From: Truepera sp.
GTDB lineage: Bacteria; Deinococcota; Deinococci; Deinococcales; Trueperaceae
NCBI GenBank assembly: GCA_965218435.1
Contig: CBDCKW010000009.1
Location: 64,001-128,000, forward strand
Length of the DNA: 64,000 nt
Direction: 5' to 3'
Made by a program: the position numbers and the translations under genes. Every line of letters begins with the position of its first letter. Positions within the stretch are counted from its first letter, which is position 1. Shown here piece by piece: positions 1 to 64,000 of this stretch. The notes under the pieces are model-generated. The model had not been told where the DNA came from. It made no database searches and worked only from the letters and a program-made list of their open reading frames with translations.

Positions 1-569
1 AGCGTGCTTTAGAGAGGCTGCCGGAAACTGCGCCTAAAGAACCGTACCTCGTGGCGGTCGGGCGGCTCGAGCCGCAAAAAGGGTTTGACCTGCTGTTACG
101 TGCCTACGCGGACTTGCGCACGCGCGGTGTAAGTGAGCCGCTTGTTATCGTCGGTGAAGGTAGAGACAAAAAGATGTTGCGAGAGCTGGCCCAAACTTTA
201 GGGGTGAGCGAGCACGTCGTTTTTGCTGGGTTTCAGGCGAATCCGTACCCGTGGCTGGCCGGGGCTGAGGTGTTCGTCTCGAGTTCACGGTTTGAGGGGT
301 TTTGCCGGGTGATTGCCGAGGCGCTCGCCGTCGGGACACCGGTTGTCTCGACCGATTGCCCGAGCGGGCCTGCCGAGGTGTTGGAAAACGGCGAAGCGGG
401 CGTTCTCGTCCCCAATGAAGATATATCCGCCCTGGCTGACAGCATCTATCAGCTGCTGCACGACAGGGCGTTAAGGGACAAATTACGTGCTTACGGGCCG
501 GTAAGGGCCGAAGCGTTCTCCCCGGCCGCTACGGTGCGGGCGTTTGAGGATGTTTTAAGTGAGCTATAA
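1..569 (+). CDS. GT4-family glycosyltransferase, 5' end outside the window
   Basis: Frame open from position 3; motifs VGRLEPQKG and SSRFEGF..EALAVGTPVVSTDCPSGPAE. Confidence 0.9.
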   Translation, partial: RALERLPETAPKEPYLVAVGRLEPQKGFDLLLRAYADLRTRGVSEPLVIVGEGRDKKMLRELAQTLGVSEHVVFAGFQANPYPWLAGAEVFVSSSRFEGFCRVIAEALAVGTPVVSTDCPSGPAEVLENGEAGVLVPNEDISALADSIYQLLHDRALRDKLRAYGPVRAEAFSPAATVRAFEDVLSEL

Positions 570-659
570 AGCAGAGTTTTTGGGCGCAGAACTTACAAGC
601 AAGGTGCGGCAACGTTTTCTTCAGCGTTTTTTTATAAGTAAGACAACTAGGAGAGACCA

Positions 660-1622
660 ATGAACGTTCTCGTTACCAGTGCAGGTAGGCGGGTCTCGCT
701 CGTCCAGGCGTTTGCCAAAGCCGCAGAAGCACGTGGTGGGCAGGTTTTTGCCGGTGATGCGAGCGGTCTGGCCCCAGCACTTTACAAAGCGGACGGTGCG
801 TTTCGGCTGCCGCCGGTCAAAAGTGAAGCGTATATTCCCGACCTGCTCTCGCTCGTCCGGGCGCATGATATCAGTCTGATCGTGCCGACGATTGACACCG
901 AGTTAGAGGTGTTGGCGGATAACATTCAGACGTTTGCTGAGGTGGGCTGCCGGGTGCTCGTCTCGAGCCCTGCCTTTGTTGCCCTGAGCGGCGATAAATG
1001 GCTGACGCAGCGGGCGTTTGCGGCGCACGGCGTAGACGTGCCGCAAGGATGGACAGTGGACGAACTAGCAGGGGCTGCGCTACCCAAACAGCTTTTTATC
1101 AAGCCACGCGATGGGTCCTCGAGCCGGGATATCTACCGCGCCACGCCTGAAACCCTGACGAGCGTTCTGGCCCGTGTCCCCAACGCGATTGTGCAAGAAG
1201 AGTTGACCGGCCCCGAAATCACGATTGACGCCCTCATAGATCTTGACGGCAAGCCGCTTCACTACGTCCCGCGCATCCGCATCCGCACGCTCGCGGGCGA
1301 GTCCATCCAGGGTGTCACCATTGCCGATGATGACCTTCGGGGTTGGTTGACGCGGCTTTTAGGCGTCGCGGCCGAGCTTGGCGCACGCGGCCCCATCACC
1401 TTGCAGGCGTTTTTAACGGCGCGTGGTCCGGTTTTGATTGAGGTCAATCCGCGTTTTGGCGGCGGCTTTCCGCTCGCCTACGCTGCAGGTGGCCATTATC
1501 CGGACTGGCTGTTGGCGCTGCTTAGCGGTGAAGCCCTCGAGCCCCGCCTCGGCGCGTATACGGTTGGGCTTTATATGACCCGTTACAACGTCGAGCACTT
1601 TACCACCGAGCCGCTCTGGTGA
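660..1622 (+). CDS. ATP-grasp protein (carbamoyl-phosphate-synthase-like, polysaccharide locus type)
   Basis: MNVLVTSAGRRV start, FIKPRDGSSS, IEVNPRFGGG; SD AGGAG upstream. Confidence 0.85.
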   Translation: MNVLVTSAGRRVSLVQAFAKAAEARGGQVFAGDASGLAPALYKADGAFRLPPVKSEAYIPDLLSLVRAHDISLIVPTIDTELEVLADNIQTFAEVGCRVLVSSPAFVALSGDKWLTQRAFAAHGVDVPQGWTVDELAGAALPKQLFIKPRDGSSSRDIYRATPETLTSVLARVPNAIVQEELTGPEITIDALIDLDGKPLHYVPRIRIRTLAGESIQGVTIADDDLRGWLTRLLGVAAELGARGPITLQAFLTARGPVLIEVNPRFGGGFPLAYAAGGHYPDWLLALLSGEALEPRLGAYTVGLYMTRYNVEHFTTEPLW

Positions 1623-2314
1623 ACCGAGCTAAACCCGAGCTGGGCGTCGTCTTTGACCTTGACGACACGCTCTATTTGGAGCGCGACTATGTGCGGAGCG
1701 GTTTTCGAGCCGTCGCTGAAACGGCTGCGCAAGGTACAAGCGTCTGTTCAGAGGAAGCGTTCAGCTTTTTGTGGAATGAGTTTACGGCGGGGGTGCGGGG
1801 CTCGAGCTTTGACGCCCTGCTCACGCGTTACCCGGAACTCGCCCAACAGGTAGACGTACCGGCGCTCGTCCGCTGCTACCGCGAGCACGCACCTGACATC
1901 ACCTACTTGCCCGGTATGAGAGAGCTGTTAGAAGAACTCAAAGCAGGTGTGCCGCTCGCTGTTATTTCAGACGGGCCGCTTGTCAGCCAAGCCGCGAAAG
2001 CCAAAGCCCTCAACGTCTCCCTTTACGCTGACCCGGTAGTCCTGACCGACGCTTGGGGACAGGATTTTTGGAAACCGCACGTGCGCGCGTTCGAGCACGT
2101 TGCGGCGGCGTTCGGCCTCCCGCCTGAACAGCTCGTCTATATCGGGGATAACCCTACCAAAGACTTTCACGCGCCGACCGCGCTCGGCTGGCGGAGCGTA
2201 CGTTTACGGCTCCCAGGACAGGTTCGTGAGGCGCTGCCGCACGACGAGACGCCGCCGACCAAAGAAGTTGGGTCGGTTGCCGCTTTACGCAGCTATCTGC
2301 TGGACTTACTTTAG
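1619..2314 (+). CDS. HAD-family hydrolase
   Basis: FDLDDTLY, KP, YIGDNPTKD motifs; GTGA overlap with upstream gene. Confidence 0.9.
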   Translation: MNRAKPELGVVFDLDDTLYLERDYVRSGFRAVAETAAQGTSVCSEEAFSFLWNEFTAGVRGSSFDALLTRYPELAQQVDVPALVRCYREHAPDITYLPGMRELLEELKAGVPLAVISDGPLVSQAAKAKALNVSLYADPVVLTDAWGQDFWKPHVRAFEHVAAAFGLPPEQLVYIGDNPTKDFHAPTALGWRSVRLRLPGQVREALPHDETPPTKEVGSVAALRSYLLDLL

Positions 2315-2646
2315 AGTTCGCGCAAATCTTCCATCAGCTGCCAGCCGACGCCGGGGGGAGTGGTCTCGAGCTTCTCTTGCAACACTTCGGCCAGCCACGG
2401 CGTGATACCTTCAGGGTTTTCACTCGAGCGCGTCAGCGCCGTAAACTGAAAGATGTGCTGCGTCGCGGCGAGCGTCCCGTCGTCAAAAAAGGCAAACGGT
2501 GGCCGCACCTCGTCCCAGAGCAGATGAACCTCGTTTCCCAGCGTCCGGGGCAAGTAGTCTGCCAGGTCAATGTCAGCATCTTTCGGATACCAGATGTAGC
2601 CTTGTAAAAGTCGAACGGGCCCCCTTTTGTCTTCAGCCTCGTTCAC
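2311..2646 (-). CDS. DUF3208-like protein (Deinococcus/Thermus type)
   Basis: RLLQGYIWYP...GVGWQL motifs recalled for this family; 4-nt overlap with upstream HAD gene. Confidence 0.6.
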   Translation of the reverse strand: MNEAEDKRGPVRLLQGYIWYPKDADIDLADYLPRTLGNEVHLLWDEVRPPFAFFDDGTLAATQHIFQFTALTRSSENPEGITPWLAEVLQEKLETTPPGVGWQLMEDLREL

Positions 2647-3251
2647 GGTAAAGGCAGGTCGGGTAAAAGGTTTTGCCAGCCAGCAGCAAAGCCGTCGTAG
2701 GACGTAAGCAGCAACCCTTTGTACCCGAGCGCCTCACACGCCGCGATATTGTCAGGATTATCGTCAACAAAGACCGTTTCTTCCGGGGGACGCCCAAGCA
2801 CCGCCGAGAGCGCGGCAAAGGCCCTGGGGTCGGGTTTACGGACCTCGAGCTCGTTGGAAAAAACGAAGTGCTCAACCCTTGCCAGCCGTGGGTCGTCTCT
2901 TACCTGGTCACAAAGCACCGGAACGTTATTCGACAACATGCCGACGGTATAGCGTTCGGGGATGCTCCTGAGCAGGTCATACATCTTTTGCCGGTCACGT
3001 ACTGAACCCAAAAATGTCGCTTGAAACTCTTCTGCTCCCAAAGAGACGCCGGTCTCTCCCAGAAAACGTGCAGTAAAGGTCTTAAAGTCGAATGCGCCTG
3101 CCTCGAAGTGCTCCATCAGCGGAAAGTAAACTCTAGCGATGTCGGCTTCGGCGGTATGAGTACGCGCAGCTAGGTTGCGGACAGCTGAAGAGTCAAAGGT
3201 GCCTTCAGTAAAAATGCCGCCCCAATCGAAGGCGATAGCGGAGATGGTCAT
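2643..3251 (-). CDS. HAD-family phosphatase
   Basis: FDWGG, LSNN, RKPDP, FVDDNPDN motifs. Confidence 0.85.
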   Translation of the reverse strand: MTISAIAFDWGGIFTEGTFDSSAVRNLAARTHTAEADIARVYFPLMEHFEAGAFDFKTFTARFLGETGVSLGAEEFQATFLGSVRDRQKMYDLLRSIPERYTVGMLSNNVPVLCDQVRDDPRLARVEHFVFSNELEVRKPDPRAFAALSAVLGRPPEETVFVDDNPDNIAACEALGYKGLLLTSYDGFAAGWQNLLPDLPLP

Positions 3252-3299
3252 CCTTCAAAATACCCCATGAAGGTCTGGGGCGTGGCCTGACTGAGTTAG

Positions 3300-3986
3300 T
3301 TAGAGCGTCACGCTCTCTAAAATGAACTGTGTACCTTCTCGTCTAATCTCCATCGCAAAGTCAAACTGGTCAATTTTGAGCGCACACCCCAAGTCCGCAA
3401 GCGGAAACGCGCTGAGGTTGTCGTCAAGAAACTTGCGGCTGGCTGGTGCTTAATAAACTCGCTCGGTAACCTCAGCACAATTTACCGGGTGGTTTAATAT
3501 CAAAGTTTCTAAGAGGTCACCACAAACAGTATCTTCAACACCGTGCCCTAATCCGTTTACGCCCGTTTCGACGAGGCACAACTCGTCTACCTCAAACCGG
3601 TTTAGGTACTCGACTGTAGCACTGGCATTGCCTAGACCTGTGACCAAAATGCGCTTGGCGTGGCGCGACCTGACGACACCTTGTGTCCCTGCCGAGGTCC
3701 TTTGAACGAGCGTTAAACCATGCAGGTCTTTACCTATCAACTCGGAAGGAGAGTTGGAAAAATCAAAACCCTCAATGGGTAGGCCGCCTGTTTCTCCAAG
3801 TAAAAGAAGGTCAGGGTTTTTTAGCTTAAGCGCAAAAGCTTTTTCGACCTTTGAGACTAAGATAATCTTCTTGGCACCCGCTGCAAACGCATAAGCAGCG
3901 GTGGTGAACGCTCTTAAAACGTCAATAACGACAACCGTGCCTGTCGCTGAGGCGCAAGTCTCGAGGGTTGCCCGGCTAATTTTCAC
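3300..3986 (-). pseudogene. 2-phosphosulfolactate phosphatase (ComB-like) with premature in-frame TAA
   Basis: VVVIDVLRAFTT, FSNSP, TSAGT motifs; TAA at 3450-3452, after which the same frame continues ~49 codons with a family-like C-terminus (DLGCALKIDQFDFAM); likely start GTG 3986. Confidence 0.75.
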
Positions 3987-4027
3987 AACTAATTTTCGCA
4001 AAGGTTCAGCTGTCAAAAAGCTGACCG

Positions 4028-4825
4028 CTAGGCTCGAGCCCGCCTGCGGTAGCGTGCTCCGCTCTCTTTTTTGTACCACTCAAAAAAGATCACGATAAAA
4101 GGGAGCCCGAAGGCGACGAGTCCACCTAGCTTCATCAGCGCCCCGCCCATCGTCTGATCCATCCGTGCGTCGCCAAACAAAACATGAGGGGAGTTCGCGT
4201 AGGTCGGGTAGAGCGAATGGTCGGCAAAGGTTACGGCGGCAAAAACCGGCAGCTGTGCGATAGGGAGTAAAAAGAGGTACACGAGCGCCCCGGCATATGG
4301 AAGTCTCGGCAACTCAGGCAGTGGGCTTAAGAGCGGCCACCACAGCAGCAGCGCAGTCAAGAGAAACAAGACGTGTTCGGTGTGGTGGACAAAAGAATGG
4401 GTCAGCGCACCCTCATAGATCACCGGCAGATGCCAGAGTGAAAAAAAGAGGCTGAAAACCACAAACGCTATAACCGGTCGCGTCAGGACTTTAACCACAG
4501 GTTTAATGTGGGGTTGCAGCAAAACCGGGCGTAACAGCCAAGCGGGAAGACCGCGTAGGAGCAAAATCGGCACCACGTAGGCGAGTAGCATGTGCTGCAG
4601 CATATGGGCGCTAAACGAATACAGCTCGGAGAGGTCGTGCAAGGGTGAGCCGTCGGTAAGGTAAAGCAGCACAATCGCACCGTAAAAATAGCACGCTTGA
4701 CGACGCGGAAACGCCGTACCCGGCGCGTAACGGGTGCGGAGCGGACCGGTCAGCAAAAAATACACGAGCGCCAGCGTGACGAGTCCACCGATGAGCACGG
4801 GGTCGAGCAGCCAGCGCCCGGTCAT
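4028..4825 (-). CDS. ctaG: Cytochrome c oxidase (caa3) assembly factor CtaG
   Basis: SPLHDL..FSAHMLQH, WHLP, HHTEH, DQTMGG motifs; last gene of the cox operon. Confidence 0.85.
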   Translation of the reverse strand: MTGRWLLDPVLIGGLVTLALVYFLLTGPLRTRYAPGTAFPRRQACYFYGAIVLLYLTDGSPLHDLSELYSFSAHMLQHMLLAYVVPILLLRGLPAWLLRPVLLQPHIKPVVKVLTRPVIAFVVFSLFFSLWHLPVIYEGALTHSFVHHTEHVLFLLTALLLWWPLLSPLPELPRLPYAGALVYLFLLPIAQLPVFAAVTFADHSLYPTYANSPHVLFGDARMDQTMGGALMKLGGLVAFGLPFIVIFFEWYKKESGARYRRRARA

Positions 4826-5985
4826 TACTTTAAGTTCAAGGTCTGCCGGAGTTGGTAAACCTGTTGCGAGCTAAGGTTATCCGCACGTTGTGATTTGATG
4901 CCGTCAGCGGTAAAAGCCGGATAATCGGCGGGCATCGCGTCGGCGTTGCCCCAAGTGCTGAGGACATAGTCGAGGACGTTGGCAATGTCATCGTCTGAAA
5001 GTTGTGACCACGCAGGCATCACACCGTTATAGGTTTGACCTGAAACGTTGATCTCGCCCTGCAAGCCGTAGAGCAAAAGCTTTTCCATGTACTCGTGGCC
5101 ACCTTGGGCGTTGGCCACCTCGGGCGCGTGACCGACGAGCGGCGGAAACGCACCAGCGACGCCTTTGCCGGTCGTCTGGTGGCAGGTAGCGCAGTTGCCG
5201 GTAAAAATCTTTTCACCCGCGCTGGTATCGGCGTCGGCTAGGAGCGGACCGCCGACGTTACCACTTGCAGCGGGGGTGGCGGTCTTCGTATTGGCTTGGG
5301 TACTCGCCTGCGTGGGTTGGTTCGCGGCTTGTTGCGCTGCCGGTTGTTGGGCAAAGGGATTGGGTAGAGTCACGGCGGCGGGCGGCGCAGCGAGCGGAAT
5401 CCCGCCCGCCGTTTTTTTGGCTTGATAGATTTGAGTTGCCGATATCTTTGCGGGGCCGCCACTCGCTTCGATACTCATCCCTGCCTGAAGCTGATCTTGT
5501 GGCGTGAGGTTAAGTACCTGAACGTCGAGCGTCTTCGGGGCCGGGTACTCAGAACGGTGTGCGAGCGACGGTTCATTGCCGGTATCGTGTTCTTCAGTCT
5601 GTTGTTGCAGCTCTCCTTGCGGGGTTTGGGCCGCTGCCACACTCCGCACGGTAAAGAGCGCAGAAAGGGCGAGCAGCGTGCCGGTGGCAATCACCATGCC
5701 GGAGGTAAAAAAGCCGGTGAAGGTGCGGTCGTCTTGTTTCAAATGCATAAAAAACATTACCACCATGACAAACTTGACAACTGAAAGGCCGATTAACAAT
5801 GCGAGGATTGCGCCGCTACTAAGACTTGCAAACCAGGTATGTTGATGCGCGACGAGTGCGAATTCAACATAGGTAATCGCGCCTAAAACGAGTGCGATAA
5901 AGACGTAGAACAGGACGCTCGAGCCCTCATGCTTGTTGTGCGCGTCATCGTGCTGAGCTTGATCGTTTTCGGTATTTTTGGCCAT
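4825..5985 (-). CDS. Cytochrome c oxidase subunit IV fused to a C-terminal class I cytochrome c (c552-like)
   Basis: N-terminal TM region with KFVMVVMFFMHLK (COX IV motif); Ala/Pro/Gln linker; CATCH heme motif, GAFPPL, GVMPAW. Confidence 0.85.
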   Translation of the reverse strand: MAKNTENDQAQHDDAHNKHEGSSVLFYVFIALVLGAITYVEFALVAHQHTWFASLSSGAILALLIGLSVVKFVMVVMFFMHLKQDDRTFTGFFTSGMVIATGTLLALSALFTVRSVAAAQTPQGELQQQTEEHDTGNEPSLAHRSEYPAPKTLDVQVLNLTPQDQLQAGMSIEASGGPAKISATQIYQAKKTAGGIPLAAPPAAVTLPNPFAQQPAAQQAANQPTQASTQANTKTATPAASGNVGGPLLADADTSAGEKIFTGNCATCHQTTGKGVAGAFPPLVGHAPEVANAQGGHEYMEKLLLYGLQGEINVSGQTYNGVMPAWSQLSDDDIANVLDYVLSTWGNADAMPADYPAFTADGIKSQRADNLSSQQVYQLRQTLNLK

Positions 5986-6124
5986 AAAACTTAGCTGTAA
6001 CTCCTAGTTCTCAAGATAACGCAAGTATCCGCTCGGAATGTGGGTGATAAGCCGATGAAACCTCTGCTAAGGGCGTTTCCGACCAGCTCCGAACGAAGTG
6101 AGACAGACTTTGACACCTGCTATC

Positions 6125-6769
6125 CTAGATAAATTCGGTCAGATATACGGCCGTAAAAATCACGATCCAAACGATGTCAACGAAGTGCCAGTAGAGTCCG
6201 GCAATTTCTAAACTCAGGGCGTCGCGTTCAGTCATCGGGCGCACGTAAGACAAGATCAGTAGCGACAGCAGCCAGAGCACCCCGACGGTAACGTGAACGC
6301 CGTGCGTCCCGGTCAGCGTAAAGAAGGTGCTACCGAACAGATTTTGCTGCAGCGTTAAACCTTCGTGGACAAAGTGGCGGAACTCGTAGACCTGAAACCC
6401 TAAAAAAATCGCACCGAAAAATGCGACCCCGAACGTCCACAAGCGAAATTGCGGGATGTCACCCAAGCGAATAGCGTGAAGGGCTAAAACCATCAAAAAG
6501 CTCGACATCAAGAGGACAAAGGTGCTTAAGGTCGTGAGCGGAATGTCGAGCACCTCGGTAGGGAAGGGTCCGACCAGGCTACGCCCCTCGTAGACTAAAT
6601 AGGTGCCGATCAGCGCCGCAAAAAACATACAATCGGACGCCAAAAAGAGCCACATCAACAGTTTGCGGTCGGCCAGCGGGGTGCTGCGGTGTTCGGCGTG
6701 ATCGTCGCCCGGTGCCTGTATAGGTGCTTGCGTGGACGCCTGTGGTTGAGTCTGTGCCCGACTACTCAT
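6125..6769 (-). CDS. ctaE: Cytochrome c oxidase subunit III
   Basis: WLFLASD, TGTHGVHV, LYWHFVDIVW; start taken at ATG 6769 overlapping the subunit I stop. Confidence 0.92.
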   Translation of the reverse strand: MSSRAQTQPQASTQAPIQAPGDDHAEHRSTPLADRKLLMWLFLASDCMFFAALIGTYLVYEGRSLVGPFPTEVLDIPLTTLSTFVLLMSSFLMVLALHAIRLGDIPQFRLWTFGVAFFGAIFLGFQVYEFRHFVHEGLTLQQNLFGSTFFTLTGTHGVHVTVGVLWLLSLLILSYVRPMTERDALSLEIAGLYWHFVDIVWIVIFTAVYLTEFI

Positions 6770-8741
6770 GGTTCCCTGCCAGTGACTGCGCCGGTTTGAT
6801 AGACGCGAGGCCGGTGCTGCGGCGCTGATTCGGACGCAGCCGCAGGTAGTGACCACCGACGCCTTCAAACGCCCAGGCGTAAAAGCATAAAGCGATCAGG
6901 GCGACGCTCAAGCTGCCCAGTACCCAGTTGTGATAGACCGCCGACATCCCGCCGACAAACAGCCCAACTGAAGCCAAGAAGGGAAACCACGACTGGCCGG
7001 GGATATGGATGAACTCGTCTTCGTCGTCAGCGGCGTTTTGATAGGTCGGTTCATCGTCGGTGCTCTGCGAGAGGTCGTCGCGTTTCTCTAAAAGTTCCGG
7101 GTGTTTGGCGTACCAGAGGGGGTCACGGTCCTTGACAATCGGCAGGTCACCGAAGTCGTAGTGCGGGGGCGGCGATGAGATGCTCCACTCGAGCGTCCGC
7201 CCATCCCACGGATCATCCCCGGCTTCTTTGCCGCTGCGCAGGTCACGTAAGAGGCTGAAGATAAAGAGCAACACGCCTATTCCCAGGATCAGCGCGCCGA
7301 TAGACGAGAGCAAGTTGTAAAAGCCCCAACCCAGCCCCACATCGTAGGTCTGGACGCGGCGCGGCATCCCTAACAGTCCTAAAAAGTGCTGCGGAAAAAA
7401 GACCAAGTGAAAGCCGCCGACAACAAAGCCAAACACCCATTTGCCGAGCCGCTCGTTGAGGAATCGGCCCGTCATTTTCGGGAACCAGTAGTAAATCCCG
7501 GCAAAAAATGACAAGAGTGCGCCGCCGCCCATCACGTAGTGAAAGTGCGCGACGACGAAGTAAGAGTCCGACGCCTGCTGATCAAAAGGCGGCACGGCGA
7601 CCATGATGCCGGTAATCCCGCCGAGCGTAAAGGTCACCAAAAAGGCGGTCGCAAAGAGCATCGAAGTGGTAAACCAAATACGTCCGGCCCACATCGTAGC
7701 GAGCCAGTTAAAAATCTTGACGCCGGTCGGAATGGCGATCACAAAGCTGGCAACCGAAAAAACCGAGTTCGCCATCGGTCCCATCCCGGTCGTAAACATG
7801 TGGTGGCTCCACACCGCAAAGCCCATAAAGCCGATGAAAATTCCGGCCAAGACGACCATCGGATAACCGAACAAAGGCTTGCGTGAAAACGTCGGAATGA
7901 CCTCTGAAATGATGCCGAAGGCGGGTAAAATCACGATGTAGACCTCCGGATGACCGAAAATCCAAAAGAGGTGTTGCCACAAAATCGGCAACCCGCCGCC
8001 TTCGGGGTTAAAAAAGAGCGTCCCGAACGAGCGGTCCATAATGACCTCGAAGAGCGCAATCGTCAGAGGCGGAAAGGCGAAGATCACCAAAAATGCGGTG
8101 ACGAGCATCATCCACGGGAAGAGGGGCATCCGCATCATGCTCATCCCTGGCGCACGCATGTTGATAATCGTGACGATCAGGTTCATCGCGGTGACGAGCG
8201 TCCCAATCCCGCTGATGAGCAGCCCGACCATGTAGAAGTCAATCCCTTGACCGGGGTTATACGCAGCTTGAGTCATCGGCGCGTAGGCGAACCACCCGGC
8301 GTTGGGTGCGCCGCCCAAAAGGAAGCTCGAGTAAAAGATCAAGCCGCCCGCCAGATACGCCCAGTAGCCAAACGCGTTGAGTCTGGGGAACGCTAGGTCT
8401 CTCGCACCGATTTGCAGCGGCACAAAATAGTTGGCAAACGCCGTGCCAAGCGGCATAATCGCCAAAAATACCATTGTCACGCCGTGAACGGTAAAGAGCT
8501 GATTGTAAAAGTCGGGGGTGACCAGCTGTTGGTTCGGCGCGGCGAGTTGGGCGCGGATGACGGCGGCCTCGATGCTGCCGAGCAAAAAGAAGCTGAACGT
8601 CGTGACGAAATAAAGAATCCCCAACCGTTTGTGGTCGACAGTTGTGAGCCAACTCCACAACCCGGTTTCCCAGGTCGGGCGTTTAAGGAGTGCCCGGGTT
8701 TCGGGCGCGCTATGGGGGATGGGTTGTCTACCAATGGCCAT
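6762..8741 (-). CDS. ctaD: Cytochrome c oxidase subunit I (caa3 type)
   Basis: TVDHKRLG, GHPEVY, WSHH, AHFHY motifs. Confidence 0.97.
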   Translation of the reverse strand: MAIGRQPIPHSAPETRALLKRPTWETGLWSWLTTVDHKRLGILYFVTTFSFFLLGSIEAAVIRAQLAAPNQQLVTPDFYNQLFTVHGVTMVFLAIMPLGTAFANYFVPLQIGARDLAFPRLNAFGYWAYLAGGLIFYSSFLLGGAPNAGWFAYAPMTQAAYNPGQGIDFYMVGLLISGIGTLVTAMNLIVTIINMRAPGMSMMRMPLFPWMMLVTAFLVIFAFPPLTIALFEVIMDRSFGTLFFNPEGGGLPILWQHLFWIFGHPEVYIVILPAFGIISEVIPTFSRKPLFGYPMVVLAGIFIGFMGFAVWSHHMFTTGMGPMANSVFSVASFVIAIPTGVKIFNWLATMWAGRIWFTTSMLFATAFLVTFTLGGITGIMVAVPPFDQQASDSYFVVAHFHYVMGGGALLSFFAGIYYWFPKMTGRFLNERLGKWVFGFVVGGFHLVFFPQHFLGLLGMPRRVQTYDVGLGWGFYNLLSSIGALILGIGVLLFIFSLLRDLRSGKEAGDDPWDGRTLEWSISSPPPHYDFGDLPIVKDRDPLWYAKHPELLEKRDDLSQSTDDEPTYQNAADDEDEFIHIPGQSWFPFLASVGLFVGGMSAVYHNWVLGSLSVALIALCFYAWAFEGVGGHYLRLRPNQRRSTGLASIKPAQSLAGNHE

Positions 8742-8743
8742 CG

Positions 8744-9835
8744 TTACCTCCCGGCCTGAACGCTCGCGGTGAGTTCAGAAGACTTCCCCAAACTCTCTAG
8801 ATAAGCGACCAGAGCGGCAATTTCTTCGTCACGGTTGGGATCGTCGGCAGCCCACAGCGTGGGCATATAGTTGCCGGGTTTAACGGCTTGTGGATTCTGA
8901 AGCCAGTGAGTCAGGTTTTTAGGCGTGTTCTCGAGTACGCCCGCTGCGAGTGAGGTGCGAATCCCTAGATTGGTCAAGTTAGGCGCTTTTTCACCGTAGG
9001 CATAGCCTTGAACGGCGTGACAGTTCGCGCAGCCTTTGGTCTTAAATAGGGCTTGACCGGCGGCAAGCTGCTGATCGGCAGGTTGGGCCTGAACTTGCGT
9101 CGCCGCGTTCGGCTTAAAGAGCGAAACCCAGTTCTTAAAGTCGGCCTCGTCACTGGCGACGACCCGAAACCGCATATAGGCGTGCGCACCTAAACACAGC
9201 TCGGCGCACTGCCCGCGGTAGAGCCCCGCTTGGTCGGCCTCGAGCCAGAGCTGATTGGCCTGGTTGGGGATCAGGTCGCGTTTCCCGGCGATTCTCGGGA
9301 CCCAAAACGAGTGCAACACGTCGCCGGAACGGAGGTTTAAGACGACGCGCCGCCCGGTTGGGATATGCAGTTCGTTGGCGGTGGTAATCCCGAGTTCAGG
9401 ATAGTCGAACTTCCACCACCACTGATACCCCGTGACGTTGACCACGAGGTCTTTTTGCGTGGGGGTAACGCGGCTTTCTTGCCGAAAGATCATACCGACC
9501 GTCGGCACACCGATGATGATCAAAATAATAGCCGGTGCGACGGTCCAGGTCGCTTCTAACCACGCCACCCCGTGAATCTGGTCGGGCACCGAGCCGTCAT
9601 CGTCACCCCGCCGCCGATACTTGACGATGGCGTAGACCAGGGCGGCGCTTACAACTGCAAAGACGACCACGCCCATCCAAAAGATAAAGGCCAGCAGACT
9701 CTCTTGCGCCTGCGCGACCGGGCCGACCGTATCGAAGATAGACTGGGGGCCGTCGAGCGAACAGCCACCTAGAAGTCCTAAAAGCCCCAAACTCAAAAAA
9801 CGCGTAAGCCGAGGCAGTCGTTGGCGGTTATCCAC
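8744..9835 (-). CDS. ctaC: Cytochrome c oxidase subunit II with fused cytochrome c
   Basis: Lipobox-like LGGC, QWWW, DVLHSF, CuA motif CAELCLGAHAYM, C-terminal CANCH. Confidence 0.95.
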   Translation of the reverse strand: MDNRQRLPRLTRFLSLGLLGLLGGCSLDGPQSIFDTVGPVAQAQESLLAFIFWMGVVVFAVVSAALVYAIVKYRRRGDDDGSVPDQIHGVAWLEATWTVAPAIILIIIGVPTVGMIFRQESRVTPTQKDLVVNVTGYQWWWKFDYPELGITTANELHIPTGRRVVLNLRSGDVLHSFWVPRIAGKRDLIPNQANQLWLEADQAGLYRGQCAELCLGAHAYMRFRVVASDEADFKNWVSLFKPNAATQVQAQPADQQLAAGQALFKTKGCANCHAVQGYAYGEKAPNLTNLGIRTSLAAGVLENTPKNLTHWLQNPQAVKPGNYMPTLWAADDPNRDEEIAALVAYLESLGKSSELTASVQAGR

Positions 9836-9865
9836 GTCTGTTATCCACGTCTGCTACCCACGTAC
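9827..9865. repeat. 13-bp tandem repeat (2 exact copies + 1 degenerate) over the ctaC start
   Basis: GTTATCCACGTCT at 9827 and 9840; GCTACCCACGTAC at 9853. Confidence 0.9.
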
Positions 9866-9980
9866 ACCCTCCTACATCTAAAACGTAAACTCAATCTAGC
9901 ATTTTCTTAAAAGCGTTGGCTAGAGCACACTTGCCGGGTCACGTTTGGCTGGAACCGAGCTGTAAAAACGTAGTCGGCTT

Positions 9981-11468
9981 TTACGACGTGCCCCGGTAGC
10001 TTACCGCTTCGGCGAGGTGCGCTTCGCTTAACTTCGCCTCACCCCCGAGGTCGGCAATGGTTCTGGCGACGCGTAAAAGCCGGTCGAAACCGCGTCCGGA
10101 CAAGGCCAGCTGTTTGGCCACGGCTTGAGCAAAGGCACCGGCGCTGGGTGAGAGCGCCGCGTGTTCGCGGAGCGCCGTACCGCCAAGTTCGGCGTTGGGG
10201 ACACCCTGGCGGGCTACCGCGCACGAGCGTGCCGCCTCGACCCTGGCCTGCACGACGCCACTGGCTTCACCAAGCGGGGCGTGCAGGAGTTCGTCGGGGG
10301 AGAGGCGCGGCACGCCTAGGCGCAGGTCAATCCGGTCTAAAAGCGGCCCGCTGAGGCGTTCGCGGTAACGTTGACGGAGTGTCGGCGAACACGTGCAGGG
10401 CTTTTGCGCGTCGCCGTAAAAGCCGCACGGACACGGGTTTTGTGACGCCACAAGCATAAAGCGGGCCGGGAAGGTGAGGGCGGCGCGGGCGCGGCTGATC
10501 GTGACCACGCCGTCCTCGAGCGGTTGCCGTAAAACTTCTAAAACGCGCCTCGAGAACTCCGGGAACTCGTCCATAAAGAGCACGCCCCGGTGTGCCAACG
10601 ACACTTCGCCCGGTCGCGGGATATTGCCACCGCCGATCAGCCCTGCGTCCGAAACGGTGTGGTGCGGGCTCCGAAAGGGTGGGTGCTGGATGAGGCCACC
10701 TTGTAAAGTTCCAGCGCTCGAGTGAATCCGGGTCACCTCGGTCGCTTCACCGCGCGTCAGGTGCGGCATCACCCCCGGTAAGCGCCGTGCCAGCATGGTT
10801 TTGCCCGATCCGGGCGGCCCGCTGAGCAGCAAGTTGTGCGCTCCGGCGGCGGCGATTTCTAACGCACGTTTGGCCGCGCTCTGCCCCTTGATGTCGGCTA
10901 AATCCAAAAAATCTTTGGGAACTGCTGCGGCTTCAGGGACCGTCGGCGTAAGCTCTTCGCGCCCCTGCAAAAAAGCGACGGTCTGCTCGAGCGTCTCCGG
11001 CGCGTAAACCTCCAAACCTTCAATCGCCGCCGCCTCTTGCGCATTCTCAGGTGCGACGATCAGCCGCTCGATTCCGGCCTGCGCCGCGTAGAGTGCGACG
11101 TTGATGACGCCGCGCACGGGCCGGAGTGCGCCGTCTAACGCGAGCTCACCGACGATTAAAGTGCGCTCTAAGGCCCGCTCTTGGATCACCCCTTGTGCGA
11201 GCAAAATCGCCAGCGCAATCGGCAGGTCAAACGCCGGGCCTTCTTTGCGAACGTCCGCCGGGGCTAAATTGACGACGATCCGCGTCGCGGGAAAGGGCAA
11301 GCCCGTATTACGAATCGCCGAACGGACCCGTTCGCGCGACTCTTGCACAGCGGCGTCGGGCAGGCCGACGATCATCATCCCCGGCAGGCCGCCCGCCACA
11401 TCAACTTCGATCTCGACGGCGTAGGCGTCTACGCCTAAAAGCGCGGCGGCGGTTAGTTTGGCAAACAC
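9981..11468 (-). CDS. comM: YifB/ComM Mg-chelatase-like AAA+ ATPase
   Basis: [43 protein letters not shown]. Confidence 0.93.
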
Positions 11469-11510
11469 GCCTCCAGTCTAGGTGAAGCTGCCGCCGCGCG
11501 AGATGAAAAA

Positions 11511-12350
11511 CTAGGCAGGATAGGCGTAAAACCCGTAGGTGCCGGGGCCGACGTGCGCGGCGATGACCGCGCCGATCTCATAGGTACCGCCGTCACGGTA
11601 CTCGAGCCCACTCTTCTTCAGCTCCTGGCGCAAAACTTCGACGGCGGACAGGTCTTGAATATGCAAAAAATAGACGAACGGTGTCCCCTTGTCAGCGAGA
11701 CCTTTAAGGTCGCCTAGCATCGTCTGGAGGGCTTTTTTGGTGCCGCGTACCCGCCCGACGGGTTCGACGCGCCCGTCAACGACCGACAAGATCGGTTTGA
11801 TATTGAGCAAGCTGCCGAGCAGCGCGTTGGCTCCGCCGATCCGCCCGTTTTTCTTGAGGTAGTCGAGGTTGCCGACCGTAAACCGGAGCATCGCCTGGGC
11901 GCGGATGTGCGTCAGCTCGTCCAAGATGGTGGCAATTTCAGCCCCTTGGTCACGCAACTCGGCGGCCCGTTTGAGCATCATGGCGATGCCTAGACTCGCG
12001 GCTAACGAGTCGAAGACATGAACCGGTACCGAAACTTCGTCAGCGGCGACGCTCGCCGACTGGTACGTCCCGGAGAGCTGGCTCGAGATCGTCACACATA
12101 AAATCTCGGTCGCGCCCCGCGTCACGGCCGCTTCAAACGCGCCCGTAAAATCTTGTGGGCTCGGCTGGCTGGTGCTGGGAATGGCGGCACCCGCAGCGAC
12201 GCCCGCAACAATGTCGTGCGGGTTGATCTCGAGCCAATCTTTGTAGACCTCACCCTTAAAATTGACGTAGAGCGGCACCCGGTAAATCTTGAGCTCGTTT
12301 AACTCAGCCTCGGGCAAATCGCAGGTCGAGTCGGTAATGATGGCGAGCAT
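11511..12350 (-). CDS. DegV-family fatty-acid-binding protein
   Basis: ITDSTCDL, TSQPS, ISSQLSGTY, GRIG, HVGPG. Confidence 0.93.
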   Translation of the reverse strand: MLAIITDSTCDLPEAELNELKIYRVPLYVNFKGEVYKDWLEINPHDIVAGVAAGAAIPSTSQPSPQDFTGAFEAAVTRGATEILCVTISSQLSGTYQSASVAADEVSVPVHVFDSLAASLGIAMMLKRAAELRDQGAEIATILDELTHIRAQAMLRFTVGNLDYLKKNGRIGGANALLGSLLNIKPILSVVDGRVEPVGRVRGTKKALQTMLGDLKGLADKGTPFVYFLHIQDLSAVEVLRQELKKSGLEYRDGGTYEIGAVIAAHVGPGTYGFYAYPA

Positions 12351-12436
12351 AGGCCCTCCTCGTAAATAGATGTCCCTTACGATACCCCAAAACGCGCTTT
12401 AGCTAGCACACGTTCTGAGCGTCTAAAATGTAGCGT

Positions 12437-12715
12437 ATGAAATGGGCGGGTTATTACGAGGGTGTGGTGCTGGCACTTTTGCACGCGCTGGCCGCTTGGC
12501 TGACGCTTGTCGCCGGGTTTGCCTTCGTAGTCCGGCAGACCGGGATGCCGGGCAGCATCTTGGTCGTCGCGCTCTTTATCTCGTTGCCGATTTTGCTTCA
12601 GGGGATGTTGGCGCTGGTGTTTGGCCGCTACCGACGGGTTCCGGCGCTCGGCTGGATTGTGACGGGGATGCTCGAGGGCGTAGGCGTCGTCTTTTTGCTG
12701 TTTTTGTTGTTCTAG
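12437..12715 (+). CDS. Small hypothetical membrane protein
   Basis: 92 aa, three hydrophobic segments, fills the gap between two minus-strand genes. Confidence 0.6.
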   Translation: MKWAGYYEGVVLALLHALAAWLTLVAGFAFVVRQTGMPGSILVVALFISLPILLQGMLALVFGRYRRVPALGWIVTGMLEGVGVVFLLFLLF

Positions 12716-12795
12716 TCTGGGTCGTGCTGAGATTTGCCTTGGTCATCACATTCTGAGTACGTGAGAGCCGCTGTTTTCTCAACCGCGTCGGTAAC

Positions 12796-12823
12796 TTCTC
12801 AATTCTCCATTCTGAATTCTTAA
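12796..12823. repeat. TTCTnnA heptamer array
   Basis: TTCTCAA TTCTCCA TTCTGAA TTCTTAA. Confidence 0.7.
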
Positions 12824-12862
12824 GCTACATAGCATGACTTTATAACGTCAATAAAAACTCAG

Positions 12863-13396
12863 CTACGCCTTGCGCTCCCATAACAGCAGCGTTCCTTCCC
12901 CGTCAGATTTCTGCCCCACCTGCTCAAAACCTGTTTTTTGCAACACCCGAACCGAGGCGTGATTGGTCTCGAGACATTCCGCCGTTACCACCCTCACACT
13001 GGGTTGCTCGAGCAGCCACCTGACGAGTGCGCCGACGATTTCCGTGGTGTACCCGCGTCCCCGAGCTTCTGGAATAAGGCTGTAGCCGATTTCGATAAGA
13101 CCGTTTTCGTCCGGTTTGCCCTTACACCCGAGCTGCCCAACTGCTGTCAGTGCCCCGCGCTCGACGAGTGTACCGTCCCAAGGTTCATCGTCCGGGTTCG
13201 CTTCTAATTGCTCGATCAACCGGGGAAAGATAACGAGCGCGTCTCCCGGCCACGCGGCTGGAAAGGTCACGGTCTCGGGGCCACTCGCTAACGGTAGCTC
13301 CGCGGTAAAGGTGTCGCCCTGCTCGAGCCTTCCCTTCAGCACGTCTAACGGGGTAGCCACCAGCACAAGCCGCTGAGTCTCGAGATAAAACCTCAC
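12863..13396 (-). CDS. GNAT acetyltransferase (RimJ/RimL-like)
   Basis: LETQRL, EIGYSLIPEARGRG, NHASVRVLQKTGF; start taken at GTG 13396 (GTGA overlap). Confidence 0.85.
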   Translation of the reverse strand: MRFYLETQRLVLVATPLDVLKGRLEQGDTFTAELPLASGPETVTFPAAWPGDALVIFPRLIEQLEANPDDEPWDGTLVERGALTAVGQLGCKGKPDENGLIEIGYSLIPEARGRGYTTEIVGALVRWLLEQPSVRVVTAECLETNHASVRVLQKTGFEQVGQKSDGEGTLLLWERKA

Positions 13397-13731
13397 GCTG
13401 GGTCTGGGCGTTGGGGCAGTTTGTTGCGGCAGTTTGTACAATACGCTTGTTCAGGCACCCGCTCTTTACAACTCGGGCAGATGATTGAATTACGAATCAC
13501 CGCCCGCACACCCATCTCTTTAAGCTCAGCGGCGATGAGCACCGCGTCTTCTTCACTCACGTCGGTGACGCTCAGCTCAATATCGTCGGCAAACGCTGAG
13601 ACGATGTAGCTGCCGCGCACATAAGGTTGGGTATGGTCTCCCCGGTTTGCGGCACTGACCGCCGTGCTTACGTCGCGGAAATACTGCCATAAAGGATGGT
13701 CGTTCACACGCCAGGGTAACTCGAGCGTCAC
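13393..13731 (-). CDS. Hypothetical protein with C-terminal zinc ribbon
   Basis: CPSC...CTNC. Confidence 0.7.
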   Translation of the reverse strand: MTLELPWRVNDHPLWQYFRDVSTAVSAANRGDHTQPYVRGSYIVSAFADDIELSVTDVSEEDAVLIAAELKEMGVRAVIRNSIICPSCKERVPEQAYCTNCRNKLPQRPDPA

Positions 13732-13746
13732 TTACAGGTGAGCAGA

Positions 13747-14745
13747 TTAAAAAACGTCTTTACTTTGTTCCAACCATAAAGCTTGTGTAGGCACAAAGCT
13801 GCCGACACGGTACTCGTCTATGCCAAACGCTTTAAGTATCTGCATAGCGTCATGCTCCTCTTCATCGGATACTTTATCTTTCCACTTTTGCACGAGGCGT
13901 CGGCGCTTACTCTCACTTGGGGGCTCACCGAGTAGCTGTTTTGTCTCCTTGTCTGACTTATTTTTAACGCCCGACGCCTTATCCAGCAGCTCGAGCGCAC
14001 GCTGTTTGTCCGGAAGCATAAGTTTTTCGGCTAGATATTCGACGACCGGTTCAGGTTGCAAAACCAGCTGTTCGTAACTGAGAACTGCCCAGTCGGGCTG
14101 TCTATCGCGTAAAGGCAGGGCGTTTTGAAAGCACCAGTCAAGAACACCTTTTTGAAGTTTAGAGCCCTCACGGATAATTGCCGCTGCTAGGTTGAGCTGG
14201 GTGCTGGTAAAGCGTCGGCTGAAGTCGCTGTTAAGGTACGCTTCAAGCCGCGGGAACTCCTTGCGGGACAACGTGACCGCAATAGGATGACGAACAAAAA
14301 AAACGATTTTTCCTCCGAAGGTGTCTCGAAACCAGTTCAACCGGTCTTCGCCCCCATGGAGGATTTTGAATACGATCCGCCGCGTAACGGGCTTATAGTA
14401 GCGGTTTAACCAGGGTGCAGGTTCAGCTGTGTGTATTTTGTTCGAGCAGTACCCCTCGACGTAGCACTGTACTAGTGGCAGGAAACTGTCGCTCTGCAGC
14501 TTTTCCCAAGTGTCTATCCCCAGATGCCTCCGCACAAGAGGTACCCGGAGGTCGAAAGGTTCATTAACCGCCTTAAAACCTGGTTGACTCCAAATCAGTT
14601 CCATCAGCCAGGTCGAACCGCTGCGCGGAGTTGTAAACAAAAACACGTGAGGAAGATTTCCGGGTCGATGAACTGAGGTAAAACTTCGGATAATGTTATA
14701 GAGGTTGTATTTTACCGGTTGAGGAATAGCCTTTTTCAGTATCAT
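13747..14745 (-). CDS. Sulfotransferase family protein
   Basis: PAPS-binding TPRSGSTWL, VRHP, SYEQLV; lower GC than flanks. Confidence 0.85.
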   Translation of the reverse strand: MILKKAIPQPVKYNLYNIIRSFTSVHRPGNLPHVFLFTTPRSGSTWLMELIWSQPGFKAVNEPFDLRVPLVRRHLGIDTWEKLQSDSFLPLVQCYVEGYCSNKIHTAEPAPWLNRYYKPVTRRIVFKILHGGEDRLNWFRDTFGGKIVFFVRHPIAVTLSRKEFPRLEAYLNSDFSRRFTSTQLNLAAAIIREGSKLQKGVLDWCFQNALPLRDRQPDWAVLSYEQLVLQPEPVVEYLAEKLMLPDKQRALELLDKASGVKNKSDKETKQLLGEPPSESKRRRLVQKWKDKVSDEEEHDAMQILKAFGIDEYRVGSFVPTQALWLEQSKDVF

Positions 14746-15045
14746 ACTAAAACTATGACGTAAATCACTCGCTTTGACTAGTTAGTGTGTCACAGAACAA
14801 ACCGAACCTGCTCTAAATTAAAGGGTAGCAAGTTAAGCCCCAACCTTAATGCGGTAAAAGACAACGGAAAGCGAAGCTTCACAGCGGAATCCAAGCTCGA
14901 GGGCATGGATAAAAGCATGATAGATACTGCCTGCTATAGGGGACGGTTATTCGCGCTTATGAGTACCGCGAGCTGCCCATAAGCGCCGTATAGCGCACCC
15001 CCCGGCGAGGGGCTCGAGCCGCGCCATCTACCGGTACGCGTGGTT

Positions 15046-15969
15046 CTAGGCTTTGCCTGCTGTTTCCATCAGTTCAAACTTCTCGGCGACAACCTGCGCC
15101 ATATAGTCGCGGCCTAAAGCCAAGATTTTACGTGGGTCAAACTCTTCGGGCGTATTGAACAGGGTTTCACGCAGCCCCAGCGTAAACGCCAAGCGGAGGT
15201 CGGTATCCACGTTGACTTTCGCAACACCTGTGGAGAGTACCTGCCGGATATCGTCATCATGTATTCCCGCCGGGTCACCGATATCCGCGCCTGTCGCCCG
15301 AAGCTTGTCAATCAGGTAGTGCGGCACACCCGACGACCCGTGCATCACCAGCGGAACAGCTAAACGTTCAGAAAGCTGACGAATCCGCCCGTGGTCAATG
15401 TACGGGCGGCCCTTGCCCTTGTACGCGCCATGCGAGGTGCCGATGGCAACGGCGAGGTAGTCTACCCCGGTTTCCTCGACAAACAGCTCGGCTTCGTCCG
15501 GGTCGGTCAAAAAGGCGTCTCTGGCCGAAACGTTGACGTCATCTTCAATCCCGCCCAAACGCCCTAACTCAGCCTCGACGGAGACCCCGACGGCGTGTGC
15601 GGCCTCTACGCACTTAAGCGTCTCGGCGATGTTTTCGTCTAATGGATGGTGTGACGCGTCAATCATCACACTCGTAAACCCGGCCCGAAGTGCCTGCATG
15701 ACCTTGACGTAATCCGCGCCGTGGTCGAGGTGTAGAGCTACCGGAACCGACACGTGACTCGCCATCTCACGGACCAACATAGCGAGGGTGTCGCCGCCAG
15801 CGTAGCGGCGGGCGCTGTCTGAAACCTGCACGATCACAGGGGCACGTAACCGCTCGGCGGTGTCTAAAATGGCCTGGGTCGTCTCGAGGTTGCTGGTGTT
15901 AAAGCTCGGCACAGCGTAACCGCCGTTTTTCGCTTTGTCTAAAATCTCTTTTCCGATGACTAAAGGCAT
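15046..15969 (-). CDS. fba: Class II fructose-bisphosphate aldolase
   Basis: HLDHG, DASH, EAELG, GTSHGAYK, HGSSG, KVNVDTD. Confidence 0.96.
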   Translation of the reverse strand: MPLVIGKEILDKAKNGGYAVPSFNTSNLETTQAILDTAERLRAPVIVQVSDSARRYAGGDTLAMLVREMASHVSVPVALHLDHGADYVKVMQALRAGFTSVMIDASHHPLDENIAETLKCVEAAHAVGVSVEAELGRLGGIEDDVNVSARDAFLTDPDEAELFVEETGVDYLAVAIGTSHGAYKGKGRPYIDHGRIRQLSERLAVPLVMHGSSGVPHYLIDKLRATGADIGDPAGIHDDDIRQVLSTGVAKVNVDTDLRLAFTLGLRETLFNTPEEFDPRKILALGRDYMAQVVAEKFELMETAGKA

Positions 15970-15996
15970 AGGTCTCCTGGTTCTTACAAAGCTGAA

Positions 15997-16665
15997 CTAG
16001 CTTTCGCTGCGTAGGGCCGCGAAGTTATCTTTGATAGGCCGTCCGTTATAAATGGCGCTGCCGACGACCACGATGTCCGCACCCGCCGCGCCGACCAGAG
16101 AAATGTTATCAGCTTTAACGCCGCCGTCAACCTCGAGCACACACCCCGGATTTACGGCGTCGCGCATCTCCTTAAGCCTTTTTAACCGCTCAGTGGTACC
16201 GGGGATATAGCTCTGACCGCCAAAACCAGGATTCACGCTCAAAACGAGTACCAGGTCAAGCTCGGCTAAAAAAGGCTCGAGCACGACGAGCGGTGTACCA
16301 GGATTGAGGGCCAAGCCCACTTTTTTACCCTGTTCTTTGACCTTTTGAACCGCGCGGTAAGGGTGTTTGGTCGCCTCGTAGTGAACGATAATAAGGTCCG
16401 ACCCGGCCTCGGCAAACATCGCTACATACTGCTCGGGTTCATCAATCATCAGGTGAATGTGCAGCGGCAACCCGGTCGCCCGCCGCACCGCCGCCACGAT
16501 ACTCGGCCCAAAGCTGATATTCGGAACGAAGTTGCCGTCCATTACATCTAAGTGAAAGAGCTCAGCGCCCGCCGCTTCAGCCTCTCTAATCTGCGCCGCC
16601 AAATGCCCGAAGTCGGCGGTTAGGATTGACGGGGCAATCTTAGGCAGCGTTTTAGGTGCAAGCAT
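15997..16665 (-). CDS. rpe: Ribulose-phosphate 3-epimerase
   Basis: APSIL, HLDVMDGNFVPN, SVNPGFGGQ, VDGG. Confidence 0.96.
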   Translation of the reverse strand: MLAPKTLPKIAPSILTADFGHLAAQIREAEAAGAELFHLDVMDGNFVPNISFGPSIVAAVRRATGLPLHIHLMIDEPEQYVAMFAEAGSDLIIVHYEATKHPYRAVQKVKEQGKKVGLALNPGTPLVVLEPFLAELDLVLVLSVNPGFGGQSYIPGTTERLKRLKEMRDAVNPGCVLEVDGGVKADNISLVGAAGADIVVVGSAIYNGRPIKDNFAALRSES

Positions 16666-16783
16666 AAATTCCTGTCGAATAGCTCATCGTTTTATCTTAC
16701 CTTTACGGTTCATTTTATGGCTCCCGGGCGCTTCTGCTGTTCTCGTAACAGGCCCAAACCGGCGCGGGCTCTAAACTAGCCTG

Positions 16784-17722
16784 ATGAGTGCTATAGAGTC
16801 CGTAAAATCCAAGATGTTAGACGCGTTCGTCGGTCACACGCCGGTCGTAAAACTCCAAAAGGTCGTGACACCCGAAATGGCTGAGGTGTGGGTCAAGCTC
16901 GAGGGTCAAAACCCGGCAGGCTCGATCAAAGACCGCACCGCGCTGGGGATGATCTTAGACGCCGAAGAACGCGGCATCCTGACCCCCGGCAGCGGGCAAA
17001 CCATCGTCGAACCCACCAGCGGCAACACCGGTATCGGCCTGTCATTCATCTCTTCAATTCGCGGTTACCGCTGCGTCATCGTCTTGCCCGACACGATGAG
17101 CGAAGAGCGCAAACGGACGCTCGAGGCTTACGGTGCGGAACTCGTCTTTACCCCCGGCGAACAGCGGATGCAGGGCGCGATCCCCAAAGCGCAAGAGATT
17201 GCTGAAGCGACGGGCGCGTGGCTGCCCAACCAGTTTGAGAACCCGGCGAACCCGCGCTACCACCACCGCGTCACCGGGCCGGAATTATGGACGCAGCTGC
17301 AGGGCCGGATTGACGCCTTTGTCTGGGCGTCAGGGACGGGCGGCAGCATCAGCGGGGTGGGGCGTTACTTCAAGGAGCAGAATCCGAACATCAAAGTTTA
17401 CGCCGTCGAACCTGCGCGGAGCGCCGTGATTAACGGCCACGAGCGCGGCCAGCACAAGTTTCAGGGGATGGGGCCGGGGTTTATTCCGGGCAACCTGGAC
17501 GTTGACCTGTTAGACGGCGCAATCATGGCGTGGGAAGAGGACGCCTTTCCGCTCGTGCGGCGGCTGGCGCGTGAAGAGGGCATTTTCGTCGGGATGAGCA
17601 GCGGCGCGACGATTTGGGCGGCGTTGGGGAAGGCCAAAGAACTCGGCCCTGGTAAGGTCGTGGTGTGTATCGCGGCGGATACGGGGGCGCGGTATATGAG
17701 TACGGAGCTGTTTTCCGAATAG
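16784..17722 (+). CDS. cysK: Cysteine synthase A
   Basis: KLEGQNPAGSIKDR, PTSGNTG, GTGG, QGMG. Confidence 0.93.
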   Translation: MSAIESVKSKMLDAFVGHTPVVKLQKVVTPEMAEVWVKLEGQNPAGSIKDRTALGMILDAEERGILTPGSGQTIVEPTSGNTGIGLSFISSIRGYRCVIVLPDTMSEERKRTLEAYGAELVFTPGEQRMQGAIPKAQEIAEATGAWLPNQFENPANPRYHHRVTGPELWTQLQGRIDAFVWASGTGGSISGVGRYFKEQNPNIKVYAVEPARSAVINGHERGQHKFQGMGPGFIPGNLDVDLLDGAIMAWEEDAFPLVRRLAREEGIFVGMSSGATIWAALGKAKELGPGKVVVCIAADTGARYMSTELFSE

Positions 17723-17738
17723 AGTTACTAACGTACAA

Positions 17739-17764
17739 CCGACTTGAAAAAGTCGGATGGTTTT
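17739..17764 (+). terminator. Probable intrinsic terminator after cysK
   Basis: CCGACTT-GAAA-AAGTCGG hairpin followed by a weak T tract. Confidence 0.5.
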
Positions 17765-17988
17765 CGGAGACTTGAAACGTTACTGGCTTAGAGGCTAACG
17801 GGTGCCCATTACCTGGGCTGATAAATGAGCCAAGAACGCTGAGGAGTATCATCCTACAGTTTTAGATTGGACGTACTTATTCGTGTTCAAATTACAACGC
17901 GAACAGCTGGAATAACCTTGACATTTACCTCCTAAACTCAGCTCGAGGCTGAGACAGCCCAACCGAACTGGCATACTTAGGAGGCTTT

Positions 17989-19494
17989 ATGAAGGTTTTA
18001 ACGGTGGTAAGTGGGCTGCTTTTGGCAACTGCGCCGCTCGCTTCGGCGCAGACCGGAACATTCCCAACCATGCCGCTCACCCACAAACTCGCACCTTTTA
18101 TCATGACGCACGCGTTTGCGCAAAAGGTCGGGGCGACCGCCGAGTGGCGCAAGATGGAAGGGCTCGCGCTCGACGAAAAAAATCACAAGCTCTATCTGGC
18201 GATCAGCGATATCGGCGAAGGGATGGCCGACGGTGAGGGTGACATCGCCCTTGAAGCCAACCCTTGCGGCGCAGTCTACGTCGCCGACCTAGATGCGGAC
18301 TTTAATATCACCTCGTATAAGCCTTTAGTAGTTGGCGGGCCTTACGACGAAGCGGCGGCGGCCAACAGCTGTGCGTTAGCTGGGATTGCCAGCCCTGACA
18401 ACTTAGCCGTTGACGCGCAGGGCCGGGTGTGGATCGGCGAAGACACCAGTTACCACACCAACAACATGCTCTGGGTCTACGACCCGAAAACCGAAGCACT
18501 CAAGCGTTTTGCCACAGTACCTTTAGGTGCTGAAGTCACGGGTCTGGCCGTAACCCCGACCGGTACGGTCTTTATGAACGTTCAACACCCCGACCCCAGA
18601 AACGTCTATCCCTTTAACCGTGGGGTGATCGGCGTGGTCACCGGATTTAACGCTTCAGCTGACGATTTCAGCGCACTACAAGTTCCTCAAAACGATGCTC
18701 AAAAGCAGGCCCAAGTAGCAGCGGGTTCATATCAGGTGATCGGCCGTGTGGGTGACCCGCTCGTCGCCGACTCCGGTAAGACGAGCGGCAGCGGTTTGGG
18801 CGAAATTACGACGGTTTCAAACCGGCAGCTGGCGTTTTGCAACAATCCCGACGGTAACGTCTTTTTGAGCAATAACAGTGCCGGGACCGAAGGCTATTTG
18901 TACACCAATTTGGAGTGTCAACCCGGCGGCGTCAGCAAGCTCTATATTCGCCGCGGTAATAGCGGCACGTGGCAGACGCTCGAGGGCGAACAGGTCAACT
19001 TTGCCAGCGTCAACGGGACCTGGAACAACTGTAATGCCAAGGTTACTCCGTGGGGAACGGACCTAAGCGGTGAAGAGTATCCGGCAGAATCAGCTGACGA
19101 CTGGGACGGCGGGTCAGCTATGGCTGCTTATCTAGGCCACGCGGCGAACCCTTACGACTACGGCTACCTGATCGAACTCAACCCTCAAGAAGGTATCGGG
19201 ACTGAAGTTGCCAAGCACTATGCGATGGGGCGTATCAGCGCTGAACACGGTCTGGTCATGCCCGACTCGCGCACGACCTATATGGGCGATGACGGCACCG
19301 ACCGGGTGCTTTACAAGTTCGTCGCCGACGAAGCGGGAGACCTGGACGCGGGTACCCTTTATGCCGCTAAGGTCGCGCAACAGAAAGACGGTTCTTTTAA
19401 CCTCAAGTGGCTTAAACTCGGTCACGGCGTCAGTGACGAGATTTACGCGGGGATTCGCAAACTTGACACGCAGCTCGAGGCGGCAAGCAACTAG
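17989..19494 (+). CDS. phoX: Secreted PhoX/DUF839-family alkaline phosphatase, circularly permuted
   Basis: Signal peptide; PhoX motifs present (KMEG, SPDNL, GAEVTG, QHP, GTWNNC..TPWGT..GEE, GRISAE, YMGDD) in rotated order; SD AGGAGG. Confidence 0.8.
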   Translation: MKVLTVVSGLLLATAPLASAQTGTFPTMPLTHKLAPFIMTHAFAQKVGATAEWRKMEGLALDEKNHKLYLAISDIGEGMADGEGDIALEANPCGAVYVADLDADFNITSYKPLVVGGPYDEAAAANSCALAGIASPDNLAVDAQGRVWIGEDTSYHTNNMLWVYDPKTEALKRFATVPLGAEVTGLAVTPTGTVFMNVQHPDPRNVYPFNRGVIGVVTGFNASADDFSALQVPQNDAQKQAQVAAGSYQVIGRVGDPLVADSGKTSGSGLGEITTVSNRQLAFCNNPDGNVFLSNNSAGTEGYLYTNLECQPGGVSKLYIRRGNSGTWQTLEGEQVNFASVNGTWNNCNAKVTPWGTDLSGEEYPAESADDWDGGSAMAAYLGHAANPYDYGYLIELNPQEGIGTEVAKHYAMGRISAEHGLVMPDSRTTYMGDDGTDRVLYKFVADEAGDLDAGTLYAAKVAQQKDGSFNLKWLKLGHGVSDEIYAGIRKLDTQLEAASN

Positions 19495-19534
19495 ACCCAG
19501 ACAACTAGACCCCAGAAAGCCTTACCCAATAACC

Positions 19535-19565
19535 AAACGCGGAGTGTCAAAGCTCCGCGTTTTTA
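19535..19565. terminator. Bidirectional intrinsic terminator
   Basis: AAACGCGGAG...CTCCGCGTTTTT between convergent genes. Confidence 0.8.
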
Positions 19566-19602
19566 TGGTTTTGGTTAGAGAGGTGGAGCTCTCAAGCTTG
19601 CC

Positions 19603-20067
19603 TCAACTCACGGCTTTTTTCACGAGCGCACCGATTTGCTCCTCTACGGCGGCGGTCAATTCCTTTAACGCAAAGGCAGTCGGCCACATGTCGCCTTCGT
19701 CGAGGTTCGCTTGGTCACTGAAGCCGAGCGTCGCGTACCTGGTGTTGAACTTTTGCGCGCTCTGAAAGTGGCACACCACCTTGCCGTCCTTGGTATACGC
19801 GGGCATGCCGTACCAGGTTTTTGGCGTGAGGTCTGGTGCGCTGGCTTTAATGAGGGCGTGGAGCCGCGTAGCTATCGCGCGATCCGCTTCCTTCATCGCA
19901 GTGATCGCCTCGAGCACGGCACTTTCCCCAGCCTCGCGGTCTTTGTTGGCGCGAGCTTCTGCCTTGAGCTCTTTAGCGCGCTCTTTCATCGCGGCCCGTT
20001 CGTCGTCTGTAAATCCCTCGGACTTTTTGCTAGTCGCGTTGGTGCTTTTGGTGGACTGCTTGGTCAT
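19603..20067 (-). CDS. DUF1801/YdhG-like protein
   Basis: [44 protein letters not shown] 20067 overlaps the upstream stop. Confidence 0.85.
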
Positions 20068-20705
20068 GCGATTCTCCCTTCTTGTTTTATGGTCTGATTG
20101 GATTTTCTTGTGGCCGTTCGGGGCAGCTTGTCGGGAAGGATGTTCCCTAATACGCGGCTTGCCGGTCGGAGCGCCCACGAAATGACGATGAGCACGAGCA
20201 GGTGCAGCGCGTTGATAACGTGAAACATGGGGGAACCAAAGCCCGCTGGAATGGGAACGCCGTCAATCACGGTGACCACCAGCCAGGAGACAAACGCCCC
20301 CGTCATGTTGAAGACAAGACCTGCGTACGCCCATTCTTTGAGCCTGGGAAAACGAGGAACGACGATAGCTACCGCTCCGAGCATCTTGCACACGCCGATG
20401 ATATAGACGAAGTAAAGCGGGTAGCCAAGGATTGCGACGACCGTCTTGATGCCGATGCTCGAAAACTGCAGACCCATAGCTGCGTCAAGCACTTCCGCTA
20501 GGCCGCCGTAGAACAGTGCCAGCGCGACGTAGCCGGTGATGCCCCAATAGGCAATCCTCATTACCCTGGTAAGAACTCCCCTCGAACTGCCTTTGCTTTT
20601 CCCATCCGCCTTTAGTTCTTGGTTACGTGTTTTCATTGCCGCTTCCTCCGCATCCATGAATTCCTTGCTCTGCGTGCTCCTCTGTGCAGATATCCTCTCA
20701 GCCAT
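20064..20705 (-). CDS. DoxX-like membrane protein with a DUF1801-like N-terminal extension
   Basis: [30 protein letters not shown]; start taken at ATG 20705. Confidence 0.8.
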
Positions 20706-21126
20706 TGCGACGCACCTCCTGAATGCGGACGAGGTTGCCTGCAGGATCGCGGAAGGCGCAGTCGCGAACGCCGTATGGCTGCTCGGTCGGCTCCTGGACG
20801 ACCTCAGCGTCGCCCGCCTGTATCCGCTCGAAAGTACTGTCAAGGTCGGGGGTGGCCAGGATGAGGCTGGCATAACTGCCTTTAGCCATCATCTCCGCGA
20901 CCGTGCGGCGCTCGTCGTCGGTGAGGCCGGGGGTGGCTTCTGGTGGATATAAGACGACGGAAGTGCCGGGCTGACCCTTCGGGCCGACGGTGAGCCAGCG
21001 CATCCCCTCATAGCCGACGTCGTTGCGAACCTCGAAACCAAGCGTGTCGCGGTAGAAAGCTAGCGCCGCGTCAGGGTCATTTTGCGGCAAAAACGTGTTG
21101 TGGATGGTGATGTCCATGGTGGTCAT
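20698..21126 (-). CDS. VOC/glyoxalase-family protein
   Basis: AFYRDTLGFEV, QPYGVRDCAFRDPAGN. Confidence 0.9.
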   Translation of the reverse strand: MTTMDITIHNTFLPQNDPDAALAFYRDTLGFEVRNDVGYEGMRWLTVGPKGQPGTSVVLYPPEATPGLTDDERRTVAEMMAKGSYASLILATPDLDSTFERIQAGDAEVVQEPTEQPYGVRDCAFRDPAGNLVRIQEVRRNG

Positions 21127-21165
21127 GCTCCTTTCGTATGGCGATGGCCATGAACATCATTCTAG

Positions 21166-21621
21166 CTACAGCTTAGGAACCTTCGCTTCTTGATTCCTGA
21201 TCGGTCGGGTTACCTGTTTGGCCACACACGCTGGCATCCCTACTGTTTCATGCGCGGCCTGTTGCCGATAAACGCTCGGCGCCACCCCGACCAGCTCGGT
21301 AAAGCGGGTGCTGAAGGTACCCAGCGACTGACAGCCGACCTCGAAACAAACGTCGGTGACGCTTCTGTCGCCCCGGCGCAAGAGTGCCATCGCTCTCTCA
21401 ATGCGCCGTGTCATCAGATAGCTGTACGGCGATTCGCCGTAGGCGAGCCGGAACTGGCGGCTGAGGTGCCCGGCGGACATGTGTGCGGCGCGGGCGAGCG
21501 CCTCGACGTCAAGCGGCTGGGCGTACTCCCGGTCGATGCGGTCGCGGACGCGGCGGAGCCGTACGAGGTCGTGCAGGTGCGGCGCTGCGGGTTTGTTGGT
21601 CATGGGCGCTGATTTTATCAT
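21166..21621 (-). CDS. AraC-family HTH regulator
   Basis: LARAAHMSAGHLSRQF, VGCQSLGTFSTRF; start may be ATG 21603. Confidence 0.9.
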   Translation of the reverse strand: MIKSAPMTNKPAAPHLHDLVRLRRVRDRIDREYAQPLDVEALARAAHMSAGHLSRQFRLAYGESPYSYLMTRRIERAMALLRRGDRSVTDVCFEVGCQSLGTFSTRFTELVGVAPSVYRQQAAHETVGMPACVAKQVTRPIRNQEAKVPKL

Positions 21622-21685
21622 GAAGAGCTAGTAGCGCTCAGGTGGGTGAAAAGCATTTTGGTATACCTTCATCTGCGTACGAGAA

Positions 21686-21793
21686 ACCTAACGCCGTTGC
21701 TCCTCGGCCACCAACCTACGATAGGCTGCCGTCGCTACGCTCAAGGTGTGGCGAAGGCTAACACGGTATTTAGGCGCAACAATGGCGTTAATT
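21686..21793 (-). other. attC-like imperfect palindrome
   Basis: Minus strand AATTAAC-GCCATTGTTGCGCCT...AGGAGCAACGGC-GTTAGGT; self-complementary ends. Confidence 0.4.
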
Positions 21794-21868
21794 GATCTGC
21801 GCTCGAGCTCGTAGCACAGTCGTGACGTTGCAGCGTGGCGCGTAGCAAGGGCCTCATGTTACTTAGCC

Positions 21869-23101
21869 TTACTCTACCCGCCTAAACACCAGCGCCGCGT
21901 TCTGCCCCCCAAACGCAAAATTGGTCGAGAGCACATACTCCGCCTGCACCTCCCGCGCACACCCCGGAATATAGTCGAGGTCGCACTCAGGGTCGGAGTC
22001 TTCATAGTTACGGGTCGGCGGCAAAAAGCCTTCTTTTAAGACCTGCGCACAGGCAATTGCTTCAACGCCGCCCGCCGCGCCCAACATATGCCCGGTCATG
22101 GACTTTGTGGACGAAACCGGTGGAACGTTCTCTTTGCCGCCAAAAACCGTTTTATAGGCGAGCGTTTCGTTCAGGTCGTTGATAGGTGTGCTGGTACCGT
22201 GCGCGTTGATGTAGTCAATTTGCTCAGCCGAGACGCCCGCAGATTTGAGCGCCCAGTTGATACAGCGCACCGCGCCCGCGCCGCCCGGAGCCGAGGCGGT
22301 GATGTGATAGGCGTCGGCGGAGGTCGCGCAACCGATGATTTCGGCGTAGATAGTCGCGCCCCGAGCCTTTGCACGCTCAAACTCCTCCAAGACTAAAATC
22401 CCGGCCCCTTCACCCGCGACAAAGCCGTCTCTTGACGCCGTAAACGGGCGTGAGGCGGTCTCGGGCGAGTCGTTCCGGGTTGAAAGCGCCTTCATGACAG
22501 CAAAGCCGCCGATCCCCATCGGCGTGACGCACGCTTCGCTGCCGCCGGTGACCATGATCTCAGCCTCGCCGCGCTGAATGATGTGGTAAGCGTCGCCGAT
22601 AGCGCCTGAACCGGTGGCGCAGGCTGTGACAACGGTGCTCGAGGGGCCCTGCAACCCGTAACGCATCGAGACCTGACCCGAAGCCATATTCGCAATCATC
22701 ATCGGGATAAAAAAGGGGCTCATCCGCATCGGCGAGCGTTCAAAACGGATTTTCGACTGCTGTTCCCAGGTATCTAAGCCGCCGATGCCGCTCCCGATAC
22801 AGGTACCGGTGTGCTCGCCAGCTACGTCGTCTTCGCTCAGTCCGGCGTCTTGTAGCGCCAAAGACGCGCCGACAAGTGCGAGCTGCACAAAGCGGTCGAG
22901 GCGTTTGGCCTCTTTGCGTTCGATGTAATCAGAAAGCTCAACGTCAACTTCACCGGCAATCTGAACCGACAGGTCGGACGCGTCGAAGCGGGTAATTTTG
23001 CGGATGCCGTTTTTACCCTCTTTTTGGGCTTCTAAAAAAGCCTCTGTTCCCACGCCGATCGGCGTGACAGGACCGAGGCCGGTAATCACAACTCGTTTCA
23101 T
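21869..23101 (-). CDS. fabF: Beta-ketoacyl-ACP synthase II
   Basis: TACATG, NAHGTST, KSMTGH, NFAFGG. Confidence 0.97.
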   Translation of the reverse strand: MKRVVITGLGPVTPIGVGTEAFLEAQKEGKNGIRKITRFDASDLSVQIAGEVDVELSDYIERKEAKRLDRFVQLALVGASLALQDAGLSEDDVAGEHTGTCIGSGIGGLDTWEQQSKIRFERSPMRMSPFFIPMMIANMASGQVSMRYGLQGPSSTVVTACATGSGAIGDAYHIIQRGEAEIMVTGGSEACVTPMGIGGFAVMKALSTRNDSPETASRPFTASRDGFVAGEGAGILVLEEFERAKARGATIYAEIIGCATSADAYHITASAPGGAGAVRCINWALKSAGVSAEQIDYINAHGTSTPINDLNETLAYKTVFGGKENVPPVSSTKSMTGHMLGAAGGVEAIACAQVLKEGFLPPTRNYEDSDPECDLDYIPGCAREVQAEYVLSTNFAFGGQNAALVFRRVE

Positions 23102-23306
23102 CCCTCTAATTTACCCTATCGCGTCTAAACTGTCGTGTTTGCCCCTGCCTGGTATTAAGTCTTTAGCAGCGCAACACGCTAAAGCTGCTGGCCATAAGCT
23201 GTTACGGCGCAGCTCTATTTAAGAGGCTGCGCCGTAACGTATTTTCACTAGCATCTATCTCAAAAGTGGCTTTTGAGACGACTTCTACTGTGTTTAACTG
23301 CTGTAG

Positions 23307-23546
23307 TTACTTTTGGGCCGAGATAAAGTTGACGGCGTCGCCGACGGTGCGGATGCCTTCGGCTTCTTCATCGCTGATTTCGATACCGAATTCGTCCTCG
23401 AGCCCCATAATCAGCTCTACGACGTCGAGCGAGTCTGCGCCCAAGTCGTCAACAAATGATGCCTCTTCGGTGACGTCACCAGCGTCGGCGTCGAGTTTGT
23501 CGGCGGCAACTTCTTTGATCTTGGCTAAAATTTCACTTCTGTCCAT
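23307..23546 (-). CDS. acpP: Acyl carrier protein
   Basis: [12 protein letters not shown]. Confidence 0.97.
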
Positions 23547-23641
23547 AACGGTCCTCCGAGTTAGGTCTCAAAACACTGGATTCTAACATAAGGGGTAGCT
23601 GCCCAAATTCTAGCATAGGTCTACGTCCCCTTAGCACCGCC

Positions 23642-24397
23642 CTAATGTAATACCATCCCGCCGTCTACCGTCAAGGTCTGGCCGTTGATATAAGACGCGC
23701 CCTCCGAAGCAAAAAAAGCGACGGCGGCGGCTACTTCGTTGGGGTAACCAAAACGGTTGGCGGCAATTCTCAAGAGAAAATTGTGCTTGAGTTGCTCGGA
23801 CAAGTTTTCAGTCATGTCTGATTCGATAAAGCCCGGAGCTACGGCGTTGACGGTAATGCCTTTAGCCCCGTACTCTTGCGCGAGCGCCTTGGTCAGCCCG
23901 ATAAGCCCCGCTTTTGACGCGACGTAGTTGGCTTGTCCGGGGTTGCCGTTAAGCGCGACGACTGACGAGATATTGATAATCCGGCCCCACTTATTTGAGA
24001 GCATCCCGCGCAGCGCAGTTTTAGACAAGATAAAGGCGCTCGTCAGGTTCGTATCTATAACAGCGTGCCAGTCGCTGCTTTTGAGGCGCAGCGCGAGGCC
24101 GTCTTTAGTAATGCCCGCATTATTGACCAAGATGTCCAAACTGCCGAAGTGCTCCTGAACCGCCTTGATGAGCCCTACACACGCGTCTTCTTGGGAAATG
24201 TCAGCCTGAAACACAGCGGCTTCTCCGGCACCCGTGCTGATTTCATCGGCCACGGCTTTAGCCGCCTCTGTCGAGCCGCCATAGTGAACCGCGACTCTGT
24301 AACCGAGCTGACCGAACCATAGGGCAACGGCGCGGCCGAGGCCCCGGCTCGAGCCCGTGACCAACACGACTTTAGCTTGGGTATTCGGTGTACTCAA
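23642..24397 (-). CDS. fabG: 3-oxoacyl-ACP reductase
   Basis: TGSSRGLG, NNAGIT, YVASK; fab operon context. Confidence 0.95.
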   Translation of the reverse strand: MSTPNTQAKVVLVTGSSRGLGRAVALWFGQLGYRVAVHYGGSTEAAKAVADEISTGAGEAAVFQADISQEDACVGLIKAVQEHFGSLDILVNNAGITKDGLALRLKSSDWHAVIDTNLTSAFILSKTALRGMLSNKWGRIINISSVVALNGNPGQANYVASKAGLIGLTKALAQEYGAKGITVNAVAPGFIESDMTENLSEQLKHNFLLRIAANRFGYPNEVAAAVAFFASEGASYINGQTLTVDGGMVLH

Positions 24398-25308
24398 AGG
24401 GCCTCCTCTAAACTTTTCATATCCGTTATCGCCAGGGCCGGAATCCCCTTAAGCGTGCGCTTGACTAAACCTGATAAAACGTTGCCAGAGCCGAACTCGA
24501 GAAACTCGGTGACGCCTAGAGCTTGTAGCCGCTCCAGCGTTTCGACCCAGCGAACCGGCGCGGTCACCTGCTGCTCTAACAGGCTCGGTGCGTCGGCAAT
24601 ATTATCCAAAACAGCTGCCGTCACATTACAGACAATCGGCGTTTGCGGCGGACTAAACGTTACCGCCTGCAGGTCGTGAGCTAACTTCTCCGCCGCCGGA
24701 CGCATCAAGCTGCAGTGAAAAGGTGCCGAGACGCTTAGCATAACCGTCCTTGCGCCCTCCCCTTTAAGCCGCTCAGCCGCCGCCTCGACTGCCCCTGCGT
24801 CACCTGAAATCACGGTCTGCTCAGGCGCGTTGAGGTTGGCGACGTCAACGACTTGTCCCGTCTCTGCTGCCGTCTCTGCGCAGACTCGCTCGACGTGAGT
24901 ACGGCCGGTTTTAAGAATAGCGGCCATCGCTCCCCGACCGCTCGGTACGGCCTCTTGCATATACCGACCGCGTTTATGGACAAGCTGCACGGCGTCCTCT
25001 AACGCCAGCGACCCCGCGACGACGTGCGCCGTAAACTCTCCGAGACTGTGACCTGCCAGATACGCCGGAGCTTCACCCCCTGCCTCACGGTACGCCGCAA
25101 ACGCCGCCGCGCCCGCTGCGACGAGCGCCGGTTGCTGATTGGCCGTCAGCTTGAGTTTGTCTTCAGGGCCGCGCCACATCAGCTCTAAAAGCCCCGGTAA
25201 GGCAGCTTCAGCCCTGTCCAGCACAGCTTTGGCGGCGGCGTTCCGGTAGAGCTCAGAGGCCATGCCGACGACCTGCGAGTTTTGGCCGGGAAAAAGGGCG
25301 GCGATCAC
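24394..25308 (-). CDS. fabD: Malonyl-CoA:ACP transacylase
   Basis: FPGQ, GHSLGE, SAPFH. Confidence 0.95.
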   Translation of the reverse strand: MIAALFPGQNSQVVGMASELYRNAAAKAVLDRAEAALPGLLELMWRGPEDKLKLTANQQPALVAAGAAAFAAYREAGGEAPAYLAGHSLGEFTAHVVAGSLALEDAVQLVHKRGRYMQEAVPSGRGAMAAILKTGRTHVERVCAETAAETGQVVDVANLNAPEQTVISGDAGAVEAAAERLKGEGARTVMLSVSAPFHCSLMRPAAEKLAHDLQAVTFSPPQTPIVCNVTAAVLDNIADAPSLLEQQVTAPVRWVETLERLQALGVTEFLEFGSGNVLSGLVKRTLKGIPALAITDMKSLEEAL

Positions 25309-26294
25309 GCGCCACTCCCCCAGGTCAAAACGGTCGCTGCCCAGGTCAGACCGGCCCCGAACGCGACCAAGAGCAGCTGGTCGCCCTCGGCGATGCGGCC
25401 CGACTCGAGCCCCGTTTTAAGCGCCAGCGGAATACTCGCCGTCGAATTATTCCCGTACTTATCTACCGTGACGATAACCCGTTCCGGCGGTAGTCCCAGC
25501 CGCTCGCGCGCCGCCTCGATAATCCGCAAATTGGCCTGGTGCGGGACGAATAAGCTGATGTCGGCGGGCGTCAAGCCTGCTTCGGACACAGCTTGAACAG
25601 TTGCGGTATCCATGACCCGCACCGCAAACTTAAAGACCTCGCGCCCGTTCATGTAGAGGTTGTCGGACAGGGGCGCACCGTTCGGCAAACAAGGTGCAAC
25701 CGCTTTGCGGCTCAGGTGGGACGCCCCGGATCCATCGGTTCCCAGGACAAACGAGCGAAACCCGAAAGGTTCCGGTACAGCCTCGACGATGGCGGCCCCG
25801 GCTCCGTCGCCGAAGAGTACCGCCGTCGAACGGTCGTTCCAGTCAACGATTTTACTCAGCGCCTCCGCGCCGATGGCTAAAACCTTTTTTAGCTTGCCCG
25901 ATTCAACGTAACCCTGCGCGACCGAGAGCGCGTAGAGCCAGCCCGGACACGCAGCCAAGAGGTCAAACGCTCCGGCTCTCAAGTTGAAATGGTCTTGCAC
26001 CAGCGCCGCGGTCGAGGGGAAAAGTGCGTCGGGCGTGTTCGTGGCAACAATCACCAGCTCCACGCCGTCTAACACGCGTTCACCGTGCCGCGCTACGAGG
26101 TCCTCGACGCTTCGGGTCGCCAGTTGCGAGGTGAACTCGCCTTCGGCGGCGATATGCCGGGTTTTGATGCCGGTGCGCTCGGTAATCCAAGCGTCGCTGG
26201 TGTCCATCATCTTTTCTAAATCGGCGTTGGTCAACACGCGTTCGGGCGCGTAGGCCCCGAGTGCGCTGATACCTGCACGTATAGGTACGCTCAT
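25305..26294 (-). CDS. fabH: Beta-ketoacyl-ACP synthase III
   Basis: AACPG, FGDGAGA, PHQAN, GNNS, FGAG. Confidence 0.95.
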   Translation of the reverse strand: MSVPIRAGISALGAYAPERVLTNADLEKMMDTSDAWITERTGIKTRHIAAEGEFTSQLATRSVEDLVARHGERVLDGVELVIVATNTPDALFPSTAALVQDHFNLRAGAFDLLAACPGWLYALSVAQGYVESGKLKKVLAIGAEALSKIVDWNDRSTAVLFGDGAGAAIVEAVPEPFGFRSFVLGTDGSGASHLSRKAVAPCLPNGAPLSDNLYMNGREVFKFAVRVMDTATVQAVSEAGLTPADISLFVPHQANLRIIEAARERLGLPPERVIVTVDKYGNNSTASIPLALKTGLESGRIAEGDQLLLVAFGAGLTWAATVLTWGSGA

Positions 26295-26326
26295 GGCAGT
26301 ATGCTCGTCTCAATAAGTAAATCCAT

Positions 26327-26351
26327 AAAAAAAGGCTGCTTCATTGCAGCC
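26327..26351 (-). terminator. Intrinsic terminator after rpmF
   Basis: Minus strand GGCTGC-AATGAA-GCAGCC-TTTTTTT. Confidence 0.7.
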
Positions 26352-26409
26352 CTACTCTAACGCTAAACGTCGCTGAGATGTCTTGCTGAGGTTTTTGAGG
26401 GTGAAAAAA

Positions 26410-26598
26410 CTACGCTTCGATGTCCAAAACTTGACGACCGGCGTAGTAGCCGCAGTGTGGGCAGACGATGTGTGAAGGTTTAAGTTCGCGGCACTGCGAG
26501 CAGGCGACGAGGGTCGGGGCGGAGAGCGCGTCGTGAGCGCGTCGTGAATCGCGCGATGAGCTCGAGGTGCGCTTTTTCGGAACGGGGTGCTTAGCCAT
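26410..26598 (-). CDS. rpmF: 50S ribosomal protein L32
   Basis: MAKHPVPKKRTS, CSQC/CPHC. Confidence 0.96.
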   Translation of the reverse strand: MAKHPVPKKRTSSSSRDSRRAHDALSAPTLVACSQCRELKPSHIVCPHCGYYAGRQVLDIEA

Positions 26599-26624
26599 AA
26601 AAACTCCTTAGCTTCTATCTAAAT

Positions 26625-27197
26625 CTACTGTGTATACAGTTCGATATCTTTAAGCGATTCAAACGGGGAAGGCTTACGCTGCTCAGCTTGAACCGGCGCG
26701 GCGTGCTCGGGATGGTCGTTAAGGTTTACGCCGTCGAGCGACAAACCGCGGCACTCCTCTTTACAAAGAACCGTCAGGGGCGATTCTATCGCAAATGCCT
26801 GCACGAGGAGCGGGGCAAAGTCTACGGTAGGCTGCGAAAAGACGAGTACGTCGTCTTCGTCATCGTTCTCGAGCAGCCTCAGTACCTCGCCACCTTTTCT
26901 GGGCTGGTACACCATCGGATAGATGAGGGTGCTGCGTACATTCGTCTCGACTTCGGTCAAGCAGCGGCGACACTCTTGTATGGCCGGTCCGGACACGCTT
27001 CCGGTCAAGATGTAATCGTCGCCGCCTGTGGCGCGTATCGTCAGGTCCCAGTGGAGCGGTCCGGCGACGCGCAACCCGTCAGCCTCGAGCAGTTCCGCAC
27101 TCGGCAGCAGCTCCCCTTCACCGTAAACCTCTTCACCCAGTTCAGGATCGAGTTTAAGGAGCGTGGCTAAATTGAGCGTGGCGTCTTGTTGCGACAT
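26625..27197 (-). CDS. yceD: DUF177/YceD protein
   Basis: ECRRCL, LCKEECRGL; conserved position upstream of rpmF. Confidence 0.85.
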   Translation of the reverse strand: MSQQDATLNLATLLKLDPELGEEVYGEGELLPSAELLEADGLRVAGPLHWDLTIRATGGDDYILTGSVSGPAIQECRRCLTEVETNVRSTLIYPMVYQPRKGGEVLRLLENDDEDDVLVFSQPTVDFAPLLVQAFAIESPLTVLCKEECRGLSLDGVNLNDHPEHAAPVQAEQRKPSPFESLKDIELYTQ

Positions 27198-27344
27198 CTC
27201 TCAAGAATATAGCTCACGCTGCCAGCCAGTCAAGGCGAGGTGGACAAAAAAGGCGAGGAATTGAGAAGACAGAATACGGGAGGGAGAATAAACCAGTACC
27301 CCGGATATTCTCCCTTCTGTGTTCTCTATTCTTGTTCTACCCGC

Positions 27345-28418
27345 TTACGTCCAGTAGAGCACTCGAGCCTCTGGAAACCGCACGGCAAGTTCCGTTTCAA
27401 AAAACGTCCGCAACTCGCTCATCACCTCTTTGGTATAGACGTATTTAAGGCCGCCGAACTTGTTGCGTTTGACGCTCCGCTCCGACTCGTCCATCTCGAG
27501 GCTTGAGTTTGGATACCAGCCTTCTAAAACTTCTTTAGAGCCGGGCGTAAAGCGGTGACTGATAAGTTCAAAGGTGAGGTCGTAGGGGAGCGTCAGGGTC
27601 GTCTCGAGCTCGTCTAATAACGCAGTGTAGTGCTCCTGCCAGCCTTCAAGCGGCATAATCGGCGCAATCACGGCACCTACCGGGTAGCCGTCTTGCGCAA
27701 GTTTGCGGAGTCCGTCAATCCGCGCCGAAACCGGGGCGGTGCCGCCCTCGAGCCGTTTGCTGACGGGGTCGGCGTTAACTGAAACCCTTGCCCGCGTCCG
27801 GCCGTGGTGCGGCAGCCCCAAAAGCGGCTCTACGGCGCTGAACTTACTCACCCAGCGGAGCTGCGCATTGTCACGGGTCCCAAAGTAGCGCACACACTCG
27901 GATAAGCTGCCGGTCAGGTGCTCTAAAGAAAGCGGATCGGTATAGCATGACGCCTCGAAAGTGGTGAGCTGACCTGGTTTTTCATAAGCCGCGAGCGCCC
28001 CTAGGACTTCGGGCAGGTTCGCATACACGCGGGTAATCGGTGGTCCTGAAAGTGAACCTGCGAGGTAGCAGTATTGACAGTGCGCCGGGCAGCCCTTCGC
28101 CAGGTGAAACTGCCAGTCCGCCGAGGGCGGAATCGGTTGGAGTTTAAGCATACTCGGGGGCGCATTGACGACAGCTAGGGTGCTCTTGGCCAAACGGTAC
28201 GTCTCACGGTCATCTTTGCCTTTAAGGGGTGGCAAGCGGTTGCTGCTGAGCTGCGTAACCTCCAGACCAAGTGCCGTGACGCGTTCTAAAATCTGCTGAC
28301 CGAAGGGCTGCTCTAAGGCGTCGGCGGTAAAAAAGATACGCTTGGGTTTCCACAATTTTTGTTTGGTTTCAGGCTTGGCTTGGTCCGCAGGTTTGGCTGA
28401 GAGCGTGGCAGAAAGCAT
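27345..28418 (-). CDS. Spore photoproduct lyase-family radical SAM protein
   Basis: CPAHCQYCYL, SCYTDP, APIM, HRFT, KFGGLKYVY match SplB-like proteins. Confidence 0.85.
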   Translation of the reverse strand: MLSATLSAKPADQAKPETKQKLWKPKRIFFTADALEQPFGQQILERVTALGLEVTQLSSNRLPPLKGKDDRETYRLAKSTLAVVNAPPSMLKLQPIPPSADWQFHLAKGCPAHCQYCYLAGSLSGPPITRVYANLPEVLGALAAYEKPGQLTTFEASCYTDPLSLEHLTGSLSECVRYFGTRDNAQLRWVSKFSAVEPLLGLPHHGRTRARVSVNADPVSKRLEGGTAPVSARIDGLRKLAQDGYPVGAVIAPIMPLEGWQEHYTALLDELETTLTLPYDLTFELISHRFTPGSKEVLEGWYPNSSLEMDESERSVKRNKFGGLKYVYTKEVMSELRTFFETELAVRFPEARVLYWT

Positions 28419-28731
28419 AGGCTCCTTTGGTAAAACTGTGAATGTGTCTGTAGCTTTTAGGATGTGAAATGGGCTTGACTACCGTGTCCTGCTAATATGT
28501 ATAGTTTAGCTTTTTAGGCCCGGAAAGAAACCCCAATAGATTACATTTTTACCGTCCAGCAGAGCTTTTAGAGAGGTTTTGGTCATGCTGGTCAACGCTC
28601 TCAAACATCTAGGATTCCAGTGTAGATGGGCGGGCTTAAGAGGAGACGCAGCTCAGGTTTCCTTACGAATTCTTTACAAGCCAACGCTAAAGCCAGGAGG
28701 TGCATAAGTAGTAAAAGTAGCAAGCCACTAC

Positions 28732-28812
28732 TTCTAACGGCGCTAGCGGGTGTATTTGTAGAGAGACTCGAGTGTTGCCCTAACTACTAAATCTTGCGGC
28801 GGTTTGTTAGGG
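28732..28812 (-). other. attC-like imperfect palindrome
   Basis: Minus strand CCCTAAC-AAACCGCCGCAAG...CCCGCTAGCGCC-GTTAGAA; long hairpin with an unpaired base. Confidence 0.4.
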
Positions 28813-28942
28813 TGGGACGCGCTAACTGAACAGTGAGTTGGTTTAGCCCGAGTTACGGGGTCAATTGTCACGCCCAAGGACGCACAACTAGGGGCGGCTC
28901 TCGGACTTTTACGATGAGAGCTCCAGGGGAAAAGGGGACGAT

Positions 28943-30289
28943 ATGTCGAAGGCCAAGCGGTTGTTTCGTTTACTTAAGCTAGGTATGGGTTTAGTTGGGA
29001 GCGGGGCACTGTTTGTCGCTACTGCGTCTCAGCCCGTCACCGTCAGCGGCGACTTAAACGTCTCCGGGTTTAGTTTGCCCGACGAAATTGCCAGCGTCCG
29101 CGTAGACACGTTCAAAAAGACGTATCCCGAGGTGAACCTCAACTTACCTGAAGGGTCTTTGGACGCGCAGCAATTTTTAACGGCGGTGGCGAGCCGTAAT
29201 GTGCCGGACGTGATTTACCTGAGCCGTGAAGACCTCAGTACCTACGCGACGCGCGGCGCGATTGAACCGTTAGACGAGTGCATCAACACGCAGGGGATTG
29301 ATACGAGTCAGTACCGCACCTTAGCGATGAACCAGGTGACGCTGGACGGTCAGGTTTACGGGATTCCCGAGTTTTATACGGTTACCGCGCTTATCTTGTC
29401 GGACAAAGCGTTTGCTGATGTGGGGCTCTCACCGAGCAACTTTACGACGAGCGACTGGGACAAGCTCTCACAACTTAACAAGCAGCTGACGCGCGACCAA
29501 AACGGCAAGCTGACGCGGATCGGGTTCGACCCCAAACTCCCGGAGTTTTTTCCGCTCTGGGTCAAAGCGAACGGCAGCCAGCTCTTATCAGACGATGGCC
29601 GCACGGCGATGCTCAACACGCCCGAGGCAGTTGAGGCGCTCACCTATACGCTGGGGCTTCATGACGCAGCCGGGGGCCGTCAGGACTTTATGGCCTTTCG
29701 CGACACCTGGGACTTTTTCGGCGCACAAAATGAACTCGTTGCCGATCAGCTCGCCGCGTTTCCGATGGAGCAGTGGTACTTTAACGTCTTAGCCGAAGCG
29801 TCGCCCGACCTGAAGATAACCGTCAAAGCGTTCTCTGATCGCCAAGGGAACCCCCTCACCTACGCGTCGGGTAATACCTGGGCGATTCCGCGCGGCGCAA
29901 AAAATCCCGAGGCGGCGTGCGCCTTTATGAAGACGATGACGGCTCCTGCCACGTGGCTGGCAGCGGCGAAGGCCCGCGCGAAAGCTCGCGCCGCTGACGA
30001 CCAAATTTTTACCGGTGTCTTTACCGGTAACCGCGTCGCAGACGAGCAAATCTTTAGTGAGGTGTACAAACCGAGTGGGAAGGGACCGTTTGACAACGCC
30101 GTTAAGGTCGCCCTCGAGGTTCAAGACAAAGCGTTTGCGACACCCTCGAACCCTGCCGGAGCTGAGTTCAAACAAGCCTGGACCGACGGGGTGAACCGGG
30201 CGCTAAACGGCGAGCAAGACCCGCAGGCGGCGCTCGACCAGGCGCAAAGGGAGGCGCAAGCGGCACTCGACGACGCCTGGAGCCGCTAA
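28943..30289 (+). CDS. Sugar ABC transporter substrate-binding protein
   Basis: Signal peptide, PDVI, DGQVYGIP; followed by two permeases. Confidence 0.9.
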   Translation: MSKAKRLFRLLKLGMGLVGSGALFVATASQPVTVSGDLNVSGFSLPDEIASVRVDTFKKTYPEVNLNLPEGSLDAQQFLTAVASRNVPDVIYLSREDLSTYATRGAIEPLDECINTQGIDTSQYRTLAMNQVTLDGQVYGIPEFYTVTALILSDKAFADVGLSPSNFTTSDWDKLSQLNKQLTRDQNGKLTRIGFDPKLPEFFPLWVKANGSQLLSDDGRTAMLNTPEAVEALTYTLGLHDAAGGRQDFMAFRDTWDFFGAQNELVADQLAAFPMEQWYFNVLAEASPDLKITVKAFSDRQGNPLTYASGNTWAIPRGAKNPEAACAFMKTMTAPATWLAAAKARAKARAADDQIFTGVFTGNRVADEQIFSEVYKPSGKGPFDNAVKVALEVQDKAFATPSNPAGAEFKQAWTDGVNRALNGEQDPQAALDQAQREAQAALDDAWSR

Positions 30290-30290
30290 C

Positions 30291-31229
30291 GTGAGCCAAG
30301 CCCGCACCGGGCATCCCGCTAGACAACCTCGGCGTGGAGGCTTAAAACGCACTGAAGCCAGGGCTGCGTTCGGCTTTCTCTCGCCTTGGATCATCGGCTT
30401 CGTTGTTTTTACGGCGCTGCCGATGATCGCCAGCTTGGTGTTGTCATTTACCGACTACGACGTGTTGCGGCCGCCGCGCTTCGTCGGCTTCGAGAACTAC
30501 CAACAGCTCGTGCAAGACCCCCGTTTACGGCAGAGCATCCTTAACACCTTTTTTTACGTCGCGCTCCACGTGCCGCTCTCGACTGCCGTGGCGCTCGGGC
30601 TGGCGCTGCTCTTAAACCGCGTGGTACGCGCCGCTGACTTTTTCCGCACCGTTTTTTATCTACCTTCGATTACGCCGGGCGTGGCGGTCGGTGCGCTCTG
30701 GCTCTGGCTCTTAAACCCGCGGATTGGACTGATCAACCGGGGGCTCGAGTTCTTCGGTATTCCCGGCCCCGGTTGGACGACCGACCCCATGTGGATCAAA
30801 CCCGGTATCGTCTTGATGAGCTTGTGGTCAGTCGGTGGCACCGTCATTATCTACTACGCAGCCCTGCGTAACGTTCCGAATGAGCTCTACGAAGCGGCGC
30901 GGATTGAGGGGGCCAGGGCGTGGCAAGAGTTTCGTTTTGTGACCCTGCCACTGATTAGCGGCGCGGTCTTTTTTACCCTGATCGTCAACACCATCTCGTC
31001 GCTACAGATTTTCGCCGAAGTCTACACGATGTTTTTTGGGCAGATGAATTCAGGCGCGGCTGAAAATGCGGCGCTCTTTTATGTGATCTACCTCTTTAGG
31101 CAAGCGTTTGAGTTTTTACATATCGGCTACGCCTCGGCGATGGCGTGGTTGCTGTTTGCGATTACCCTGATCTTGACCCTGATTCAGCTGCGCGTCAGCA
31201 AACGCTGGGTCTACTACGAAGGGCGCTAA
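30291..31229 (+). CDS. Sugar ABC permease
   Basis: ELYEAARIEGA EAA loop, FVGFENY. Confidence 0.93.
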   Translation: MSQARTGHPARQPRRGGLKRTEARAAFGFLSPWIIGFVVFTALPMIASLVLSFTDYDVLRPPRFVGFENYQQLVQDPRLRQSILNTFFYVALHVPLSTAVALGLALLLNRVVRAADFFRTVFYLPSITPGVAVGALWLWLLNPRIGLINRGLEFFGIPGPGWTTDPMWIKPGIVLMSLWSVGGTVIIYYAALRNVPNELYEAARIEGARAWQEFRFVTLPLISGAVFFTLIVNTISSLQIFAEVYTMFFGQMNSGAAENAALFYVIYLFRQAFEFLHIGYASAMAWLLFAITLILTLIQLRVSKRWVYYEGR

Positions 31230-31245
31230 AGGATGAGGAGCTGCG

Positions 31246-32133
31246 ATGGTTAGTCGGCAAGAGACGGTTTCAGTCCCCACTCGAGAAGCGGGCCAGCCAA
31301 GCTCTAAGCTCACCGCTGACCGCGTGATCTTTTTCATCTTACTTATCGGTTGTACGGTGCTCTTTCTCGCGCCTTTGGCGTGGCTGGTCAGTGCGTCATT
31401 GAAAACTCGGGCTGAAGTGTTCAGCTCGGCGTGGCTCCCCAACCCTGTCGCCTGGAGCAACTACGCGCGGATTTGGGACGCCGCGCCTATCTTGCAGTGG
31501 CTGAAAAACAGCTTGCTGGTCGGTGTGTTAGCGGCGGTGTCGGTTACGTTCAGCAGCGCACTGGTCGCCTTCGGCTTTGCCAACTTCCGTTTTCGGGGCC
31601 GCGACGCGCTCTTTGGGCTCGTCTTGGCGACGATGATGCTACCGGGCGCGGTGACGATGATTCCAACCTTTTTAATCTGGGATAGACTCGGCGCGGTCAA
31701 TACCCTGACGCCGCTCTGGGCCGGTAACTTGTTCGGCTCGGCGTTTTATATCTTCTTGTTGCGCCAGTTTTACTTAAGTTTGCCGCGCGAACTGTTTGAA
31801 GCGGCCCGCATTGACGGTGCCAGCTATCTGCAAGCGTGGTGGCGTGTCGCGCTGCCGCTCACGCGTTCGGCACTGATCGTCGTTTTCATTTTTGAGTTTA
31901 AGGCGAGCTGGACCGACCTGCTGCGGCCCCTGATTTACCTCTACGACAACGCGCTCTTTACGATGCCTCGGGGCGTCAAGGCGATTGTTGACCGCTTTGG
32001 TCAGGGCGGTGAGATGCAGTGGGAGCTGGTGATGGCAGCAACTGTGATCTTAACAGTGCCGATGGTCGTAATTTTTCTCTTGGGTCAGCGGTACTTTGTG
32101 CAGGGGATTTCGACGACGGGGAGTAAAGGCTAG
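31246..32133 (+). CDS. Sugar ABC permease
   Basis: ELFEAARIDGA, QRYFVQG. Confidence 0.93.
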   Translation: MVSRQETVSVPTREAGQPSSKLTADRVIFFILLIGCTVLFLAPLAWLVSASLKTRAEVFSSAWLPNPVAWSNYARIWDAAPILQWLKNSLLVGVLAAVSVTFSSALVAFGFANFRFRGRDALFGLVLATMMLPGAVTMIPTFLIWDRLGAVNTLTPLWAGNLFGSAFYIFLLRQFYLSLPRELFEAARIDGASYLQAWWRVALPLTRSALIVVFIFEFKASWTDLLRPLIYLYDNALFTMPRGVKAIVDRFGQGGEMQWELVMAATVILTVPMVVIFLLGQRYFVQGISTTGSKG

Positions 32134-32239
32134 GTTCGCCTACGTTATCTTAGTCAGGAGCGTTCGCAGCGTGACGTATGGCCTCGTACCCTGACCGGAA
32201 AAACATTTCCCGCTAAGCACTCATAGTTTAACTATAAAC

Positions 32240-32282
32240 AAACGTCACCTAAGAAGTTTTGATCCTTCTAGGTGACGTTTTT
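32240..32282. terminator. Bidirectional terminator
   Basis: AAACGTCACCTA...TAGGTGACGTTTTT between convergent genes. Confidence 0.75.
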
Positions 32283-32299
32283 GTCAGCATGCCAACCCA

Positions 32300-33199
32300 T
32301 CAACTGTGTTCTAGCTCGAGCACGTAATCAACGGTTTCAAAATAGGGTTCAAACCCCGCTGAACGGTAGAGCTTGAATGCTGCCTCATTCGTAACCTCAT
32401 ACCCCACGATGGTTGTCTCCATGCCTACTTCTTTCATCCGCGCCATTCCCGCAAACATCAGTGCTTTAGTTAAACCGCGCTTTGTAAAACTACTGTGACA
32501 GCCTACGGGTTCAAAGAGTCCCGTTAGGCTGATAGGGTCAAACCAGATCATCACAAAGGCTGCAAAGCGTCCGTCAGGCGCAACGGCAACGAGCTCCCGC
32601 TGGGGGTCAAAGCCTGGGGTTCGCATCACTTTAAGGTAGTCGGCTTCAGTCCACTTGGGGCCAAAGGCTCCGTTATGTACGTCTGCCACAAGCTGTGCTT
32701 CGTGTTCCCCGGCTACAGAACGAATCGTAAAACCATTGGGTAGACGAGCTTCAGCAATGCTATCAAGGCTGCGCTTCATCACTGCGTGGTCAGCTTTTTG
32801 TGCGCTAAAACCCAGCTGCTCGAGGCAATCCTTCGCTGCTTTGTCATCCTCTACGAAATTGACTGTTACGGTCTTTTTCTCTGTTTCCTTCAGCTGTTCA
32901 CGCATCACTGAGAGGCAGGCACGGTGAAACTCTAACTCCCAAGCACCTCCACGTCTGCGTGTAGCTATCACCGGGGCATACCTACCTGAGTTAGCGTCTA
33001 GCTCGACGACAGCAAGTAGCTGCTCACCTTCTTCAACAACATGAAAATAGTGCTCGAGCCCTTCCCCACGGTAGCCGTTACTCATCCAGTGGACAAAATC
33101 ACCGGGGTGATAGTTTGCAAACTTGTCACGCTGCCAGCACTCGCCGATAAAACGCGTAACCGCAGGCAAATCATTTGGTTGATAAGGGCGCAACATCAC
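32300..33199 (-). CDS. Tandem-GNAT acetyltransferase
   Basis: FEPVGC..KRGL, NEAAFKLYRSAGF. Confidence 0.85.
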   Translation of the reverse strand: MMLRPYQPNDLPAVTRFIGECWQRDKFANYHPGDFVHWMSNGYRGEGLEHYFHVVEEGEQLLAVVELDANSGRYAPVIATRRRGGAWELEFHRACLSVMREQLKETEKKTVTVNFVEDDKAAKDCLEQLGFSAQKADHAVMKRSLDSIAEARLPNGFTIRSVAGEHEAQLVADVHNGAFGPKWTEADYLKVMRTPGFDPQRELVAVAPDGRFAAFVMIWFDPISLTGLFEPVGCHSSFTKRGLTKALMFAGMARMKEVGMETTIVGYEVTNEAAFKLYRSAGFEPYFETVDYVLELEHS

Positions 33200-33332
33200 G
33201 TCATGTCTACTTTAGCGTAATTTTTCCGGTCAGGAGATTGCACCTTTATAAAATAAGAAGTGTCAACCGTAAACTCAATAAGAAGTACTGCCTCTGATGT
33301 AACTCGAGCTAACCCTAGCGTATCAACAGAAA

Positions 33333-33920
33333 CTAGCCCAACTGTGAGGGTAACTCGAGCCCCACCGCCATAAGCTCGTTCCTGTTCGCTTTAAGCTGTA
33401 CGCGTGGCAAGGGTCTTCGGGCGGGGCCACTGACGGCTTTCCCGGCCTCGAGCGGGGCAAAGACCGAGAGGTGACACGGACACGCTAAAACCGGGTGCTC
33501 GGCGCGGTAGTTAAAGGCGACCTCGAGCGTTCCCAAATCACGCCTTAAAGAAACCGGACACCCTTGATGGGTACACACGCGGCTAAAGGCCAAATAGTGC
33601 CGTCCAGCGATACTGAGTCCACCGGGGACAGCTTCAGGGATACGAAGCGCGATGGCGGGGATTTCACTCGCCTGCGTCTTTAGGGTAAAGGGCGCACTAC
33701 TCCAAAGCTCGGTCAACGCGCCAAGCGCAGCGATACGTTGCGGCGTGACCGGGGCAAACTCGGGCGCTTGGGGGGTGACTTTATCAAAGTGCACGTAGTA
33801 CGCCTCCCACACGCCCCAGGCCGCGCCGCCCAGCACCGCTAAAACGGGGAGCCGCCAGAGCCAGGTCAGGAAGGTGCGGCGTTCGACCAGTTCAGAAGAT
33901 TTAGTATCGGTCTCGTTCAC
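33333..33920 (-). CDS. Rieske 2Fe-2S protein
   Basis: Tat-like RRTFL plus TM; CTHQGC and CPCH boxes; GPARRPL. Confidence 0.9.
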   Translation of the reverse strand: MNETDTKSSELVERRTFLTWLWRLPVLAVLGGAAWGVWEAYYVHFDKVTPQAPEFAPVTPQRIAALGALTELWSSAPFTLKTQASEIPAIALRIPEAVPGGLSIAGRHYLAFSRVCTHQGCPVSLRRDLGTLEVAFNYRAEHPVLACPCHLSVFAPLEAGKAVSGPARRPLPRVQLKANRNELMAVGLELPSQLG

Positions 33921-33933
33921 AGGTTCTCACTTG

Positions 33934-35244
33934 TTACGGATTGCTGAGCGGCAACGGGGTTTTGAGGATCGCTTCGGAAGTTCCCGGCTGGTCTGCTGCG
34001 CTGGGGGGCGGTGCACCGTTGCGGAGACGTTCTTGGGCGTTAGCAATCAGGCTCGGGACGCGTCCGGCTTGTGCTTTCCCACCCGCGACTTTGACGTAGC
34101 TCTGCCACACCTCGACGGCTTTACGGTATTGCCCCAGCGTAAAGTGCGCGTTGCCTAAAAAGAGGAGGGTTTGCAAGTTGTCCGGCTCGAGCTTGCGGGC
34201 TCTCGCTAAGACGGCGATGGCGTCCTCGTTACGGCCTCCAAAGAAGAGCTGTTGCCCAACTCGGCTGAGCGCAGTGGCGTTATGCGGGTTTTTTTCGGTC
34301 AAAATCCTGAAGTAGTAGTCTACGGCGTGTGAACGTTCCTGGTGCGTCCAGTAACTGTTGGCGAGCGCCAATAGGTTCGTCTCGTCAGGTATCTTTTTCA
34401 CAGCGACGAGGAGCGGCTTAAAGGTTTGGGCCAGCTCGAGCCGTCCCTCGACCTCTTTGTCACCCGCGCCCCCCGGCGCTTTGAGGTAACTCTGCCACGC
34501 GTCGGCAGCGGCGGCCATATCTTGATTGGCGTAGTAGATTTCGCCTAAAAAGTAGAGGGTCTCGAGGTCGTTCGGGTCGGCGTTCCGGGCCAGTTCCAGA
34601 TATTTGAGCGCCTCGGCGACGTTGACCTGCAGTTGTAACATCCCGAGCCGCTGATAAGCTACTGCCGGAACGGGTTTCGTCTTATTTAAGACCTGCAGAT
34701 AGACCGCTTGCGCTTTATCGCCGTTTTGCGCCTGCCAGTAGCCGTCAGCTAAGGCCAGCAGGTTTTTGGCCGACGCGTCGCGGGTGGCGGCGCGCTCGAG
34801 CCCTACGAGCTGCCTGCCGGTAATCGGCGCAGGCGTGCCGTCTGCTGCAGTAATTTCAGGCGAAGCGTTTTGCGCCATGAAAACCGCGCCCGTCAATCCG
34901 GCGACTAACAGTGCCACCGAGGTCAGCGGCAAGGCCCAGTTACGGCGGTGTAGGGGCGGTTTTACGGGTTTAAGCTGCGCCGGACGTTCGTCGAGGGCGC
35001 GTAAGACCTTCGCGGTCTTCGCTTCGTAGCGGGCGCGGAGGGCGTCGCGGCGGGCTTCCGGTAGATCAGTACGGGCGTCGAGTTCACGGATGGCCCGCAA
35101 GAGCGCGTCGCGCTCTTCTTCCAGGTCTTGCGTCACCGGGTCGCGGAGGCTGGGCAACCTGTCGGTCTGACCGGGAACAAGCAGCGGAATGACTAGATAG
35201 ACAAAGAGCAAAACCGCCAAGACGATGATAAAAACAGCGGTCAT
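33934..35244 (-). CDS. ccmI: CcmI/CycH-like TPR protein
   Basis: Two N-terminal TMs, AIRELD, TPR repeats; inside the ccm operon. Confidence 0.75.
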   Translation of the reverse strand: MTAVFIIVLAVLLFVYLVIPLLVPGQTDRLPSLRDPVTQDLEEERDALLRAIRELDARTDLPEARRDALRARYEAKTAKVLRALDERPAQLKPVKPPLHRRNWALPLTSVALLVAGLTGAVFMAQNASPEITAADGTPAPITGRQLVGLERAATRDASAKNLLALADGYWQAQNGDKAQAVYLQVLNKTKPVPAVAYQRLGMLQLQVNVAEALKYLELARNADPNDLETLYFLGEIYYANQDMAAAADAWQSYLKAPGGAGDKEVEGRLELAQTFKPLLVAVKKIPDETNLLALANSYWTHQERSHAVDYYFRILTEKNPHNATALSRVGQQLFFGGRNEDAIAVLARARKLEPDNLQTLLFLGNAHFTLGQYRKAVEVWQSYVKVAGGKAQAGRVPSLIANAQERLRNGAPPPSAADQPGTSEAILKTPLPLSNP

Positions 35245-35681
35245 AGCCCACCCAGTTCACGCCGGACGCGTTCTCTGTCCTCGAGACTAATTTCTTGCGG
35301 CACCACTGCGTTTCGACGCCAGCGCGTTAAAAAGTAACCCAGTACCCCGAGGCCGAGTGCGCCCACCGCGAGCGGCAACCCCCAAACCCAGAGGTAGAGG
35401 CCGCGACGTGGTGGGTCCATCAAAATCCAGTCGCCGTACTTGCCTTGAAAAAACGCTAAAATTTGCGGCTCGCTCTGACCTGCTTGCAGCTTTTCGCGGA
35501 TGATCTTGCGAAACTCAATGCTCGAGCCTGAACTCGAGTCCGACGCGGACTCGGCGCGGCAGACCGGGCAGCGCAACTCACCGGCAATCTTAAAAACCTG
35601 TTGCTCGAGCTGCACCTGCGCCTGCGCAAAGCTCACAAATAGGCTTAAAGCAGCTAACAAGACAAAAAAGATGCGTTTCAT
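35241..35681 (-). CDS. ccmH: Cytochrome c biogenesis protein CcmH
   Basis: LRCPVC, YGDWILMDPP. Confidence 0.93.
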   Translation of the reverse strand: MKRIFFVLLAALSLFVSFAQAQVQLEQQVFKIAGELRCPVCRAESASDSSSGSSIEFRKIIREKLQAGQSEPQILAFFQGKYGDWILMDPPRRGLYLWVWGLPLAVGALGLGVLGYFLTRWRRNAVVPQEISLEDRERVRRELGGL

Positions 35682-36304
35682 GATTTCAAAAGCTTCCCGA
35701 TCTGCTCATCCATGATTTCTTGCGTCACCGCTCCCGAGTGACGGTAGCTCAGCGTTCCGTCCGCGCGGATAAAAAAGGTTTCGGGCAGGCCGAAAAGCCC
35801 GTAGTCAATGTTGATACGGCTGCTTTTATCCGGGCCGTTCGGATAGGTGAGGCCAAACTCATCGAGCATCTTCTGAGCATCTTTAGGCGTGTTTTCCTGG
35901 GTGTTAACGCCGACAAAGAGCACTTCGTTTTGATGCTCCTGCCACGCTTTCTCTAATACCGGCATCTCTTCGCGGCAGGGGAAACACCACGACGCCCAGA
36001 AGTTGACGACCAGCGGTTTGCCTGTTTGGGCGGCCTTATAGAAGGTAGCCCCGTATTCGGGTTGATAGCGGCTAAAAAGTGGCAAAGAGAAGTTGGGCGT
36101 TTCCTTGTTGATGAGCGCCGAGGGAATGTCGTCGCGCCGGGTCGGGTCACGCAAGATGCCGAAGACGAACAGCCCGGCGACTGCGCCCACAACGATGACG
36201 ACCCCTAAAAGCCGCCTGAAGCCTTTGCTGACGCTGTTACGACGTCCGGAGCTGTTCGTCTCAGTGACGACTACGTTAGGTTGGTCGTCTTGACGGTCAC
36301 TCAT
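35678..36304 (-). CDS. ccmG: Thiol:disulfide oxidoreductase CcmG/TlpA
   Basis: NFWASWCFPC, GLPETFF. Confidence 0.9.
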   Translation of the reverse strand: MSDRQDDQPNVVVTETNSSGRRNSVSKGFRRLLGVVIVVGAVAGLFVFGILRDPTRRDDIPSALINKETPNFSLPLFSRYQPEYGATFYKAAQTGKPLVVNFWASWCFPCREEMPVLEKAWQEHQNEVLFVGVNTQENTPKDAQKMLDEFGLTYPNGPDKSSRINIDYGLFGLPETFFIRADGTLSYRHSGAVTQEIMDEQIGKLLKS

Positions 36305-38322
36305 ACTGTGGCAATGTCCTCTCGAGCTTCGACTCGAGCTTTAGCCTTACGCGCGGGCGGCAAGAGCGAGAATACCGTTCCGGCAATTAGAATCAGCGCA
36401 CCCACCCAAATCCACGACACGAGCGGACTCTGCACCGCGCGCAGCACGATAAAGTTTTGATCCGGGCTGACGGTTCCGGCGATGTTGAGGTACACGTCAC
36501 TCCAGAGGCCGTAGTGGACTGCAGGCGTCGGGATCAGCTGCGGCTGAGCGCCTTGCGCCCCGCTCGTATAGGCGTTGACACTCGGCCGCAACGTGGCGAC
36601 CTGACGACCTTCACGCCACACTTCGATGATTGCCCCCGCCTGAATCCGCCCTGGATGCTGCTGCATAAAGCGGTCGGTGGCGCGGAGCTCATAGCCTTGA
36701 AACTCGGCGCTCGAGCCCAAATCAATACGGAGCTGCTGATCAACCCGGTAACCGCCCGAGCCTGCGATCCCCAGCGCAATCACGATAATCGCAAAATGCA
36801 CGATAATCGACCCCATCCGGCGACGGCTCTCAGAGGCGTACTGGGCGAAGACCGGAAAAAAGCCGCGTCCGCTGAGCCGCATCCGGGGGGCAATAGAGCC
36901 GCTTAGGAGCAGCCACACGCTGACCAGGTTGTAAGCGGCGAGCGCAACTGTTAGAAGCGGATAGAGTTTGTGAACCCCGAGCGCATAGGCGACGCCGCCG
37001 CTAAGAACTGCTGCGCTGACGAGCCAAGTAAGATTGCGTACGAGCGACTGGTCATCGGCTTTGCGCCACGGTAACAGCGGCCCAATACCCATAAGTGCAA
37101 AGATCAGCATCCACAGCGGAAACGACAACCGGTTAAAGAAGGGTGGCCCGACGGTGACTTTTTGCCCTGAAAACGCCTCGACGATCAGCGGAAACAGCGT
37201 CCCTAACAGCACGGCGAAGGTCATCGCTAAAAAGAGGACGTTGCCGAATAAAATGCTCCCTTCACGGCTGACAACTGCGTCGAGATCGGCGCGGTCACGG
37301 ATTTGGTCCCAGCGCAGGGCCAAGAGTCCGAACGCTACTGTAATGACTAAAATGAAAAAGCCTAAAAAGTACGGTCCCACCGGGCCGTCACCGAACGAAT
37401 GCACCGACGAGATCACGCCTGAACGGATGATAAAGGTGCCTAAGATCGTTAGGGCGAAGGTCAAGATAATCAGCATCAGGTTCCACGCCTTGAGCATCCG
37501 GCGACGCTCTTGCACCTGAACGCTGTGGATAAACGCTGTGGCGGTCAGCCACGGGAGCAGCGAGACGTTTTCTACGGGGTCCCAGTTCCAGTAGCCACCC
37601 CAGCCTAAGACTTCATAGCTCCACCACCCCCCTGCGATCTTAGCGACGCCTAAAAAACCCCAACCGATCAGCGTCCAGGTCCGCGACTGCACCATCCATT
37701 CACTACCGGGGCGCTGGGTGATGAGCGCGGCCATCGCGTAGGCAAACGGCACGGTGAGGCCGACAAACCCTAGATACATCAGCACGGGATGAACCGACAT
37801 CATCCAGTGGTTTTGTAAGAGGGGGTTAGGGCCGGGACCGTCCAGCGGGGGGTTGACGAGCCGGACAAACGGGCTCGCCACAATACCGTTGACGCTGATA
37901 AAAAATGTGCTGACGGCGCTCATGGTAACCAGCGCCCAAGGGCGGAGTGGGGTATTCGGCGCGACGAGTGCCAGCAGTGCAGTGTAGGCGGATAAGAGCC
38001 ACGCCCAGAGCAAGATAGAGCCCTCTAAGGCCGCCCACATCGTCGCCACTTTGACCCACGTCGGTGAGGTTGAAATCGAGTGTTCGGCGACGTACTTGAC
38101 GCTGAAGTCGTCGGTTAACAGCGCCGTTTGCATCACGGCGACCGCCGCCGTCATCGCTAAAAAGACCGCAACCGAAGCGTAACGCGCCGAAGTTTGCAAC
38201 CGGGCGTCGCGCTGCGTTGCGCCCAAAATCCCGACGATGAACGCGTACACTGCTAACGCCAGGGCCAGCAAAACGCTGGCGGTTCCAGCTGTCGCAAGGC
38301 TAAGTTCAAACATCATTCTCAT
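36301..38322 (-). CDS. ccmF: Heme lyase CcmF
   Basis: NPLLQ, WGGYWNWDPVEN, SVHSF. Confidence 0.96.
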   Translation of the reverse strand: MRMMFELSLATAGTASVLLALALAVYAFIVGILGATQRDARLQTSARYASVAVFLAMTAAVAVMQTALLTDDFSVKYVAEHSISTSPTWVKVATMWAALEGSILLWAWLLSAYTALLALVAPNTPLRPWALVTMSAVSTFFISVNGIVASPFVRLVNPPLDGPGPNPLLQNHWMMSVHPVLMYLGFVGLTVPFAYAMAALITQRPGSEWMVQSRTWTLIGWGFLGVAKIAGGWWSYEVLGWGGYWNWDPVENVSLLPWLTATAFIHSVQVQERRRMLKAWNLMLIILTFALTILGTFIIRSGVISSVHSFGDGPVGPYFLGFFILVITVAFGLLALRWDQIRDRADLDAVVSREGSILFGNVLFLAMTFAVLLGTLFPLIVEAFSGQKVTVGPPFFNRLSFPLWMLIFALMGIGPLLPWRKADDQSLVRNLTWLVSAAVLSGGVAYALGVHKLYPLLTVALAAYNLVSVWLLLSGSIAPRMRLSGRGFFPVFAQYASESRRRMGSIIVHFAIIVIALGIAGSGGYRVDQQLRIDLGSSAEFQGYELRATDRFMQQHPGRIQAGAIIEVWREGRQVATLRPSVNAYTSGAQGAQPQLIPTPAVHYGLWSDVYLNIAGTVSPDQNFIVLRAVQSPLVSWIWVGALILIAGTVFSLLPPARKAKARVEAREDIATV

Positions 38323-38333
38323 CCTCTTGTTCT

Positions 38334-38756
38334 TTACTCGAGCGCCTTTTTCAGCTCTTGCACACTGACCTGTTTGCCCTCAGCGGGTTTATATTCGGCG
38401 CTGTGTTTGATTAAGACTTCGTTGCTGACAAACGTTCCCTGGTCGAACTGACCCACCACCACCACACCGGTATCGGCCTTAAAGAGTTCGGGCGGCGCGC
38501 CGCTGTAACGAACCGGATAGGTCTGTACGCCGTCGGTCACGTTAAAGGCTAGATCGAGCGCCTTGTTGTCGTATTTAATGCTTTTGGCCTCGACCAGGCC
38601 GCCTAAACGGATACGCCCCGCGTACTTGGCTGGAGCCGCCGCATACTCGCTCGGGACGATAAAGTACACCAAACTGTTGGCTAAAGCTTGGTAGATAAAT
38701 AGTCCGGCCACACCTAAAAGGGCAACTCCTGCGAGGCTGTAAATTAGACGTTTGAT
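38334..38756 (-). CDS. ccmE: Heme chaperone CcmE (apparent ATC start codon)
   Basis: IRLGGLV, PELF, KHSAEY; SD GGAGGA precedes ATC at 38756. Confidence 0.85.
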   Translation of the reverse strand: MKRLIYSLAGVALLGVAGLFIYQALANSLVYFIVPSEYAAAPAKYAGRIRLGGLVEAKSIKYDNKALDLAFNVTDGVQTYPVRYSGAPPELFKADTGVVVVGQFDQGTFVSNEVLIKHSAEYKPAEGKQVSVQELKKALE

Positions 38757-38881
38757 GTCCGTTCCTCCAGTTTTTTCAGGCGGCGGCTGATGTACAGCTG
38801 ATACCCGCCGTAGGTGATGAGCAGCTGCGCCCAGGCCAGCGCGACCCAAACCCACGGCCCCCACGTCGTGACGTCAAACAT
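38744..38881 (-). CDS. ccmD: Heme exporter protein CcmD (not in the ORF track)
   Basis: 45 aa MFDVTTWGPWVWVALAWAQLLITYGGYQLYISRRLKKLEERTSNV; one TM plus basic tail between ccmC and ccmE; SD GGAGG. Confidence 0.8.
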   Translation of the reverse strand: MFDVTTWGPWVWVALAWAQLLITYGGYQLYISRRLKKLEERTSNV

Positions 38882-39614
38882 GAATTACCTCCTGCGGCGC
38901 TGCGCTGCGTGTGTCCTCTATTTCGTGAAGTCCCGCTTCTAAACGCCCAACCCGGACGCGTTCAACCATAAAGTATAGGTACAGCAGCGCGGCAGCCCCG
39001 ACGTTAATTAGGAGCACCCGTACCATGGACGGGTCCATCGTGACGCCGCTACCGTCTAAGGCGAGGCTTTTCGCTGGATGCAAGGTCCGAAACCACTCGG
39101 CGGCCAAGTAGTTAAAGGGCAGACTTGCTAAGACGATAATGCTGACCACGGCGCTCACCCGGCCACGCCGCTCGGGGTCGTCAACCAAACCGCGGACGAT
39201 AAAGTAGCCGACGAGTAGGGCAAACATCAGCGCGGTCAGGGTCAGTTTGGCGTCCCAGGTCCACCAGGTGTTTAAGGTCGGGCGGCTGTAGGTCATCCCG
39301 CCAACGAGCGTCAACGCAGCAAAAACGAGGGCCAGTTCTGCGTTGGCGACAGCCCACACGTCATAGATGCGTTTGCTCCGCCACAAAAAGAGGCAGCCGA
39401 ACACCGCCGTCAAAAAGACCGCCAGAAATGAAATCCACGCGACCGAAACGTGCGCGTACATGATGCGGATCAGGTCACCTTGATTGACGTCGGCGGGAGA
39501 GGCGAACAGCGCCAGGTAGAGACCGACGCCGAAGAGAGCCAGGGCTGCGAGGCCGAAAAGCCGAAGCCAGGTGGGTTGCCGAGCTGTGTCGGGGCGGGTG
39601 CGTTGGGTGCTCAC
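38874..39614 (-). CDS. ccmC: Heme exporter CcmC
   Basis: RIMYAHV, WWTWD, RTLHP. Confidence 0.93.
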   Translation of the reverse strand: MSTQRTRPDTARQPTWLRLFGLAALALFGVGLYLALFASPADVNQGDLIRIMYAHVSVAWISFLAVFLTAVFGCLFLWRSKRIYDVWAVANAELALVFAALTLVGGMTYSRPTLNTWWTWDAKLTLTALMFALLVGYFIVRGLVDDPERRGRVSAVVSIIVLASLPFNYLAAEWFRTLHPAKSLALDGSGVTMDPSMVRVLLINVGAAALLYLYFMVERVRVGRLEAGLHEIEDTRSAAPQEVIHV

Positions 39615-39636
39615 ACGTTACTCCTTTATTCCTCTA

Positions 39637-40311
39637 CTACTCTTCTACGACAAACGGGAAAATAGCGGTGCAGACGACGAGATAAACCAGATCAAAGCCT
39701 GCCAACAATTGTATCCAACTCCGGCTCTCGGCAGGGTTTTCCAGCAGCATGGTGGCGCTACTCGAGCGCACCGCCGCCAAGATCACCGGGACGATAATGG
39801 GGAAGATCAGGACGGGTAAGAGGGACTCTCTAGCGCGAAGGTTTGAGGTTAGCGCGGCGTAAAAGGTCGCAATCAGTGAAAAGCCGAGGGTGCCGAGTGC
39901 GATGGTTAGGAGTAAAGAGCCGAACGCGGAGATGTCCGCGCCGAAGACGGCGGCGCTGATCGGCAGAAGGAATGCACCCAAAACGAGCATAAACAGCCAG
40001 TTCGAGAGCAGTTTGCCTAAAAAGATCGTTGCGCGCGGCACCGGGTAGAGGAGCAGCTGCTCTAAAGCGTTGTCCTCTAATTCGCCCTGATAACTCTGCG
40101 ACGCCGAAATGACCCCGGCGAAGGCGAGGGCAATCCAGAGCACGCCCGCCGAGGCGTTCCGCAGCGCGGTTTCGTTAGGGCCTAAAGCGAACGCGAGGAT
40201 AACCAGTACCAAGCCTGAAAAGAACAAGGTGGCGACGGCAACCTCTTTGCTGCGCAGCTCGAGCAGCAAATCTTTACGGGCAACGGCGAAGACAGCGGTC
40301 AGTTCAGACAT
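39637..40311 (-). CDS. ccmB: Heme exporter CcmB
   Basis: KDLLLELRS, LLPVLIFPIIVP. Confidence 0.92.
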   Translation of the reverse strand: MSELTAVFAVARKDLLLELRSKEVAVATLFFSGLVLVILAFALGPNETALRNASAGVLWIALAFAGVISASQSYQGELEDNALEQLLLYPVPRATIFLGKLLSNWLFMLVLGAFLLPISAAVFGADISAFGSLLLTIALGTLGFSLIATFYAALTSNLRARESLLPVLIFPIIVPVILAAVRSSSATMLLENPAESRSWIQLLAGFDLVYLVVCTAIFPFVVEE

Positions 40312-41003
40312 AACTCACCAGCTTCACTGACTAGCTTCTCGGTAACATGGTTGGGGTCAGTAACCGAAAGGATGCCTCCCTCGAGGCTCAATACCCGGTC
40401 GGCGAAGCGGGCGCTGCGCCCCAGTTCATGTGAGGCCATCATCACCGTTTTACCCGCAGCTTTAGCCTCCAAGAGAAGCGTATCAATCAGCTCACGTCCG
40501 GCTTCGTCCAGCGCGGTGTAGGGTTCATCTAACAGCCACAGGTCAGCGTCAGCCAGCAAGAGACGTGCGATTCCAAGGCGTTTTTTCATCCCGCTCGAGA
40601 AGGTTCGTACCAACTTGTCGCGGGCGCTGAGTAAGCCGACGCGCCCCAGATACGCGTCCAATTCAACTTGTTTGCCGTAAAGTTTAGCTGCTAACGCTAG
40701 ATTCTCACGGGCGCTCAGTGCCCCATAAGCGCCACCGAAGACGCTCAAGTAGGCAATCCGCTCGCGGATACGGTGTGCGTCCCGCACAAGGTCAAAGCCC
40801 AACATGCGCCCACCGCCTCTACTCGGTCTGAGCCGCGTCGAAAGAACGCGTAAAAGCGTCGTTTTACCCGCGCCGTTACCGCCGCGCAGCACGAGCGTCC
40901 GCCCAGCCGTGACTTTCAGATTGACGCCGCGCAGGACGTACGCCGCGCCGTAACGCCGTGCTAAATCGTTTAGGTCAATTGCCAACGGCTGAGTCTGCGT
41001 CAC
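40299..41003 (-). CDS. ccmA: Heme exporter ATPase CcmA
   Basis: GGNGAGKT, FSSGMKKR, LLDEP. Confidence 0.92.
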   Translation of the reverse strand: MTQTQPLAIDLNDLARRYGAAYVLRGVNLKVTAGRTLVLRGGNGAGKTTLLRVLSTRLRPSRGGGRMLGFDLVRDAHRIRERIAYLSVFGGAYGALSARENLALAAKLYGKQVELDAYLGRVGLLSARDKLVRTFSSGMKKRLGIARLLLADADLWLLDEPYTALDEAGRELIDTLLLEAKAAGKTVMMASHELGRSARFADRVLSLEGGILSVTDPNHVTEKLVSEAGELCLN

Positions 41004-41710
41004 AAGCGGCTCCAGAGCCAGTCGGGGGTGTAGCGAATCAGCGTGCCGTTAAGCGTCGTATAGGTACCGGTCAAGAGCATCACGCCCGCTGCAATTAAGA
41101 TAATGCCGGAAACGCGCTCGACCCACGGTAAATAATGTCGAAAACGGCCTAGAGCCCGTGTAAACGACCCCAGCATCACGGCTGCTGCTACAAAAGGTAC
41201 GGCCAATCCGAGTGCGTAACAGGCCAAGAGCGTCACCCCTTGCCCGAGCTGACCCGAAGTTCCCGCAATCGTCAGGACGCCGCCCAGCACAGGCCCGATA
41301 CACGGCGTCCAACCTGCAGCAAACGCCATCCCCAAAAGCACCGCGCCGATGGGCGTCTGCGTTTCACCAGCAAAGCGCACCCTCGCTTCGCGCTGCAACA
41401 AGTTGCTCAAAAAAGGTACTCGCACGCCCAACATCACCACGCCGAAAAAAACGATCAGCACGCCGCCTAAAAGCGTCAGTTCGCGGCGGTAAGCACTTAA
41501 TAGCCCCCCAAGCAAACTTGCCGAAGCGCCCAGCCCGACAAAGATGAGTGAAAAACCCAGCACAAAAAACAAGCTGCTCCGGACAACCCGTCCACGCGCC
41601 GCCCCGACGCCGCCGACATACGCTAGGTAAGAAGGAACGAGCGGCAGTACGCACGGCGACAAAAATGACAGCACGCCAGCGGTAAAAGCGAGGGGCAAGG
41701 TGGGGGTCAC
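41000..41710 (-). CDS. ccdA: Cytochrome c biogenesis protein CcdA
   Basis: SFLSPCVLPL, GWTPCIGP. Confidence 0.93.
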   Translation of the reverse strand: MTPTLPLAFTAGVLSFLSPCVLPLVPSYLAYVGGVGAARGRVVRSSLFFVLGFSLIFVGLGASASLLGGLLSAYRRELTLLGGVLIVFFGVVMLGVRVPFLSNLLQREARVRFAGETQTPIGAVLLGMAFAAGWTPCIGPVLGGVLTIAGTSGQLGQGVTLLACYALGLAVPFVAAAVMLGSFTRALGRFRHYLPWVERVSGIILIAAGVMLLTGTYTTLNGTLIRYTPDWLWSRL

Positions 41711-41846
41711 AAAAACTCCGGGGGCACAGGGTCTCTAAGTATACGCGCCGGGTATGAATGTTCCCTACGGACATTTGTCCTCATAAATGGCTGAACTGAG
41801 CGTAACTTTAGTGCGGACGTAGGCTAAAGATGTGTGCGCATAAGGG

Positions 41847-41876
41847 TTGACACCACTTAGGCACGCTTCATATACT
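41847..41876 (+). promoter_or_regulatory. Sigma70 promoter of the tRNA operon
   Basis: TTGACA-18 nt-TATACT, 13 nt upstream of tRNA-Lys. Confidence 0.8.
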
Positions 41877-41889
41877 GACAAACGCTGTT

Positions 41890-41965
<76 letters not shown>

Positions 41966-41966
41966 A

Positions 41967-42041
41967 GGCTCCTTCGACTAGCGGTCAGGTCACCACTCTT
42001 TCACAGTGGCGACACGGGTTCGAATCCCGTAGGAGTCACCA
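41967..42041 (+). tRNA. tRNA-Glu(TTC)
   Basis: CCACT-CTTTCAC-AGTGG anticodon arm, GGTTCGAATC, CCA end. Confidence 0.96.
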
Positions 42042-42174
42042 GCAGACGGCGTTGGTATCACCTTGGGGTGGTACCAGCTTCTTTTAAGAGGTACTAGAAA
42101 GACCGGCGTCAACAACAAATTGAAGTCCGGTAGTCTATCAGTGAGTGCTTAGACTAGTTGCTGATACCAACCTT

Positions 42175-42250
42175 GGGCGATTAGCTCAGCTGGAAGAGCG
42201 CTTCCCTTACAAGGAAGATGTCGGGGGTTCGAGCCCCTCATCGCCCACCA
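42175..42250 (+). tRNA. tRNA-Val(TAC)
   Basis: CTTCC-CTTACAA-GGAAG anticodon arm, CCA end. Confidence 0.96.
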
Positions 42251-42271
42251 AGAAAAGACAGTCAGAGACGC

Positions 42272-42309
42272 AAAAAGAAGCCCCGCATAGTAGCGGGGTA
42301 GCTCTTTTG
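42272..42309 (+). terminator. Terminator after the tRNA operon
   Basis: CCCCGC-ATAGTA-GCGGGG then CTCTTTT. Confidence 0.6.
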
Positions 42310-42727
42310 TAGGTCAGGTTGCACCTACGGGATTTTTAGTTCGCGGTTGACGGGTCACTTTTGGGTAAGAAGTCGAGAAGTGAGACTGCGGCGTTGACGC
42401 GCTGCTCTTTGAAAAAATCGTGTAGACATCTAAAGATGCGTGTACACATCTAAGGTGAATGAGGCTCGAGCATGTCTCAAGCGGTCTGCTAAGACCTTTG
42501 GATCAACACCGCGACGGATTGCCGTAAAAGCATGAAGTGTCTTTAGCGTAAAAAAGCTGTCCGGCAAACACTTTCTTAAATCAGCCCTGAGGCTGCTGAA
42601 CTGTTAGTGCTGTACTTAAGCTTCAGCGCAAACCTGCGTCGGCCTATCATCTTGTGACATCAAGATACGCTGCGTTACGCCTTTCTTTGGGGACAGTGAG
42701 CAAATGATTTACGAAGCAGCTTGGGCG

Positions 42728-43663
42728 CTACCAAGGTAGCGGGTCATTTTTTAGCTCGAGCTCCCAAAAGCTATCGATCTTTTTGACGACTTCAGGCGGC
42801 AGTTCTGCCCCGGCTGCTGCAGCGTTATCCAGAACTTGGCTACCTGTTTTAGCTCCGGCAATCACGGTTGACACTCCCGGTTGAGCCAACACATATTGCA
42901 GCGCCGCGTGGGTCAGTGACCTGTCCGGCGGTAGTAGCGCCGTTAGTTGCTCGACTAACGCGGCCCGGCGGGCGATAATCTCGGGTGACCAGCGGCGGCG
43001 CACGCCTTCAAACTGACTGTCACGCCGGTATTTGCCGGACAACCAGCCGGAATCGAGCGGAACTTTAGCGATTAGGCCGACGCCATGCTCTTGCGCTTTG
43101 CGAAAGCTCGCCTTCGGTTCTTGGTGAAAGATATTGAACAACACCTCGATCACACTGCTTGCCGTCGTCTCTAAAACTGTCTCGAGGTCTCTACTGTAAT
43201 CAGCCGAAACACCATACGCGCGTACCTTGCCCTCAGTTTTGAGGCGCTCCAACTCCTCGTAGTGCGGCGCGTGGTTTCCGTCCAGCAGCTCAGCAGGTGG
43301 GCTGTGGAGCAGATAAACGTCAAGATAATCCGTCTGTAAGCGTTCTAAGCTGGCCTCGAGCGACGTCCGAATGGCTGACACGCTGAAATCTGTTTTGCCT
43401 TCGGGCGAATGGCCGAACTTGCTGCAGATGCTTACGCGCTCACGGACGGGCCGGAGCACCTCGCCGAGCAGCGTTTCGCTCCGGCCTGCGCCGTAACCCG
43501 GGGCCGTGTCGAAGAAGTTGCAACCGGAGTCTAAGGCTTGTTCGATCACCTGCCGCGCTTCGTCGGGGTCGTGTACACCCCAGTCGGCGTTGGCGAGTTG
43601 CCAAGCACCCAAACCTACTTCACTGACCGAGATACCGGTTGCACCTAAAGGACGTTGGTTCAT
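42728..43663 (-). CDS. Aldo/keto reductase
   Basis: GLGAW, FDTAPGYG, SLERLQTDYLDVYLLH. Confidence 0.93.
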   Translation of the reverse strand: MNQRPLGATGISVSEVGLGAWQLANADWGVHDPDEARQVIEQALDSGCNFFDTAPGYGAGRSETLLGEVLRPVRERVSICSKFGHSPEGKTDFSVSAIRTSLEASLERLQTDYLDVYLLHSPPAELLDGNHAPHYEELERLKTEGKVRAYGVSADYSRDLETVLETTASSVIEVLFNIFHQEPKASFRKAQEHGVGLIAKVPLDSGWLSGKYRRDSQFEGVRRRWSPEIIARRAALVEQLTALLPPDRSLTHAALQYVLAQPGVSTVIAGAKTGSQVLDNAAAAGAELPPEVVKKIDSFWELELKNDPLPW

Positions 43664-43755
43664 TATCTTCCAATCTTTGTAGCGATCCTCAGCTTAACGC
43701 AGGTTGTTACGTTTAAGCCTGAGCGTGGGTTTGGGTAAGCTCATCATGAAAGCAT

Positions 43756-45219
43756 TTACGGCGTGACTGACGCTGGAAACTGAGGAGGTTGTCTCACTTT
43801 CGTCACCTGTTCGAAAGCAAAGGCGAGTTTAAGCAGGGTAGGCTCCTGATACGCCGTGCTAAAAAAAGAGATACCAATCGGTAGTCCCCTAACAAACCCG
43901 GCAGGTACGGTGAGGTTCGGATAACCTGCTACTGCGGCCGGGGTTGAGCTGCCGCCTGAAACATGGTCGCCGTTAATCAGGTCGGTAGTCCACGCGGGGC
44001 CGTTGGTCGGGGCGACGATGGCCTCGAGCCCATGCTCTTTAAGCGTAGCGTCAATCCCCTCAGTACGTGCCAAACGATGGTTACGGGCTAACGCCTCCAA
44101 GTAAGCAGGTTCGCTTAGCGGCCCTTTAGACTGCGCTTGGATGAGAAACTCCTGCCCAAAGTAGGGCATCACGTGTTCAGCGTGTCTTTCGTTAAAGGCG
44201 ATGACATCCTCTAACGACCGTACCGGCGCGTCAGGTCCCAAGCCCTGCAAACAGGCGTTGAGACCGGCCTTAAATTCGTAGAGCAGAACTTCAAACTCAC
44301 TCTCGCTGTAAGCTGCGCCGGACTCCAGGTCAACGTCAACAAGCTCAGCGCCTTCTGAACGCAGCACTGCCAGCGCCTCTTCGATCACCGCGTCTACGCG
44401 GTCGTGAAAGCCGAAAAAGCTGCGAGCAACGCCGATACGCGCACCCCTAAGGCCGTCAGCAGCTAGAAACCGGGTGTAATCGGTTGCCTTATTTGCGTCA
44501 GTGTCTGATAGTGCGCTGAGCAAGATAGCGGCGTCCGTCACGCTGCGCGTCATCGGTCCGGCGGTGTCTTGCGAGTGAGCAATCGGAATGATGCCACTGC
44601 CACTTACCAAGCCAACGGTAGGTTTAAGGCCCACCACGCCGTTGACCCCGGCAGGGCAGGTGATAGACCCGTCCGTCTCAGTGCCAATCGCGGCGGCGCA
44701 GAGATTGGCCGAGACCGCGACACCCGAACCCGACGACGAGCCACACGGGTTTCTATCAAGCGCGTAAGGGTTTTTCGTCTGTCCGCCGCGACTGCTCCAA
44801 CCGCTGCTCGAGCGTGGTGAACGAAAGTTCGCCCACTCGCTCAGGTTCGTTTTACCGAGAATCACCGCGCCCGCGTTGCGCAAGTTCGATACCAAAGGTG
44901 CGTCTTGCTTGGGCCTCGAGCCTTCTAAAGCTAACGAACCCGCTGTCGTCATCATCTTGTCAGCCGTGTCAATATTGTCTTTTAGCATGACTGGGATGCC
45001 GTGAAGCGGGCCACGTGCCCCACTTTCGCGGCGTTCTTGGTCGAGGGCGGCGGCAATCTGAAGGGCGTCGGGGTTAAGTTCAATTACAGCGTTAAGGGTT
45101 GGGCCTTGGCGGTCGTAGTGCTCGGTACGTTCAAGGTAAGACTCAGCCAGCGAATAGGCCGTCGCTTCACCGGAAATCATCAGGGCCTGAAGCTCATGGA
45201 TACTCAGCTCGTTCATCAT
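43756..45219 (-). CDS. Amidase (amidase-signature family)
   Basis: GPLHGIP.MLKD, GSSSGS, GTETDGS. Confidence 0.94.
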   Translation of the reverse strand: MMNELSIHELQALMISGEATAYSLAESYLERTEHYDRQGPTLNAVIELNPDALQIAAALDQERRESGARGPLHGIPVMLKDNIDTADKMMTTAGSLALEGSRPKQDAPLVSNLRNAGAVILGKTNLSEWANFRSPRSSSGWSSRGGQTKNPYALDRNPCGSSSGSGVAVSANLCAAAIGTETDGSITCPAGVNGVVGLKPTVGLVSGSGIIPIAHSQDTAGPMTRSVTDAAILLSALSDTDANKATDYTRFLAADGLRGARIGVARSFFGFHDRVDAVIEEALAVLRSEGAELVDVDLESGAAYSESEFEVLLYEFKAGLNACLQGLGPDAPVRSLEDVIAFNERHAEHVMPYFGQEFLIQAQSKGPLSEPAYLEALARNHRLARTEGIDATLKEHGLEAIVAPTNGPAWTTDLINGDHVSGGSSTPAAVAGYPNLTVPAGFVRGLPIGISFFSTAYQEPTLLKLAFAFEQVTKVRQPPQFPASVTP

Positions 45220-45233
45220 CCGACTCTACCGCT

Positions 45234-45520
45234 TCACGTCTTGTGCCGTTCGTTTTGTTGGTCGGGCCACCGCTCTTGACGAACCGGCAAGCGGTTGAGT
45301 TACCGCTGGTAAAAGGTCCGGTCCGGCATAAACTGATCTATCAAGGCGACAAAGCGGCTATGCGTGGCCTCGAGCAACTGCACCAGCTCGTGCAGCAAGA
45401 CGTACTCGAGGCACCCCTTCAGTTTTTTGGCTAAGTCCGTACTAAGCCTGATGCTCTTCCTAGCCGGGCTACAACTACCCCATTTTGTCTTCATCCGCCG
45501 GACAAAGAACGTTTTGACTA
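45234..45520 (-). pseudogene. 3' remnant of an M48/YgjP (DUF45) metallopeptidase-like gene
   Basis: MKTKWGSC..IRLSTDLAKK..LEYVLLHELVQLLE (HExxH decayed); internal TAA at 45300, then LNRLPVRQERW; 5' part missing. Confidence 0.75.
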
Positions 45521-45536
45521 TCCCAGCCCGCTAGTT

Positions 45537-45749
45537 CAAGCTATGCCCTTTAGGGCAAGACTTTAGTTGCTACTCATCTCTAAAGAGGTGACCGCGTTGA
45601 AAAACAAAGTAGTTCCACTATGTCGTCACCCACCGACGATAGAACCAACCTGTGCCGCGAGGTGCGAGAAGAAAAGGGCGCTATTCGAGCATGAGTCGGG
45701 ACTTTAGTCCAACTCAAACCTATGTACTTTCAGTGCATAGGTTGTTTAG
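45537..45749. mobile_element. Putative non-autonomous IS200/IS605-family remnant (both end hairpins, no ORF)
   Basis: CAAGCTATGCCCTTTAGGGCA at left and AAACCTATGTACTTTCAGTGCATAGGTTGTTTAG at right resemble IS200/IS605 subterminal hairpins. Confidence 0.5.
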
Positions 45750-46447
45750 TTCAACCTTTAACCGTGGCTGCCATTTGGCGATAAGTTCCGGTACTATATC
45801 TTTAAGTTGTTCCCGGTGCTAGGTCCCGAGTCCTTCCGCACGTTTGGCCTGTGGGAACGACAGCCTGAGCCGGAGGGATAGGGATAAAGGTTGCTGTCCT
45901 AGCACAGCCCCGGCATAGGTCACCCGTATTCTGAGCACCGATGAGGAAAACGCCCGGAGCAGGCGTGGGGGACGCTACCGGCTCACTCCTGAAATAGTTT
46001 TTGAGCACTTCAGGTGTTATCTGCGGTAAACGACAGACAAAAGATGCTGACTGCAAAGTTGTACGTTTTTTTACACTAAGGTGTCCGGCGGTTTGTTAGC
46101 CTTCGTTAACCTACTGCCGGGAGCAACCTATGGAGCAGCAATAATTCACCGGGTTCTGCTGACCTTCTAAGCTTAGCGAGAGCTAGCAGCGTGAAGTATG
46201 AAAGTAAGACTTAGACAGCAAGGAGCAGAAAAGTGATAGCTAAACAACGAAACCAGCGTCTCTCACGTACTTAAAGCATAACAAGCGCGAACGTCAATAC
46301 AACCCGGTTTTGGCGTTTCCTTCCGAACAGTTTGGTAACGCCTTGCAGCATATGTTCTGCGGCATAGGTATAGCAGGGCTTACGCCACCGCGCTACGCCA
46401 CACTTGTACGTCACACCTATATTACGTCACATCCAGAGGAGTCCAAG

Positions 46448-48292
46448 ATGACCGGTTCACATCCTTTACCACCTCGCAGTTTTCAAAGTCGCCGCTGGTA
46501 CGCGGCAGCGTTAGGTGCGCTGCTGACTCTAGCCGCCTGTTCACAATCTGCGCCTCAGAGTCAGGAAGACTCTAATACAGCCGAACAGAGCGAGACGCAA
46601 AGCGTCCTCTTTTTGCAGGCTGTCAACGACCTTTCCGACCTCACTTGGACGCGCGCCACGAACGGCTTGGGGCCGGTAGAAAAAGACACGAGTAGCGGCG
46701 GGAGAGCTGCCGCTGACGGGACGACGCTGACGATGGGCGGCGTCCGCTACGTGCGCGGTTTAGGCGTTCATGCGAATTCGACCTTGGTCTACACCCTAGG
46801 TGGTGCTTGCACCCGCTTGACGGCTCAAGTCGGTGTTGACGACGAGGTCGGTAGTCGCGGCTCGGTTATCTTTCGCGTCTACGCCGACGGCCAAAAATTG
46901 TACGGCTCGGGTACCCTGACCGGCGCAAATTCGGCCAAAAGACTCGAGGTCGACGTTACCGGTAAGCAGCAGCTCAAGCTGGTGGTTACGGACGCAGGCA
47001 ACGGCGTCAGTTACGATCATGCGGATTGGGCGAGTCCTCAGCTCGAGTGTCAATCTCAAACCGACCCTAACCCACCGGGAACGCCGCAAACTGTAACCGT
47101 AAAAGTACCGTCAGGTCTTGGGAGTGCGCCTTTTGATCGCCCACGTACCCTCAAGGTACCTGCAGGTTTTGGCGTCTCGGTCTATGTGCGCATCACCAAG
47201 GCCCGCTTTATGCAGCCGCTGCCGAACGGCGACTTGCTGGTGTCGCAGCCGTCTACCGGTAAGGTGCTGCTCGTCCGGCCCGGTAAGGACGGCGCGGGCG
47301 TCGTAACTACCTTCGCCTCCGGCCTTAAAAATCCGCACGATCTGGTGCTGCACGCGGTCTCGGGTGTCAGCTACTTGTATCTGTCCGAAAGTAGCCGCGT
47401 CACACGCTCGGTATACGAGAACGGCGACACGGTTCGGCGCGGTGCTCAGACGGTGGTGGCTAATCTGCCCGACTCGAGCACCCCGGAACTCAAGGGGGCT
47501 TACGCGCACGCCCTTAAAAACATCGCGCTGGGACCGGACCATAAGCTCTATGTGTCGGTGGCGTCGGCGACCAACCAGAGCCCTACGGATGTGACCGCCG
47601 CGTTTAAGCGCGCCGCTATCTATCAGTACAACGCCGACGGTAGCGGGGGGCGGCTGTTCGCCGAGGGTATCCGCAACGCCGAGGGATTGGCTTTTGCACC
47701 CAACAGCAGTGCGCTGTGGGTGGTTGTGAATAACCGCGACAACATCGCCTACCCGTTTCACAACGACTGGCAAAACGACGGCACCGGCGACGATTACGGT
47801 GAGGTCATTCAAAGCTACGTGGACAACCATCCGCCGGAAGAGTTTATCAAGGTGCGAGACGGCGGCAATTATGGCTGGCCGTACTGCAACCCTAATCCCG
47901 ATTCGGGCTTGAACGACATGCCTTTTGACCGCGACGTGCAAAATAACCCCGACGGCTCCAAGTTAGATTGCAGCAACGCTGACCGGATCACGAAGGGGAT
48001 TCAGGCGCATTCTGCGCCGCTGGGCCTAAGTTTCTGGAAGGGCGGCGCGGTGGCAGCTCTGCACGGCTGTTGGAACTGCTCGAGGTTCATCGGCCACAAG
48101 ATAAGCTATTTTCCTTGGACGGCTGCCGGTTTACCCAGTGCCGAACAAGATTTGGTAAGCGGTTGGGTTACCGACGCGGCGAACAAAGAACGTTGGGGCC
48201 GTCCGGTAGACGTCGTACCCGACGCTGCGGGCAACCTGCTGATCTCCGACGATTATGCCCACGCTATCTATAAGCTCAGTCCGAACAGGTAG
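46448..48292 (+). CDS. Lipoprotein with an NPCBM/NEW2 carbohydrate-binding domain and a glucose/sorbosone dehydrogenase-like propeller
   Basis: LAAC lipobox; GLGVHA..GVDDE..DHADW; GIRNAEG, YGWPYC, HSAPLG, GRPVDV; SD GAGGAG before ATG 46448. Confidence 0.85.
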   Translation: MTGSHPLPPRSFQSRRWYAAALGALLTLAACSQSAPQSQEDSNTAEQSETQSVLFLQAVNDLSDLTWTRATNGLGPVEKDTSSGGRAAADGTTLTMGGVRYVRGLGVHANSTLVYTLGGACTRLTAQVGVDDEVGSRGSVIFRVYADGQKLYGSGTLTGANSAKRLEVDVTGKQQLKLVVTDAGNGVSYDHADWASPQLECQSQTDPNPPGTPQTVTVKVPSGLGSAPFDRPRTLKVPAGFGVSVYVRITKARFMQPLPNGDLLVSQPSTGKVLLVRPGKDGAGVVTTFASGLKNPHDLVLHAVSGVSYLYLSESSRVTRSVYENGDTVRRGAQTVVANLPDSSTPELKGAYAHALKNIALGPDHKLYVSVASATNQSPTDVTAAFKRAAIYQYNADGSGGRLFAEGIRNAEGLAFAPNSSALWVVVNNRDNIAYPFHNDWQNDGTGDDYGEVIQSYVDNHPPEEFIKVRDGGNYGWPYCNPNPDSGLNDMPFDRDVQNNPDGSKLDCSNADRITKGIQAHSAPLGLSFWKGGAVAALHGCWNCSRFIGHKISYFPWTAAGLPSAEQDLVSGWVTDAANKERWGRPVDVVPDAAGNLLISDDYAHAIYKLSPNR

Positions 48293-48373
48293 CGCGAGTA
48301 GCCTTGTAGGTCTTTTACACCTGACCGGGTGTCTTTCCTAAAGTTTTGGGCTCGAGTTACCGATGGAGGAAAG

Positions 48374-48702
48374 GTGAAGCGTGGTGATATTTACCGCGTA
48401 GACTGGGAAACCAGCATCAAAGGTGAGCCTGCTTTTAGCAGACCTGCTGTCATCTTGACAAACAATGATGCTAACAACCACCTACCTCATCTGGTAGTTG
48501 CCCCTATTACCAGCATACGCGCCTTTACCCCTTCGACGTTTTGCTGCCGGTCGCAGGTTGTGGGCTTAAAGAAAGCAGCAAAGTACAGCTCAACTATGTG
48601 CGTGGGCTCAACCGAACACCTTTAACGGGCTATCTGGGGTCACTCACCGAGGCGTTGCGGCTCGAGCTTGACGAAAAGTTACGGACTCACTTAGGGCTGT
48701 GA
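48374..48702 (+). pseudogene. Frameshifted PemK/MazF toxin
   Basis: MKRGDIY..GEPAFSRPAVILTNN..VVAPITS, shift near 48515, then RLYPFDVLL..GLKESSKVQ..LDEKLRTHLGL in another frame. Confidence 0.85.
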
Positions 48703-49141
48703 GCCTGGGCGACGCTCTGCCCTAAGCGTCCGTTTTGCCGCCGCACGGTACAACACGAGGTTGTGAATACGTCCCTGGCGGCGTCCTCGATATTTGTGGC
48801 AGCTCGAGGTATCTATAACTGAGGTCCCGTTCAATTCAGCGCCACTCAGATACTTTTGCAGCACATTTGAACAAATTCGGGAGCTTTGCTCAAAAGTAGG
48901 TCTGATTGGGTCTGATCGCGTAAGATACGCCAGCATCACGTAACACCCCAATTAAGGACATCAGTTACGACCGCTCGGACAGCCGGGATAGGCTCACCGG
49001 CAACGCTGCCGCAAACCTCGGTGAACGATGCGGCGCTTTTACCCCCGGCGGCTTTGGGTTACGCCGTTCAGCCCGAATCCGGATGTAGACCTGCTTTAAG
49101 GGGTCGTTTGTTACACTGGTTTGCGGAAAGGTGGAACCACG

Positions 49142-49999
49142 ATGAACGCAGAGCTTGTCGAACAGTTGCGGCGGACACAGCAAACGTTAGAACCTCGCGC
49201 CAAAGCACTGCGTAGCGCGGCGGGTGCGCTTAAGCAGGCGCTAAAGTTAGCCGGTGAAGACAAACCCGACGCCCTGCCGATGCAAAAGGCGCTGATCAAA
49301 CTGCAAGAGGCTGCCGAGGCCGTAGACGACGACACCCTACAGGAGGCCACCGGGCACTTCCAGGCTGAAACCGAAAAGGCTTTGGGTGCGCTGGCCTTCG
49401 AGTTTGCTAAAGACCTGCGTGAGGCGTTTACGGCGCGGGGGCTCGAGGTGACGGGTCGCCCTCCGATGTTGGCTGTCAGCGAGCTGGTGCTCGGTATCGA
49501 CACGGCGGCACGCAAGGCGGGGTGGTTTTACGGCAAAGAAGCCCTCACCCGCCCGCTCCCACTCTCGCTCAGCGCCGTCGTAGGAGCGTTCGAGGGGGAG
49601 CAGCGAACGATTCTGGCGCGTGAGCTGGACACTGAAGCGTTCTTGGGAGAACTTTATACGACCTGGACGCAGGTGCTTGAGGGTAAGAGCCGCCGACCTC
49701 AGGGGGGGCGGGTCAGCCTGATCGAGACGTACAGCAAACTGGTGCTGAACCGGCAGTCGGGCCGCTTTTGGAACGCACCGTCGCGCAGCACTTTTCGGGA
49801 CTACCCGCGTGCGCTGTTCGTACGCGACCTGGTGCTGGCGCAGCCCTCGCCCACGCTTACGGTGGGCGGTGAGCGGCAGCGGCTCTTTTTGGGCGTCGCT
49901 ACCAAAAGTCAGGCGGAGAGCTCGAGCCGCAGTCTCTGGGTACCGCAGGGACCATTTGAGGGCGGCTACTACGCGGATATCACCTTTGAACCGGTTTAA
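49142..49999 (+). CDS. Hypothetical protein (285 aa), first gene of the ATPase/helicase cluster
   Basis: SD GAAAGGTGG; TGT-TACACT extended -10 upstream; helical N-terminus; no family recognised. Confidence 0.8.
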   Translation: MNAELVEQLRRTQQTLEPRAKALRSAAGALKQALKLAGEDKPDALPMQKALIKLQEAAEAVDDDTLQEATGHFQAETEKALGALAFEFAKDLREAFTARGLEVTGRPPMLAVSELVLGIDTAARKAGWFYGKEALTRPLPLSLSAVVGAFEGEQRTILARELDTEAFLGELYTTWTQVLEGKSRRPQGGRVSLIETYSKLVLNRQSGRFWNAPSRSTFRDYPRALFVRDLVLAQPSPTLTVGGERQRLFLGVATKSQAESSSRSLWVPQGPFEGGYYADITFEPV

Positions 50000-50084
50000 G
50001 CGGTAACCTCAGTCGGCAGTGATTTTGGTCGGCAACGAGCTAAACCGTACCGGGTGGATATAATCGGCCCATGATGAACCTCGT

Positions 50085-50239
50085 CTTACGCACAAGCCGT
50101 CACACAAGGTATCAAAGGTACAGCAATGCCGAGCAGGGGAAACATAGAGCACAGAATGCTTGGTTGATGCTCCTTGCTGTATTCGCTGTTCCTTACGCGG
50201 TGACCCAAACCCGTCTACTGAGAACAAACCGCGTGTGAG
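50085..50239. repeat. Structured intergenic element, copy 1
   Basis: Shares CTTACGCACAAGCYGTCA..ACAGCAAT and CGTCTACYGAGAACAAACYGCGT with 53070-53330. Confidence 0.8.
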
Positions 50240-50240
50240 T

Positions 50241-51515
50241 ATGAACCTTTCACCGGCTCTCGCCCGTTCTATCGTCGAAGTGTTGGGGGCGTCCGGCACC
50301 CCACCCGACCGAGGGGTGCAACACTTTAACGTGGGCAACCGCTCGCTGGTCGAGGCGCTCGACACTTACTACTTCTCGTCGTATCTGCAAGACGGCGGCG
50401 CAGCCTTTAAGCTGGTCGTAGGTGACTACGGCAGCGGCAAGTCGCACTTTCTCTACTGCCTAAGAGACGTGGCCTGGGCGCGCGGCTTTGCGGTCGTCAA
50501 GGTTGACCTGAGCCCCACCGAGACGCCCTACAACGACCAGCGGCTCGTTTACGGCGCGGTCGCCCGCAACCTCGTTTGGCACGAGGGCGAAGGCGTTTCG
50601 GACGAGGCTGGACTACCCCGCTTTTTGGAGGGTACCCTGACCCGCATCGTCGGTGAGGAACCGAGTCTCGAGACCTTGAACCACCCTAACTACCGTGCGC
50701 TGGTTGATACTCTCGAGGCCAGCACGATTGACAGCGCAGCGTATAAAGTGGCGGTGCTCGCCTACTTCGACGCACTGCTGGGCGCTCATGAGGAGCGGTT
50801 GGCCTCACTGACGCGCTGGCTGCTGGCCGAAGACACCACCCCGGACGACACCAGGGTGCTGCGCGGCCTCGGCGTCACCGGCAAGATTACGCGCACCAAC
50901 GCCTTTAGAATGCTCCGTTCGCTCGCGCAGACCGTGCGGGCGCTTTCCTACAGCGGCCTGCTCCTGCTCTTCGACGAGGTTGACCGGATGAGCAGCATCG
51001 GCGGCAAAGCCGAACGGCTCGCGACCGACACCCTCCGCGAGGTCGTTGACCGCTGCCGCGACGACTTGCCCGGCGCGATGTTCGTCTACGCGGTTCCGCC
51101 GCAATTTATGAGTGACGTGGTGCCGCGTTATCCCGCCCTGCAACAGCGTCTGCGTGCTCCGGCGCGGTTTTCCAGAACGAACCACTTCAGCCCGCAGATC
51201 AGCTTGGAGCATCTCGATTTAGCCGAAGACGACCTGATGCTCGCCATCGGCGAAAAGCTCGTGCCCATCTTTGAGACCGCGTTCGGGGCCGACCTCGATG
51301 AGAAAATCCAGCACGCCAACGCCGCCATCCTCGCGAACGTCGCGCGCGACGTGTTTCTCGATGTAAGCCACCGGCGGCTGTTTATCAAGACTTTTGTCAC
51401 CGAACTCGCCCGCCAGCACGCCGAAGGGGAGCGGGTGCTGACCGAGCCGGAGGCTACGGCCCGGTTGCGGGGTCAGGCCGAAGCCCTTGGGGACGGCCTG
51501 ACCCCACCGTACTAG
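50241..51515 (+). CDS. DUF2791/BrxD-like P-loop ATPase
   Basis: GTPP, FKLVVGDYGSGKSHFL, ARGFAVVKVDLSP, GLLLLFDEVD, YPALQQRL. Confidence 0.8.
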   Translation: MNLSPALARSIVEVLGASGTPPDRGVQHFNVGNRSLVEALDTYYFSSYLQDGGAAFKLVVGDYGSGKSHFLYCLRDVAWARGFAVVKVDLSPTETPYNDQRLVYGAVARNLVWHEGEGVSDEAGLPRFLEGTLTRIVGEEPSLETLNHPNYRALVDTLEASTIDSAAYKVAVLAYFDALLGAHEERLASLTRWLLAEDTTPDDTRVLRGLGVTGKITRTNAFRMLRSLAQTVRALSYSGLLLLFDEVDRMSSIGGKAERLATDTLREVVDRCRDDLPGAMFVYAVPPQFMSDVVPRYPALQQRLRAPARFSRTNHFSPQISLEHLDLAEDDLMLAIGEKLVPIFETAFGADLDEKIQHANAAILANVARDVFLDVSHRRLFIKTFVTELARQHAEGERVLTEPEATARLRGQAEALGDGLTPPY

Positions 51516-51517
51516 AG

Positions 51518-52951
51518 ATGATCGGGACGCCCGTTGAGCACCCTCAGTACGGCCCCGGTCAGGTGGTCGCCGTTTACAAACGGGGCAGCGAGTGGTTGGT
51601 GCGTTTTGAGAGCGGCCTGCGTTTCCGGCGACCCCGGCAGGAGTTTACGGGGGAGCACGCCGACGCCGCGCCCATCGCCCCGGCTCGTGCCACTCAAGTC
51701 AACCCGCCGCTGCTCGAGGGCCGGTTTGGGGCACGTGGGCTGATCGAGGCGCTGCGGCTCGGCATTGCGCCTGCGCAGCAAGCGCAGGCGCTTACCATCG
51801 GTCTGGAGAAAGAGCGTGCCAGCCTGGGCGCAGGGTTAGAGAGTGCGCAGCGGGGTCACGGCGCGGTGCGTGCGGTGGTCGGCGACTACGGTCAGGGCAA
51901 GAGCCACATCGTCGAACTCACCGCTCAAGCGGCGCTCGAGCGCAACTTTTTGGTCGCCGGTAGCAGTCTCGACCTGCTCGAGCTGCCGCCCCACCGCGGC
52001 TTCGATATCTACGCCAGCCTCGCGCAGAACCTCCGCTACCCGGACAACGACGAGTGGGGGGACGAGCGGGGGTTGGGGCCGCTGTTAGAACGCGCCACCG
52101 AACGGCAGCTCGCGGAACCTCTGGCGGCGGCAGCGGCGCTCGAGGTTGATCCCTTACAGCTCACCGTCCGCGCCCTGGCGACGACCGCTTCGTCGCGGCA
52201 GCGGCGTGCTTGGGAGCGGTTTTTAGCCGAAGGTCGCCGGGTTAAAGCGATGAACCCGGCCCTCAAGCAGCTTTTACCCAAGGGGCAACGGTTTCCCAGC
52301 CTCTACAAGGTCGGTCACAACGCCCGTCAGCTGGCCTATCTGCTGAGCGGCGTGAGCGTCCTCGCCCGGCTCGCGGGGTACAGCGGTCTCGCGGTCCTCA
52401 TCGACGAAGCCGAAAGCTACTCGCTGCTCAAGCCTTACCAGCGCCCCAAAGCAGGGCAATTTTTCAGCGCGGTCAGCTATGCGGCGCTGTCGGGCCGACA
52501 CCCACATCTGCGCGAAAATGACTTCGCTCATCACCGCTTCTGGGACTACCCGCTGTACTATGGGGGTTCCTCTGGTAATTCTTATAGCGGCTCCGCCGGA
52601 CTCTTTTTTCTCTTTACCGTAACCCGCAGCGATAACCGCTTGCCGCTCGAGGTGTGGCTCGCGCCTGAAGACGTGCTCGAGCTCGAGCCTCATCTCAGCC
52701 CGCAAGAACTCGCGCAGTTTTTAGAGACGCTGGGGCGTTTTCACGCCCAAGCCTACGCTTACACGCCGGACGAGCGCCACGGACAACTGCGCCGCGCCGC
52801 CGCAGAACACCTCGCGCGGGGGGTGCGAAACCACCTTTTGGGCGTACGCGGGGCGGTGCGCCTGAGCGTTGACCTTTTCGACCTCCTCTATCTCTACCCT
52901 GAGTACGAAGTGGTGACGATCTTGGACGAACTGCGGGCGCAGCTGCGATAG
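51518..52951 (+). CDS. Second DUF2791/BrxD-like P-loop ATPase with an N-terminal Tudor-like module
   Basis: IEALRLG, GDYGQGKSH, LARLAGYSGLAVLIDEAE; N-terminal VEHPQYGPGQV..VRF. Confidence 0.8.
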   Translation: MIGTPVEHPQYGPGQVVAVYKRGSEWLVRFESGLRFRRPRQEFTGEHADAAPIAPARATQVNPPLLEGRFGARGLIEALRLGIAPAQQAQALTIGLEKERASLGAGLESAQRGHGAVRAVVGDYGQGKSHIVELTAQAALERNFLVAGSSLDLLELPPHRGFDIYASLAQNLRYPDNDEWGDERGLGPLLERATERQLAEPLAAAAALEVDPLQLTVRALATTASSRQRRAWERFLAEGRRVKAMNPALKQLLPKGQRFPSLYKVGHNARQLAYLLSGVSVLARLAGYSGLAVLIDEAESYSLLKPYQRPKAGQFFSAVSYAALSGRHPHLRENDFAHHRFWDYPLYYGGSSGNSYSGSAGLFFLFTVTRSDNRLPLEVWLAPEDVLELEPHLSPQELAQFLETLGRFHAQAYAYTPDERHGQLRRAAAEHLARGVRNHLLGVRGAVRLSVDLFDLLYLYPEYEVVTILDELRAQLR

Positions 52952-53069
52952 CTGTCGCCATTTCAGAACCAGTTAAAGGTGTTGACAGCGTGCACTGTGG
53001 AAAAGAAGCAGGAAGCAGTAAGTGGCGGCCAGCTAAAAAACCGTGTTTCTCTACGCACTCAAAACGCAG

Positions 53070-53330
53070 CTTACGCACAAGCTGTCAAAGACACAGCAAT
53101 ACTTCGGACAGGTTTTGACATAAAATCCGAGTTGACTCGTCTGTGACGCAAAGCTCTTTGATAAAAGTCGTATCGAGAAGCGTCGTCCCCGACGTGTTTT
53201 CTAGGAAAGTATCCGAACTAATGATACAGAACATCTGCTGAAAAGGAAGAATGAAGCGTTCTCTACTCTCCCTTCTGCGTTCTTCATTCCTTTATATACC
53301 CACTCGTCTACCGAGAACAAACTGCGTAAG
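53070..53330. repeat. Structured intergenic element, copy 2 (8-bp terminal inverted repeat)
   Basis: CTTACGCA...TGCGTAAG; end blocks homologous to 50085-50239. Confidence 0.8.
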
Positions 53331-53406
53331 GTGAATGAGGACGTAAGGCTCGAGCGCCCCAACGTCCAACCGATAGACGACCCTAAAGGGTAAGCTTTGA
53401 GGGCAG

Positions 53407-55476
53407 ATGGACACGCAGCTCAAAACCCAACTCGCCCGCACTTGGCCGGTCTTCTTCGCCGGGTACGGCTCGTTTACCGAGGTGCAGCGGCGCGCCATGC
53501 CCGTCATCTTGGCTGGTTGGGACACGCTGATTACGGCTGCGACCGCCTCGGGCAAAACCGAAGCGGCGCTGGTCCCGCTTTTAGAGCGGCACATCCTCGG
53601 CCGTGAGGGTTCCGGGCTGCGCCTCTTGTACCTCTGCCCGACGCGTGCGCTGCTCCGCGACCTGTTTGGGCGGCTCGAGCCCTCCTTACGCACCCTGGGC
53701 GTTGCGGCAACTATGAAAAGCGGCGATACCGGCCCGGTCTCTTCGCGTCGCCCGCCCACGGTACTCTTTACCACCCCGGAATCGACCGACTCGCTCCTCA
53801 CCCGTTCCCCCCGCCTCTTCCGAACCCTCGAGGCGCTTGTCCTAGATGAAATCCATCTCTTTGACGACAGTCCCAGAGGGGATCAGGTGCGCTGTCTGCT
53901 GGCACGTCTCGAGGTCATCCGTCAATTCAGTCAACCAGAGTTTGGTCAGCCGACGCGCCCCCCCGCACAGCGCGTCGCCCTCTCCGCCACCGTGGACGCG
54001 CCGGGGGCAATTGCCGCACGGTATCTGCGTGACGCGGTGATCGTTCAGGTTCCGGGCCACCGGGGTATAGCGGCCGAAATCGCGTCCATAAGTGAGCTTG
54101 GCGACCTGACGGCGGCGCTCGCAAAGGGCACCGCCAAAAAGACCCTCGTCTTTTGTAACACCCGTCACGAGGTCGAGCAGGTCGGGACTTTTTTGCGCCA
54201 AACGCTCCCTTTCGAGGCCACCGTACTGGTGCATTACGCCGATCTGGACAGCGCCATGCGGCGCGAGGTGGAGACGCGCTTTGCCGAAGCGAGCGTCGCG
54301 GTCTGTGTCAGCACCTCGACGTTGGAACTCGGCGTTGACATCGGCAGCGTCGATGAGGTGGCGCTGCTCGGGCCGCCCCCCAACCTGAGTGCGTTTTTGC
54401 AGCGCGTCGGACGGGGTGGCCGGCGGCGGCGCGAGAGCCGGGTGTTATGTTTGGCCCGCTCCGCGCTCGAGGTTCGCCACTTCGACGCGCTGCTCCGCCT
54501 GGCGCATGGGTTGATGCCTAAACTCCCGGCGCGGCACTACCCCTTTCGGCCGTCGGTATTGGTTCAACAGGCTTTTAGCCTCATCAAGCAGAGCCCTACC
54601 GGAGGGTTGCGTTTGGCCGACCTGCGCCGCGTTGTGCCGGAGGGACTAGGGGAGGGGACGCTCCGGAACGTTTTAGATCACCTCGTTACGGAAGACTACC
54701 TGACGCGCGGACGACCCGGCGAGTGGCGGGCCGGGCCGGGTCTCAACGAACTCGCGGACCGGCACGAGCTTTACAGCAACATCGGCGGCGACGTTTTGAC
54801 GACGACTGTCGTAGACGCTTACAGCGGACGACCGGTCGCCCGTACCGACCGACCGCGCCGGGTCGGTGAAACGTTGCTGATGGCGGGCCGCCCGGTCGAA
54901 GTGGCGTGGCGCGACCGGCACACGTTTGCGGTCAAGGAAGGTAAGCGCAGCGCCGCAAAAGACGTCATGCGCCTGGTCCGTTCGCGTCAAGCGGTACCGC
55001 TCGAGCTGGCTCAAGGCGTCGCTTCGTCATTCGGCCTTGGGGTAGGGGAGATGCCGCTTTTGCAGGACTCCTACGGGCTGCAGCTCGTTCATTTTTGGGG
55101 CGACGTTTACGGCGCGTGGCTCGCAGCTATCTTGCAAGCACACCACCTACAAAAATATTGGGAAGCACAGTACGCGCGTGAGGACGAACCCTTTGTGTTC
55201 TCGTACGACGCTTATACGCTCCGCCTTCCGTTTCCAGTCCCGGCCTTGCCGCCGTGGGACAGCACACTGGCGCTGGGCACGCTTAAAACGCTGGTACCCC
55301 GGCTCGAGCCTTACCTCGAGCTGGGCCGCTTTCAGCCTCTCTTGTCACCGGAGGTGGCGCTCGGGGGAATTGTAGCGGAGTGCGACGTAGTGCGGTTTGA
55401 AGCCCTTTACCGCGCAGGGAGGCTGATACCGGTGTCGCCGGGGCTCCGTGAAGCGTTACGGGAGCTGCACGAATAA
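53407..55476 (+). CDS. Lhr/BrxHI-like SF2 DEAD/DEAH helicase
   Basis: Q motif, ATASGKTEAA, PTRAL, TTPES, DEIH, LSAT, TSTLELGVDIG, QRVGRGGR. Confidence 0.9.
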   Translation: MDTQLKTQLARTWPVFFAGYGSFTEVQRRAMPVILAGWDTLITAATASGKTEAALVPLLERHILGREGSGLRLLYLCPTRALLRDLFGRLEPSLRTLGVAATMKSGDTGPVSSRRPPTVLFTTPESTDSLLTRSPRLFRTLEALVLDEIHLFDDSPRGDQVRCLLARLEVIRQFSQPEFGQPTRPPAQRVALSATVDAPGAIAARYLRDAVIVQVPGHRGIAAEIASISELGDLTAALAKGTAKKTLVFCNTRHEVEQVGTFLRQTLPFEATVLVHYADLDSAMRREVETRFAEASVAVCVSTSTLELGVDIGSVDEVALLGPPPNLSAFLQRVGRGGRRRRESRVLCLARSALEVRHFDALLRLAHGLMPKLPARHYPFRPSVLVQQAFSLIKQSPTGGLRLADLRRVVPEGLGEGTLRNVLDHLVTEDYLTRGRPGEWRAGPGLNELADRHELYSNIGGDVLTTTVVDAYSGRPVARTDRPRRVGETLLMAGRPVEVAWRDRHTFAVKEGKRSAAKDVMRLVRSRQAVPLELAQGVASSFGLGVGEMPLLQDSYGLQLVHFWGDVYGAWLAAILQAHHLQKYWEAQYAREDEPFVFSYDAYTLRLPFPVPALPPWDSTLALGTLKTLVPRLEPYLELGRFQPLLSPEVALGGIVAECDVVRFEALYRAGRLIPVSPGLREALRELHE

Positions 55477-55510
55477 CGGTAGCGCGTACAGGTCGGGGTC
55501 TGAAGAGGTA

Positions 55511-55646
55511 ATACTAATTCCGATTGATTTGTTTGCATAAACGGACAAGTCCGAGCGGAGCGAGTGGGAACAAATATACGGGTGGAGCGTAATAGACGAT
55601 CACTGAGGCTTTTTCTCGGTGATCGGGAATAAAGCGGAATCCGTAT
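55511..55646. repeat. Deinococcus SNR-like small non-coding repeat / MITE
   Basis: Imperfect TIR ATACTAATTCCG...CGGAATCCGTAT; internal hairpin CGATCACTGAG/CTCGGTGATCG; minus strand TACGGATTCCG..CTCGCTCCGCTCGG..TCAATCGGA as recalled for Deinococcus repeats. Confidence 0.65.
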
Positions 55647-56079
55647 AAGACACAAAATCCAGAAACACATTTACTAGGTTGTGTTGATGTTTGCTCTTAT
55701 TATCCTGCTTTAAGTCCGTGAGAGACGCTATTTTCGTTATTCGGCTACTGCCTTCTGCTTGACTCTTTCGCATTACATACAGCTGACGACCCTCGCTAAG
55801 CTCAGAATATCAGCAGAACCCAGCTAGTGGCTAACCCAGGCATCATTACGGGCACTACGCGACCTCTGGACTCGCACTTCGCGCCACGCTTCAAGGGGCA
55901 CAGAGAGCATGACCAGCTTGGCTTGACCGTGACGTACATATTTGCTGACGCATATTCGTAATCCGTGCGGATGCAGGTGTGGGCCAGCACACCCTAGAGG
56001 GAGATGATGACCCAAAACCTCAGTTGAAAGTTCCGTTACCGCGAAGTCAAAGGGGCAGCTGGTCCGTCTGAGCGTGCTG

Positions 56080-58113
56080 TCACGGCTGCCCGTTACCTCG
56101 AGAGGTTACGAGATAGCTAAAACCGCCCGCTGAAACAGGGACGCGTATCCGGCCCTGACGACCGAGAACCGTTTCGCTCAGCGTGCCCGTATCGTCGTAG
56201 ATAAAGGCTTTGGCGCTCCTGGACACGTTGAGGGTCACGACTCGCCGCTCCGGGGCAAAGCTCTGCAGCAGCGTTTGCTCAGCGGTGCCGGTAAGGTCTA
56301 AACGCGCGATTTCCGGACGAATTAAAAAGGCGTCGAGCTGAACAGGCAGTTTACCTATTGGCGAAACGCTCAGCGGCACCATGCCTGCGTTTAGCTGATT
56401 TGTTACAGTACCCGGTGCTGAGGCCAAAGCTACCGTCAACAGACCTTTGTTTGACGAAACGCCGGGGTCACCCGCGCCGCCCAACCAGAAGGTATAGGGC
56501 TGTTGTCCCAAAGTCATTTCCGCGCCGGTGGCAAACAAAAGAATGGGTTGCTGCTCAAAGACCGGTAGGACAGCGTAACGCCCGCTTTCAGGCAACGTCA
56601 CCTCGAGCCCCAGCTGCCCACCGGGTGAGAGCGTGACATATGCGCCGCCACTCCACGAGGCTTCCCCGTTCCAAGCACTCTCCGGCGTGACGACTTTGCC
56701 TTGTGTCAGGGTGGCGGACTCGGCTTCTACTAACTGCCAGCCTTGTTGCAAGCTGCGGGTGGACCCATAAGCTGCCGCTTTTACGCCCGGATGCGCGTCC
56801 AAAGCCAACATCGAGAGCAAGCCGTGAACTGTACTCTCCGCGCCCGAGTTGGGGTTGATACGACCGTCGGTCTCGAGCCCGTCGAAGGTGCGCCCGGTTG
56901 CTACGTCATACATCGGGGTCGTGGCCCGGTTGTTGCCAAAATACCAGGCTCCGGCGATCCCGGCGAGCTGCTCGAAGACCGCTTCGCCGGTGAGGTCGGC
57001 GACCTCTAAGAGATTTTGCAGCGCGGCGTCGGCACCGTAGGCAATCTGCACCGTTTCAGCCGGGGTCGGGGTCCAACCTTGATCCGCCCCGCCTTGGACC
57101 AAGAGCAGTGGGACAAAGGTGCTCATTTCAGAGCGGGCGGCGGCAATCATCGTGGGTTCGCCCAGCACGTCCCCGGCAACCGCCAACGCCCCGGCCATCT
57201 GTGCGCCCCAGCCGTGCCACAGCGACCTCGAGCCCGTCCACGGCAGGGTCGCGCCGAAGGGAAACTCGGTAGGCGTGCGTGAGGTCAGCAGCATCAGGCC
57301 GTCGGCAAATTTTCGTAAGGCGTCTTCAGCTCGGGGGTTTGAAGTCGCGCGTAGATACGCCGCGAGGCCGTAGACCGCTTCACTCGAAGCGTCCGCGCCG
57401 CCGTTAATCAACCAGGTCGGATTTTGAAAGCCGTGAAACGTCTCGGTTTTAGGATAATTGACCAAGACCTGCCGCTCCAAAGCCCCCAGCGCCAGCTCGA
57501 GCCTCGCTTCTAAAAACGCCGCAAAGTCCGGGTCGTCCGCCGTAAAAGCTGCGTAGCCCTCACCCAGCGCCCATACCGTCCGGGCCAGCCAATATGACGC
57601 GCCGGAATCGGACGGGTCGGGTTGCTCGACAGGTTCGGCGCTCGGATTTAAGGTTCCGTCCGGTTGCACCCATAAGACGACGTTGCCTTCATTCGGCCCC
57701 GGTGTCAGCGTCTGTAAGTAGGCGACGGTGCGTAAGAGACCATACGCCTTGGTGCGGCTACTCGCAGTACCGGTTTGCTGCCAGTGCCGCAGATAGACGA
57801 CCGCCGCGCGGGTCAGGTCGTCGGCGTTAAACGCCCCTTGACCCCAGGTGTCGGTCGCCGCGTCGTAGTCGCCCCCTCCAACGCGGCGATAAGTGCCGTT
57901 TTCCAGCGGTTCGGCGTAGGTCCAAAGTGCCAGCAGTTCAGGGTTTTCAGCCAGCCGGTAGGTGCTGTGTCCTGCCTGTTCGGGCGGCGTGATCGTTTGG
58001 GTTAGAAAATCGAGATGAGACAGGTTGGTTAAGGTCTGCGGCGCAGCTGCAAAGGCTCCTGAAAGACCTAACCAGGTCAGAATTACAAGTGATTGTAAAG
58101 AGCGTTTTAACAT
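56080..58113 (-). CDS. Secreted uncharacterised protein, probable six-hairpin glycosidase-like domain plus CBM-like C-terminus
   Basis: SD AAGGAG before ATG 58113; signal peptide; ADDLTRA, WYFGNN..MYD..FDGL..NSGAEST; LVEAESA. Confidence 0.65.
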   Translation of the reverse strand: MLKRSLQSLVILTWLGLSGAFAAAPQTLTNLSHLDFLTQTITPPEQAGHSTYRLAENPELLALWTYAEPLENGTYRRVGGGDYDAATDTWGQGAFNADDLTRAAVVYLRHWQQTGTASSRTKAYGLLRTVAYLQTLTPGPNEGNVVLWVQPDGTLNPSAEPVEQPDPSDSGASYWLARTVWALGEGYAAFTADDPDFAAFLEARLELALGALERQVLVNYPKTETFHGFQNPTWLINGGADASSEAVYGLAAYLRATSNPRAEDALRKFADGLMLLTSRTPTEFPFGATLPWTGSRSLWHGWGAQMAGALAVAGDVLGEPTMIAAARSEMSTFVPLLLVQGGADQGWTPTPAETVQIAYGADAALQNLLEVADLTGEAVFEQLAGIAGAWYFGNNRATTPMYDVATGRTFDGLETDGRINPNSGAESTVHGLLSMLALDAHPGVKAAAYGSTRSLQQGWQLVEAESATLTQGKVVTPESAWNGEASWSGGAYVTLSPGGQLGLEVTLPESGRYAVLPVFEQQPILLFATGAEMTLGQQPYTFWLGGAGDPGVSSNKGLLTVALASAPGTVTNQLNAGMVPLSVSPIGKLPVQLDAFLIRPEIARLDLTGTAEQTLLQSFAPERRVVTLNVSRSAKAFIYDDTGTLSETVLGRQGRIRVPVSAGGFSYLVTSRGNGQP

Positions 58114-58180
58114 TTTACTCCTTTTGAAACGGCTCAGCTCCCGGCTTGCTACGCCGTTAAACGGGTGGAAAGTACCCTGG

Positions 58181-59089
58181 TCAGCCATTTCTAAGCGTCC
58201 AGGTAAGCAGCGCCTCGAGGTGCGCTCTCGCCAGTCCGACCACCCGGTCAGCGCCGCCATAGTAGAGATAGATGGTGCCGTTTATAACTGGGTTGGCTGT
58301 GCCGAAGACGACATTCGGGACGTCGCCGCGCAGCTCCCAAGCCGTTTGCGGCTCTAACACCGACGCCTCGGGGCGTTTAAGCACTTTGGTCGGGTCGTCT
58401 TTGTCTAGGAGCGCGACGCCCATACAGTAGACGTGGTCGTCGTCGTAACCGTGATAGATCATCAGCCAGCCTTCGTCGGTCAAGATCGGCGGGCCTCCGG
58501 CTCCGACCCGTTTGCCGTCCCAGAGGCCGGGACGCGGCGAGAGAAGCTGGGCGTGGTCCTCCCAAATGTACATGTCGTCGCTAAAGGCGAGCCAGACGCT
58601 CGGGGGGCGGCGGTGAAAGGTCACAAAGCGCCCGTCAATCTTGGCGGGGAAGAGGGCGTGGTCTTTGTTGTCTTCGTGCTGCACGACCGGCCCCAGCTTT
58701 TCCCAGGTGATGAGGTTGTCTGAGACCGCGTACATCGGGGTGATGCCCTGCGGCGGGACGCCGACATTGGGAAAGGGGCTCGAGCGGTCGAAGGCGGTAT
58801 AAGCCATGTAAAAACGGCCGTCTAACTCGGTGACGCGGGGGTCTTCGACGCCGCGCGCGTCCATGTCGCTGCTTGGGCTCAGTACGGGTTCGCGCAGCCG
58901 GTTCCAGCTGAGGCCGTCCGAAGAGACGGCGTACCCAATCCGCGACACGTAGTCGTAGCCTTGGGCGCGGTAGTACATGTGAAAGAGTCCGTTATGGATG
59001 ATCACAGCCGGGTTAAAGACGTTGACGGCTTCCCAGGGATTGGCCGGGTTGGGAACGAGGACGGGGGTGTAGTGGCGCTGAAACTTCAC
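58181..59089 (-). CDS. GH130 glycoside phosphorylase/hydrolase (beta-mannoside type)
   Basis: VFNPAV, EDPRV, NKDHALFP, HRRP, YHG, VPNVVF, YYGGAD. Confidence 0.92.
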   Translation of the reverse strand: MKFQRHYTPVLVPNPANPWEAVNVFNPAVIIHNGLFHMYYRAQGYDYVSRIGYAVSSDGLSWNRLREPVLSPSSDMDARGVEDPRVTELDGRFYMAYTAFDRSSPFPNVGVPPQGITPMYAVSDNLITWEKLGPVVQHEDNKDHALFPAKIDGRFVTFHRRPPSVWLAFSDDMYIWEDHAQLLSPRPGLWDGKRVGAGGPPILTDEGWLMIYHGYDDDHVYCMGVALLDKDDPTKVLKRPEASVLEPQTAWELRGDVPNVVFGTANPVINGTIYLYYGGADRVVGLARAHLEALLTWTLRNG

Positions 59090-59219
59090 GGAGAACTCCT
59101 CGGAGCTTGAGTTGACTGGGTTTGGGGTGGTTTGGGCTGGGGACGTTACCGGCTTCTTGATGCCTACTTCTTACGCTCTACTCCTTGGTAGAACCGCCAT
59201 ATCACCTTGGGTTGCCGAC

Positions 59220-60263
59220 TTAAGAACTCGAGCGTATAACAAGTGAGACGGGTAGTTCGGGCGACGTGGTGGGCTGTCCTCCAAGCCGCGCTAACAGCTG
59301 CGTCGCCGCCTCAGTGCCGAGCTGTTGACGCGGAATCTGCAGCGTCGTGAGGGGCGGATGGCTATAACGGGCGAGGGCAATATCGTCAAACCCGACGACG
59401 GCAACGTCGTCCGGCACGCGCATTCCTACCTCGGCAAGGGCGCGCAGCGCACCGAACGCGGCCATGTCATTGGCGGCAAAAACCGCGTCGAAAGGGGCTG
59501 CGGTAAGCAACTTTTGTGTGGCTAAGTAGCCGCCGTCCGGCCCCAACCGGCCCGTTTGTTGTCGTTCAGGTAAAGCCTCCTTATCCGCTTCGGCGTGGGC
59601 GCGAAGATAGCCCCGACGCCGCTGCAAAAAGTTCGGGTCATGGGGCACTTCGGCAATGAACGCGACCCCCCGGCGTCCTTTTGCGAACAGGTGCCGAGTT
59701 GCCTCATACCCGCCCGCTTCATTGGCCACAGTGACGCTCGGAATCTCAGGACGCCAGCCGCGCCAGCCCCCCGCCGAATCTACCAAAACGAGGGGCAGAC
59801 GCTGCTCGAGCTCTCTTAAGAGCGCCGCCGGTAAGTCACACCCGAGGGCGACTACGCCGTCGCAGCGGCCCTGCACCCACCCCGGGTTGACGCTGTCGGC
59901 ACGCAGGAGTAGCAAACTTAAACCGTTGGCGGTTAAGTGCGCCTCGAGCCCGCCCACCACCTCGGCGTAAAACGCGTCTAAAAAGGTGGGGCCGTGACGC
60001 CCGGAAACGAGGACAGCGACCGTCTCGGTCCGGCCCGATTTAAGCATCTGGCCCGCTGCGTCGGGGGTGTAACCGAGCTCGAGTGCTGCTCTTTGCACCC
60101 GTTCCCGCGTGCCGGGACTAACGTCGGCGTAGCCCCGGAGGGCTCTCGAGACCGTCGAGATCGACACACCTACCGTAGCCGCTACATCGCGGATACTGAC
60201 ACGTTTTCCGGCGCGTTTGCCGGTTCTGCCGGGTGGTAGCAATTTACTTAAAGACAAAGGCAA
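59220..60263 (-). CDS. LacI-family regulator
   Basis: IRDVAATVGVSISTVSRAL, NDMAA, VVGFDD, PPLTT. Confidence 0.94.
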   Translation of the reverse strand: MPLSLSKLLPPGRTGKRAGKRVSIRDVAATVGVSISTVSRALRGYADVSPGTRERVQRAALELGYTPDAAGQMLKSGRTETVAVLVSGRHGPTFLDAFYAEVVGGLEAHLTANGLSLLLLRADSVNPGWVQGRCDGVVALGCDLPAALLRELEQRLPLVLVDSAGGWRGWRPEIPSVTVANEAGGYEATRHLFAKGRRGVAFIAEVPHDPNFLQRRRGYLRAHAEADKEALPERQQTGRLGPDGGYLATQKLLTAAPFDAVFAANDMAAFGALRALAEVGMRVPDDVAVVGFDDIALARYSHPPLTTLQIPRQQLGTEAATQLLARLGGQPTTSPELPVSLVIRSSS

Positions 60264-61074
60264 TCCCAGCCGTAAACTGTTTGCGAAAAAACCAAAAGAC
60301 GATCAAGACCGGCAGCGTCAACAGCGTACTCGCCGCGTAGATCGGTCCCGGATACGGCGCGTACGACCCTGAGAGCGACGCCAGCAAGACTGAGAGCGTC
60401 ATCTTCGAGCGGTCACTCACGACCATCAGGTCCCACAAAAGTTGCCCCCAACGGTCCATAAACAAGAATAAGGTAATCACCGCGGTGATCGGCAGTGACA
60501 CCGGGACGATAATCCGAAAGACCACCGCGATCTCCGAGGCCCCGTCAATCCGCGCCGCCTCGATCATCTCACTGTCCACCGATTTGAAAAACGAGGTGTA
60601 CATAAAGATGGCCCACACGCTCATCGCCGTCGGGATGATCATCCCCGCGTAAGAGTTATAAAGCCCGACGTAACGCACGATCAGAAAAGTGGGAACGAGC
60701 AAGATGATGGCCGGAAAAAACATATGAAACAAGATGACGTTGTTGATCAGACCTCGGCCCCGGAACGGAATCAGTGACAAGGCGTACCCGACCAACCCCG
60801 CCGACACGACCATCAGCAACACGCTGGTCACCGTCACGATAAAGCTGTTGACGAGCGCCTGCAGCCACGGGTCCCGCGCACCCGCCTCGAAAAAGAGCCA
60901 GTTGTACGAACGTAGGGTGAGGCTGCTGGGGATGACCTGTTTGTCCACCTGGTCCCAGGGTGCGAGCGACTGCACGATCAGGTAGAGAAACGGTGACACG
61001 GCTGCGACGACCCCGACGAGCAAAACGAGCGCGACCAAGCTGCGCCCGAGCGGATTTGCCCTAGCGCCAACCAT
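60244..61074 (-). CDS. Sugar ABC permease
   Basis: EAARIDGA loop. Confidence 0.92.
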   Translation of the reverse strand: MVGARANPLGRSLVALVLLVGVVAAVSPFLYLIVQSLAPWDQVDKQVIPSSLTLRSYNWLFFEAGARDPWLQALVNSFIVTVTSVLLMVVSAGLVGYALSLIPFRGRGLINNVILFHMFFPAIILLVPTFLIVRYVGLYNSYAGMIIPTAMSVWAIFMYTSFFKSVDSEMIEAARIDGASEIAVVFRIIVPVSLPITAVITLFLFMDRWGQLLWDLMVVSDRSKMTLSVLLASLSGSYAPYPGPIYAASTLLTLPVLIVFWFFRKQFTAGIAFVFK

Positions 61075-61939
61075 TGCGCCCCCCCCACCACTCCATCACG
61101 CGCCGCACGATAAACACTGCGGCAAACACACTTACCGCGTTTAAGAGCGCTACCGCCGACGCGTACCCAGCTTTTAGGCTGGTAAAGAGCTGATAGTAAA
61201 TCTCGAGCGTCCACGTCTGCGTCGCCAGCTCCGGCCCGCCGTTGGTCAAGATAAAAGGCTCCGTAAACACCGAAAACATCGCCCCGACCGACAAGATGAT
61301 GACGGTGTAGAGAGACGGATAGAGCATCGGAAAGGTGATGGTCCAGAACTTCGTCCAAGCGTTCGCCCCGTCTAGGTTGGCCGCTTCGTAGAGTTCGACC
61401 GGGATGCTCTGCAACCCGGCCAAAAAGATCAGCGCGTCGTAGCCTGAAAACTTCCACGCCATCATCAGGCTGATGACGACGACCGCCAGCGCCGGATTGC
61501 CGAGCCAGTCGGGGTCGGCCCCGAACGCGGTGCGCAAAAACGCGTTAAAGGGGCCAAAGTAGTTGAGCACGCCGCGTACCACGAGGGCCGCCGCGACCCC
61601 GGAGGCCAGATAGGGCAAAAAAAAGGCAATCGCCAGCGCCCCTTGAAACCGTTTGACCGAGTTGATTAACAGGGCAATCACCATCGCCGAGGCGAGCGTC
61701 ACGGGGATAAAAATCGCCATGAACTTAAACGGCGTCAGCGCCGCCGCCCGGACGCGGTCGTCTTGCAACGCGTCGGTAAAGTTTTTGAGGCCGATAAAGT
61801 CGCTTTGCGGCGAAATCAGGTCCCACGACTGCGTGGAAAGCCACACGCCCCAGAGGAGCGGAATCAGAAAAAAAACGAAGGTAAAAAGGAGATAAGGGGA
61901 GGCCAAGAGCCACCCCCACCTCGAGAAGTACCGCTTCAC
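61061..61939 (-). CDS. Sugar ABC permease
   Basis: ELYEAANLDGA. Confidence 0.92.
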   Translation of the reverse strand: MKRYFSRWGWLLASPYLLFTFVFFLIPLLWGVWLSTQSWDLISPQSDFIGLKNFTDALQDDRVRAAALTPFKFMAIFIPVTLASAMVIALLINSVKRFQGALAIAFFLPYLASGVAAALVVRGVLNYFGPFNAFLRTAFGADPDWLGNPALAVVVISLMMAWKFSGYDALIFLAGLQSIPVELYEAANLDGANAWTKFWTITFPMLYPSLYTVIILSVGAMFSVFTEPFILTNGGPELATQTWTLEIYYQLFTSLKAGYASAVALLNAVSVFAAVFIVRRVMEWWGGRNGWR

Positions 61940-61942
61940 CGC

Positions 61943-63214
61943 CTAGTTACCTAAAAGACCCTGCATCGCGGTTTTAGCGTCGGCCCACGCCTGCTCGGGC
62001 GTTTTATCGCCCTTGACCGCCGGAATCAGCCCTTCGTCTGAAAGTGCGGTTTGAATGTCGGAATAGTTTTGGTTGACAATGGGCGGTACCGCATACGGGA
62101 TTTCTTCAGCGTATTGGACCAACGCCGGGTTGTCTTTTAAGAAGCTCGAGAAAACCTGGTTGCTGCTTACGTCGTCCCGGGTCGGCGGTAAATTAGTCGT
62201 TTGAAACCAGGTGAGGTCGTGTTTGGGGTCTGCGTAGACCCATTTGACGAACTCCCAGGCGGCGTTACGCGCGTCCTCCGGCGCTCCGGCAAAGATGACT
62301 AGGCCCTTAGCGTCGGCAAAGGTGTAGACCGGTTTGCCTTTGGCGGTAGTGTCGGGGGTCGGCGGATCGGTCAAAACGTATTCTTCGCCTAAATTCAGGT
62401 CGGGATAGTTTTCGCGCCAGCTCGAGAACGTCCACGGCCCCAGTTCACTCCAGACGCTGTTACCCGTCTCGAACGGCGTTTGCACCTCACGCGTTAAGAT
62501 ACAACCCGCGTCGTTGAGTTTTTGGTAAAAGTCGAATACGGCGATGGCCGCCTGGTCGTCGGCGGTGATTTCGTTGCCGGTAATGAACGGTTTGCCGCCC
62601 GAAGCTGCGTCATAAAGGGTAAAAAAGTCAAACCAGCGTTGCCACCAGACGTTCGTTACGAGGTCGGCCCTGGCCAGCAAAAACTTGTTCGGGTCGGCCT
62701 CTTTGATGGTTTTGCAAGCGTCTAACACCCCGCTATACGTTGCGGGGGGCGTTTTGACACCGCCTGACTGCAAGATGTCGCTCCGCCACCCGAAGAGCAT
62801 CGCGTTGGTGTAGATGGGGAAGATGTAGTAGTTATCGTCGGGGAATGTCCACGCTTTGACGGCAGTTGTGGCGTCCCTAGACTTGACTAACTCGTCCCAA
62901 CCGGGCAGCGTATTGAGCGGCACGATAGCCTTGGCGTTATAGAGCTGCGCACCGAAGCCGATAAAGATGTTTTCAGCAATCGTCGGGCTGTTACCGCCTG
63001 CGAGTGACGCGAGAATGGCCGCTTCAGACGACGGCGTTTCGGGAATCGGCGTTACCGTGACGGTCACGTCCGGGTTGACCTCTTTATACGCCTTCGCCAT
63101 CTCTTCCCAAAACTGCGTTTGGGTGGGGTTGGGCGCAGACCAAAAAGTCACCTCTTGGGCAGCACTTAAAGAACCTATAATGAGACACGCGACCAGCAAA
63201 CCGATACGTTTCAT
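61943..63214 (-). CDS. Sugar ABC substrate-binding protein
   Basis: Signal peptide, SD GGAGG, operon context. Confidence 0.9.
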   Translation of the reverse strand: MKRIGLLVACLIIGSLSAAQEVTFWSAPNPTQTQFWEEMAKAYKEVNPDVTVTVTPIPETPSSEAAILASLAGGNSPTIAENIFIGFGAQLYNAKAIVPLNTLPGWDELVKSRDATTAVKAWTFPDDNYYIFPIYTNAMLFGWRSDILQSGGVKTPPATYSGVLDACKTIKEADPNKFLLARADLVTNVWWQRWFDFFTLYDAASGGKPFITGNEITADDQAAIAVFDFYQKLNDAGCILTREVQTPFETGNSVWSELGPWTFSSWRENYPDLNLGEEYVLTDPPTPDTTAKGKPVYTFADAKGLVIFAGAPEDARNAAWEFVKWVYADPKHDLTWFQTTNLPPTRDDVSSNQVFSSFLKDNPALVQYAEEIPYAVPPIVNQNYSDIQTALSDEGLIPAVKGDKTPEQAWADAKTAMQGLLGN

Positions 63215-63315
63215 GTGACCTCCTCTCTAAAAGACGAACCTACCTGCGGGCGACCCTTTCTTTACCCCCTAAACCGGTAGCGGTTGACGAGCCTAAAATG
63301 CCGCTACCAAAGTTT

Positions 63316-63360
63316 CAAAAACGTTTCCGGTACCTTAGCATCAGCTCAACCTAGGGTCAA
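63316..63360 (-). promoter_or_regulatory. Sigma70 promoter with a LacI-type operator just downstream
   Basis: Minus strand TTGACC-17 nt-TAAGGT (TGn extended); palindromic core AAACGTTT at 63319-63326. Confidence 0.6.
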
Positions 63361-63561
63361 GAGGGCGTCAATGAGGATAAAAGATGAACGGGTCGGCACA
63401 AAAGAAATACCCACTTTTACGGCGAAAATCCCAGCGGCGTAGGTGTGCTTGGTAGGTATAAAAGGTGTTACAGTCATAAATTCCACTGCTTCTACAAACG
63501 CTGTACCCGCCGACTCGCTACGACTTGCTGACAGCTTTGGTACGGCGTGCCCACAAAACTG

Positions 63562-64000
63562 TCACGCAAACAGGCGGCGAAACTCTTTGGGCGTCACGCC
63601 GACGGCTTTTTTGAACTGCTTTGAAAAGTGAAACTCGTCAAAAAACCCGAGCTCGAGCGCAACCCTTCTCAGGGTCATGGGGTCACGGACAAGCAGCTCA
63701 CAAGCCTTCTGCATTCGTAGCTGAGCGAGGTACCGACCCGGAGACACGTGCGCTTCTCTGACGAAACGTTTGCGGAAACCCTCGTAGGTCATCCCCAGCT
63801 TTCCGGCGAGGTCAGGGTAGTCGGGAGACGTGGTGACGTACGCGGCTAACAACTCAGTCGCCAGCGCCAACCAACGGGGTTCTGCACGCTCGTGGCGTTT
63901 CTGCTGGGTTAGCACGTCGGCCAAAAGTTGTTGCACTCGGCACAGCCGCGCCAGGGCAAACTCAGCGCCCGCCTGGGGGTCGGTCCACGCCGCCGCGACG
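63562..64000 (-). CDS. AraC-family regulator, 5' end outside the window
   Basis: VALELGFFDEFHFSKQFKKAVGVTP; frame open to the window edge. Confidence 0.88.
   Translation of the reverse strand, partial: VAAAWTDPQAGAEFALARLCRVQQLLADVLTQQKRHERAEPRWLALATELLAAYVTTSPDYPDLAGKLGMTYEGFRKRFVREAHVSPGRYLAQLRMQKACELLVRDPMTLRRVALELGFFDEFHFSKQFKKAVGVTPKEFRRLFA

Follow-up and report, generated by a model that had tools for sequence, protein, structure and literature searches.

The question raised by this locus is whether four adjoining genes in a Truepera genome, two of them encoding ATPases of a kind known from BREX, form a defence system that carries no name so far. The window, a 64,000-nucleotide stretch of contig CBDCKW010000009.1, was previously described in a sequence-only reading as containing an unassignable lead protein, two paralogous P-loop ATPases 2 nt apart and an SF2 Lhr-type helicase, together proposed to be a stand-alone anti-phage system; PADLOC and PF10923 searches, Foldseek on the lead protein and a survey of synteny were put forward as checks. 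ORF calls within the window confirmed that the four genes are intact and co-directional (49142-55476, plus strand), their motifs and matches to PF10923, DEAD and Helicase_C agree with the proposed identities, and all four are under purifying selection. The features discussed below are:

48374..48702, plus strand: MazF/PemK remnant outside the cassette, frameshifted (PemK match E 8e-10)
49142..49999, plus strand: gene 1, 285 aa, unnamed family
49616..49996, plus strand: predicted winged-helix domain of gene 1 (residues 159-285; model pLDDT 97, VIA-align matches)
50000..50240: gap between gene 1 and ATPase 1, 241 nt, with a diverged dispersed repeat at about 50117-50229 (matched at 72-76% by two further sites of the genome)
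50241..51515, plus strand: ATPase 1, 424 aa, DUF2791/BrxD-like AAA+, GDYGSGKSH and FDEVD (PF10923, 156 bits)
51518..52951, plus strand: ATPase 2, 477 aa, paralogue of ATPase 1, GDYGQGKSH and IDEAE (PF10923, 96 bits)
51518..51661, plus strand: putative UvrD/PcrA-like Tudor domain of ATPase 2 (residues 1-48; profile matches to UvrD chains)
52952..53406: gap between ATPase 2 and the helicase, 455 nt, with a diverged dispersed repeat at about 53097-53248 (four other copies, 75-79%)
53407..55476, plus strand: helicase, 689 aa, SF2, Lhr/BrxHI/SngC-like, DEIH, motifs intact (DEAD and Helicase_C)
54802..54846, plus strand: beta-hairpin of the helicase (approximately residues 466-480), which exceeds that of BrxHI/SngC by two residues

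The presence of a diverged copy of a dispersed genome repeat in each of the two gaps had been missed in the sequence-only reading.

Both ATPases score above the PF10923 (BrxC_BrxD/DUF2791) gathering cut-off of 22 bits and contain Walker A and B motifs, with Walker A present in 58/58 copies of ATPase 1 and 53/53 copies of ATPase 2. The two proteins are 23% identical, and most of their copies fall into two separate, mirrored clades that lie apart from BrxD and SngB (FastTree). Each has its own invariant residues: ATPase 1 retains the Walker A K67, Walker B D245-E246, the arginine finger R303 and the sensor-2-like R379 in 46/46 rows, and in ATPase 2 the Walker A K128, Walker B D296-E297, T369 and R444 are invariant. 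By computation from these alignments, ATPase 1 is predicted to have all its catalytic residues, the arginine finger among them; its pN was 0.09 against a pS of 0.57 in the comparison with G008. ATPase 2 appears to lack a conserved arginine finger: R303 aligns with W379, no arginine reaches 60% within residues 343-443 (46 rows), and the arginine-finger pattern occurs in 0/53 copies, a pattern that also misses 3/5 SngB. The duplicated ATPase noted earlier consists of two old, non-equivalent paralogues with separate clades and separate invariant residues.

The N-terminus of ATPase 2 matches the solved UvrD chains 4c2t (E 3e-4) and 7egt (E 4e-4) in profile comparisons. PF21196 matches 6/6 family members, the window copy at 15.5 bits and thus under the cut-off of 23.9. 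This putative Tudor domain was found in 50/53 ATPase 2 copies, being missing from three distant cassettes that include both plasmid copies, and it co-occurs with the longer hairpin in the linked helicase. The helicase itself matches BrxHI (237 bits) and SngC (208 bits) best in PADLOC, and the cassette helicases form their own clade in the tree, apart from BrxHI and from four SngC references. The hairpin has a D-x-x-[ST]-G spacing like that of the helicase-interaction motif, defined in the available text of PMC8318588 as [VIL]-D-x-x-T-G-E-[VIL]-[VILT], with the glutamate absent; the TGE triad occurs at that place in no cassette helicase, where the residues are mostly [ST]-G-[RQ].

Gene 1 was left unassigned in the sequence-only reading, and indeed no match was found in Pfam, PADLOC or NCBIfam, nor at E 0.001 in Foldseek against the PDB and viral models; a fold can now be added. 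The AlphaFold2 model (pLDDT 93) consists of an N-terminal three-helix bundle (residues 1-97), a small beta-rich middle domain (98-160) and a C-terminal domain that, as modelled, has a winged-helix fold, with modest Z-scores. The domain shows a three-helix core and a beta wing, and the VIA-align match list for this C-terminus is dominated by winged-helix-type proteins (top match Z 6.2, rmsd 3.2 A, 78 residues). The best matches are ORC/Cdc6 complexes (Z 6.2, 5.9 and 5.8; rmsd close to 3.2 A across some 80 residues), tied with a Polycomblike winged helix, Stn1 and TubR, and since the scores are both modest and tied, Cdc6 is not singled out. The winged-helix domain contains most of the family's near-invariant positions (Q205, F209, P213, Y221, R223, F226, D229, A253 and G274), and the protein looks like a DNA-binding or adaptor protein of winged-helix type.

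The gene 1 profile matches 700 clusters at 50% identity, and among 121 family members there was no consistent Pfam or PADLOC match and neither TerB nor SngA; the ESM Atlas yielded hypothetical proteins in three clusters, none with a Pfam assignment. A whole-protein VIA search returned a list full of generic helical bundles, among the sequences of solved structures the gene 1 profile matched coiled coils only, and homology of the winged helix to the C-termini of SngA, PglZ or Deinococcus psychrotolerans lead proteins was set aside, the alignments being shallow and without profile support. No fused form was seen among 7993 candidates of 642-2000 residues, a weak search, and viral contigs contained no relative under two pattern sets. 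One protein of 481 aa (P0220) joins the C-terminal half of gene 1 to an apparent helicase C-terminal half and is possibly a deletion product. A predicted complex of gene 1 (residues 99-285) with both ATPases scored 0.23 against a mark of 0.32 in a run without folded controls, and counts neither for nor against the interaction.

A BrxHI-like helicase is linked here to two PF10923 ATPases. With BrxD/SngB and BrxHI/SngC as the best PADLOC labels and gene 1 unlabelled, the cassette could be a plain, highly diverged Shango or an orphan BrxD-BrxHI pair in which the ATPase was recently duplicated to no functional effect. This explanation is largely refuted and very improbable: gene 1 does not resemble SngA, the ATPases lie outside the BrxD and SngB clades, the 23% identity and mirrored clades with their own invariant residues argue against a recent neutral duplication, and the helicases stand apart from both reference families. 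Scores against the BrxD equivalog NF033438 were 116 and 66 bits versus a cut-off of 350, and against the SngB profile 98 and 60 bits. The cassette does not appear to be BREX, because PglZ (PF08665) has 0 matches in the 100% complete host genome (in the control, 2/14 genomes match); pglX and BrxC/PglY-like ORFs were likewise not recognised by eye in 40-64 kb, in line with their reported absence from the locus. Nor does it appear to be Shango, because gene 1 is not TerB-like: neither it nor the 121 homologues match Pfam TerB or PADLOC SngA, and the gene 1 profile, set against five SngA proteins, revealed no resemblance (best E 0.07 in hmmsearch, probability < 0.1% in hhalign). The TerB_C profile was blank on the host genome, as was its control everywhere, which makes this blank uninformative. 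Judged by these profiles and trees, the cassette would be an unnamed relative of the Shango and BREX modules.

The gene order is kept in 27/40, 13/28 and 19/20 fetched loci of three sets, which, with the results for PglZ and TerB, supports the proposal that the four genes stand alone as a unit distinct from both BREX and Shango. Cassettes were found across several phyla and on two plasmids, and their distribution is patchy and mobile. They are present in 0/5 genomes of the same genus and in 10/364 of the host phylum, weak profile matches having been left out as coiled-coil noise (3 in the own-phylum search and 2 in another). In one order the cassette is single-copy in 53/167 genomes, and the flanks differ between nearly all of 20 loci; decayed copies were also recorded (L087, L137, L144, L146 and L150). 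In a second clade, 8/13 complete loci share a downstream glycosyltransferase gene, suggesting long vertical retention; the helicase is non-adjacent in 7/28 loci there and gene 1 stands alone in 2/28.

The decayed MazF described upstream is real, its N- and C-terminal halves lying in different frames, and a remnant at about 45300-45530 on the minus strand is, by eye, presumably M48/YgjP-like. The supposed IS-like ends turned out to be dispersed repeats, and no transposase was seen by eye among ORFs of at least 80 aa in 40-64 kb. To call the surroundings a defence island overstates the local context, because an intact 660-aa gene separates the remnants from the cassette; flanks are mostly housekeeping, both here and in relatives, with 2/72 scanned flanking proteins being defence- or toxin-antitoxin-like. 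Local context is weak support for defence. Overall, the sequence-only reading was borne out in part: the conserved stand-alone unit with two non-equivalent ATPases is supported, the defence-island context is not.

Defence genes are instead found in or beside relatives of the cassette. On the Aulosira plasmid AP018310 it directly follows a pglX-pglZ-brxD-brxHI block (complete BREX), on the Desulfomonile plasmid NC_018026 it lies about 3 kb from an AbiE pair, and in G981 it is placed after PDC-S68 and before a type I restriction-modification specificity fragment. The junction between ATPase 2 and the helicase is the site of embedded defence genes in relatives. In one order, more than 900 nt lie inside the cassette in 10/19 loci, 8/10 of which carry defence or toxin-antitoxin genes (raw counts), including Menshen NsnB-NsnC, type II methyltransferases, PIN and Phd; five embedded methyltransferase loci probably represent one insertion, and the insertion in L135 is metabolic. 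In another set, more than 600 nt are inserted in 10/27 loci, 7 of them with HicB, PIN, AAA_21, methyltransferase, HEPN, HEC-01A/B or Uma2. It is these embedded genes and the copy behind BREX, not the local context, that make defence plausible.

The best explanation, to which a probability of roughly 55% is assigned, is that the cassette acts on its own against phages or plasmids, as a module akin to BrxD-BrxHI and Shango whose design is that of a split ORC/Cdc6-like helicase loader. Its closest families in Pfam, PADLOC and NCBIfam are the defence parts BrxD, SngB, BrxHI and SngC, and a defence role is more probable than not. ATPase 1 and ATPase 2 may form a hetero-oligomer in the service of a putative anti-phage function. 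Several ATPase 1 subunits would form a spiral on DNA, which ATPase 2 would cap, leaving one end open, because it could be activated by a neighbour but could not activate the next subunit. The winged helix for DNA binding, which BrxD-type ATPases do not have, would come in trans from gene 1, and the Tudor domain would recruit the helicase through its long hairpin or bind a host partner (for instance RNA polymerase or UvrB). Once loaded, the helicase might unwind or strip incoming or replicating foreign DNA, leaving cutting to host or embedded nucleases. A more specific version is offered tentatively: a bacterial ORC/Cdc6-like heteromeric loader of an SF2 helicase spread over three genes, with a polymerising finger ATPase, a fingerless cap whose UvrD-type Tudor domain engages the helicase hairpin (or finds transcription or repair complexes) and a winged-helix DNA picker, serving defence or genome surveillance by unwinding without a nuclease of its own.

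Several observations count against defence, namely the housekeeping flanks, the lack of a nuclease or other effector domain in the four cassette proteins, the commonness of the cassette in one order and the absence of a linked helicase from some relatives. The Tudor domain and three loci (L072, L078 and L091) in which the cassette comes right after an XPB operon hint at an accessory machine for DNA repair or transcription conflicts, in which the loader would bring the Lhr-like helicase to sites of DNA damage, to R-loops or to stalled transcription complexes, with the Tudor domain docking RNA polymerase or UvrB as in PcrA/UvrD. The match to UvrD C-terminal domains fits such a role, the PcrA Tudor domain being described in the available text of PMC8318588 as binding RNA polymerase and UvrB, as do the high conservation of ATPase 1, at 69-86% identity among near-clade members, the stable neighbourhood in one clade, the frequency in one order, the lack of an effector nuclease and copies next to uvrC (L140) and recQ (L149). 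However, the XPB-linked loci are close kin and probably reflect one event, the cassette is absent from most relatives of the host, the embedded cargo is mostly defence, the three distant cassettes have no Tudor domain, and the 3 matches to a strict form of the helicase-interaction motif in the host proteome include nothing resembling RpoB or UvrB. A repair role is considered possible, though unlikely.

Still less probable is a dependent helper module that would provide translocation for BREX, restriction-modification or an embedded nuclease in the same cell and give no defence alone. The copy abutting a complete BREX, the frequent embedding of restriction-modification methyltransferases and ATPase-nuclease pairs, and the missing effector domain are consistent with it, and in the available portion of PMC12839542 BrxD-BrxHI, too, is a dyad accessory to BREX. 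The host, however, has no PglZ, many copies (the Truepera one included) have no embedded or adjacent system, and the BREX of Aulosira comes with a BrxD-BrxHI pair of its own.

The available portion of PMC12839542 presents BrxD as an ORC-Cdc6-clade ATPase without a DNA-binding domain and as a proposed BrxHI loader, and calls its role uncharacterised. The cassette bears on what BrxD-BrxHI contributes to BREX and SngB-SngC to Shango, and the loader reading, if true, would explain what BrxD and SngB do. With the ATPase split into two visibly different subunits and the winged helix on a separate protein, the loader model becomes directly testable by single mutations in ATPase 1 (R303), in ATPase 2 (K128 or E297) and at the winged-helix residues, by Tudor deletion and by hairpin shortening. 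Additionally, the cassette newly joins the hosts of embedded defence genes, here in little-studied phyla, and can yield further candidates.

Among known systems, Hma has embedded cargo and few defence neighbours, according to the accessible part of 10.1101/2024.01.29.577857. The cassette likewise hosts embedded defence genes (HEC-01 itself included), usually outside defence islands, but its gene set is unrelated, with no methylase and with other helicase and ATPase families. Shango, which protects against phages according to the portion of the literature available, is also a stand-alone operon of a lead protein, a DUF2791 ATPase and an Lhr-like helicase with no evident nuclease; its lead, SngA, carries TerB-N, TerB and TerB-C domains and measures 573-873 aa in the references, whereas the cassette leads with a 285-aa predicted winged-helix protein without TerB similarity and adds a second ATPase and a Tudor domain, its ATPases and helicase falling in other clades. 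BrxD-BrxHI (BREX types 2 and 6) shares an ORC/Cdc6-clade ATPase adjoining a helicase of the same architecture, and the arginine-finger motif of ATPase 1 recurs in BrxD (5/5 references); unlike it, the cassette resides in a genome without pglZ, its ATPases score far under the BrxD equivalog cut-off, and a lead gene and an apparently fingerless second ATPase are added. The resemblance to PcrA/UvrD lies in the ATPase 2 N-terminus, which matches solved UvrD C-terminal domains, and in the hairpin spacing of the helicase, but here the Tudor domain sits on an AAA+ ATPase, not on the helicase, and the hairpin has no essential glutamate. ORC/Cdc6 and clamp-loader AAA+ loaders are built from paralogous subunits with unequal catalytic sets and contain winged-helix domains. 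The cassette would combine the same elements, by mechanistic analogy, but with the winged helix on a separate protein and an SF2 helicase, not a ring, as the cargo.

All four genes of the cassette that the sequence-only reading had described were confirmed in the window, each with an intact reading frame:

49142-49999, + strand, gene 1, 285 aa, intact
50241-51515, + strand, ATPase 1, 424 aa, intact
51518-52951, + strand, ATPase 2, 477 aa, intact
53407-55476, + strand, helicase, 689 aa, intact

As proposed, both ATPases belong to PF10923 (BrxC_BrxD/DUF2791; 156 bits for ATPase 1 and 96 bits for ATPase 2), with BrxD equivalog scores (116 and 66, respectively) far under the cut-off of 350. The nearest PADLOC profiles to the helicase were BrxHI and SngC, and gene 1 had no match in any of the three profile libraries (Pfam, PADLOC and NCBIfam). 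The cassette is single-copy in the host genome, and both larger intergenic gaps contain diverged copies of dispersed repeats. Compared with the copy in a relative (G008), pN was 0.09-0.21 and pS approximately 0.6 across all four genes, indicating purifying selection on each of them.

The predicted synteny was recovered in a first set of relatives, where all four genes stood in this order in 27 of 40 loci; the remainder were truncated at the end of a contig or of the fetched segment (12) or decayed (1). A second clade, comprised of 28 metagenome loci with approximately 35% identity in ATPase 1, held all four genes in 13 loci, gene 1 and both ATPases followed by unrelated genes in seven, and gene 1 alone in two, with six cut. 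In one Chloroflexota order, 20 long-contig loci were picked out of its 53 positive genomes; all four genes were in order in 19 (three of these broken), and one was a wreck. Aulosira laxa and Desulfomonile tiedjei each have a more distant cassette on a plasmid; directly upstream of the Desulfomonile copy lies a gene for a 401-aa helix-turn-helix protein (L019 8880-10085), possibly with a regulatory or replication role. Overall, the distribution is patchy: positives numbered 0/5 in the same genus, 10/364 in the host's own phylum (three weak matches dropped), 25/401 in one class (two matches dropped), 2/401 Chloroflexota-wide with a narrower profile, and 53/167 in the one Chloroflexota order. Two unpublished genomes, G061 and G744, contribute one count each to the own-phylum, one-class and 40-locus sets and are also among the motif rows; G061 supplies one of six rows in the Tudor search, and no conclusion rests on either genome.

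The claim that the cassette is neither BREX nor Shango was borne out by gene content and by tree position. A genome search found no PglZ in the host, and gene 1 did not match any of five SngA references. In FastTree trees, which carry local support values only, a branch separated all 23 cassette helicases from BrxHI and SngC. The ATPases formed two clades with mirrored structure, one taking in 24 of 27 rows of ATPase 1 and the other 23 of 26 of ATPase 2, both apart from the BrxD and SngB clade, and those of the three most distant cassettes had no firm placement. By this evidence the ATPases duplicated long ago, at any rate in the two main clades. The cassette is genuine and conserved, a version without a name of the module that joins a DUF2791 ATPase to an Lhr helicase. 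TerB-DUF2791-Lhr operons were reportedly predicted by Anantharaman et al. in 2012. No published description of the cassette was found among titles and the openings of abstracts, a search lying mostly outside subscription journals and exclusive of supplements. The accessible portions of PMC12839542, 10.1101/2025.09.30.679545 and PMC8318588 do not mention it, nor do those of 10.1101/2022.11.11.516204, 10.1101/2022.05.11.491447 and 10.1101/2024.01.29.577857; it could be listed in the PMC12839542 neighbourhood tables or among the candidates of the defence screens. A separate arrangement was seen on a Deinococcus psychrotolerans plasmid (L018 6011-13425 and 14845-19813), where a single BrxD-like ATPase and a helicase, placed with BrxD/BrxHI in both trees, come after two long coiled-coil proteins whose C-termini are related and which have no TerB annotation; the ATPase-helicase-HNH block is present twice.

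Gene 1 is the defining member of a large family without a name, with 423 matches among 8000 candidates, a size of 700 clusters at 50% identity, and no consistent Pfam or PADLOC match across 121 diverse members. One subfamily (P0135-P0158, approximately 345 aa) has a longer helical N-terminus and includes a member from Bryobacterales; a four-gene locus with an embedded Uma2 (L089) may belong to it. Another protein (P0220, 481 aa) joins the C-terminal half of gene 1 to the apparent C-terminal half of a helicase. The AlphaFold2 model of gene 1 (pLDDT 93) has a three-helix bundle followed by a small beta-rich domain; most of the conserved residues lie in the third domain, at the C-terminus. Modelled alone (pLDDT 97), this last domain retrieved winged-helix-type domains all down the structure search list, so that assignment to this fold class is reasonably supported by the model. 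ORC/Cdc6 complexes headed its matches (Z 6.2; rmsd 3.2 A over 78 residues), but Polycomblike, Stn1 and TubR did equally well, and a specific kinship to Cdc6 is thus unsupported. A winged helix in gene 1 nevertheless fits with the description of BrxD, in the available text of PMC12839542, as an ORC-Cdc6-clade ATPase without a DNA-binding domain.

The same text places the arginine finger of BrxD-type ATPases at the site equivalent to R303 of ATPase 1, a motif also seen in all five BrxD references. Across 46 matched loci, K67, D245, E246, R303 and R379 of ATPase 1 are invariant, and ATPase 2 keeps K128, D296, E297, T369 and R444; its finger segment is shortened, W379 aligns with R303, and no arginine in residues 343-443 of the alignment reaches 60% conservation. 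By this alignment the two paralogous ATPases noticed earlier are non-equivalent, only ATPase 1 keeping the finger. A finger pattern was counted in 55/58 ATPase 1 versus 0/53 ATPase 2 copies, although the same pattern misses three of five SngB, and in the ATPase 2 of both plasmids an arginine lies close to the finger position. In AAA+ assemblies generally, a subunit with a nucleotide site but without an arginine finger ends a spiral. The anatomy of the cassette suggests a testable loader mechanism, in which ATPase 2 would end such a spiral and the winged helix of gene 1 might supply a DNA-binding domain in trans to the BrxD-type ATPases.

Additionally, the N-terminal 48 or so residues of ATPase 2 matched solved UvrD chains by profile (4c2t, E 3e-4; 7egt, E 4e-4), and all six members searched matched the UvrD/PcrA-like Tudor domain PF21196 with scores under cut-off. 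Of the 53 ATPase 2 copies, 50 have this region, and no row of ATPase 1, BrxD or SngB does. According to the accessible part of PMC8318588, RNA polymerase and UvrB both carry a hairpin motif, [VIL]-D-x-x-T-G-E, to which the PcrA/UvrD Tudor domain binds. A helicase hairpin was, by eye, two residues longer in 35 Tudor-paired helicases than in three paired with Tudor-less ATPases, and a D-x-x-[ST]-G-type pattern occurred in 27/35, 0/3 and, for BrxHI, SngC and other references, 0/8. The Tudor-paired helicases form one clade, hence one event, their hairpin is without the key glutamate, and the domain is retained in loci without an adjacent helicase; therefore, a pairing of the Tudor domain with the long hairpin is a lead, not a result.

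In the window, the decayed MazF upstream was upheld, its reading frame being shifted. The defence-island-like setting fared less well: the M48-like remnant and repeats lie 3-4 kb off, beyond an intact 660-aa gene, and sugar-utilisation genes follow downstream (ORFs judged by eye), leaving a thin local case. A repeat of approximately 150 nt with about 10 genome copies occurs at 46151-46304 and 55677-55821 (71% identical, opposite orientation), enclosing the 660-aa gene, MazF remnant and cassette; the pair could be the trace of an old insertion or a coincidence. A 242-nt segment (45513-45754; 99% identity to one other genome site) that interrupts or abuts the M48/YgjP-like remnant is possibly a recent miniature mobile element. 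At 41890-42250, 7 kb upstream, is a cluster of tRNA-Lys, -Glu and -Val genes, and a dispersed-repeat region comes after it.

The cassette is probably defensive, and we give a role as a defence system a probability of about 0.55. The nearest families of its proteins are defence parts, Shango being active against phages according to the available text of 10.1101/2022.11.11.516204 and 10.1101/2022.05.11.491447, and the Aulosira laxa plasmid copy sits directly behind pglX-pglZ-brxD-brxHI, with four further upstream genes in a putative type 6 arrangement (the scan covered pglX-pglZ-brxD-brxHI). The strongest sign is the embedding of defence or toxin-antitoxin (TA) genes. In the Chloroflexota-order set (94 of 135 cluster representatives scanned), 10 of 19 loci hold more than 900 nt extra, every time at the ATPase 2-helicase junction, and eight of these inserts contain such genes. 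Among them are Menshen NsnB-NsnC (E 3e-114 and 1e-84), PIN, Phd, a C5 methyltransferase and, in four loci of which one representative was scanned, a type II methyltransferase together with a partner. In the first set (129 of 219 neighbour proteins scanned), more than 600 nt lie inside the cassette in 10 of 27 loci, seven with HicB, PIN, AAA_21, methyltransferase, HEPN, HEC-01A/B or Uma2. These counts are raw, uncorrected for insertion into ordinary operons, and the relatedness of the methyltransferase insertions weakens them as evidence. The 237-aa protein beside the type II methyltransferase (L142 11132-11842; also L134, L141 and L143), which has no Pfam or PADLOC match, is a candidate unannotated restriction enzyme; other embedded unannotated proteins (L145 6438-7808, L147 10205-11137, L133 8408-9634 and L087 9113-9643) are candidates by guilt-by-embedding.

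Counting against defence are the lack of any effector domain found in the four proteins, flanking housekeeping genes, and the high frequency in one order (53/167). A further point against it is the second clade (87 of 139 neighbour proteins scanned), where embedding is almost absent, the linked helicase is lost in seven loci, and 8 of 13 complete loci share a downstream glycosyltransferase gene. Repair machinery is a possible but rather unlikely alternative, kept in play by the Tudor domain of ATPase 2 and by three related loci in which the cassette lies behind an XPB operon (L072 309-6254, L078 and L091: XPB helicase and Helicase_C_3-domain genes, co-directional and directly upstream), and that the cassette is a dependent helper module is more doubtful still. 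In the flanks, just 2 of 72 proteins were defence- or TA-like. For the helicase-methylase-ATPase system Hma, the accessible text of 10.1101/2024.01.29.577857 gives embedded genes in 62.7%, typically without defence neighbours; the cassette resembles Hma in that embedded genes are frequent and defence neighbours few.
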